This document shows, piece by piece, positions 1 through 35,746 of a stretch of 35,746 bases of DNA. Under the pieces are notes generated by a model, which worked only from the letters and a program-made list of their open reading frames with translations, made no database searches and was not told the DNA's origin. Source of the DNA: a virus (taxonomy: Duplodnaviria; Heunggongvirae; Uroviricota; Caudoviricetes); the IMG/VR virus record IMGVR_UViG_2563366879_000004, positions 1-35,746 of that record; one strand, written 5' to 3'. Made by a program: the position numbers and the translations under genes. The number at the start of each line of letters is the position of its first letter. Positions within the stretch are counted from its first letter, which is position 1.

Positions 1-1362
1 ATGTTTAAACCGGAACTCCTTTCCCCGGCGGGAACGCTGAAAAATATGCGTTACGCTTTCGCTTATGGCGCAGATGCTGTTTATGCGGGCCAGCCGCGTT
101 ACTCCCTGCGTGTACGCAACAACGAATTCAACCACGAAAATCTTCAGCTCGGCATCAATGAAGCCCACGCGCTGGGGAAAAAGTTTTATGTCGTGGTCAA
201 CATTGCACCGCACAACGCCAAGCTGAAAACCTTTATCCGTGACCTGAAACCGGTGGTGGAAATGGGGCCGGATGCGCTGATTATGTCCGATCCAGGGCTG
301 ATTATGCTGGTGCGTGAGCACTTCCCGGAAATGCCAATCCACCTCTCGGTACAGGCTAACGCCGTAAACTGGGCGACGGTGAAATTCTGGCAGCAAATGG
401 GGCTGACCCGCGTGATCCTCTCTCGCGAACTGTCACTGGAAGAGATTGAAGAGATCCGCAATCAGGTGCCGGATATGGAGATCGAAATCTTCGTTCACGG
501 CGCGCTGTGCATGGCCTACTCCGGTCGCTGCCTGCTCTCTGGCTATATCAACAAGCGCGACCCGAACCAGGGTACCTGCACCAACGCCTGCCGCTGGGAG
601 TACAACGTCCAGGAAGGGAAAGAAGATGACGTCGGCAACATCGTACACAAGTACGAGCCGATTCCGGTGCAAAATGTTGAGCCGACGCTGGGTATCGGCG
701 CGCCAACCGACAAAGTGTTTATGATCGAAGAAGCCCAGCGTCCGGGCGAGTATATGACCGCGTTTGAAGATGAGCACGGCACTTACATCATGAACTCGAA
801 AGATCTGCGCGCCATCGCCCATGTTGAACGCCTGACCAAAATGGGCGTGCATTCGCTGAAAATCGAAGGCCGTACCAAATCTTTCTACTATTGCGCACGC
901 ACCGCGCAGGTTTACCGTAAAGCTATCGATGACGCCGCTGCGGGCAAACCGTTCGATACCAGCCTGCTGGAAACTCTGGAAGGTCTGGCGCATCGTGGCT
1001 ATACCGAAGGTTTCCTGCGTCGTCATACCCACGACGATTATCAGAACTACGAATACGGTTATTCGGTTTCTGACCGTCAGCAGTTTGTTGGTGAGTTTAC
1101 CGGTGAGCGCAAGGGGGAGCTCGCGGCGGTAGCGGTGAAAAATAAATTCTCCGTTGGCGACAGCCTTGAGCTGATGACGCCGCAAGGCAACATTAACTTT
1201 ACCCTTGAGCATATGGAAAACGCCAAAGGTGAAGCTATGCCGGTCGCACCAGGCGATGGTTATACTGTGTGGCTCCCGGTGCCGCAGGATCTTGAGCTAA
1301 ATTACGCGCTGCTGATGCGTAATTTCTCCGGGGAAACCACGCGTAACCCCCACGGTAAGTGA
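1..1362 (+). CDS. yegQ: Peptidase U32-family protein YegQ/TrhP (tRNA hydroxylation); host gene on the left flank
   Basis: 453-aa ORF from window base 1; translation recognised as E. coli YegQ (U32 peptidase family, Cys-rich CxxxC region); sits directly upstream of cyaR as in E. coli. Confidence 0.88.
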   Translation: MFKPELLSPAGTLKNMRYAFAYGADAVYAGQPRYSLRVRNNEFNHENLQLGINEAHALGKKFYVVVNIAPHNAKLKTFIRDLKPVVEMGPDALIMSDPGLIMLVREHFPEMPIHLSVQANAVNWATVKFWQQMGLTRVILSRELSLEEIEEIRNQVPDMEIEIFVHGALCMAYSGRCLLSGYINKRDPNQGTCTNACRWEYNVQEGKEDDVGNIVHKYEPIPVQNVEPTLGIGAPTDKVFMIEEAQRPGEYMTAFEDEHGTYIMNSKDLRAIAHVERLTKMGVHSLKIEGRTKSFYYCARTAQVYRKAIDDAAAGKPFDTSLLETLEGLAHRGYTEGFLRRHTHDDYQNYEYGYSVSDRQQFVGEFTGERKGELAAVAVKNKFSVGDSLELMTPQGNINFTLEHMENAKGEAMPVAPGDGYTVWLPVPQDLELNYALLMRNFSGETTRNPHGK

Positions 1363-1446
1363 TTAATTTCGATTATTTTTCCCGGATGGAAAATTCTTAG
1401 AAACCGATCACATACAGCTGCATTTATTAAGGTTATCATCCGTTTC

Positions 1447-1533
1447 GCTGAAAAACATAACCCATAAAATGCTAGCTGTACCAGGAACCACCTCCTTAGC
1501 CTGTGTAATCTCCCTTACACGGGCTTATTTTTT
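1447..1533 (+). ncRNA. cyaR: CyaR (RyeE) Hfq-dependent sRNA; its 3' terminator hairpin contains the prophage att core
   Basis: Sequence gctgaaaaacataacccataaaatgctagctgtaccaggaaccacctccttagcctgtgtaatctcccttacacgggcttatttttt matches the recalled CyaR sequence; 10-bp stem (gcctgtgtaa / ttacacgggc with one G-U) plus U-run at the 3' end; located between yegQ and ogr as in E. coli. Confidence 0.8.
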
Positions 1534-1534
1534 A
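1507..1534. repeat. attL core (28 bp, aatctcccttacacgggcttatttttta)
   Basis: Exact 28-bp direct repeat of 35232-35259; overlaps the cyaR terminator. Confidence 0.8.
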
Positions 1535-1597
1535 CGCGTAATACAATGAAATAAAAGGATTTATTTCTGGTCACGTCCACACATTGACCACATCGAC

Positions 1598-1621
1598 AAA
1601 AAAGCCCCTCGACTGAGGGGC
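1598..1621 (-). terminator. Rho-independent terminator downstream of ogr (minus strand)
   Basis: On minus strand: GC-rich hairpin gcccctc-agtc-gaggggc followed by a U-run (plus-strand A-run 1598-1603), immediately 3' of the ogr stop. Confidence 0.6.
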
Positions 1622-1634
1622 TTCCTGTTTGTAA

Positions 1635-1853
1635 TTACATCCACATAATTTGCTGCCCTGACGGCAACGGGTGCGGTCTTACGGCGTGGACTTCTCCCGG
1701 CTTCACGATGTATCGCTGTACCGACTCATAAGTGATGAACGTGGCGCTGCAATTCACGTTCTGACACTGGTGATAACGCTCTTTTGTCGTGTCAGTGATA
1801 TAGCGGCTTGTACGCGCATGTGCGGCATGCTGGCATAAAGGACAATGAAACAT
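1635..1853 (-). CDS. ogr: Ogr, zinc-finger late-gene transcriptional activator
   Basis: ORF 1635..1916; the internal start giving 72 aa (MFHCPLCQHAAHARTSRYITDTTKERYHQCQNVNC...) matches recalled P2 Ogr; Cys4 zinc-finger pattern. Confidence 0.9.
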   Translation of the reverse strand: MFHCPLCQHAAHARTSRYITDTTKERYHQCQNVNCSATFITYESVQRYIVKPGEVHAVRPHPLPSGQQIMWM

Positions 1854-1934
1854 CGCGAGCACCTCTTCCGGTTTTGTTGATGGTGCCATTTTAGTTAATT
1901 TATCCTTATAAAACAAACAGATAAAATAAAAACA

Positions 1935-3098
1935 TCACTCATCATCTTCTGTTTCGTACTCCACATCAGAAAGCCTGACCTCAAGCTCCAAGGACGTCGT
2001 GAAGCCGCTATTATTCAGAAAATGTGTCACCTTAGTGATTGTCCAGTCCTGCTCGTCTATGACGCGCTTAAAGCCTGACACTCTGACCGGTGTTTCCGTG
2101 TAAATATCTGCACGACCGGTAGCCAGGATGATGGAGAACTCCGCTACACCCCGTTGCAGCTTATCCCACTTCGCCTGAGCGGCACGCATGGCCTGTGCTT
2201 TCGTGGCATATACCGTGGTCAGGGCAAAAACATTGTCAGCCTCACCAGCCATGTATTCACCTTCGCGCGCTTCCGGTACTTTTGGCGCTTTCTTCTGCGT
2301 GACTGGTTTCGCTTTCGGGTGCTCCAGTGCGCGCAGGTGTTTCTCTTTCTTTTTGCGTTTCAGTTTTACCTTCTGCTTTTGCGGTTTCGGGTCTTTGGTG
2401 TGTAACCACTTTGCCGTTACGCCTGTATAGGCTCCGCGGTCAGCAATCGCAAAATGATGACGGTCGCCGTCGCTGCGGGTGATGGTAATCTGCGGGATTT
2501 TTTTACCGCTGGCCGTCACCCCCTGCCCCGCTTTGAGAAACAGCAGTTTTCCCATTTTTACCGACACCTCACCGCCGTTGCGTTCAGCAAGACGGGTCAG
2601 GAATTTCGCATCAGACTCCTGCGACTGGTCGATGTGCGGGATTTTAATTCCTGCCAGTGACGGCGCGACACTGGCTTCCAGCCTGTTACGGGAGGCTATC
2701 GCCTCAACAATCGCACCGAGCGTGGTGTCATGCCAGGAGCCTTCACGGCGGGAATTGAGCGTCCCGCGAAAATCTGCACTCCGGGCGCGGATGGTGACCA
2801 CATCCGGCGCGCCCCGGTGTTCAACCTCATCAACGGTAAATTTCCCTTTGCATACCAGGGCAAAACCTTTCCAGCCGATATACACCGTCAGGACAGCGCC
2901 ACGAACCGGCAGCCCGACCTGCCCGTCGGCATCGTTCAGTTCAATATCAAGCTGGTCAGCCTCAAAGCCCCGGTTATCCGTCAGGGTCATGCTCATCAGA
3001 CGGTCGCTGATATTGCCGGTAATATCCCTGCTGTCGAGCATCAGCATGTAATCCGGCGTCAGCGTACTGCCTGCATCAAATGTCAGCGCGTCCAGCAT
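1935..3098 (-). CDS. D: Tail protein gpD
   Basis: 387-aa ORF, same length and position as P2 gpD; start overlaps the U stop. Confidence 0.88.
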   Translation of the reverse strand: MLDALTFDAGSTLTPDYMLMLDSRDITGNISDRLMSMTLTDNRGFEADQLDIELNDADGQVGLPVRGAVLTVYIGWKGFALVCKGKFTVDEVEHRGAPDVVTIRARSADFRGTLNSRREGSWHDTTLGAIVEAIASRNRLEASVAPSLAGIKIPHIDQSQESDAKFLTRLAERNGGEVSVKMGKLLFLKAGQGVTASGKKIPQITITRSDGDRHHFAIADRGAYTGVTAKWLHTKDPKPQKQKVKLKRKKKEKHLRALEHPKAKPVTQKKAPKVPEAREGEYMAGEADNVFALTTVYATKAQAMRAAQAKWDKLQRGVAEFSIILATGRADIYTETPVRVSGFKRVIDEQDWTITKVTHFLNNSGFTTSLELEVRLSDVEYETEDDE

Positions 3099-3577
3099 TA
3101 TCCCGCCCCCGTCATACCTGTGAATCTGGTCGCCATACTGCCAGCCTTACCAATAAGCGACTCCGCCTGTTTACCGATATCGCCATAAAGCGCGGCCAGT
3201 GATTCATCAACGCGGGTGAGTGACAGCGTAAAATCAATTTTCCGGGGTGTGCCGTCTGCAAAGAAAATACTCCCTGTTTCACTCACCCTGCTGATGACAT
3301 ACATGCCATAAATCATGCCAGTGCCATCCAGCAACGGCCACGCCCGGCCTTCCTCTGCCATCAGCCTGAGCGTGGTCATCGTCAGCTTGCCGCCGGTCAG
3401 TTCGGGATAAAGCACGCCGGCAAGCGTAATGTTTTCCTCACCCACACCGAGAAACTGAAAGGCATCCCGTTTACCGATACGGGAATTTGACGGCCAGCGA
3501 TAATCTGATTCACGCTGCATGGTCTGGTGTGGCAGCGTCTGGCGCATAAAAACAAACATACCTAACGCGAGCATCAT
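3098..3577 (-). CDS. U: Tail protein gpU
   Basis: 159-aa ORF, P2 gpU length and synteny. Confidence 0.88.
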   Translation of the reverse strand: MMLALGMFVFMRQTLPHQTMQRESDYRWPSNSRIGKRDAFQFLGVGEENITLAGVLYPELTGGKLTMTTLRLMAEEGRAWPLLDGTGMIYGMYVISRVSETGSIFFADGTPRKIDFTLSLTRVDESLAALYGDIGKQAESLIGKAGSMATRFTGMTGAG

Positions 3578-3591
3578 TTTTCGTCACCTCC

Positions 3592-6039
3592 TTAACCGTC
3601 ATGCATCATGCTGGCACGGGCGCGCGCACGTTTATCCCGCTCGTATTTTTCGAGCGCATCCTGTAACTGGCGGTCAAGCTGTGTCCCCGGCGCAGTACCA
3701 CCCGTCAGGCTGATGTGATATTCGTTTTTACTCTGGTCCACATAAGAGCGGCCAGCCGGTGCCGTAACCGGATGATAAGCCTGATAACCTGCATAAGAGC
3801 TGGTCGCCGGAATATAACCACCGCTGTCATACGTGGCGGCTTGAGTTCTGGCGGCGGTCTGGTCAAGTGTGTCTGACTCTTTGTTGATAACACCGAGTTT
3901 TTCCAGTACCCAGTCAATTCCGCTGCGCAGTTTGTTGAACGCATTAAGCGGCAGCATCAGCGCGTCAGCCAGTGCCTGCCCGAACATGACGCCAGTATCA
4001 CGGCAACGGTTCAGGGTGTCCTGGGTGGCTTTGACCGGGGCAATCAGGTTTTTAAACCACTGCCACGCGGCCTGTAACTTTTCGCCCAGCCAGTCAAACA
4101 CCGGCTTAAGTGGCGTGAACAGTTCCCCCACCGGCGCAAATGCCGCTTTCAGCCCTTCCATCACACCGCCAAAGAATGCGCTGACAGGCTCCCAGTATTT
4201 ACGGATAAGCAACGCCCCGGCGACAATGGTGGCCACCACGGCCACAACCGGCCAGCTAATCGCCCCGATGGCGGTCATAACAGCACTGCCAACCGTCGTG
4301 AAGACTGCCCCCATTGCGCCTGCTGCCGCGATGATGGCATTGATGCCGGTGATAACCGGCCAGGCTACAAGACCAATTGCACCGATGATGCCAGTAAGCG
4401 CCAGTGCGCCACCGACAATGAGGCCGATGGTTGACGCCAGTGATTTGTTTTTCTGGATCCAGCCGTCGAGTTTTAACACATACTTTGTGGCCGTCTGAGT
4501 GAGCTTACGCAGCGCGCCTTCCTGCTGGTCAAACAGGTCAGTCCCCACCGCCTCATAAGCGGACTGAAACTCCTTAAAGTCACCGCCGAGGTTGTCCTGC
4601 ATGATATTTACCAGCTCGGCGGTCTTCCCGTCTGAGGCTTTAAACGCAGCGGTCAGTTTGTCCAGCTTTCCGGTTGAGGCGGCAGTCATCAGCACGGCGG
4701 CGGCTGAGCTGGCCTCCTCCCCGAAAATAGTTTTCATGTATTCAGCCTGCTGGGCAGTACCGAGCCGGTTTTTCTCAAAACTGGCCTGCATTTCTTTCAG
4801 AATGGTAAATACTGGTCGGGTGTTTCCCTTGCTGTCTGAGGTTTTCACTCCAAGCTCTTTGAGTGCATCCCATGCTTTTCCCGTCGGTGCCTGCAGGCGG
4901 CTTAACACGGCACGGCTTCCCGTCCCCGCCATTGAGCCTGTGATTTTTGCATCATGCAGCGCCCCGACCATTGCGGCGGTTTCTTCAATGCTGACACCGG
5001 CATTTTTTGCCACAGGTGCGGCATAGGTCAGCGCATCGCTCATGCCGTCAAAATCGGCGGCGGTTTTGTTCATCGTCATGGAGAGAACATCCCCGATATG
5101 AGCGACCTTATCGTTTGAAAGCTGAAAGGCGGATTTCATCCCCATCAACAGGGCGGCGTTTTCTTCCATCGTGCGACGGTTCGCCAGCGCCATATTCAGC
5201 GTGACCGGCGTTGCCGCCTGAATGGCATCAACATCCCCACCGGCTTTTGCAATGATAATCTGCGCACCGGCTGCATCATCCGCCGAGGCGGCGGTGTTGT
5301 CGCCGAGCTGGCGCGCCTGTTTGCGGAGCGCGGCCATTTCGGCGGAGTCTTTTACCACTCCGAGCACAGCCTGTAATTCTGAGTTTTTCTGCGCAAACTC
5401 ATAACCGGGCATCAGCAGCTTAACTCCGGCCATCGTTCCCGCCGCCGCAATCCCCACACCGGCAGCGCCCACTGAGGCCATATCTCCGGCCAGTTCCTTG
5501 CCGGCCTGATAACGCTGTTTGACTGCGTTAAGTTTTGCCTGTTGCGCACTGACACGCGCCAGTGCGTCACGCTGCCGGTTAAGCTGGGCAGTGGTTTCAC
5601 TGATACGGTTTTTCAGTCCCTGCTCATCATGTGCAAGATTGCGGGTATTAATTCCCACAGCGGCCAGTTCCCGCTGCTGGCGTTTAACGGAATCCGTCAG
5701 GCGGTTATATTTCGCCTGTAGGTCCTCCGCCGCTCGCTTTGCTGATTCCAGCACTTTCGCCTGAGCACGGGTCGGACGTTCGGTGTTTTTAAACTGTGTG
5801 GCAAGGGCTTCGGCTTCCTGCCGTGCCTTTTCAAGTGCATGACCAGTCACGGCAAGCTGTGCACTGGTCTTGCGGAATCCCTCAATACGGGATGCGTGAC
5901 CGTTCAGCTCGCGCAGTGATTTTTGTGTTTCCCGGATATCCCCCGACAGCGACTTACTCGCTGTGCGGATGGATTTAAACGGGCGGGATGCCTGGTCAAC
6001 AGCCCTGAGCAATACCTGTAATTTTACATTGTTACTCAT
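3592..6039 (-). CDS. T: Tail tape-measure protein gpT
   Basis: 815-aa ORF; Ala/Gly-rich coiled-coil and hydrophobic segments typical of tape-measure proteins; P2 gpT length and position. Confidence 0.9.
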   Translation of the reverse strand: MSNNVKLQVLLRAVDQASRPFKSIRTASKSLSGDIRETQKSLRELNGHASRIEGFRKTSAQLAVTGHALEKARQEAEALATQFKNTERPTRAQAKVLESAKRAAEDLQAKYNRLTDSVKRQQRELAAVGINTRNLAHDEQGLKNRISETTAQLNRQRDALARVSAQQAKLNAVKQRYQAGKELAGDMASVGAAGVGIAAAGTMAGVKLLMPGYEFAQKNSELQAVLGVVKDSAEMAALRKQARQLGDNTAASADDAAGAQIIIAKAGGDVDAIQAATPVTLNMALANRRTMEENAALLMGMKSAFQLSNDKVAHIGDVLSMTMNKTAADFDGMSDALTYAAPVAKNAGVSIEETAAMVGALHDAKITGSMAGTGSRAVLSRLQAPTGKAWDALKELGVKTSDSKGNTRPVFTILKEMQASFEKNRLGTAQQAEYMKTIFGEEASSAAAVLMTAASTGKLDKLTAAFKASDGKTAELVNIMQDNLGGDFKEFQSAYEAVGTDLFDQQEGALRKLTQTATKYVLKLDGWIQKNKSLASTIGLIVGGALALTGIIGAIGLVAWPVITGINAIIAAAGAMGAVFTTVGSAVMTAIGAISWPVVAVVATIVAGALLIRKYWEPVSAFFGGVMEGLKAAFAPVGELFTPLKPVFDWLGEKLQAAWQWFKNLIAPVKATQDTLNRCRDTGVMFGQALADALMLPLNAFNKLRSGIDWVLEKLGVINKESDTLDQTAARTQAATYDSGGYIPATSSYAGYQAYHPVTAPAGRSYVDQSKNEYHISLTGGTAPGTQLDRQLQDALEKYERDKRARARASMMHDG

Positions 6040-6459
6040 TCGTGTTTCCGCTTCGCCGGAGCGCCTTTTCGCGCCATGTGATGAGTTCGGTCAGGCTCAT
6101 GGGATACAGTTCTGATGGCGGCCAGTGAAATATCACTGCCACATCCGCCATCAGGTCATCGACCGAGAGATTTTTCGGGAACGTCACTGCACCGAGTTCG
6201 GCGACAAAAAACCGACCACCTTACCGGCCAGCGCCACAAGGTCAGGCAGTTCCAGCGCGGCGACTTCCTGCTCGGTCAGCATCGGTGCCGTCATGCGCGG
6301 CAGCACTTTAATCAGTGCATCGACTTCGGAGTTCGCGACTGCAGCCAGACTGACACCGCGCAGCGTCCCGGCATTGGGTTTCATCAGCGTGACCTGTTCG
6401 ATAACCTGCTCACCACGTTTGACCGGATTGTCCAGGGTAATGACGTTTTCTTTGTTCAT
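6032..6459 (-). CDS. E+E': gpE+E' tail assembly chaperone, made by programmed -1 frameshift at the slippery site around 6205-6212; about 142 aa
   Basis: Minus-strand GGTTTTTTG (T6G slippery heptamer) lies 7 codons before the E stop; manual translation of the -1 frame runs open for 57 codons to a TAA at 6032-6034, overlapping the T start; total 142 aa as in P2. Confidence 0.75.
6184..6459 (-). CDS. E: Tail assembly chaperone gpE (zero-frame product)
   Basis: 91-aa ORF ending ...GFLSPNSVQ; P2 gpE length; precedes T. Confidence 0.85.
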   Translation of the reverse strand: MNKENVITLDNPVKRGEQVIEQVTLMKPNAGTLRGVSLAAVANSEVDALIKVLPRMTAPMLTEQEVAALELPDLVALAGKVVGFLSPNSVQ

Positions 6460-6515
6460 GGTTTTCTCACTTCTGAATCGGGGTTAACCGGTCAGCCTGG
6501 CTGACCGGATGAAAA

Positions 6516-7034
6516 TCACAGGCCGATATTGCGGCGGTGTTGCTCCAGCCGGTCGACGCCGTTCACCTTCTCAATCATGTTGATGGTGTCAATTTCGACC
6601 AGCTCCTTACCGTCCATCGTCAGCCGGAAATAGGTGCAGACCACGGAGATTTTCGACTCAGTGTCTTCTCCCTGTTTACCCTCGCCGGTGTCGATTTCTT
6701 TCTGACGTCCACGCATGACCACTTCGACGGCCACCGTTTCGCCGGTATCGTCACGCTGGTAAGAACCAGCAAAACGAATCGGCACGGCATCCACACCGGT
6801 TGCGGCGTAAAGCTCCCAGATAACCGAATCCGGGAAGCCCCCGAGCGACCACTCCATTGACAGCGCATCGTCATCAAGGCCGAGGTCTACCGGTGCGCTG
6901 CCGTTCATCCCCGCACCGCGATAGTTTTCGAGCTTACGGGTCAGTTTTGGCAGCGTGACGGACTTTGCAACGCCCTGATAGCTGTAGCCGTTCAGAAAGA
7001 CGTTCATTAACTTGAGTTTGCGCGGCATTGCCAT
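6516..7034 (-). CDS. FII: Tail tube protein gpFII
   Basis: 172-aa ORF; P2 FII length and synteny. Confidence 0.88.
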   Translation of the reverse strand: MAMPRKLKLMNVFLNGYSYQGVAKSVTLPKLTRKLENYRGAGMNGSAPVDLGLDDDALSMEWSLGGFPDSVIWELYAATGVDAVPIRFAGSYQRDDTGETVAVEVVMRGRQKEIDTGEGKQGEDTESKISVVCTYFRLTMDGKELVEIDTINMIEKVNGVDRLEQHRRNIGL

Positions 7035-7046
7035 CGGTCAAGCTCC

Positions 7047-8237
7047 TTAATTGCTGTTAACCGAGGTGACCAGATTTGCCAGATATTTATCGGTGATACG
7101 CTGGCGCAGGGTCAGGTTTTCGAGAGGAGGCACCGGGGTATAGTCGTAGTCGATATACAGTTTTCCGGCCTTGAGGGTTTCCGCATCGTTGGATTCTTCG
7201 CTGAACCAGCAGGTCGCATCCACGATATAGCCGTTTGTTTTCAGCTCACGGAATTTGGCATTGATGCCGTCAACGATGTCGCGAATCAGCGTTGCGGTGA
7301 TAGGCTTGTCCACCGCCCACATATGCGCCTCAGCCATCGTGTCGGCCAGCACCTGCGCGGTGCGGGTGTAGTTTTCAAAGAGGAACAGCGGGTCATCAGA
7401 GCAGGTACGGTTACCCCAGAAGCGGAAACCGTCACGGCGAATCAGCGTTGTGACGCCTGCCTCGTTCAGCAGGTCAGCATCGGTGCCGGACTCCTGCAAA
7501 TCCCAGAATACAGAGGCGCTGATGCCGGTAACACCGTTTACCCCGACATTGGACAGCGTTTTATGCCAGCCCTGCTCCTGGTCGATTTTAGCGCGCAGAC
7601 CCAGCGCACGGGCGGTGGCATACGCGGTGGCGGTGGTGCTGCTGACCGTATCCCATGCGAGGAAATCCGGCCAGATGACCATCAGCTCACGCTGGCTGAA
7701 ATTCTGGCGGTAGGCTTTCACCTCGGAAATAGTCTTACAGCCCCATGCGCTGATATATCCGAAAGCGCGCAGCTTCTGACAGACGGATGCCAGTGCAACA
7801 GCCACCTCTTTGGTATCCAGTCCCGGCACACCGAGAATACGCGGTTTAACACCGGTTACCGACTCCGCCGCCAGCAGGGCTTTCAGTCCGGTGTACTGAC
7901 CGTTTTCATCGGTGGTGCCGATGATATTGGAAACGGTCTGCGCGAGTTTCGTTTCTTCGTCATCGCCGGTGCCGTCTTCCACGCGCACGACAACGGTGAC
8001 CGGTTTTGACTGGTCGGCGATGGCCTGCAACGATGCCGCCAGCGTGCCTTTTTTACCGGCCTTTGCAATTGCGCTCTGCACATTGGTAATCAGCACAGGT
8101 TTATTGAGGGGGAAGGTTTCCGCATCCGCATCGCTAGCCGTGCAGACCATGCCGACAATGGCAGTGGATACGGTGGAAATGACGCGGGTGCCGTCGTTAA
8201 TCTCCAGCACCTGCACGCCGTGATGATAGTCACTCAT
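7047..8237 (-). CDS. FI: Contractile tail sheath protein gpFI
   Basis: 396-aa ORF; P2 FI length and synteny. Confidence 0.9.
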   Translation of the reverse strand: MSDYHHGVQVLEINDGTRVISTVSTAIVGMVCTASDADAETFPLNKPVLITNVQSAIAKAGKKGTLAASLQAIADQSKPVTVVVRVEDGTGDDEETKLAQTVSNIIGTTDENGQYTGLKALLAAESVTGVKPRILGVPGLDTKEVAVALASVCQKLRAFGYISAWGCKTISEVKAYRQNFSQRELMVIWPDFLAWDTVSSTTATAYATARALGLRAKIDQEQGWHKTLSNVGVNGVTGISASVFWDLQESGTDADLLNEAGVTTLIRRDGFRFWGNRTCSDDPLFLFENYTRTAQVLADTMAEAHMWAVDKPITATLIRDIVDGINAKFRELKTNGYIVDATCWFSEESNDAETLKAGKLYIDYDYTPVPPLENLTLRQRITDKYLANLVTSVNSN

Positions 8238-8662
8238 CCGTTTAACTCCGTGGTTAATGGGTGCAACTATTTTCTGTTGGGCAGAGCATGAGACGCTATT
8301 TGACCTGGCTGGTCAGTGGATGAAACAACAGATAAAGAAAAGGCGGGCAATTCACCCGCCAGTCCTGATTTGTACTCACTCATTTTCCGACTGACAATTT
8401 ACTTAGCCCAAAAGCTTGTCGAATGTCTCAGGGCGTGAAGCGGACATTGCTAACAGCGTTTTATGTGAATTAACAGGGAGTAGGTCAACGTAGCGCTAGT
8501 GGCGTGTATTCTGGCTTAAAGTGTGGAGCAGTTGTCAGATTCAATGCTCATTGCAAAAAATTGTGTTCTAAAGAGGGCTGTTATATGTTATAGGTTGTTA
8601 AGCACCATCGGTGTAAAATACACTTAGAAGTGTCAAACAAGATCGTTCAAAAGGAAGACAAA

Positions 8663-8920
8663 ATGAATAACCAGCAGTTTAGGGATTTTTTGCGCAAAAA
8701 TGCACATATTGTGGATTCCAATTGGAATCCAACAGATGCACAGCTAGATGAAATCAGAGCAGCAATACAGAGAGAACTAGATCTAGGTAATAAGATAAAC
8801 TATAGCGGCCTTCAACATATCATTATTCGCATTACTGGCACTACTAGGGTAATGATATTTGATAGCGTTGATAATAGTGATTTAAACATGCTATTAGCTG
8901 CAGCAACAAAAAAGAGTTAA
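8663..8920 (+). CDS. Hypothetical 85-aa protein, first gene of the cargo module at the Z/fun position (ORF as supplied begins at 8630)
   Basis: ATG at 8663 preceded by AAGGA at 8651-8655; AT-rich; no recognised domain; opposite strand to flanking tail genes. Confidence 0.55.
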   Translation: MNNQQFRDFLRKNAHIVDSNWNPTDAQLDEIRAAIQRELDLGNKINYSGLQHIIIRITGTTRVMIFDSVDNSDLNMLLAAATKKS

Positions 8921-8923
8921 TAA

Positions 8924-9625
8924 ATGGATAATTTGGAAGAAAAGCTTTCTGCGAAGAAAGCTTTGTTTATTTCATCTGTAAGAAAATTTCTCTCGTCTAA
9001 AAACAGAGATAATTTCATAGATTGCATGATCAATGGTACCGCCTATTTCAATGAGGCAGAAAAAATGGTGGGTAATAGTAAGCTACAAGGTAAGCACAAC
9101 GATGGTTTATGGGTAACTGACTTAGCCGAGTCTTGTGAGGCAATACTTGAGTCTTATCTTCTGCATATTGAATTTATCAAGTCACACCATGAAGACATGA
9201 TGGGTGAAAGTTATAAGAAACCAAACCTGCATGCCCTTTCCAGTATGCAAAGAATGGTGAAGATGTATTGTCAGAAAGAATCATCCAGTCACCTGAGAGA
9301 AAGATTCTTAAAAGCTAACTTACCAACAAAGGGTTTTGACGTGGCTCACAGAGACGATATTGATACTGCAAATAAATATATAACATTAGGTATTGGGTCA
9401 GTATTAGTTATAATGTCATTTGCTTTTGCAATGTTCATGGATAATCCTTCGTATTTTAAAATCTTTATAATAAGATCAACTTTTGCTGTTGGCTGTGCAG
9501 CCTTGGCCTCATTTGTTCCTGGATGGATAAACGTTAACGTAAAAGGGTATGTAAAAGCAGGAGGAGCCATTGCCATTATTTTAATATTTTATTTCTTTAA
9601 CCCCCCTGCAATGCTGATTGGCTAA
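8924..9625 (+). CDS. Hypothetical 233-aa membrane protein (soluble N-terminal region of about 150 aa plus about three C-terminal transmembrane helices)
   Basis: ORF starts 4 nt after the upstream gene; C-terminal hydrophobic stretches (ITLGIGSVLVIMSFAFAMF, FAVGCAALASFVPGWI, GGAIAIILIFYFF); AT-rich. Confidence 0.6.
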   Translation: MDNLEEKLSAKKALFISSVRKFLSSKNRDNFIDCMINGTAYFNEAEKMVGNSKLQGKHNDGLWVTDLAESCEAILESYLLHIEFIKSHHEDMMGESYKKPNLHALSSMQRMVKMYCQKESSSHLRERFLKANLPTKGFDVAHRDDIDTANKYITLGIGSVLVIMSFAFAMFMDNPSYFKIFIIRSTFAVGCAALASFVPGWINVNVKGYVKAGGAIAIILIFYFFNPPAMLIG

Positions 9626-9667
9626 ATTCCCTCCTAAATATGTTCTCCTGCTTATTCCTAATTCAAT

Positions 9668-9709
9668 CCATGGAGAATTTAAATTCTGCCCTCCACCTCC
9701 ATGGTTTTT
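9668..9709 (+). terminator. Putative rho-independent terminator after the Z/fun-locus cargo operon
   Basis: 8-bp inverted repeat ccatggag / ctccatgg with a 21-nt loop, followed by ttttt. Confidence 0.45.
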
Positions 9710-10104
9710 CGTTCCCCTGTAAAATTGAATTTTTGAAGTATGTATTTTTCTGAGAAAATTAAAAAATCCAGCTCAACTGAAATTGTACATCATCTATTTG
9801 GATATAGTTTTTGTTATACCAAAATATTCCTTTTCATCGCGAGGTAAAGATAACTGCAAATTGTAAGCACTAGAACGTTCATAGCAGACTTCCAACCACT
9901 GCTCACTCTCAGTCCAGCCTTGATGGATCGCGCAATATGCCCACTTGCGTCTTTTCGAACGATGCGCAGTTGCGGCCCAATGCATACCAAGGGCTTGTGA
10001 CGAGCGTTAACGTTCAAACGTCTGCTCTTGGCACAGAGCGGACTGTCAGATTAGGCTTTACTCTGTGCCATAGATATGTAATCTCACACCAGAGCTTATA
10101 CAAC

Positions 10105-10632
10105 TTATTGCGGCATTTCCGGCCATTCAGGATTTGCAGGATCCACACGGCTGATCAGAACGCTGTAGCGTTCCCATGACTCCAGTCGTGCGCATTCCTC
10201 ATCCGTCGCCATATTCAGCCTGACAGCGCGTTCCAGTGGCTGAATAATGCTTTCCGCTTCGGAAAGTAACGCGGCCTTTTGTGATTCTGCCTGTTGTTGC
10301 TGTTCATCTGCCGTATAAATCCGTTTAACCACAGCACCATCCTTAAACATCCATTTACCTGAGTCGTCAGCACGTCGGTTGGAGGTAATATCAGGAACCT
10401 CAACAACGCTAAAACCTTCAGGATTAAGCGTTGAAGCATCTCTGGTGATAGCGACAATAATATTATTTTCATCGTAAACAATCTTTATTGTGTCTGGCTG
10501 AAAGTTCTTCACTTCCTCATACCAGTTTTTTCCGTCCTCAGAGTAAAGCCAGATAACTCCGTGTTTCTTTGTTAACTCATACTGTTCCAGTGTTTTAGCG
10601 TTACCCGCTTTTATGTTCTTTAAGTGCATCAT
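10105..10632 (-). CDS. G: Tail fiber assembly protein gpG
   Basis: 175-aa ORF; P2 gpG length; immediately downstream of H. Confidence 0.85.
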
Positions 10633-10633
10633 A

Positions 10634-12655
10634 TTAAACGCTCGCTACATTATACCAGGTGCCATTTATATACTTTTGAACGGGTCTGTAATAAACACCC
10701 GCTATATTATCGGCAGAGTTGGACCCTGTATCCTGAACATTAATACCAGACAATACATGACCTGATGGGCACTGGAAATTCCATGTTTGCCAGTTGTTCA
10801 CTCCATAATATTGCTGTGAACCAAGTCGAACATCTTTCACATATCTGGAATCAAAGTTGCCATAGTTGCCGGGAATAACTTGCGAGCCACAAAGCCAGTT
10901 ACCGTTATTATCCATGTACGCCTGACCATCGGTGCCATTGGCTGTCCTTGAGTTATTAATCATGTAGATGCCAAATTGCTTGTTCCCCAGTCCACCTATC
11001 ATGAACTTGCGGTCAGCGTGATTCTGGCGAAGCAACGCCTGAGCGCTATCAGTGTTAACTATATTTTTCCCAAAGATAGCGTTGTTATCGCGCATCTGAA
11101 TCCACATACCATTACTGCTGTTAATAGCAAAACGGTCTGAAAGTGTCTCCCCTGAAACATTAAGGCCACTCCCCATCGAAACAGCGCCAGTAGCGTTATT
11201 AATCCATAATGGCCTTAATCCGTTATAAGTCCCCATGTTGTCACCGGAGTTTGTCAACATGAAGTATGTATTTGAACCATCATTACGAATAAAGAATCCG
11301 TAATTACCATAAGCAATACGTAGGCCGTTTGCTGATTTTGATATTATTTCGCCATTTACAATGGCATTGACAAGAACATACAAAGCATCCCATTTAAGAT
11401 TCATCAGGTCTTTTGTTGTAGTACTCTGGCGGCTTCTCCATTTGAAATATTCATTGCCATTATCCCCCGTTTCAAACCACATGAATGAATCAGTGTCACC
11501 ATCGGCATCATTTTTAAATCCAATCTTCGCCCAGTCAGTATTTCGAATCCAGGCAAGGATTGAGTCGTTTTCAAAAGTAAGTCCACCGGACAAGGTATCG
11601 CCATTTTTTTGCACGGCGTTCCCGGCTCGGTTTACCGTTTCCTGTAAACCGAGATATTCGATAACGGCGGCAACGGTCGATTTAGCCAGAATATCCCGCC
11701 CGACTTTTGTCAGGGTTGCCAGGCTGGCAACATCATTCCCCGTAAAATACGGAAGCCTGTCTGCCGCAGTAGCAAGCCCCGCCAGCGCCGTCAGGGTTGC
11801 ATCTTTCGGTTGCTTACCCGCAAGCGCATTAGTCATGGTGGTAGCAAAATTCGGGTCATTGCCCAGCGCCGCCGCCAGCTCGTTCAGCGTATTCAGTGCG
11901 TCAGGCGACGAGTCTACAAGGGCGGCAATCGCGGCCATAACGAAAGCCGTGTTTGCGATCTGAGTATTATTCGTTCCCTGTCGCGCAGTTGGCGTCGTTG
12001 GCGTTCCGGTCAGTGCAGGGCTGTTTAATGGCGCTTTCTTGTTCGTTTCATCCATTACCGTCTTAACGGCTTTCGGCGTTGCGGCCAGTGTTTCAGACGT
12101 GCTGTTGGTCGCGCTGCTTAGCTGAGTAAAACCTTTTGCGGTCAGCGAGGCGTCCGGGTGACGTCGTGACTGTTCGTGCTCTGCAATTTTGTCATCAACG
12201 TAATCCTGCGTTGCCATCACCGTTGTGGTGTCAATGGTCAGCTCCACTGAGGCCACACTGCTGACGATGATGACCATGCGGCAGGTCTGCGAACGCCCTG
12301 AGCCTTCGGCAAGGGCAGGCTTATAACTTTCGGCCATGTTCGCCACGGCAATTAACGTTCCTGCATCATCGTACAGGCCAAGCTCACGCATCCAGAAACC
12401 GCCCACCTCCGGCGGAATAACCAGCTCTGCGATAATATAATTACTGTTTCGTTTGTCCTGCCTGATTTTGTTCAGCGCATGTCGCCAGACTTCGTGGATA
12501 AGCCCGGTCTGTCCGGCATCCGGGACAGGCAATTTACCACCGCCATCCCCGACGGCCATCGTGGTAATGTTGACCTTCCGCCCTCCCGGTGCGGTTGCCG
12601 CTGCCAGCTTTGCTGCACCGGCAGTGGTGATAACGGTTCTGAATTTTGTGCTCAT
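10634..12655 (-). CDS. H: Tail fiber protein gpH
   Basis: 673-aa ORF; Ala/Thr-rich repeats in the middle; P2 gpH position (length here slightly different from the recalled 669 aa). Confidence 0.85.
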
Positions 12656-12665
12656 TATTCCTCAC

Positions 12666-13196
12666 TTATCCGGGGTAAACCGTAATTACATCGCCGTCAT
12701 AAGCCACACCACCGACGAACAGGTCGCCGGGAATGTCCCGGGTAATGTTCAGACCAATAAGGTGGCGGCTTGCAGGTTTGGCATCAGCAATCAGCCGTTC
12801 CATTTCCTGATACATTGCCTCTGTGATACCGCTTTCCAGTACACCAATATCAAGCCGGAAGGTGCCGGGCGGGTCACTGTTTTCCCACCACTCCGTCACG
12901 TTGATGAGATAGCCGAGCGGCTCCACCACGCGTCGGATTGCGCCTATAGTGCCTTTATGACAGTGGATGAAATAGGCATCGCGGATAACGGCGCGTTTTG
13001 TCGCTTCCGGCCACTTTTCATCCCACCTGTCGACCGAAAACGCCCACGCCAGCCACGGCAGCAAATTTGCCGGGCAGGTGTCCGGGTTCCACAGCTCACG
13101 AATCCTGACCGGCGTTTTTTCAATTTCCGCACAGGCTTTTGCGGCAGCAACTTCAAGCGGTGATGAGCCGGTCGGCAGCAGTCGCGAATCACTCAT
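12666..13196 (-). CDS. I: Baseplate protein gpI
   Basis: 176-aa ORF; P2 gpI length and synteny. Confidence 0.85.
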   Translation of the reverse strand: MSDSRLLPTGSSPLEVAAAKACAEIEKTPVRIRELWNPDTCPANLLPWLAWAFSVDRWDEKWPEATKRAVIRDAYFIHCHKGTIGAIRRVVEPLGYLINVTEWWENSDPPGTFRLDIGVLESGITEAMYQEMERLIADAKPASRHLIGLNITRDIPGDLFVGGVAYDGDVITVYPG

Positions 13197-14097
13197 CCGA
13201 GCCTCCGGTCACGACGCGGTATTCGGTGCAGAAAGACGCCTGCGTACTGTTGAGCACGATGTCGGCCAGTGGTGCGGCCAGCTCGACACGCTGCACGCCT
13301 TCCACATGCAAAGCGGCATAAATGGCAGACAGACGGATGTCGCGCCCCAGCCGGTGCTGTGCCGTGATGTACGCTTCCAGTTTTTTCACGGCGGCAGCGC
13401 GTATGGGTTCGCTTTCGGGACCAGGGTAAAGGTAAAGCGTGGCGTTTATCTGGTATTCAACGATGGCGGCAGACTGCACGGTCACACGGTCGGCCACCGG
13501 CCTGACGTCCTCACCATTAAGGGCGTTGCGCACCACCGCCAGCAGGTCTTCGGATGCGACACCGTTATTTTCGCGGGACAGCACGGAGATAGTGACGCAG
13601 GCCGGAGACGGACTGGTGACAGAGATATCCGCGACACGCCCGTCGGCACTGCGACCATGATACTGATAAGCCCCCACCGACCCGGCGACGCTTAAACCTT
13701 CAAACGCCTGCTGAATACGCAGACGATAATCCGTGTCAGATTCCATCACGGCCGGTGTCGGCGGGAGGGTCGAATCATCTGCCGGGGTGATAATCAGGCG
13801 TGTGGTGTTGTAATTGGCACCAATCACATCAAGGTCATTACCGGCGGCACAGGCCAGCATCACCGCCCGTGCAGCCTCATTCACACGCTGACGCCAGATA
13901 AGCTCACGATAAGCATTTTCCTCCAGCAGTTTGACGAGAGGCTCGGATTCCAGCGTCAGGGTACGGGCGACCGCCTCCTGCTGGTCTTCCGGGTAAAGGG
14001 AAATCAGTGTCGCCTTGCGTTCAGCGAGAATGGTTTCAAAGTCCAGCTCCTCGACCACATCCGGTGCGGGTAGCTGGTTTAGGTCGATAATCGGCAT
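13189..14097 (-). CDS. J: Baseplate protein gpJ
   Basis: 302-aa ORF; P2 gpJ length and synteny. Confidence 0.85.
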   Translation of the reverse strand: MPIIDLNQLPAPDVVEELDFETILAERKATLISLYPEDQQEAVARTLTLESEPLVKLLEENAYRELIWRQRVNEAARAVMLACAAGNDLDVIGANYNTTRLIITPADDSTLPPTPAVMESDTDYRLRIQQAFEGLSVAGSVGAYQYHGRSADGRVADISVTSPSPACVTISVLSRENNGVASEDLLAVVRNALNGEDVRPVADRVTVQSAAIVEYQINATLYLYPGPESEPIRAAAVKKLEAYITAQHRLGRDIRLSAIYAALHVEGVQRVELAAPLADIVLNSTQASFCTEYRVVTGGSDE

Positions 14098-14101
14098 GGT
14101 T

Positions 14102-14449
14102 TCAACTCACAGGGATGGTTAATGAAAGTGGCTGGCCGGTGTCGTTGTGCTGGCCGGTTAACGTGACCGTCATTCGCCCGTCAAAGCTGCGCGCCGTAGT
14201 AACGGATGACAGGGTGACGCGGGGTTCCCATTTCAGCACCGCCATGTAACAGGCGACCTTAATCTGCAACTCAAGCGCCGGGGTCTGCGGCTGGTCAATC
14301 ATTGACGCCAGCAACGAGCCGTAATCACGACGCATCACCCGTGAGCCGACCGGCGTGCGCAGGATATCGCCGATACTCTGGCTGATATGCTCAAGGTCAG
14401 TGACAGTCAGGCCATCACTGCGATTCATTCCGAGATAACGTGCTGTCAT
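14102..14449 (-). CDS. W: Baseplate wedge protein gpW
   Basis: 115-aa ORF; P2 gpW length; ATGA overlap with the V stop. Confidence 0.85.
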   Translation of the reverse strand: MTARYLGMNRSDGLTVTDLEHISQSIGDILRTPVGSRVMRRDYGSLLASMIDQPQTPALELQIKVACYMAVLKWEPRVTLSSVTTARSFDGRMTVTLTGQHNDTGQPLSLTIPVS

Positions 14450-15081
14450 AGAGGACTCCCGGTTGTGCCGCCGCTGTCGCCGGGGTGTTTATGGGTATGC
14501 AGTACCTTACCGTTTGATGAGAGTTCACCGCCGGTGTGTTCAATGTTGCCGCGCATCGTCCCGCCCTTCTGTACTTCCAGCGTGCCGGTAATCAGCCTGT
14601 TGGTGCAGACCACCTCCGGTGTGTCCAGGGTGATGCGGGTTGACGCTTTCACCATGACCACCGGCACCGTGGCAGTAACAGAATCAGAAGCCGTCACGCT
14701 GGCCGTTTTAATTCCGCTTACCGTGAGCGCACTGGTTTCAGGTTCATACTCAATCACCGCCCCGTCAGGGAAACGGATATGCAGGGCATCCGCCGACGCA
14801 GACGGCGCGGGGTTATCGCCGGAATAAATCCCCGGCAGAACGAACGCCGTGTCGAGTTCACCGCCCACGGCCAGAATCAGCACCTGTTCCCCCACGGAAG
14901 GTGCCCACCATGTGCGCGAACGCCCGGCACGATGGGTCAGCCACTGAAGCCAGTCGGTGCACATGCCGCCGGTCTGCACACGGCAGCGACCGGCGTTAAG
15001 GTCGGTTTCGACGATAACGCCGGTGCGAATCATGTTGCGCAGTGCGCGCGCGAGTTCCTGAATATTTGCGAGAGTGTTCAT
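14446..15081 (-). CDS. V: Baseplate spike protein gpV
   Basis: ATG at 15081 gives 211 aa starting MNTLANIQELARAL, as recalled for P2 gpV; the supplied ORF extends to a TTG at 15117 with no SD. Confidence 0.8.
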   Translation of the reverse strand: MNTLANIQELARALRNMIRTGVIVETDLNAGRCRVQTGGMCTDWLQWLTHRAGRSRTWWAPSVGEQVLILAVGGELDTAFVLPGIYSGDNPAPSASADALHIRFPDGAVIEYEPETSALTVSGIKTASVTASDSVTATVPVVMVKASTRITLDTPEVVCTNRLITGTLEVQKGGTMRGNIEHTGGELSSNGKVLHTHKHPGDSGGTTGSPL

Positions 15082-15158
15082 AACGGGAAGGATGCCGCCG
15101 GACGATACCAGCAGCAATCATGGAGGACTCTGTCAGCCGTGACACAACATAATAAATA

Positions 15159-15914
15159 TTAGTTGTAACACTTCTCTATAATCTTCATACACTCCTCATG
15201 AGCTAAATCATGGCTGTCAAATTCTTTATTAAAAAAGAAGAAAAACGCCTTCTTAACCTGAGGCATTTCAATAAAAATAAATTCATCAACCTTATGAAAG
15301 AAATGAAAACTCTTGTTTGATGTTTCAAAAACCATCAAAGAATTATGTTTTTTATCCTTCCATTTCGACATCAGATTGCGTCGCGATTTTCTTATAATCC
15401 TGAAGACATCCTCCGGTGTCGTATCGACATTCCCCCAAAACATTGCAACCGGGAAGTTTGCAAGGAAAGGGATATAATCCCCCCCTTTATACCTGAGAAA
15501 GCGGGTCCGTAAATCCATTAATTGCAACTTAAAGCCCATGTATTGCAACCACCATATGATGCAATCATATTCATAATCTGTTAACTCATCGCCCCTCTTT
15601 TCCGTAAGAAATTTCTTCAGGTTATACTCAAACGCTCCCAGCAAATCAGAATTGCACACTCTGCATGCTGGTACAGTGGCTTTGATGTAATGAGTTGACT
15701 GATTATTCTTTTTATTAATTAAAAGTTTTTCAGCATTTGACTCAAAAGCCCACTGAGGAATAATGTGCTCACGAGTAATATCGCCAGAACTCCCGCATAA
15801 CACACATACATCAGCATTATGGTCAGCAATAATACAATCCATAACTTTCTTTTGAGAATGCTTTACTCTTTTTCTCAAAATGGAAAACTTTTTATCCACA
15901 AACACCCGTCTCAT
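15159..15914 (-). CDS. HNH-motif nuclease-domain protein (251 aa) at the orf30 variable position
   Basis: N-terminal CVLCG...REHIIP...N...CRVCN pattern (two CxxC pairs flanking an HNH-like core); ATGA overlap with the S stop; AT-rich relative to neighbours. Confidence 0.6.
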   Translation of the reverse strand: MRRVFVDKKFSILRKRVKHSQKKVMDCIIADHNADVCVLCGSSGDITREHIIPQWAFESNAEKLLINKKNNQSTHYIKATVPACRVCNSDLLGAFEYNLKKFLTEKRGDELTDYEYDCIIWWLQYMGFKLQLMDLRTRFLRYKGGDYIPFLANFPVAMFWGNVDTTPEDVFRIIRKSRRNLMSKWKDKKHNSLMVFETSNKSFHFFHKVDEFIFIEMPQVKKAFFFFFNKEFDSHDLAHEECMKIIEKCYN

Positions 15915-16369
15915 ATAACATCTTTCGATAGAATCACTAATAACTCCCTTTCTATCAATTGTATAGATTCCTTGTCAAAACCAAATAACTCACGAACAGG
16001 ATATTCCACCACAGCACTATTACGCCCCGGCTTATCCCTAAGCCCTAATTGATGTACCCGCGCAATTCGTTGTACTCCGCTGGCAAACGCCACCACCGCC
16101 GCACTCTCGCTACCTGTTGCTTTCATAAACCGGTTAGTGCGTAATTTCACAAACATTTCCCGCTTTATCCGGCCTTTCTTATTTCGCACTGGCTGGTTTT
16201 TTCTCGGTACATACGGCGTACCATCCGGGGCTTTTTGTAATTTAATTCGCTGCTGCTGGCGCTGGCGCAGTTTCTTCGCAATATCTACCGCCAGTCGCCG
16301 ACGCCCTGACGGTGACAGTGACTCAGTCAGTCCGGTCAGCCGGTCTTCAAAACGCTTAAACTCATTCAT
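15911..16369 (-). CDS. S: Tail completion protein gpS
   Basis: 152-aa ORF in P2 gpS position (recalled P2 length 150 aa). Confidence 0.8.
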   Translation of the reverse strand: MNEFKRFEDRLTGLTESLSPSGRRRLAVDIAKKLRQRQQQRIKLQKAPDGTPYVPRKNQPVRNKKGRIKREMFVKLRTNRFMKATGSESAAVVAFASGVQRIARVHQLGLRDKPGRNSAVVEYPVRELFGFDKESIQLIERELLVILSKDVI

Positions 16370-16838
16370 CCCACTTGCTCACCAGTTCGCCATTGATATA
16401 AAGCTCCATCGGGCGGGTGACCGGCTCCGGCGGCGTGGGTTCCGGGATATTCTTCACATGCAGCGCGCCGTCCACCTCACTGACCAGCGTGCGCTCGGTC
16501 AACATCAGGCTGATGCTGATATCAAAGCTGCTGTCATTGTTGATGTCTGCATAAAACGTGAAGCCCTTTTTCTGGCCTTCGTCGGTGGTCATGATGTCGG
16601 GCTGATTTTCCCGCAGCCACGCCAGCACCGGCACAATAAGCAGGTCAAAATCACCGGTAAAGTCGGTCACAATCACATTGAGCGTGTAACGCTTTTCGAA
16701 TGACAACGACGTCGCCAGTGTGGAGGCAATACTCCCGTTATCCACGAATATCCGCAGCATCTCGGGACTGGTTTTCAGCACCGTGACGGCATCAGTCAGC
16801 GCCCTGCGCAGGCTGTCGGGTTTGAGCATCGTTTTCAT
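16362..16838 (-). CDS. R: Tail completion protein gpR (true start may be the internal ATG at 16829, giving 155 aa)
   Basis: 158-aa ORF in P2 gpR position between lysis genes and S. Confidence 0.8.
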   Translation of the reverse strand: MKTMLKPDSLRRALTDAVTVLKTSPEMLRIFVDNGSIASTLATSLSFEKRYTLNVIVTDFTGDFDLLIVPVLAWLRENQPDIMTTDEGQKKGFTFYADINNDSSFDISISLMLTERTLVSEVDGALHVKNIPEPTPPEPVTRPMELYINGELVSKWDE

Positions 16839-17082
16839 CCTGACAGTGTTTAATCATTTTTACCTGGCTGGCACAGCGTGCCAGCGCGTTCTCAAGCTGC
16901 CGGATATCGGCACTTAAATCGCCGTTCGTCTGCGGGTCACTGCCCGGCATCGGGCAAAGGCTCACTTTCGGGCAGGCGTTGTGGACAATCACTGGCGTCT
17001 GCACAGGCTGTGCGCTGGTGCAACCGGCGCACAGCATCAGGCAGGTCAGCGCCGTACCAGCGGCGAAAATCTTCGTTTTCAT
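16792..17082 (-). CDS. lysC: LysC, Rz1-like outer-membrane lipoprotein, embedded out of frame in lysB
   Basis: ATG at 17082 with GAGG 8 nt upstream; 96 aa beginning MKTKIFAAGTALTCLMLCAGC (signal peptide plus lipobox); P2 LysC length. Confidence 0.75.
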   Translation of the reverse strand: MKTKIFAAGTALTCLMLCAGCTSAQPVQTPVIVHNACPKVSLCPMPGSDPQTNGDLSADIRQLENALARCASQVKMIKHCQDENDAQTRQPAQGAD

Positions 17083-17362
17083 TAAGTAACCTCGTGATGG
17101 TTTTCTCGCGCTGTGCTTCACGCTTCGCGGCGTTTTCCAGTTCCTGACGCAGTGCCACCTGCGCCAGCTCGTTTTTGTCTGCCCTGGTGAGGGCAACATG
17201 AAGCTGATTTTTCAGCATGGTGATGGTCGTCTGCTGCCCGCTGGCGACGCTGTTCGCCCTGTCCAGTGAGGTGCGCAGTCTGGCGTTTTCATGCTTCACC
17301 AGAAACAGCCCCGCCACCGCCAGCGATAACAACACGACCAGTGCAATCATCAGCTTTGACAT
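16937..17362 (-). CDS. lysB: LysB, Rz-like spanin component
   Basis: 141-aa ORF with N-terminal TM helix and charged coiled-coil; P2 LysB length and position. Confidence 0.8.
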   Translation of the reverse strand: MSKLMIALVVLLSLAVAGLFLVKHENARLRTSLDRANSVASGQQTTITMLKNQLHVALTRADKNELAQVALRQELENAAKREAQREKTITRLLNENEDFRRWYGADLPDAVRRLHQRTACADASDCPQRLPESEPLPDAGQ

Positions 17363-17775
17363 AGTTCCCGCCCCTCAAGACGCTGACGGCAGGCCGTACG
17401 TATCAGCCGGAAGAACACCGATGCCACGAGATAAATCAGCGCGGTAAAAATCCACCCGGCAGCGACCAGCGAGATAAATGTCGCCACCATCACCACCAGA
17501 GCTACTGCCCGTCTGCGCCACGGCACCGGCTGCAAAAACAGCGCCGTGACAATCTTCACGGCCAGCGATTCCGGTGGCAGCTCCCGCCCGTAGCGTTCCA
17601 GTACATACTCTGTGGCATACACGCCGACACCACCGGCAACCACACAGATAACCGTCGCCAGAATCGCCCAGGCGGCGACAAAACTGACGGCCACGCTCTG
17701 CGGGTAAATCAGGGACAGTGCCAGCATCAGCGCCAGCGACACGTTCAGCATCAGTGAAAGGGATAATTTCTTCAT
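17350..17775 (-). CDS. lysA: LysA, lysis-timing membrane protein
   Basis: 141-aa ORF, multiple hydrophobic helices; P2 LysA length and position. Confidence 0.8.
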   Translation of the reverse strand: MKKLSLSLMLNVSLALMLALSLIYPQSVAVSFVAAWAILATVICVVAGGVGVYATEYVLERYGRELPPESLAVKIVTALFLQPVPWRRRAVALVVMVATFISLVAAGWIFTALIYLVASVFFRLIRTACRQRLEGRELCQS

Positions 17776-17789
17776 GGTGTTTACTCCGT

Positions 17790-18287
17790 TTAAGCCGGTA
17801 CGCCGCCAGCGGTACGCCAGACGGTGACCAGTTTTTCCAGTGAATGCTCACGCTGACCGTAACCGGCACCCGGCAGGGACGCCCAGATATTGCGACAGCG
17901 TGAAATGGCGCGCTCAATGCGTCCCGCCCGGATGTCATCCAGTGCACCGCGTTCGCGGATCAACTGAATGGCGAGTCTGTCCTGTGACAACGGACTGAAA
18001 TCCGGCAGGGCAAGCTGTTTGCGGTAGTGCGGCCAGAACAGGTAAAGCTGCTGATAGCGACCGGAGGCCGTGGATTTTTCACCACGACGGTTAAACACCT
18101 TCGCCGGTCGGCCATGTGCGAACGGGTGGTCACTGTAGTCGGTGAAGATTTCCGGCTTCCCGTCCAGTCCGGTGACTATCACGTCATAGCCCCGGTTTTT
18201 CGTCAGCGGGTGATTCGCCGTCCCTTCGGACACGGCCAGCATGTCGAGAAAGGCAGCGATATTCTGATGCGTGTTAATTACCGGCAT
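17790..18287 (-). CDS. K: Endolysin gpK (lysozyme)
   Basis: 165-aa ORF; P2 gpK length; downstream of the holin. Confidence 0.85.
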   Translation of the reverse strand: MPVINTHQNIAAFLDMLAVSEGTANHPLTKNRGYDVIVTGLDGKPEIFTDYSDHPFAHGRPAKVFNRRGEKSTASGRYQQLYLFWPHYRKQLALPDFSPLSQDRLAIQLIRERGALDDIRAGRIERAISRCRNIWASLPGAGYGQREHSLEKLVTVWRTAGGVPA

Positions 18288-18568
18288 TACTGTTTCCCCC
18301 TGCCCTTAAAGCGGCGCTGAATGGCAATCTCAATCACCTGATAACCGGCGATACCCAGCATGGAGCCGATGCCGCACACCGCAGGCAGTGACAGGTCAGG
18401 AAACTGCACCAGAACAACACCGGCAACCATCGAGACAAAACCACCGAGCAACATGCGCCCGATAAACAGACGCGGGGTGATGGGTTCACCACCGGCAAGC
18501 ACCTTGCCGACAACAATCAGCACCCCAATCATGAAAAGCGACAGGACGCTTTTTTCTTCTGCTGTCAT
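18287..18568 (-). CDS. Y: Holin gpY
   Basis: 93-aa ORF with hydrophobic helices and charged C-terminus; P2 gpY length. Confidence 0.85.
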   Translation of the reverse strand: MTAEEKSVLSLFMIGVLIVVGKVLAGGEPITPRLFIGRMLLGGFVSMVAGVVLVQFPDLSLPAVCGIGSMLGIAGYQVIEIAIQRRFKGRGKQ

Positions 18569-18571
18569 GCG

Positions 18572-18775
18572 TTACTCCCACAGATTGACAGTTTCAGCCA
18601 CGGGCGCGGTCTGAACGTCGGGCAGTTCGACGGCGGTGCCGTGTGGCAGCACCGCGCCCAGTTCAGCCAGTCCCGGATTTGCGGCGAGCACGGTCTCAAC
18701 CACGCCCTCAGTGCGCCCGTAATACCGGACACAAATGGCGTCGAGCGTGTCGCCCTGTAGCGCAAAGGTCTTCAT
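18572..18775 (-). CDS. X: Tail protein gpX
   Basis: Internal ATG at 18775 gives 67 aa (MKTFALQGDTLD...), P2 gpX length; TGATG overlap with the L stop. Confidence 0.8.
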   Translation of the reverse strand: MKTFALQGDTLDAICVRYYGRTEGVVETVLAANPGLAELGAVLPHGTAVELPDVQTAPVAETVNLWE

Positions 18776-19284
18776 CAGATTTGACTCACGATGCAGCGCG
18801 GCTTGTCCTGGATACGCGCCACCGCCCAGCGCATATCCCGCCACAGTTCATCAATGGTGCTGTCAATGCTGTCGGCCTTCTTGTCGCCTTTCGCACTGGC
18901 ATCCACGCCGCGGTAACGCTCATAAAGCGACGCGGTCGCCATCGCACACACGGCGCGCTCGTAGTAAAAAACTTTGATGCTTTCACCGTCGATGTCGTCC
19001 GCCGGAACGTCCGCCAGACGCGTAAAACCGGCGGCAATTTTCTGTTCGCGGTACTCGTACAGCTCCGCATTCGTCTCCGCCATGCCTGACTTGATGGCCT
19101 CACGCAGACGGGCGGGGGCGACGGTCTGCTCAAGGCGCATACGTTCCCGGACGCGCTTCGGGTCGATATCGGGAAAAAAGAACGTGTTTTTAATCACCGG
19201 CTCGTCGCCTGCCGGTTGCGGGATGACCACCGTCCCCTCACCGGACACGGGAGCCTCCTTTCGCGGAATAATCAGCGTCATCAT
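18775..19284 (-). CDS. L: Capsid completion protein gpL
   Basis: ATG at 19284 with GAGG 8 nt upstream gives 169 aa (MMTLIIPRKE...), P2 gpL length; the supplied ORF is longer. Confidence 0.8.
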   Translation of the reverse strand: MMTLIIPRKEAPVSGEGTVVIPQPAGDEPVIKNTFFFPDIDPKRVRERMRLEQTVAPARLREAIKSGMAETNAELYEYREQKIAAGFTRLADVPADDIDGESIKVFYYERAVCAMATASLYERYRGVDASAKGDKKADSIDSTIDELWRDMRWAVARIQDKPRCIVSQI

Positions 19285-19383
19285 GACTACCTCTGAAAAG
19301 TCGGGCGGTGGACGCCGGTGCAGTGTCAGGTGATTCACCCTCACTGACCGGCGTGCCGCCCTGGCGCGGGGCGCATTCGGTTG

Positions 19384-20127
19384 TTAACTGGCTTTCTTTT
19401 TCGGGCGTCCACGTTTTGCCGGTGTCACGCTCCGGGTCTTACGCGGGGCGCGGGTGACCGCTTTTGGCTGCGGCTCCGGCTTCGGTTTCAGCTCCCGCTC
19501 CAGTCGTTCAATCTCTTTTTTGACGCCTGCCTGACAGTCGAGCTGTGTCGCACGTTGCAGGTGAGCCAGCGCACCGGCGGCATCACCAGCGTCACGCAGA
19601 AACAGACCGGTGATTTTGTGCAGCTTTGCGCGCACTTCATCAGGCATGTCAGCCGTGGCGGTCAGTTCAAGGGTGTCCGTCAGCAGGCGGGTATCCACAG
19701 ACTCACCGGCAGCGTGGGCACGCATGGCCGCAAGCGCCACCTCCTCGGTGAACATGTACGGCGGGGTGCGGCGGTGTTTACCCGGCATGGTCAGACCGTA
19801 CTTCAGGGCATAACGGGCAATCTCCAGCGCACCGGCAATATCGCCGGTATCCAGACGCCACAGCATGACCGTCATCAGAATGTCATCCTGTGCACCTTTG
19901 CCCTGCTCCAGCACGCCGTTCACCCACGGCAACCAGAACGGCAGCAGTTCGCGCTTTTTCGCGGCCTTCAGCTCTTTTGAATAAATCGCTTTCAGTGTGC
20001 GCTGGTCTGCGGCCAGCTTGACCAGCATCTGCTCATAGACAGTTGCATGTCGCAGCGGGGCGGCTTCCCGCTGCGCGGTCATCGCTGCCGAGACCCGCAT
20101 CATGTGGCGCTGTGCGGGACTCGTCAT
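19384..20127 (-). CDS. M: Terminase small subunit / endonuclease gpM
   Basis: 247-aa ORF; P2 gpM length and position. Confidence 0.85.
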   Translation of the reverse strand: MTSPAQRHMMRVSAAMTAQREAAPLRHATVYEQMLVKLAADQRTLKAIYSKELKAAKKRELLPFWLPWVNGVLEQGKGAQDDILMTVMLWRLDTGDIAGALEIARYALKYGLTMPGKHRRTPPYMFTEEVALAAMRAHAAGESVDTRLLTDTLELTATADMPDEVRAKLHKITGLFLRDAGDAAGALAHLQRATQLDCQAGVKKEIERLERELKPKPEPQPKAVTRAPRKTRSVTPAKRGRPKKKAS

Positions 20128-20130
20128 CGG

Positions 20131-21204
20131 TTACGCTCCCGGCTCTGCGGTCGCTTTAGCCGGTGTGGAGAAATCACCGACCTTAATTTTTTCCACCAGA
20201 CAACCGGCGGCGTAGTCTTCCACCACGTAATCAATGTTCATTGACTCGTAGTTCTCCACGCGGTCGAGTTTCGGGTTTTCCACAATCACGCGGCGATGGC
20301 TGTCATCCATGTAGTAGATGGACAGATTTTCCAGCTTCGTGATGAGCATCGCATCCGCCGGGAAGTACGGAACGCGTACCGCCGGCAGGTTACCGATGCG
20401 TTTCTGGCTGATGATGACGTCAGCGGCCAGCATTTCGCTGTTGTCCTGCTCCTTGTTGATGATGGGGAAATACTTGTCCGCCAGTAGCTGGCGACCCACA
20501 ATCACCACAAGGTCAGGGTCTTCCTGATACCACGGTTCAATCAGGTTGTTGGTCGCATCCATCACCAGCGCGTCAAGGCTGGCATAATCACCGCCCTTAC
20601 CCACGCGGATGACCTCAGAGGTGGTGCGGCCTTCCTCGTCAGTGACCTTGCTCATCACGCGCGCCGGGGCTTCATTGCGGTATTTCTGCAGCCAGCCGAC
20701 GGCCACATCCTGCAGCATCGGATTGCTGCTGCGGTCAGAGGTTTCGGCACGCTTCACGCCGTTAAAACCGGCCATGATGAAATCAAGGGACTGGCGTTTG
20801 ATAATGGCGTTACGGATACGGAGCTGGAAATCCTGATAACGCGCCCACAGGTCCAGCGTTTTGTAGCGGATATAAAAATCGAAGTTAATCTGGTCGCATT
20901 CGTACTTACTGGACGCCAGCTTCGAGAAGTCCTTCGGCTGACGCTCGGTGCCACCGGCGGTGTCGGTGGTGCTGGCGATGGAGCCGGTGACACCGATGCC
21001 AATTTTTTCCCCTTTCATTTCGCTGACCGGCACAATATTGATGCGGGTCAGAAAGTCAGAGGACTCCTGCATGGTGTTCATCAGGGTCTGGGTGACCGAC
21101 GGTTCAACGGTGAATTTTTTCGACACATCACCGGCGTCGATGCCGTTCAGTTCGGCAACACGGGACAGGTAGGCATTAAATTTAAAGCGGGTTTCCTGGC
21201 GCAT
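20131..21204 (-). CDS. N: Major capsid protein gpN
   Basis: 357-aa ORF; P2 gpN length and position. Confidence 0.9.
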   Translation of the reverse strand: MRQETRFKFNAYLSRVAELNGIDAGDVSKKFTVEPSVTQTLMNTMQESSDFLTRINIVPVSEMKGEKIGIGVTGSIASTTDTAGGTERQPKDFSKLASSKYECDQINFDFYIRYKTLDLWARYQDFQLRIRNAIIKRQSLDFIMAGFNGVKRAETSDRSSNPMLQDVAVGWLQKYRNEAPARVMSKVTDEEGRTTSEVIRVGKGGDYASLDALVMDATNNLIEPWYQEDPDLVVIVGRQLLADKYFPIINKEQDNSEMLAADVIISQKRIGNLPAVRVPYFPADAMLITKLENLSIYYMDDSHRRVIVENPKLDRVENYESMNIDYVVEDYAAGCLVEKIKVGDFSTPAKATAEPGA

Positions 21205-21262
21205 AGTTTTTCCTGAAATTAAGGGTTAATCGTGAAGGTTTTCCCGGACTGACTGACGTCGG

Positions 21263-22117
21263 TCAGCAGTTCGTCATCAGGGCATCACCGCCACCGCCGG
21301 TGGCCTTGCTGCGGCGCTGCTGGGTCAGACTTTCGGTGCTGTCGAGACTGTTTTTCAGGCGGGTGAATGCCTGGCTGGTTTCATCCGCCCTGTCAGTCAC
21401 CTCCTGCTTAAGTGCGGAAAAAGCGGTTTCCATCTCAGCGAGGCGCTGCTCAGTGGCGCTCAGTTTTTCCTGCACATGTTCAGCAACAGCGGTCACCGCC
21501 TCATGCACGTCATTCAGACGGGCGTCATCGCTGGCCTGTTTGCGGCCAAAAATGGATTTCACCTTTTCGGTCAGGGCGGTGAACACGGTTTCAGGCAGGT
21601 CTTCAAATTCCAGCTCAACAGGCGTTGCCACTGAAATCAGGTTTTCAGGGCTTAATTTGAAGCGGTTCAGGGGGTTGTGTTTTGCCGTGCGGCAGAATTC
21701 CAGATATTCCGTGCCGAGGCTTGCCGGGTCATCGGTGACGGCCAGCCCCACCAGATAACATTTGCCGGTGTTGGCAAAGTTCGGCTGAATTTCCATTGAG
21801 GTATAGACCTTCTGCGCGGCCTTGTTCATCGCGATAAGGTCATCGGTCGGGGTGATTTTCGCAAACAGCGCCCATTTGCCTTTCAGCGCCGAATCATCGT
21901 CAATCTTTTCGGCCTTCAGTTCGACCACATCGCCATAACGTTTAAAAATACCGTCAGGCAGGATGCCGCGCAGATGTTCCAGGTTAATGCGGCAACCATA
22001 GACTCGCGGGTCAAAGGTTTCGGCCATTTCCTGAATATCCTGCGCACTGATGACACGCCCGTCACAGGTGTCACCCTCAACGCCGATACGAAAGAATTTT
22101 GAGACTTTTTTTGCCAT
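21263..22117 (-). CDS. O: Capsid scaffolding protein gpO
   Basis: ATG at 22117 gives 284 aa (MAKKVSKFFRIGVEG...), P2 gpO length; the supplied ORF is longer. Confidence 0.85.
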   Translation of the reverse strand: MAKKVSKFFRIGVEGDTCDGRVISAQDIQEMAETFDPRVYGCRINLEHLRGILPDGIFKRYGDVVELKAEKIDDDSALKGKWALFAKITPTDDLIAMNKAAQKVYTSMEIQPNFANTGKCYLVGLAVTDDPASLGTEYLEFCRTAKHNPLNRFKLSPENLISVATPVELEFEDLPETVFTALTEKVKSIFGRKQASDDARLNDVHEAVTAVAEHVQEKLSATEQRLAEMETAFSALKQEVTDRADETSQAFTRLKNSLDSTESLTQQRRSKATGGGGDALMTNC

Positions 22118-22290
22118 TGTCAGGAGTCCTGAATAGTGATTAGAGGAGTCACATGTCGGCATCAGTTTCCCGACGATGCGCATCCTCCGCCATCAGTCCC
22201 GGATGGCTTATCACTGACACAACAGCACCTTAGCGAATCGCAGGGCGCGACTCAGTAGCCTTGCCGTGTATTCATCACGGCGAGGTATTC
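22118..22290. promoter_or_regulatory. Divergent late-promoter region between O (minus) and P (plus); Ogr-dependent promoters expected
   Basis: Only intergenic space between divergently oriented late operons; individual -10/-35 or Ogr dyad elements could not be pinpointed by eye. Confidence 0.4.
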
Positions 22291-24063
22291 ATGACCATCA
22301 CCACAGACACCACTCTTTTACACGACCCGCGTCGTCAGGCGGCGCTGCTGTACTGGCAGGGGTTTTCCGTGCCGCAGATTGCCGCCATGTTGCAGATGAA
22401 ACGCCCGACGGTGCAGAGCTGGAAACAGCGCGACGGCTGGGACAGCGTTGCCCCCATCAGCCGTGTCGAAATGAGTCTGGAAGCGCGGCTGACCCAGCTC
22501 ATCATCAAACCGCAGAAAACCGGCGGTGACTTCAAGGAAATTGACCTGCTGGGACGCCAGATTGAACGACTGGCACGGGTCAACCGCTACAGCCAGACCG
22601 GCAACGAGGCAGACCTTAATCCGAACGTCGCTAACCGCAACAAAGGCGGGCGTCGCAAACCGAAAAAGAATTTTTTCAGTGACGAGGCCATCGAAAAGCT
22701 GGAGCAGATTTTCTTTGAGCAGTCTTTCGACTATCAGTTGCACTGGTATCGTGCCGGGCTTGAGCACCGCATCCGCGATATCCTGAAATCCCGCCAGATT
22801 GGCGCGACGTTTTATTTTTCCCGCGAGGCGCTGCTGCGCGCCCTGAAAACCGGCCATAACCAGATTTTTCTGTCGGCCAGTAAAACGCAGGCGTATGTGT
22901 TCCGTGAATACATCATCGCCTTTGCCCGGCTGGTTGACGTTGACCTGACCGGTGACCCGATTGTCCTGGGCAATAACGGCGCAAAACTGATTTTTCTCGG
23001 CACCAACTCCAACACCGCACAGAGCCATAACGGCGACCTGTACGTCGACGAGATTTTCTGGATCCCGAATTTTCAGGTACTGCGTAAGGTGGCATCTGGT
23101 ATGGCCTCACAGAGTCACCTGCGCTCGACCTATTTCTCCACCCCGTCCACGCTGGCGCACGACGCCTACCCGTTCTGGTCGGGTGAACTGTTTAACCGGG
23201 GACGCGCCAGCGCCGCCGAACGCGTGGAAATCGACGTCAGTCATAACGCCCTTGCCGGTGGGCTTCTCTGTGCGGACGGCCAGTGGCGACAGATTGTCAC
23301 CATTGAGGACGCCCTGAAAGGCGGCTGCACGCTGTTCGACATTGAGCAGCTCAAACGCGAAAACAGCGCCGACGATTTTAAAAACCTGTTCATGTGTGAA
23401 TTTGTTGACGACAAGGCATCGGTGTTCCCGTTCGAGGAGCTGCAACGCTGCATGGTCGACACGCTGGAAGAATGGGAAGACTATGCGCCGTTTGCCGCCA
23501 ATCCGTTCGGCTCCCGCCCGGTATGGATTGGTTACGACCCGTCACACCGTGGCGACAGCGCCGGATGCGTGGTACTGGCACCGCCGGTGGTGGCCGGTGG
23601 CAAATTCAGGATACTTGAGCGTCACCAGTGGAAAGGCATGGACTTTGCCACCCAGGCTGAATCCATCCGCAAACTCACCGAAAAATACAACGTCGAATAC
23701 ATCGGAATTGATGCCACCGGCCTCGGTGTCGGCGTGTTCCAGCTCGTGCGCTCGTTCTATCCCGCCGCGCGTGATATCCGCTACACGCCGGAAATGAAAA
23801 CCGCAATGGTGCTCAAGGCAAAAGACGTTATCCGCCGTGGCTGTCTGGAATACGACGTCAGCGCCACCGACATCACCAGCTCGTTTATGGCTATCCGCAA
23901 GACCATGACCAGCAGCGGACGCAGCGCCACGTATGAGGCCAGCCGCAGCGAGGAAGCCAGCCACGCCGACCTCGCCTGGGCGACCATGCACGCCCTGTTA
24001 AATGAGCCACTCACCGCCGGTATCAGCACCCCGCTGACATCCACCATTCTGGAGTTTTACTGA
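22291..24063 (+). CDS. P: Terminase large subunit (ATPase) gpP
   Basis: ATG at 22291 with GAGGT 5 nt upstream gives 590 aa (MTITTDTTLLHD...), P2 gpP length. Confidence 0.9.
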   Translation: MTITTDTTLLHDPRRQAALLYWQGFSVPQIAAMLQMKRPTVQSWKQRDGWDSVAPISRVEMSLEARLTQLIIKPQKTGGDFKEIDLLGRQIERLARVNRYSQTGNEADLNPNVANRNKGGRRKPKKNFFSDEAIEKLEQIFFEQSFDYQLHWYRAGLEHRIRDILKSRQIGATFYFSREALLRALKTGHNQIFLSASKTQAYVFREYIIAFARLVDVDLTGDPIVLGNNGAKLIFLGTNSNTAQSHNGDLYVDEIFWIPNFQVLRKVASGMASQSHLRSTYFSTPSTLAHDAYPFWSGELFNRGRASAAERVEIDVSHNALAGGLLCADGQWRQIVTIEDALKGGCTLFDIEQLKRENSADDFKNLFMCEFVDDKASVFPFEELQRCMVDTLEEWEDYAPFAANPFGSRPVWIGYDPSHRGDSAGCVVLAPPVVAGGKFRILERHQWKGMDFATQAESIRKLTEKYNVEYIGIDATGLGVGVFQLVRSFYPAARDIRYTPEMKTAMVLKAKDVIRRGCLEYDVSATDITSSFMAIRKTMTSSGRSATYEASRSEEASHADLAWATMHALLNEPLTAGISTPLTSTILEFY

Positions 24064-25097
24064 TGAGCAAGAAAAAAGGGAAAACACAGCAACCTGCGGC
24101 AAAAAAAATGACCGCCAGCGCCCCGAAAATGGAGGCATTCACCTTTGGTGAGCCAGTGCCGGTACTCGACCGCCGTGACATTCTGGATTACGTCGAATGC
24201 ATCAGTAACGGCAGATGGTATGAGCCACCGGTCAGCTTTACCGGTCTGGCAAAAAGCCTGCGTGCTGCCGTGCATCACAGCTCACCGATTTACGTCAAAC
24301 GTAATATTCTGGCTTCAACGTTTATCCCGCACCCGTGGCTTTCCCAGCAGGATTTCAGCCGCTTTGTGCTGGATTTTCTGGTGTTCGGTAATGCGTTTCT
24401 GGAAAAGCGTTACAGCCCCACCGGTAAGGTCATCAGACTGGAAACCTCACCGGCAAAATATACCCGCCGTGGCGTGGAGGAGGATGTTTACTGGTGGGTG
24501 CCGTCCTTCAACGAGCCGACAGCCTTCGCGCCCGGTTCCGTGTTTCACCTGCTGGAGCCCGATATTAATCAGGAGCTGTACGGCCTGCCGGAATATCTCA
24601 GCGCCCTTAACTCTGCCTGGCTGAATGAGTCGGCCACGCTGTTCCGCCGCAAGTATTACGAAAACGGCGCACATGCCGGATACATCATGTACGTTACCGA
24701 TGCCGTGCAGGATCGCAACGATATCGAAATGCTTCGCGAAAACATGGTTAAGTCGAAAGGCCGCAATAACTTTAAAAATCTGTTTCTCTATGCCCCGCAG
24801 GGGAAAGCCGACGGCATTAAAATTATCCCCCTCAGTGAAGTGGCAACGAAGGACGATTTTTTTAATATCAAAAAATCCAGCGCCGCTGACCTGCTGGACG
24901 CGCACCGCATCCCCTTTCAGTTGATGGGCGGCAAGCCGGAGAACGTCGGGTCGCTGGGTGATATTGAGAAAGTGGCAAAGGTCTTTGTCCGCAATGAGCT
25001 TATCCCGTTACAGGACAGGATTCGGGAAATAAACGGCTGGCTCGGTCAGGAGGTCATCCGCTTTAAAAACTACTCACTGGACACAGACAACGGCTGA
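24063..25097 (+). CDS. Q: Portal protein gpQ
   Basis: 344-aa ORF; TGATG overlap with the P stop; P2 gpQ length. Confidence 0.9.
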   Translation: MSKKKGKTQQPAAKKMTASAPKMEAFTFGEPVPVLDRRDILDYVECISNGRWYEPPVSFTGLAKSLRAAVHHSSPIYVKRNILASTFIPHPWLSQQDFSRFVLDFLVFGNAFLEKRYSPTGKVIRLETSPAKYTRRGVEEDVYWWVPSFNEPTAFAPGSVFHLLEPDINQELYGLPEYLSALNSAWLNESATLFRRKYYENGAHAGYIMYVTDAVQDRNDIEMLRENMVKSKGRNNFKNLFLYAPQGKADGIKIIPLSEVATKDDFFNIKKSSAADLLDAHRIPFQLMGGKPENVGSLGDIEKVAKVFVRNELIPLQDRIREINGWLGQEVIRFKNYSLDTDNG

Positions 25098-25102
25098 ACA
25101 TC

Positions 25103-25124
25103 GCCGCCTGCGGGCGGCTTTTTT
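25103..25124 (+). terminator. Rho-independent terminator after Q
   Basis: gccgcc-tgcg-ggcggc hairpin followed by tttttt, 6 nt after the Q stop. Confidence 0.7.
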
Positions 25125-25265
25125 ACAGCCCGTCATCACGCCCTCACACGCTCACCACCGCACAAAACAGCCCGCAGACACACCAACGCCCCGGCTAACA
25201 ATCTAAACGCCATCACGACGCGCTCAGACGCTGAAAAAATAAAATCAGCACCACCGCCAGCGCGC

Positions 25266-25284
25266 AGTGCTTTCCCCGCCTCGC
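25266..25284 (-). other. cos: cos cohesive-end site (19 nt, GGCGAGGCGGGGAAAGCAC on minus strand)
   Basis: Plus strand gtgctttccccgcctcgcc is the reverse complement of the recalled P2 19-nt cohesive end; located just beyond Q as in P2. Confidence 0.8.
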
Positions 25285-25434
25285 CCGCCCGCTTAATGGG
25301 GCGGTTTTGATGCAGTTGTATAACGACGCAGACTTCCTGACAGTTCTATCAACTCATAACAAAAAAAAGCATTACAGATGAATGCAAAATCATGCAACTA
25401 ATGATGGCGTACAGGCTAGGTGAGAAAATAAATG

Positions 25435-26235
25435 CTATTTCATCAGTCCTATAAAAGCTGCTGTCATGCTACCCAATGCACCAATAGCAGCAAATAACGT
25501 TGCCCAAAACATGCTTTTTTGGCTACGAATATTCTCATTATATCGTTGTTTTTCATTATTGAAGTGATTTAACGTATTAATTGCTTTTCCGGTGGGCTTA
25601 TAACCATCTCGAGTCTTTGAAATGTCCCCACTCTCTACAAGGGAATCCAGACATAAGCGAAGTTCTTTTATGAGTCGAGAATAATCATCATGGTAGATCC
25701 ATAAACGTCCTGCCACATCATTCATAATTAGAGTCTCACTGAATGGTTTTTCCCCTTGTTGCTCTCGATAAATTCTGACAATTGCAGCCAATACCGTCAT
25801 TACATCAGTTATCTCCTGCTTGCGTTGTCGATACAAATACTTCTCACGACTTAGCTTTTTATTTTGACGATCCGCTATTCTTCTAAATCTAAGTACATTA
25901 AAATAAGATAAATCATCCAATGAGTCAAACTTCAATTCATGCGCATGATAATAATAAATTCCAGAAAAGGAATTTGATGTAAGTCGTTCTGGTTTAAGAA
26001 TTGTATCAATATTGAAAGTTTTATTCTGATGATTCCACTTCTTAACCTTTATAATTCCGTTTGAATAACTATCAAAAAGATAGTCATTACCCTCGTCATC
26101 CTTAATGTAAACGGAATACATATCGTAATGAATGGCACTCTCATACATTAAACTAATTTTGCCATTTTCAGGGATCTTCTTTGACTCAAAAACTTTCAGA
26201 AACTTTACAACATCAACTTTATTTTTATGCCTCAT
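25435..26235 (-). CDS. Hypothetical 266-aa protein with a single C-terminal transmembrane anchor; candidate effector of the adjacent RT system
   Basis: AT-rich ORF 165 nt downstream of the RT gene on the same strand; C-terminus MFWATLFAAIGALGSMTAAFIGLMK is strongly hydrophobic; no recognised catalytic motif. Confidence 0.6.
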   Translation of the reverse strand: MRHKNKVDVVKFLKVFESKKIPENGKISLMYESAIHYDMYSVYIKDDEGNDYLFDSYSNGIIKVKKWNHQNKTFNIDTILKPERLTSNSFSGIYYYHAHELKFDSLDDLSYFNVLRFRRIADRQNKKLSREKYLYRQRKQEITDVMTVLAAIVRIYREQQGEKPFSETLIMNDVAGRLWIYHDDYSRLIKELRLCLDSLVESGDISKTRDGYKPTGKAINTLNHFNNEKQRYNENIRSQKSMFWATLFAAIGALGSMTAAFIGLMK

Positions 26236-26400
26236 ACATTCAGCCTTGACTGTAAACCACCATATTAAATGATTGCACTAACGACTCGTACTACTTATTG
26301 TTCAACCCAGTCAGAACTGAAAGCAAACTTTTGCACTAACTGGGTTTCCATCATAATATATCGATACTAATAAAATCCGATATTATTATATTTTAGTGTA

Positions 26401-27351
26401 TTAAACCGATGTATTTGCTTTCAACGTCAATACCTTCGATCTATAACGTTTTTCAATAACCCCCATTGAATATAAACGACCAAATAATTTCTTTGCTGTT
26501 CTTGTATCTTTAGCTTGTTCTACATCTTTTATTATTTTCCAAAGCTCTATTTCTCTAGCCATAAGATAATGCTGTTCGTTCCTAACCTTTAAGCTATCCC
26601 CAAATACTATCACTCCTGTCACTAGTTTAGGCTTATCCCCAGCATATAATTTCGTTTTAGTTGGATGCATAACGTGTCCATGCTTATTAATAATCTTACG
26701 AATCACGCTGCAAAACAATCGATTTACATTATCTCCAGAAAAAGTAAGATCATCGACATAAACTGTCATTTTCACACGAAACTTCTCACAAAGTTGATTC
26801 ATTTCATCAAACATTCTGGAATTTGCAAAATATGCTAATGGCATACTAATCCGACTACCCGTTGGCAATCGTTCATGACAGGTACATATATGAGATAAAA
26901 TATCAGCCACATCTGGCGACATTTTCATTATTGAGAAAAAGAAAGAAAATATCATTTCTCTTGTTGTTGACGGAAAAAAAGATCTAATATCTGTAGTCAT
27001 CAACTTCTGATGATTGAGATGTGCTTTAGCATTTGTTATGTTAGAGCAACTTTTTTTACCAGAGTGTAAATATTCGGGCATAGCTATACGCAATAATAGA
27101 CTCGCAATACGTGTATGCACTACATCTAATTTTTCTAAAGGCTTTTGTATTTTCCGTATTTTATTTTTTTTAGAAAGCTGTTCAAAAATAGAGTAATTAC
27201 CCTCATCCCTTTTCAAAACTGATAGGTCATTGATACTAACGCAGAGCAAGCTAGCCAACTTTTTTTTACTTTTAAGTTTATAAAGTGGCGAATCCGTAAT
27301 AGGATAAGATTTATTTTTAGTTGAAACCTTCAGCTTAATCCTTTTTTTCAT
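26401..27351 (-). CDS. Retron-type reverse transcriptase (316 aa)
   Basis: RT motifs in order: NAKAH (retron NAxxH), DIRSFFPS, LPTGSRISMPLAYF (LPxG...SxP), YVDD catalytic box (VYVDDLTFS), and KLVTGVIV (retron VTG motif); size typical of retron RTs; very AT-rich. Confidence 0.8.
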   Translation of the reverse strand: MKKRIKLKVSTKNKSYPITDSPLYKLKSKKKLASLLCVSINDLSVLKRDEGNYSIFEQLSKKNKIRKIQKPLEKLDVVHTRIASLLLRIAMPEYLHSGKKSCSNITNAKAHLNHQKLMTTDIRSFFPSTTREMIFSFFFSIMKMSPDVADILSHICTCHERLPTGSRISMPLAYFANSRMFDEMNQLCEKFRVKMTVYVDDLTFSGDNVNRLFCSVIRKIINKHGHVMHPTKTKLYAGDKPKLVTGVIVFGDSLKVRNEQHYLMAREIELWKIIKDVEQAKDTRTAKKLFGRLYSMGVIEKRYRSKVLTLKANTSV

Positions 27352-27637
27352 TTCTTTTACTTACCCACTCTAGTATATCCAGAACTTTCCCTGCCAGTTT
27401 TAAACGTAAACTTTTGGATAATCGTCCTTGTGTCCCTAATGATTCTGAAAAAAAGACCAAAGAGGATACTGGCATGTCGAAATGGGAAGCATAACGCTGC
27501 AAAATATCAATCGACGGCACCCATAGTCCGCTTTCAATCTCTACTATTCTGCTTTTTGGAATACCTAAAGATGATGATAAGTCAACTATTGATTCTTTAT
27601 GGTATTGCCTTATTAAACGAAGGGCTTTATGCAACAT
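27335..27637 (-). CDS. XRE-family helix-turn-helix protein (about 100 aa) overlapping the RT start
   Basis: HTH-like segment IVDLSSSLGIPKSRIVEIESG; preferred ATG at 27637 has GGAG 6 nt upstream (the supplied ORF starts at 27649); 3' end overlaps the RT start by 17 nt, suggesting translational coupling. Confidence 0.65.
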   Translation of the reverse strand: MLHKALRLIRQYHKESIVDLSSSLGIPKSRIVEIESGLWVPSIDILQRYASHFDMPVSSLVFFSESLGTQGRLSKSLRLKLAGKVLDILEWVSKRNEKKD

Positions 27638-27673
27638 AGGCAACTCCATCTTGTTGAAACTAGGGAGGACGCA

Positions 27674-27829
27674 TTACTCATCTCCCCCTTCAAAGAAGTC
27701 AACTGCGCGAGTGATCCAATAAAGTAGTCTAATAAGCCACTTAATTACACCCCAAGCGTTAGGAGTCTTCTTTTTCCGGTTTAACTTGTTTTGCGCCTGC
27801 TGTTCGTTGGTTACTTTATCATTTTTCAT
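27674..27829 (-). CDS. Possible 51-aa peptide with basic N-terminus and one hydrophobic helix (MKNDKV...WGVIKWLIRLLYWITRAV...)
   Basis: ATG at 27829 preceded by AAGGAG at 6-nt spacing; lies within the supplied 97-aa ORF 27674..27967; could instead be non-coding leader or ncRNA sequence. Confidence 0.35.
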   Translation of the reverse strand: MKNDKVTNEQQAQNKLNRKKKTPNAWGVIKWLIRLLYWITRAVDFFEGGDE

Positions 27830-28100
27830 GATCTGCTCCTTATGTCCACGGTGTGCAAACGATATGTCTGCTCCAGCACCATGGCTCGCCCTCATAAGGA
27901 TGAGATTGAACAGCACCAGCTCCCTGCTCCACGAACCCTTTGTCGCCCAAAGGGTTCGAATACCCATACGCTATGCCGCGTGAATCAGAGACTCCTGTCG
28001 CTGACAGAGGCGTTGCGCGGGGTAAATGTTAGAAAGCATTAGCTTTCCACGGGCAATAAATACCCAATTGATGGCGATTTATCTCACTAACTAACCAATG
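27830..28100 (-). ncRNA. Candidate structured leader or retron msr/msd-like ncRNA upstream of the RT operon (boundaries uncertain)
   Basis: Perfect 11-bp stem cgaaccctttg/caaagggttcg (27932-27958), 8-bp stem 28030-28049, imperfect stem 27992-28010, direct repeats of cgtgga; retron ncRNAs are normally encoded just upstream of the RT operon. The a1/a2 repeats could not be confirmed by eye. Confidence 0.3.
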
Positions 28101-28271
28101 ATTGAATCATACCAAGTAAACCGTTGTATTTGATCTCTCCTTATATAATTTTTTGTTATTAATAAATATAATTAAATAACAAAATGAAATAAAACTAATC
28201 TTCAACCGTCTCATCACAAGAAATATCAACAAATCAAGAATATCGTTTGATTATCTAGTCTTTCCAATTCA

Positions 28272-30566
28272 TTAAAATAAAAACAATGCTTCATCTTCAA
28301 TTCCCGGCCAAACATCAGCAACCGGATACGTGAATTTTTTCCCGTCATAATTTACAGTTGCTCCACGCGCCAGCGCCTCAAGTTCCCATCGCTGCGGCCT
28401 GATACCGTTCTGAGCAAGGTCAACGCGGATACGGGTAATTTGCATTCGTTCTGACCGGGTCAGTCTGGCCGATGGCGCTATTTCATGTGGTTTTAACGGT
28501 TTTCCGTTTCTTTGCTGGCGGTTTGGTCTTCTCAGTCCGTGTTTTAATGCCCCCCTGAGCGCCCTCACGACCTCCGGGTCACTCCATTCGATGACACCGT
28601 CATCAACCAGATTAAGCACTGCTGCGGCGTTCTCAGTAGGTGTGGGAGCCGGTAACGAAGTATCACCACCGGTGAGCTTTCCACAGTTATTGACAGGACT
28701 CCGAGGCGCGGCGATGCCGCTTTTTAAAGTCAAAGGCTCAACGACCGGAACTTTCGGAACAATGCGCCAGTCCGTCGTTCTGGTGATATGAATATGACGC
28801 GCGCCGAGATGCGGTGCGTAAATGCCGACCACTCTCTCGACCTCTTCCTCGTACTCGTTAACGTCATCCGACGGGCTACGGGCGACTCTGACAGTCTGAC
28901 AATCGCGCGGAACATTTGCCCCACCCTGCGCGCTGATATACAACGCAAAATCACCTCTGTCTGCGGCGGCGCGTGCAGCCTCGACGCGCTCGTCAAACTC
29001 ATCAGCAATGCTGACGCCGCGAGGCAATTTGCGTAGTTCACGGTAAGCCCCCATTGTCGGCAGACCAACCGTTTTAAATTGCGGAATGCGCCACGTTGAC
29101 GCCCATGCGGTAACAGCCGCAGCAGTATCTTTCAGCGGCCTGCCGGTATCGTTATCGAGCTGACCATCCAGTGCATAGCCATCGATGTTTTTTGAGATGT
29201 ATTTCGCGATATATCCCGCAGCACCGCCCCGGTTAAGGTGTTTTGCCTGAAAACGGTTTCGCGCGGCTCCTCTTTCGTCGCCATCCTCTTTGAGCGCATA
29301 GCGACGCATGATTTCGATAATCTGGTTACGCTGGCGTGGATTACAAAAAAGCATCATATGCCAGTGCGGCGTTCCGTCGTGGTGTGGCTCGACGACACGC
29401 AAACCGTAGACCTGTAAATCATTATCCTTGAATGCCGTGCGCATCAGGCTCCAGATGCGGCAGAGATAACGCTGCGCATCCTTTGGATTAAATGCCTCAT
29501 CGTTCCAGCCGTGATTAAGCTGAACGGTTTTACTTTCGCCTTTTCTGACCTGACGAGTCGGGTGATACTTTGACGGCGCGGTCAGCGTGATAAACATCCC
29601 CACATCACCCTCTGCGGCGGCGTAACGCTCAATACCGGCAATGGTGTTCATCAGCTCCATCCGGCGAATTTCAGGATTAGAAATACTGCCCATCACCTTA
29701 CTGATAAGGTCGATGCGCTCGCCGGTTTCCCTGTTTTCAAGGTCACACGATTTAAGAAATTCCAGATTTGCCTGGCGGCGCGCACGCACATCACGAATGG
29801 CGTGTTTACTGGCATAAGGAGAACGGTCTTTATTGACCTCCCCGACAGCTATCAGTAACGCTTCATGCCAGCGCATACGCTGGCCTTTAAGCTGATGAGT
29901 CCACCACTCATCGTTAAACAGACGGGCAATGGCAGAATATGCCTGCCTCGTGGTTATCTGTCCTTTACGGTATTTTTTCCAGTAGAGCGGGGAAATATTG
30001 AAAGCACGTGCAGCGCCAGCAACATGACCATACAGGTGAGCCTGCGCCTCATCCGTAAACAGTGATTCTTTTTCGCCATGCGCATCCACCCAGGCATCGC
30101 TGAGTTCCTCATACATCATGAAAAGCTGCGATGAGATACGGGCAGCAAACTTTTTCAGCTCCTTGTCATTCATTCCAGGCAGGCGCGCATAGTGGTCACG
30201 CTCTGCCAGAAACAGCAACGACGCGTCGGTGTTCATTTCATTGCGCTGATTAACGCGCTCAATGCGCGGCCATAAACGACGCTGAAAAGTGGATGTGAGG
30301 AAATAAAACCCGTGCAACGGGCTTTTATTGCGCCGGATGTAGTCATAGCGTGAAGTAAACAGCGAGCGCAAAAAGTAAGGCAGGCGGTTAATCGTGGATA
30401 AAACACCTTGCACCTGACGCATCTCGTCACGTGTAAGGGGTCTTTCGCGCCCGACAGCCTCGCGTGGCGCATTCCATGCATAAGCACCGGTAAACGCCTT
30501 ACCGGTGCCTGCGGCAAACGCAGACGGAGGTACGCAGGTGTATTGCTCCTGGAAAGAATGACTCAT
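28272..30566 (-). CDS. A: Replication initiation protein gpA (rolling-circle nickase)
   Basis: 764-aa ORF (recalled P2 gpA about 761 aa); N-terminal region resembles the recalled gpA sequence; position between orf83-side genes and the cos-proximal hotspot. Confidence 0.88.
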   Translation of the reverse strand: MSHSFQEQYTCVPPSAFAAGTGKAFTGAYAWNAPREAVGRERPLTRDEMRQVQGVLSTINRLPYFLRSLFTSRYDYIRRNKSPLHGFYFLTSTFQRRLWPRIERVNQRNEMNTDASLLFLAERDHYARLPGMNDKELKKFAARISSQLFMMYEELSDAWVDAHGEKESLFTDEAQAHLYGHVAGAARAFNISPLYWKKYRKGQITTRQAYSAIARLFNDEWWTHQLKGQRMRWHEALLIAVGEVNKDRSPYASKHAIRDVRARRQANLEFLKSCDLENRETGERIDLISKVMGSISNPEIRRMELMNTIAGIERYAAAEGDVGMFITLTAPSKYHPTRQVRKGESKTVQLNHGWNDEAFNPKDAQRYLCRIWSLMRTAFKDNDLQVYGLRVVEPHHDGTPHWHMMLFCNPRQRNQIIEIMRRYALKEDGDERGAARNRFQAKHLNRGGAAGYIAKYISKNIDGYALDGQLDNDTGRPLKDTAAAVTAWASTWRIPQFKTVGLPTMGAYRELRKLPRGVSIADEFDERVEAARAAADRGDFALYISAQGGANVPRDCQTVRVARSPSDDVNEYEEEVERVVGIYAPHLGARHIHITRTTDWRIVPKVPVVEPLTLKSGIAAPRSPVNNCGKLTGGDTSLPAPTPTENAAAVLNLVDDGVIEWSDPEVVRALRGALKHGLRRPNRQQRNGKPLKPHEIAPSARLTRSERMQITRIRVDLAQNGIRPQRWELEALARGATVNYDGKKFTYPVADVWPGIEDEALFLF

Positions 30567-31570
30567 TCACATACACCGGCATAGACACTACTGCAAACGG
30601 CTTTATCATTCGCCGAAGCCAGTAAATCAAACTGAGTACCCCCACGCGTTGTCATTGTCCAGTCATGGTAGGTTTCTATTCCGTATGCCTCGACTGTTAC
30701 AATCTCAATACGACGTTCTGCGCGTAACGGATCATGTGTGGATGGGAAAAAAGTGGAATTTCCCCGACGGGAGCACGACGCAACCAGTCGTTCCCATTCA
30801 GCAACCCGCTTTATTTCCTCCGGCCACCGGCGAAAAATTTCTGCCAGTTCAGATTTACGGACATGAATACATGGCATACAACCAACACGGCCACACCCCT
30901 GCTGATATAACGGATTTGGCTTAATGTCATGTCTTCTGGCTATTGCAAATACATCTTCATGCTTCCAGTGCAAAATCGGGCGATATACATGCAATCCGGG
31001 GGTGTTGTCTGCATCCTCTTCCCAGACAGGTAAAGCTGCGCGTGATGGCGATTCCTGAGCACGCACTCCCTGCCAGCTAATCACTTCCTCAAATTCATTG
31101 AGTAAAGGCAGGATTACCTGAGAACGCACGGGTTCATGTTTCAGTTCAAATGTGCAAAATCTGGCTTTGGTTGATGGGAAACGCCCCTTCCACAGACACA
31201 AATCAAGAAACGGGATACCCGTTGGTTTGAGAATTTCCAGCGCACAACTGATGCGCTGGTGCGCTTCTTCTTCCGACATTCCACAATCGTTAACCAACAA
31301 ATCAGGCCATTTGGTCTGGATAAACTTGCGCTTTGATTCAATCCGGCAGGAAAAATCAGCCCTGACCCTTTGAATTGGGCCAAGCCGTTTTTCCAGATAA
31401 TCCAGATATTTCATTGTCTGTGGATGTTCATGTCCCGTATCAGCAAAAACCGGCAATATGGGTACATTTTCTTCAATAGCGACAAGCCACTGAGCAAGGC
31501 TGTCCTTTCCACCTGAAACAAAAATAACATTGATGGTATTTTCAGTATGGCAACGAGCATCAGTAATCAT
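30563..31570 (-). CDS. PAPS-reductase-family PP-loop protein (335 aa), accessory gene between orf83 and A
   Basis: N-terminal SGGKDS PP-loop motif; C-terminal cysteine cluster CGRVGCMPC; ATGA-type overlaps with both neighbours; absent from the recalled P2 map. Confidence 0.65.
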   Translation of the reverse strand: MITDARCHTENTINVIFVSGGKDSLAQWLVAIEENVPILPVFADTGHEHPQTMKYLDYLEKRLGPIQRVRADFSCRIESKRKFIQTKWPDLLVNDCGMSEEEAHQRISCALEILKPTGIPFLDLCLWKGRFPSTKARFCTFELKHEPVRSQVILPLLNEFEEVISWQGVRAQESPSRAALPVWEEDADNTPGLHVYRPILHWKHEDVFAIARRHDIKPNPLYQQGCGRVGCMPCIHVRKSELAEIFRRWPEEIKRVAEWERLVASCSRRGNSTFFPSTHDPLRAERRIEIVTVEAYGIETYHDWTMTTRGGTQFDLLASANDKAVCSSVYAGVCE

Positions 31571-31845
31571 TCAGACGCTCCTCTGGAGAACGCCTCTGAA
31601 CAACGCTTGCTGAGCTGCTCAACCTGCGTGTTTAAATCGGCAAAAGATTTTGCGCTTCCGGTCAGAATATCGTGATGCATCAGGCCGGAAACGAGCTGGC
31701 TTAATTTCGGATAATAACCAACCACCGCCAGCCATTCCTGACCGGCGTTTTTACCGCTTTCCGCTCTCTTTTTCTCGTGGAGAATAAACTGAAAGCTGTC
31801 ACTGGTAACGACATAACGTTCGCCAATTTCAATACGAATACTCAT
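31567..31845 (-). CDS. Hypothetical early protein (P2 orf83 position)
   Basis: 92-aa ORF in the early operon, synteny with P2 orf83. Confidence 0.6.
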   Translation of the reverse strand: MSIRIEIGERYVVTSDSFQFILHEKKRAESGKNAGQEWLAVVGYYPKLSQLVSGLMHHDILTGSAKSFADLNTQVEQLSKRCSEAFSRGASE

Positions 31846-32066
31846 GCCGTTCTCCGGTAATGCTTGTTTTTTGCTTCAAAGACTGACTGGCAGGAAACAC
31901 AACGCGTGGCTGACGGATAAGCCGCACGACGGGCAGCAGGTATTGGCGCGTCACACTCTTCGCAAACCAGCGCAGAAACACCGCAATGTTTTACCCTTGC
32001 CGCGTTAATCTGGCGCTCCAGTAATTCAGCCTGTTGTTCCTGAATAAAATCTACGTTGTCCGGCAT
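31842..32066 (-). CDS. TraR/DksA-family C4 zinc-finger protein (P2 orf82 position)
   Basis: 74-aa ORF with CEEC...CVSC zinc-finger pattern; overlapping stop/start with neighbours. Confidence 0.65.
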   Translation of the reverse strand: MPDNVDFIQEQQAELLERQINAARVKHCGVSALVCEECDAPIPAARRAAYPSATRCVSCQSVFEAKNKHYRRTA

Positions 32067-32371
32067 TACCAGCTCCTTTTGTCGTTCAGCTTCTTAAATT
32101 CATCAGCACAATAACTGGCGATTTCTGTCGTTAATTTCGTCAGTTCATCCACGGCGGAGATTTGCTTGTGAAATACAGCGCGTTTAACAAGTAAATTGAC
32201 CACATCAGACAGGAGGTTTAATTCGTTCTGATAAATCGCGATAACAGACTCAGTTATTTCGCGTTTTTCTTTATCAAGACAAAGTTGAATAAGAGACAAA
32301 TCACCATTTTTCATAACGGCGATTTTTAAGGCGTTATTCAGTAATACAACTGAATGAGAACAGGACATCAA
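32066..32371 (-). CDS. Hypothetical early protein (P2 orf81 position)
   Basis: 101-aa ORF, translationally coupled within the early operon. Confidence 0.6.
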
Positions 32372-32592
32372 AGCACCTCCCCGCGAGACAATCCGATATT
32401 GTGAAATTTTTCCGACTCCTGACTGATCAGCTCGACTATCTCCACGCGGGATAACTCCGCCTTTGTGATGTGGCGAATCATGGCGTCAAGATGAGAAGAA
32501 AAGCGCGTCGCAGCGTCGGCCTGTGCTTCGGTTCTGGACTGTTGCAGCAGTAATGCGTATTTACCGCACTGATTTTCAGAAACTGTATGCAT
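32368..32592 (-). CDS. Hypothetical early protein (P2 orf80 position)
   Basis: 74-aa ORF, synteny. Confidence 0.55.
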
Positions 32593-32655
32593 GACTTTCT
32601 CCAGGCAAAAAGAAGCCCCGCACGATTAAGTGCGTTAAAAACTCTGGTTAATTAT

Positions 32656-33156
32656 TTAATGCAGATATTGCTCTGGTTTTACCGACGTCAGAATTGTCGG
32701 TGCATACTCAAACAGGCTGAATAATTCACGTAATGCACGGAATAAAGCATCACGCCAGTAACATGACTCTTCATTAATTCGCCAGTATGGCTGGTTGAAT
32801 TCTTTTTCAGTCAATCCGGCATGCATAAATAAAGTACGGCGCTGACTGACAGTTAAAAAGCTAATATATGCATACTCACTTGCACCGACCTGACGGCGTT
32901 TTGAGAATGCCCCACGCAATTCATCAATTGCACAAACCAGCCGTTCACGTTCGACGTCGTTCATTTCTTCAAAACGCATCGTTGCGTGACGTTGTTTTAA
33001 CTGCGCATGAAAGCAAACTGTTAGCCGTTCGCGCTCCATCATCTGATTATAATAATCACATGTATCCTGCCAGCGAGGAACGGCAAGATGCTTACCAATT
33101 ATCCGGCGCATGGTTGCTGGCTGTTTTTCAACGAGATTGAGCGTCATCACTGTCAT
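32656..33156 (-). CDS. B: Replication protein gpB (helicase-loader-like)
   Basis: ATG at 33156 with GGAGG 8 nt upstream gives 166 aa, P2 gpB length; the supplied ORF starts 2 codons earlier. Confidence 0.8.
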   Translation of the reverse strand: MTVMTLNLVEKQPATMRRIIGKHLAVPRWQDTCDYYNQMMERERLTVCFHAQLKQRHATMRFEEMNDVERERLVCAIDELRGAFSKRRQVGASEYAYISFLTVSQRRTLFMHAGLTEKEFNQPYWRINEESCYWRDALFRALRELFSLFEYAPTILTSVKPEQYLH

Positions 33157-33323
33157 TTCCATACCCTCCGGCTTTTCAGAAAGGTCAGAGCCTTTTTTAA
33201 CGGACTCTGTTTTTTGGTGCGGATAATGATTCCCTTACGCCCCTTACCGTGGGTGATGGTGAAGTCAATCGCCCTGGGGCTTTCGTTACGCAGTAACTGA
33301 GCAATACAACGAGGCTCATTCAT
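33153..33323 (-). CDS. Hypothetical small early protein (P2 orf78 position)
   Basis: ATG at 33323 preceded by AAGGAG at 7-nt spacing; 56 aa; the supplied ORF starts at an upstream GTG. Confidence 0.6.
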   Translation of the reverse strand: MNEPRCIAQLLRNESPRAIDFTITHGKGRKGIIIRTKKQSPLKKALTFLKSRRVWK

Positions 33324-33333
33324 ACGGTTCTCC

Positions 33334-33609
33334 TTAACGTGGTTCACCGAGACCTAACCACATCAACCAGCCGTCACGAATCTCTTTAGGGCGGCTTTCA
33401 TAAGCCAGTTTTAGTCCGTTATTCCATGCCGGAAGGTATACCCAATATTCACCTGCACGACCTGAAGCTGATTGTGGATCGGTCATATCAATTACAGGCA
33501 GCTTTCCTTTATCGATCATCCGACGAACCGCTCCTGTCGATTTTCCTATTAGTTTTGCGAACTCCTGATAAGGAATCGCATCAGTCATGAGTGTTACTTG
33601 CTTGCTCAT
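33334..33609 (-). CDS. cox: Cox, excisionase and repressor of Pc
   Basis: 91-aa ORF, first gene of the early operon facing C; P2 Cox length. Confidence 0.85.
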   Translation of the reverse strand: MSKQVTLMTDAIPYQEFAKLIGKSTGAVRRMIDKGKLPVIDMTDPQSASGRAGEYWVYLPAWNNGLKLAYESRPKEIRDGWLMWLGLGEPR

Positions 33610-33690
33610 GTCGTCCCCCAGCCCTCATGAATTGCGTTTAATGCCTTATAATGCCTTTTAGTGCCCACATCCAAGCACTAAACAATCTAC

Positions 33691-33730
33691 ATCTAAACTA
33701 AATACTATTGAGATCTAAACACTATGTCAA
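33691..33730 (-). promoter_or_regulatory. Early promoter Pe (-35 TTGACA, 17-bp spacer, -10 TAGTAT on minus strand) flanked by two 8-bp direct-repeat operator half-sites (atctaaac)
   Basis: rc of 33725-33730 is TTGACA; rc of 33702-33707 is TAGTAT; exact 17-bp spacer; atctaaac at 33691-33698 and 33713-33720 (22 bp apart) flank the -10, the arrangement known for the P2 C operator. Confidence 0.6.
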
Positions 33731-34023
33731 ACACGATAAGCGAGAAGATAGTCTTAATGCGAAAATCAGAGTATTTGAGCAGACAACAACTTGCTGATTT
33801 AACAGGGGTTCCGTATGGCACGCTGAGTTACTATGAAAGTGGTCGTTCAACACCTCCAACAGATGTCATGATGAACATCCTGCAGACCCCACAATTCACC
33901 AAATACACTTTATGGTTCATGACCAATCAGGTCGCTCCTGAGTCCGGGCAAATTGCGCCCGCTCTCGCACACTTTGGGCAAAACGAAACAACGTCGCCCC
34001 ACTCCGGTCAAAAGACTGGTTAA
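33724..34023 (+). CDS. C: Immunity repressor C
   Basis: 99-aa ORF with HTH segment SRQQLADLTGVPYGTLSYYESG; P2 C length; divergent from cox. Confidence 0.88.
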   Translation: MSNTISEKIVLMRKSEYLSRQQLADLTGVPYGTLSYYESGRSTPPTDVMMNILQTPQFTKYTLWFMTNQVAPESGQIAPALAHFGQNETTSPHSGQKTG

Positions 34024-34138
34024 CAATTCATCGTGAATATATTCATCACAAGTGCCTACTATTGGTGGCTAAATTTCAGCCACCACGAAAAAAGCGATTA
34101 GTAGTCGCAAAAAAACACACCACTCGGAGGGTTTTCTG

Positions 34139-35152
34139 ATGGCAATCAAAAAACTCGATGATGGTCGATATGAAGTGGACATCCGCCCTACTGGACGTAA
34201 TGGAAAACGCATCCGTAGGAAGTTTGATAAGAAAAGCGAAGCTGTCGCTTTCGAGAAATACACGTTGTACAACCACCACAATAAAGAATGGCTATCAAAA
34301 CCAACAGACAAGCGACGTCTGTCGGAGCTGACACAGATCTGGTGGGATTTAAAGGGTAAACACGAAGAGCATGGGAAATCTAATCTTGGAAAAATTGAAA
34401 TCTTCACAAAAATAACGAATGACCCATGCGCATTTCAAATTACGAAATCGCTTATCAGCCAGTACTGCGCCACCCGAAGAAGTCAGGGTATTAAACCTTC
34501 GAGTATCAATCGTGATTTAACATGTATTAGCGGCATGTTTACAGCCCTGATTGAAGCGGAGTTATTCTTTGGTGAGCACCCTATCAGAGGGACAAAAAGG
34601 CTTAAGGAGGAAAAACCAGACACAGGCTATCTCACGCAGGAAGAAATTGCCTTACTGCTTGCTGCTCTTGACGGCGACAACAAAAAGATTGCGATTCTTT
34701 GCCTGAGCACTGGAGCACGTTGGGGAGAAGCAGCTCGTTTGAAAGCAGAAAATATCATCCATAACCGCGTCACGTTTGTTAAAACGAAAACAAACAAACC
34801 ACGCACCGTCCCGATCTCAGAGGCTGTTGCCAAAATGATCGCGGATAACAAACGAGGTTTTTTATTCCCTGATGCTGATTACCCTCGCTTCAGACGAACA
34901 ATGAAAGCAATAAAACCGGATTTGCCAATGGGGCAAGCCACACATGCACTAAGGCACAGCTTTGCCACTCATTTCATGATTAATGGAGGAAGTATTATCA
35001 CGCTACAACGGATACTAGGTCACACGCGGATTGAGCAAACTATGGTTTACGCTCATTTTGCGCCAGAGTACCTTCAGGACGCCATTTCTCTTAATCCGCT
35101 AAGAGGTGGTACTGAGGCCGAGAGTGTCCACACAGTGTCCACAGTAGAGTAA
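34139..35152 (+). CDS. int: Tyrosine integrase
   Basis: 337-aa ORF with C-terminal catalytic signature (HALRHSFATH... and Y in MVYAHFAPEY); ends 80 nt from the attR core. Confidence 0.9.
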   Translation: MAIKKLDDGRYEVDIRPTGRNGKRIRRKFDKKSEAVAFEKYTLYNHHNKEWLSKPTDKRRLSELTQIWWDLKGKHEEHGKSNLGKIEIFTKITNDPCAFQITKSLISQYCATRRSQGIKPSSINRDLTCISGMFTALIEAELFFGEHPIRGTKRLKEEKPDTGYLTQEEIALLLAALDGDNKKIAILCLSTGARWGEAARLKAENIIHNRVTFVKTKTNKPRTVPISEAVAKMIADNKRGFLFPDADYPRFRRTMKAIKPDLPMGQATHALRHSFATHFMINGGSIITLQRILGHTRIEQTMVYAHFAPEYLQDAISLNPLRGGTEAESVHTVSTVE

Positions 35153-35231
35153 CGTTTAAGGGCTTTCAGTGGTAATTTATGCCGCTCAAACCCGCATTGT
35201 ACCGTTGAAAGCCCCTACTGGTGACACCCTA

Positions 35232-35259
35232 AATCTCCCTTACACGGGCTTATTTTTTA
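35232..35259. repeat. attR core (28 bp), identical to 1507-1534
   Basis: Exact direct repeat aatctcccttacacgggcttatttttta next to int. Confidence 0.8.
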
Positions 35260-35428
35260 TGCATAAGCTGTAAATACGGATTGATCCCTGGTCACCGTCT
35301 TCCATTGACCACATCGATAGAATCCTCCTTCATAGCACGATGCCTTTCACTTATCGACATCGTACTCGCACAGGTTCCAGTTACGCACAGCCAGAACGCG
35401 CATGTTTGACGCTTACCAAAAAATATTC

Positions 35429-35746
35429 TCACTCTCCACATTTGAATGTCAGACGAGCGACGCCATGTAATCCTGCACCTTCTGTCTTCAGGTCAACTAT
35501 CTGCATTTTTTTGCCCTGAGTAACACAGAAATGAGTTGCATCATTTTTTACTATATTTTCTGCACCAGATATTCTACCCCTGGCTAAAGAAGCTTCGGCT
35601 TCGGTGTAGTATTGGTTATCGAGTTTACGCTGAATATTACTTTTATATGCAAGGCCAAATTTACCGATACTTGTCTCATCATTATGCACAGCACAACCAG
35701 ACATAAGAAAAACACTAATTAATGATATAGCAGCTATCTTTTTCAC
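35429..35746 (-). CDS. yegR: Predicted lipoprotein YegR (host gene on the right flank); GTG start at the last window base
   Basis: 105-aa ORF with signal peptide and lipobox (LMSGC); matches the recalled size and context of E. coli yegR near the cyaR/ogrK locus. Confidence 0.7.
   Translation of the reverse strand: MKKIAAISLISVFLMSGCAVHNDETSIGKFGLAYKSNIQRKLDNQYYTEAEASLARGRISGAENIVKNDATHFCVTQGKKMQIVDLKTEGAGLHGVARLTFKCGE

Follow-up and report, generated by a model that had tools for sequence, protein, structure and literature searches.

A coliphage 186 orf84-type PAPS-reductase-like gene carried as a cassette in the early operon of a P2-type prophage

We analyzed a 35,746-nucleotide stretch of viral DNA (hereafter, the window) and found that its P2-type prophage carries, as a cassette, a gene of the PAPS-reductase family placed just before the replication gene A (Table 1). 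By sequence and position, this gene is the orthologue of orf84 of coliphage 186. Knowledge of the gene goes back to the sequencing of phage 186, it is a routine annotation of genome pipelines, and its presence here is ordinary. Its product may be an enzyme that modifies nucleic acid.

An orf84-type gene carried as a cassette

The initial annotation described a 335-aa open reading frame in which a PP-loop (SGGKDS) is followed by the cysteine motif CGRVGCMPC, and which overlaps both of its neighbors by 4 nt. All of this was confirmed: the motifs are residues 19-24 and 226-234 of the protein, the gene is on the minus strand, and each overlap reads ATGA. This is a real, intact gene, far beyond a chance ORF, because it has Pfam and PHROG matches, 5828 homologues (E<1e-5), and a low dN/dS. 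The latter is 0.07-0.085 in comparisons with the orthologues of phages 186 and P37, a sign of strong purifying selection on the gene. In E. coli, 30 complete genomes have an annotated, near-identical copy, and genomes of this species list A as "replication endonuclease".

Table 1. Features of the window in and around the orf84-type gene.
Feature	Position	Strand	Basis
1055-bp cassette relative to the P2/Wphi backbone	30534..31588	-	blastn against Wphi
orf84-type PAPS-reductase-like gene	30563..31570	-	ATG start, 335-aa product
orf83-like gene (DUF5405), upstream neighbor	31567..31845	-	Pfam PF17399, E 4e-14; 97% DNA identity to Wphi orf83 region
Gene A, rolling-circle replication endonuclease, downstream neighbor	28272..30566	-	tblastn, 96-98% identity to P2-type A proteins
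ATGA overlap, orf83 stop / orf84-type start	31567..31570	-	direct sequence reading
ATGA overlap, orf84-type stop / A start	30563..30566	-	junction sequences
Pe-like early promoter TTGACA-17-TAGTAT, upstream of cox	33702..33730	-	consensus scan only
C	33724-34023	+	
cox	33334-33609	-	

When the window was compared with Wphi by blastn, the 96-97% identity ended at position 31589 and restarted at 30533, and the cassette in between stands in place of 35 bp of Wphi. It takes in the complete orf84-type gene together with ~22 nt from the end of orf83 and the 11 codons with which A begins. The A protein of the window aligns with canonical P2-type A proteins only from residue 12. The gene had been described as inserted into the operon. 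This is correct relative to P2 and Wphi, where it replaces the 35 bp, but the same gene is resident in the same slot of phage 186.

The early lytic (Pe) operon of P2-type phages is repressed in the lysogen. A consensus scan of the minus strand identified a single good promoter-like site upstream of the operon, a Pe-like site between C and cox, in the position of Pe in P2, and none directly before the orf84-type gene. By these signals, the gene appears to be translated from the early lytic (Pe-like) transcript. The junction with orf83 has a Shine-Dalgarno-like sequence (GAGGAG) 7 nt upstream. The 21-nt junction with A, TATGCCGGTGTATGTGAATGA, has the same letters in phage 186, and we saw in it no good Shine-Dalgarno sequence before A. 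As the stop codon of the orf84-type gene overlaps the start of A, ribosomes ending the former would feed translation of the latter, which reads as translational coupling. For comparison, the record of phage 186 (U32222 / NC_001317) notes that A apparently cannot be translated unless translation reaches the end of orf84, and it describes a terminator early in A that is active when A is untranslated. The lack of a promoter-like site of its own, the two ATGA junctions, and the coupling into A recorded in 186 thus support the proposed co-expression with replication genes. The suggestion that the gene could provide defence is unlikely, given its place in an early lytic operon behind a Pe-like promoter, and we rejected a lysogen-expressed defence role on this operon position.

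Family assignment and comparison with known enzymes

The assignment to the PAPS-reductase family of PP-loop proteins holds. The protein matches Pfam PF01507 over residues 15-236 with 121.5 bits for a cut-off of 22.5 (E 5e-35), has the fold that defines the PAPS_reduct branch of PP-loop ATP pyrophosphatases, and matches PHROG 424 (E 8.5e-86), which is filed under "moron, auxiliary metabolic gene". It is a single domain of 335 aa. Pfam scans of 18 longer homologues revealed no fused domain except in one family member, which is joined to a VRR-NUC nuclease.

The conserved features are the PP-loop (S19-S24), DTGxE (44-48), C139, K144, a loop with R170/E173/S174/R177, RVGC231xPC234, and C326...C334-E335. 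Among 120 representatives, C139, C231, C234, and C334 are 98-100% conserved. Within the PP-loop, G21, D23, and S24 are invariant, and S19, G20, and K22 are found in 87-92% or more. In representatives with as little as 39% identity, the PP-loop, DTGxE, K144, the loop with R170/E173/S174/R177, and the four cysteines remain invariant. This refines the cysteine cluster of the initial annotation: family-wide conservation is limited to C231 and C234 of its three cysteines, as C226 is kept in 7% of the representatives, and the equally invariant C139 and C334 had gone unmentioned. The family has a C-terminal tail of the form ...CSSxYxGxCE. In alignments, RVGCxPC falls on the CxxC that binds the cluster in the APS reductases of M. 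tuberculosis and P. aeruginosa, a position occupied by SVGD in the cluster-free CysH of E. coli. In the HMMER alignment, the CC pair of APS reductases is replaced by the single C139, about 8 residues upstream. Model confidence is low for the C-terminal 60 residues and the cysteine loops.

On profile scores and gene content, the protein is not CysH, DndC, or BrxP and probably not SspD, since every curated cut-off was missed and the partner genes are absent. Its scores against CysH and APS/PAPS reductase models were 67.3 vs 154 bits (NF002537), 46.5 vs 165 (TIGR00434), 53 vs 235 (TIGR02055), and 40 vs 254 (TIGR02057), with alignments limited to the C-terminal half. CysH and the assimilatory APS/PAPS reductases are defined by a C-terminal catalytic ECGLH motif. 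This motif is absent from the window protein, which ends in ...CSSVYAGVCE, and at the aligned PP-loop position SGGKDS stands against SSSFG in CysH. Neither CysH nor the APS reductases (P. aeruginosa 2goy, M. tuberculosis 7lhr) have its ~50-aa helical insert and ~60 extra C-terminal residues.

The score against DndC (TIGR03183) was 21.3 vs 290.4 bits, over residues 132-209 only. In PADLOC, which has no curated cut-off, residues 127-282 matched positions 73-216 of the 277 of the SspD model (E 2.5e-21). Partial matches to BrxP (E 8.6e-13, model positions 212-336 of 779) and DndC (E 1e-7) also fell within residues ~127-282. The BrxP of BREX type 4 is a PAPS domain fused to DUF4007, with brxC, pglZ, and brxL as neighbors (PMC12914056); the window protein has no DUF4007, and there are no brx genes near its gene. 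Nor is there a dnd operon, as the neighbors are orf80-83 and A and the operon has no ABC/SMC-type ATPase. We found no sspA, sspB, or sspC among the window ORFs examined, and no DndD/SspC/BrxC-type NTPase, DndE, SspB, nickase, or desulfurase gene beside the orf84-type gene. The protein shares with DndC, SspD, and BrxP the Pfam domain and the PP-loop, and an Fe-S/cysteine-based sulfur chemistry is plausible for it, but the invariant C-terminal tail is a feature of its own family. Hence, the kinship initially suggested with the DndC/SspD and BREX types does not amount to orthology in the HMM sub-family check. Other leads were discarded: IbrA/IbrB and "PptA", the latter raised by a weak PDB match, led nowhere, and the known anti-Dnd protein JSS1_004 is a kinase unrelated to the window protein.

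Relatives and methyltransferase neighborhood

Orf84 of phage 186 (NP_052288; U32222 / NC_001317 25743-26747) has 334 aa and is 76.3% identical to the window protein over residues 2-335 of the latter. Its gene likewise follows the orf83/DUF5405 gene and precedes A, with the same ATGA overlaps, and is recorded as "unknown function; not essential". The initial annotation read the family correctly without recognizing this identity. The backbones differ: that of the window is P2-type (Peduovirus), with an A protein 96-98% identical to P2-type A, whereas 186 is an Eganvirus whose A is 37% identical. The DNA identity between the two orf84-type genes is only 72.6%, which marks the exchange as old rather than recent. 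A PAPS-reductase-family gene with 81.5% aa and 78.5% nt identity is found in Yersinia phage P37 and in "Peduovirus P2" OU784746, which share the P2-type backbone and the slot with the window but have a different allele of the cassette. Downstream of A, P37 has a C5 methyltransferase, and the window prophage a type VI retron. Further away, gp57 of Burkholderia phage phiE125 and its relatives in PHROG 424 are 44% identical over the full length, including the C-terminal cysteine tail, and the phiE125 record itself notes the similarity to 186 Orf84. There, in a lambdoid-type siphovirus, the gene is flanked by the genes of a site-specific DNA methyltransferase (gp56) and a ParB-like protein (gp58) and not by A.

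Of 80 related loci, 63 have the orf84-type gene immediately 5' of A. Its protein remains 67-79% identical in prophages whose A proteins have only 30-40% identity, and copies in this range are also found in lambdoid-type prophages without A. The family is a widespread and strongly conserved PP-loop, predicted Fe-S enzyme. Its genes belong to the early operons of temperate phages infecting Enterobacterales, Burkholderia, Pseudomonas, Stenotrophomonas, Agrobacterium, and others, and mostly have DNA methyltransferase, ParB, or replication genes on either side.

To describe this neighborhood, we used Pfam scans of each neighboring ORF, as BLAST clustering was too insensitive, and profile-based scans for the viral contigs with distant members, in which single-protein scans gave few loci. 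A Dam-type gene was present within 2.5 kb in 37 of 63 Peduoviridae loci with an orf84-type gene, and directly adjacent upstream on the same strand in 27 of them; Dam-orf84-A is the commonest arrangement beside a methyltransferase. Among loci with a 186-type A, Dam was upstream in 6/8 with the orf84-type gene vs 15/63 without it (p=0.007); these neighbor statistics treat loci as independent of phylogeny and have no formal background control. A Dam or Dcm gene occupies the position immediately 5' of A in SEN4, ST13-OXA48phi12.1, and a Klebsiella phage-plasmid. The gene order is MTase-PAPS-ParB in phiE125 and MTase-PAPS-MTase in Agrobacterium phage Rivra. In lambdoid-type contexts, the orf84-type gene adjoins ParB-like, Dam, N6/N4, C5, and MT-A70 genes, and the commonest annotated neighbors of distant members are C5 and N6/N4 methylases and Mom. 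These flanks in phages of Enterobacterales, Burkholderia, and Agrobacterium, and the Dam or Dcm genes in the same Peduoviridae slot, favor the proposed DNA modification for evasion, but there is no phage methyltransferase beside the gene in the present window.

Two vibriophage genes that were transferred together confer an anti-Dnd phenotype, one encoding a PAPS-domain/Dam fusion and the other a protein of unknown function (10.1101/2021.05.05.442762). The fusion, p0018 of phage P5a (Piel et al. 2022), resembles by description the Dam-orf84 gene pairs, although its short PAPS domain spans about aa 4-175 and is likely to come from a more distant subfamily, and the window protein has no Dam domain. 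PAPS reductases are also found in Aca-regulated anti-defence operons (PMC13551039).

Putative function and alternative explanations

The explanation that we favor, with slightly less than an even chance of being right (about 45%), is an ATP-dependent Fe-S enzyme of the sulfur-transfer type that modifies nucleic acid during lytic replication and serves as an anti-restriction accessory, its substrate being putative. The orf84-type protein would be an active enzyme of the PAPS-reductase branch, binding ATP at the invariant SGGKDS loop. A [4Fe-4S] cluster is predicted on C139, C231, and C234, which would leave one iron free. Such a three-cysteine cluster with a free iron is the arrangement of sulfur-inserting enzymes such as TtuA, and DndC has the same arrangement. 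At the flexible C-terminus, C334, with C326, could act as a sulfur carrier or nucleophile. The substrate is most probably nucleic acid, either phage DNA just after replication or one of its nucleotides, on which an oxygen would be adenylated and then replaced, most likely by sulfur. The enzyme would act alongside DNA methyltransferases as a non-essential accessory for anti-restriction or DNA marking in lytic growth. If it does modify DNA, this would be a new anti-restriction chemistry of phages and would explain the recurring "PAPS reductases" of their anti-defence regions. Two points speak against this reading. The known phosphorothioation systems all need a partner P-loop NTPase, DndD, SspC, or BrxC (PMC12914056), and none adjoins the window gene. 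Furthermore, to our knowledge, decades of restriction mapping have not led to a report of any unusual modification in the DNA of 186 or P2. We found in the full-text literature no biochemical or genetic study of the function of 186 orf84 or its family, for which phage 186 offers a ready genetic system.

A bolder form of this reading, which we consider improbable, is that the family is a self-contained, single-polypeptide DNA-modifying enzyme. With ATP, the three-cysteine [4Fe-4S] cluster, and a persulfide on the C-terminal cysteine, it would mark the replicating DNA of the phage with a sulfur-containing or other adenylation-dependent group, maybe at or next to the sites of the partner Dam-type enzymes. 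If true, this would be an undescribed pathway of phage DNA modification, independent of the DndD/SspC/BrxC-type ATPases that all known phosphorothioation systems require.

It is also unlikely that the protein is an anti-Dnd/Ssp factor acting by mimicry or hijack, i.e., that it enters or poisons the host DndCDE-FGH or SspBCD-E systems so that phage DNA is marked as self or spared. Its best matches in defence libraries are the partial ones to SspD, BrxP, and DndC given above, and the link of a phage PAPS-domain protein to escape from Dnd (10.1101/2021.05.05.442762) also speaks for it. The lack of an NTPase, nickase, and desulfurase of its own would fit a reliance on host components. Yet a pure decoy would have no use for the invariant PP-loop, the Fe-S cysteines, and the terminal cysteine, which are kept across 39-100% identity with a dN/dS of 0.07, and the similarity to DndC and SspD is weak, partial, and far under curated cut-offs. 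Furthermore, most E. coli hosts lack Dnd and Ssp as far as we know.

Two further alternatives move the activity away from DNA. One, which we regard as very unlikely, is an RNA-directed enzyme, either a tRNA/RNA thiolase or another PP-loop RNA modifier (TtuA/TtcA/TilS-like), by which the phage would tune host translation in lytic growth. Here, the matches are weaker than those to the PAPS-reductase branch, the protein has no RNA-binding domain (THUMP, PUA, or the zinc fingers of TtuA), and the gene context is DNA-centered. The other is an auxiliary metabolic gene, a true APS/PAPS reductase that raises the supply of sulfite and cysteine in infection, as its database name "cysH" and the category of PHROG 424 would have it. 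The nearest solved structures and sequences are indeed APS/PAPS reductases, and the window protein resembles APS reductases in its Fe-S-type CxxC and in having a cysteine in the C-terminal tail. We nevertheless rejected CysH-type metabolism, whose probability is slight, on the scores far under the cut-offs, the absence of ECGLH and of a CysH counterpart to the helical insert, the ATP-type PP-loop, and conserved neighbors that are DNA methyltransferases, ParB, and replication genes and never sulfur-assimilation genes.

Finally, there is little chance that the gene is mainly a cis-acting expression device, in which translation of the ORF brings ribosomes to the A start and averts premature termination while the protein is dispensable: the 186 record, the conserved overlaps and 21-nt junction, and the missing Shine-Dalgarno sequence before A would fit, but P2 and Wphi reach the same coupling with orf83 alone. 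The purifying selection and the copies in prophages without A show that selection acts on the protein in its own right. The coupling to A is real, but it is a secondary role of the gene.

An orthologue of 186 orf84 in a P2-type prophage

The window carries a P2-type (Peduovirus) prophage with the gene order integrase, C, cox, B, orf80-83 and then A, the rolling-circle replication endonuclease gene, whose product shares 96-98% identity with P2-type A proteins. Host DNA borders it, and the U32 peptidase gene and CyaR sRNA at the left end place the prophage next to cyaR. Between orf83 and A lies the orthologue of orf84 of coliphage 186. The two proteins are 76% identical over their full length and occupy the identical slot, and the 21-nt junction from the orf84 stop to the A start (TATGCCGGTGTATGTGAATGA) is the same in both phages. 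The curated 186 record calls orf84 not essential and remarks that the A protein seems to be translated only if translation reaches the end of orf84. Yersinia phage P37 and a record labelled 'Peduovirus P2' (OU784746) have closer alleles (81.5% amino acid identity). Of 5426 complete E. coli genomes, 30 carry a copy with at least 99% identity and 14 others one at about 78%, all annotated as PAPS-reductase family or domain proteins. The gene is already known, which makes the present instance ordinary.

Positions of the features discussed in the text
Feature	Position	Strand	Remark
U32 peptidase gene	1-1362	+	host DNA, left end
CyaR/RyeE sRNA	1445-1530	+	host DNA, left end; 100.7 bits
ORF	8924-9625	+	no Pfam or PADLOC match
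ORF	25435-26235	-	no Pfam or PADLOC match
Type VI retron module	26401-27649	-	variable spot downstream of A
Retron reverse transcriptase	26401-27351	-	PADLOC RT_VI, E 1.8e-105
Retron HTH partner	27335-27649	-	HTH_VI, E 2.5e-31
ORF	27674-27967	-	no Pfam or PADLOC match
Gene A	28272-30566		764 aa; downstream neighbour of orf84-type gene
orf84-type gene	30563-31570	-	ATG start, 335 aa
Terminator-like hairpin	31209-31223	-	T-tail
Terminator-like hairpin	31361-31384	-	T-tail
DUF5405 gene (orf83-type)	31567-31845		Pfam match; upstream neighbour of orf84-type gene
C	33724-34023		prophage backbone
Integrase	34139-35152		prophage backbone

The ORF is a genuine gene, a chance origin being excluded by its profile matches (Pfam PF01507, E 5e-35; PHROG 424, E 8.5e-86), its 5828 database homologues and its dN/dS of 0.07-0.085 against the orthologues in 186 and P37. 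It is under strong purifying selection, and a purely cis-acting role for it is highly improbable. The initial annotation was right about the ORF itself, with SGGKDS at residues 19-24 and CGRVGCMPC at 226-234, and about its overlaps: ATGA is shared by the orf83-type stop and its start, and again by its stop and the ATG of A, as read from the sequence. Co-expression with the replication genes, also claimed there, is well founded, since a consensus scan of this strand gave a Pe-like TTGACA-17-TAGTAT before cox as the sole good promoter-like site upstream of the operon and none directly 5' of the orf84-type gene. Two terminator-like hairpins lie inside the orf84-type coding sequence. Over the whole operon region, 13 terminator-like matches were observed vs 4.2 expected from shuffles, and the annotation of 186 has several anti-terminated terminators in the corresponding operon.

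The slot upstream of A

The gene had been described as inserted in the operon, which is true relative to P2 and to Wphi, a P2-type phage without it; within the family, however, it is an old and known resident of the slot. DNA identity to Wphi (96-97%) breaks off at position 31589 and resumes at 30533, so that a 1055-bp cassette stands in place of 35 bp. Within it lie the end of orf83, the whole orf84-type gene and codons 1-11 of A (30534-30566), a start region common to the P37 and OU784746 alleles. The A protein starts with MSHSFQEQYTC..., and its match to canonical P2-type A does not begin before residue 12; this start region came with the cassette.

In 63 of 80 IMG/VR loci the next gene downstream of the orf84-type gene is an A-type replication gene, and there the orf84-type gene is much better conserved (67-79% identity) than its surroundings (down to 30-40% for A). 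Other loci include lambdoid-type prophages with equally similar copies and no A gene; in the 10 examined, the neighbours include ParB-like genes and Dam, N6/N4, C5 and MT-A70 methyltransferases. A Dam-type gene is present within 2.5 kb in 37 of the 63 Peduoviridae loci, and in 27 of them (among compared loci L005-L084) it is the immediate upstream neighbour, in the same orientation. This Dam-orf84-A order, seen again in loci L238, L240, L242, L245, L260 and L261, is the commonest arrangement of the orf84-type gene in Peduoviridae. In the window, no Dam partner stands beside the gene.

We also sorted 71 loci, sampled with a 186-type A protein, by the gene directly preceding A: a TraR-like zinc-finger gene (28), orf83 (11), Dam (11), an orf84-type gene (8), Dcm (2), a PsP3 gp35-like gene (2), and other or none (9). 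Dam was upstream in 6 of the 8 loci with an orf84-type gene vs 15 of the 63 without (Fisher p=0.007, ignoring relatedness). The slot is filled by Dam plus Dcm in SEN4 and by Dam in ST13-OXA48phi12.1; a Klebsiella phage-plasmid has Dam, two short ORFs and then Dcm directly upstream of A. Comparable orders are MTase gp56, PAPS gp57 ('similar to Phage 186 Orf84' in the record) and ParB-like gp58 in Burkholderia phiE125, and MTase-PAPS-MTase with 4-nt overlaps in Agrobacterium phage Rivra. When 150 ORFs neighbouring 54 non-redundant distant members were examined, the leading annotated functional class was C5 methylase (8), N6/N4 methylase (3) and Mom (1). One member (locus L101, 4659-6509) is a single 617-aa ORF in which the PAPS-reductase domain is fused to a VRR-NUC nuclease domain at the C-terminus. 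The family is repeatedly associated with DNA methyltransferase, ParB and replication genes, and the most useful leads are that Dam and orf84-type genes pair up and that the slot takes DNA-modification cargo.

Conserved motifs and proposed function

Two sets of sequences were aligned: 120 representatives from clustering at 50%, and 51 curated sequences with identities as low as 39%. A motif set is conserved across the orf84 family, its elements invariant or nearly so: the PP-loop S19-G-G-K-D-S24, D44-T-G-x-E48, D123, C139, K144, G168, R170, E173, S174, R177, N219-P-L-Y222, R228-V-G-C231-x-P-C234, K239, E260 and the extreme C-terminus C326-S-S-x-Y-x-G-x-C334-E335. Of the Cys cluster first noted, C231 and C234 belong to this set, and no more than 7% of representatives have its first cysteine, C226. 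In the APS reductases of M. tuberculosis and P. aeruginosa, the [4Fe-4S]-binding CxxC is what RVGCxPC aligns with; cluster-free CysH has SVGD at this position. In the AlphaFold2 model (mean pLDDT 75), confidence is good over about residues 1-270 and low at the Cys loops and in the final 60 residues, which fits a cofactor-dependent site and a mobile tail, respectively. The solved structures nearest to it are APS/PAPS reductases. The protein matches only positions 150-420 of the 460 columns of PHROG 424, hence part of that group carries an N-terminal extension of about 150 residues.

The assignment to PAPS-reductase-family PP-loop proteins is upheld at the superfamily level, but the suggested analogies to DndC, SspD and BrxP are not. 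The HMM sub-family check left the protein below every curated cut-off applied: 67 bits for CysH (NF002537, cut-off 154), 53 for APS reductase (TIGR02055, 235) and 21 for DndC (TIGR03183, 290). Defence-library models match only in part (SspD, E 2.5e-21 over residues 127-282; BrxP, 8.6e-13; DndC, 1e-7), and no DndD/SspC/BrxC-type NTPase, DndE, nickase or desulfurase gene adjoins it in the window. On these grounds we rejected all three identities. A recent survey found minimal gene sets mostly missing from PT-free isolates, and read this as fitting a need for both an NTPase and a PAPS-domain protein (PMC12914056).

What stands out is that a canonical ATP-type PP-loop occurs together with a putative three-Cys cluster site and a tail cysteine that is conserved. 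In the characterised relatives TtuA/NcsA and DndC, such a combination accompanies adenylation and then sulfur transfer. Our preferred reading, to which we give a probability of about 0.45, is that the protein is an ATP-dependent Fe-S enzyme that would perform a sulfur-transfer-type reaction on nucleic acid, with a dispensable anti-restriction or DNA-marking role during lytic replication. The ORF and A have a translationally coupled layout, and the ORF may additionally hand ribosomes on to A. A role in defending the lysogen is disfavoured by expression from the early lytic operon.

Our literature search brought up no study on what the orf84 family does; in one genome paper the non-essential status of the 186 gene is restated. 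In work by Piel et al., two vibriophage genes moved together, a PAPS-domain/Dam fusion and a function-unknown gene, allowed the recipient phage to escape a Dnd system (10.1101/2021.05.05.442762). PAPS reductases in Aca-regulated operons are among the candidate anti-defence genes listed by a 2026 survey (PMC13551039). That the protein hijacks or poisons host Dnd/Ssp machinery is an unlikely alternative, to be set beside that escape and the partial SspD and DndC matches. Modification of RNA is less probable again, in a family with so many DNA methyltransferase neighbours. A true sulfonucleotide reductase is marginally less probable still; in its favour stands the cluster motif shared with APS reductases, against it the lack of ECGLH, the catalytic tail of CysH, the C-terminus being ...CSSVYAGVCE. 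The remaining interest lies in the biochemistry of a widespread, methyltransferase-linked family.

Distant homologues and other elements

A distant homologue (locus L184; 371 aa) lies at 2590-3705 of IncC plasmid NZ_CP132611.1, with 26% identity over residues 132-328. This type is about 1.5 kb from repA and occurs on 1476 plasmids, 1116 of them conjugative (the one record examined being IncC); the plasmid leading-region anti-defence paper makes no mention of it. In the window, the msr/msd RNA of the retron was not located, with no Rfam match at the retron. The three ORFs lacking Pfam and PADLOC matches fall in function-unknown PHROGs 5814, 7611 and 5826, and the retron lies between two of them in the variable region.
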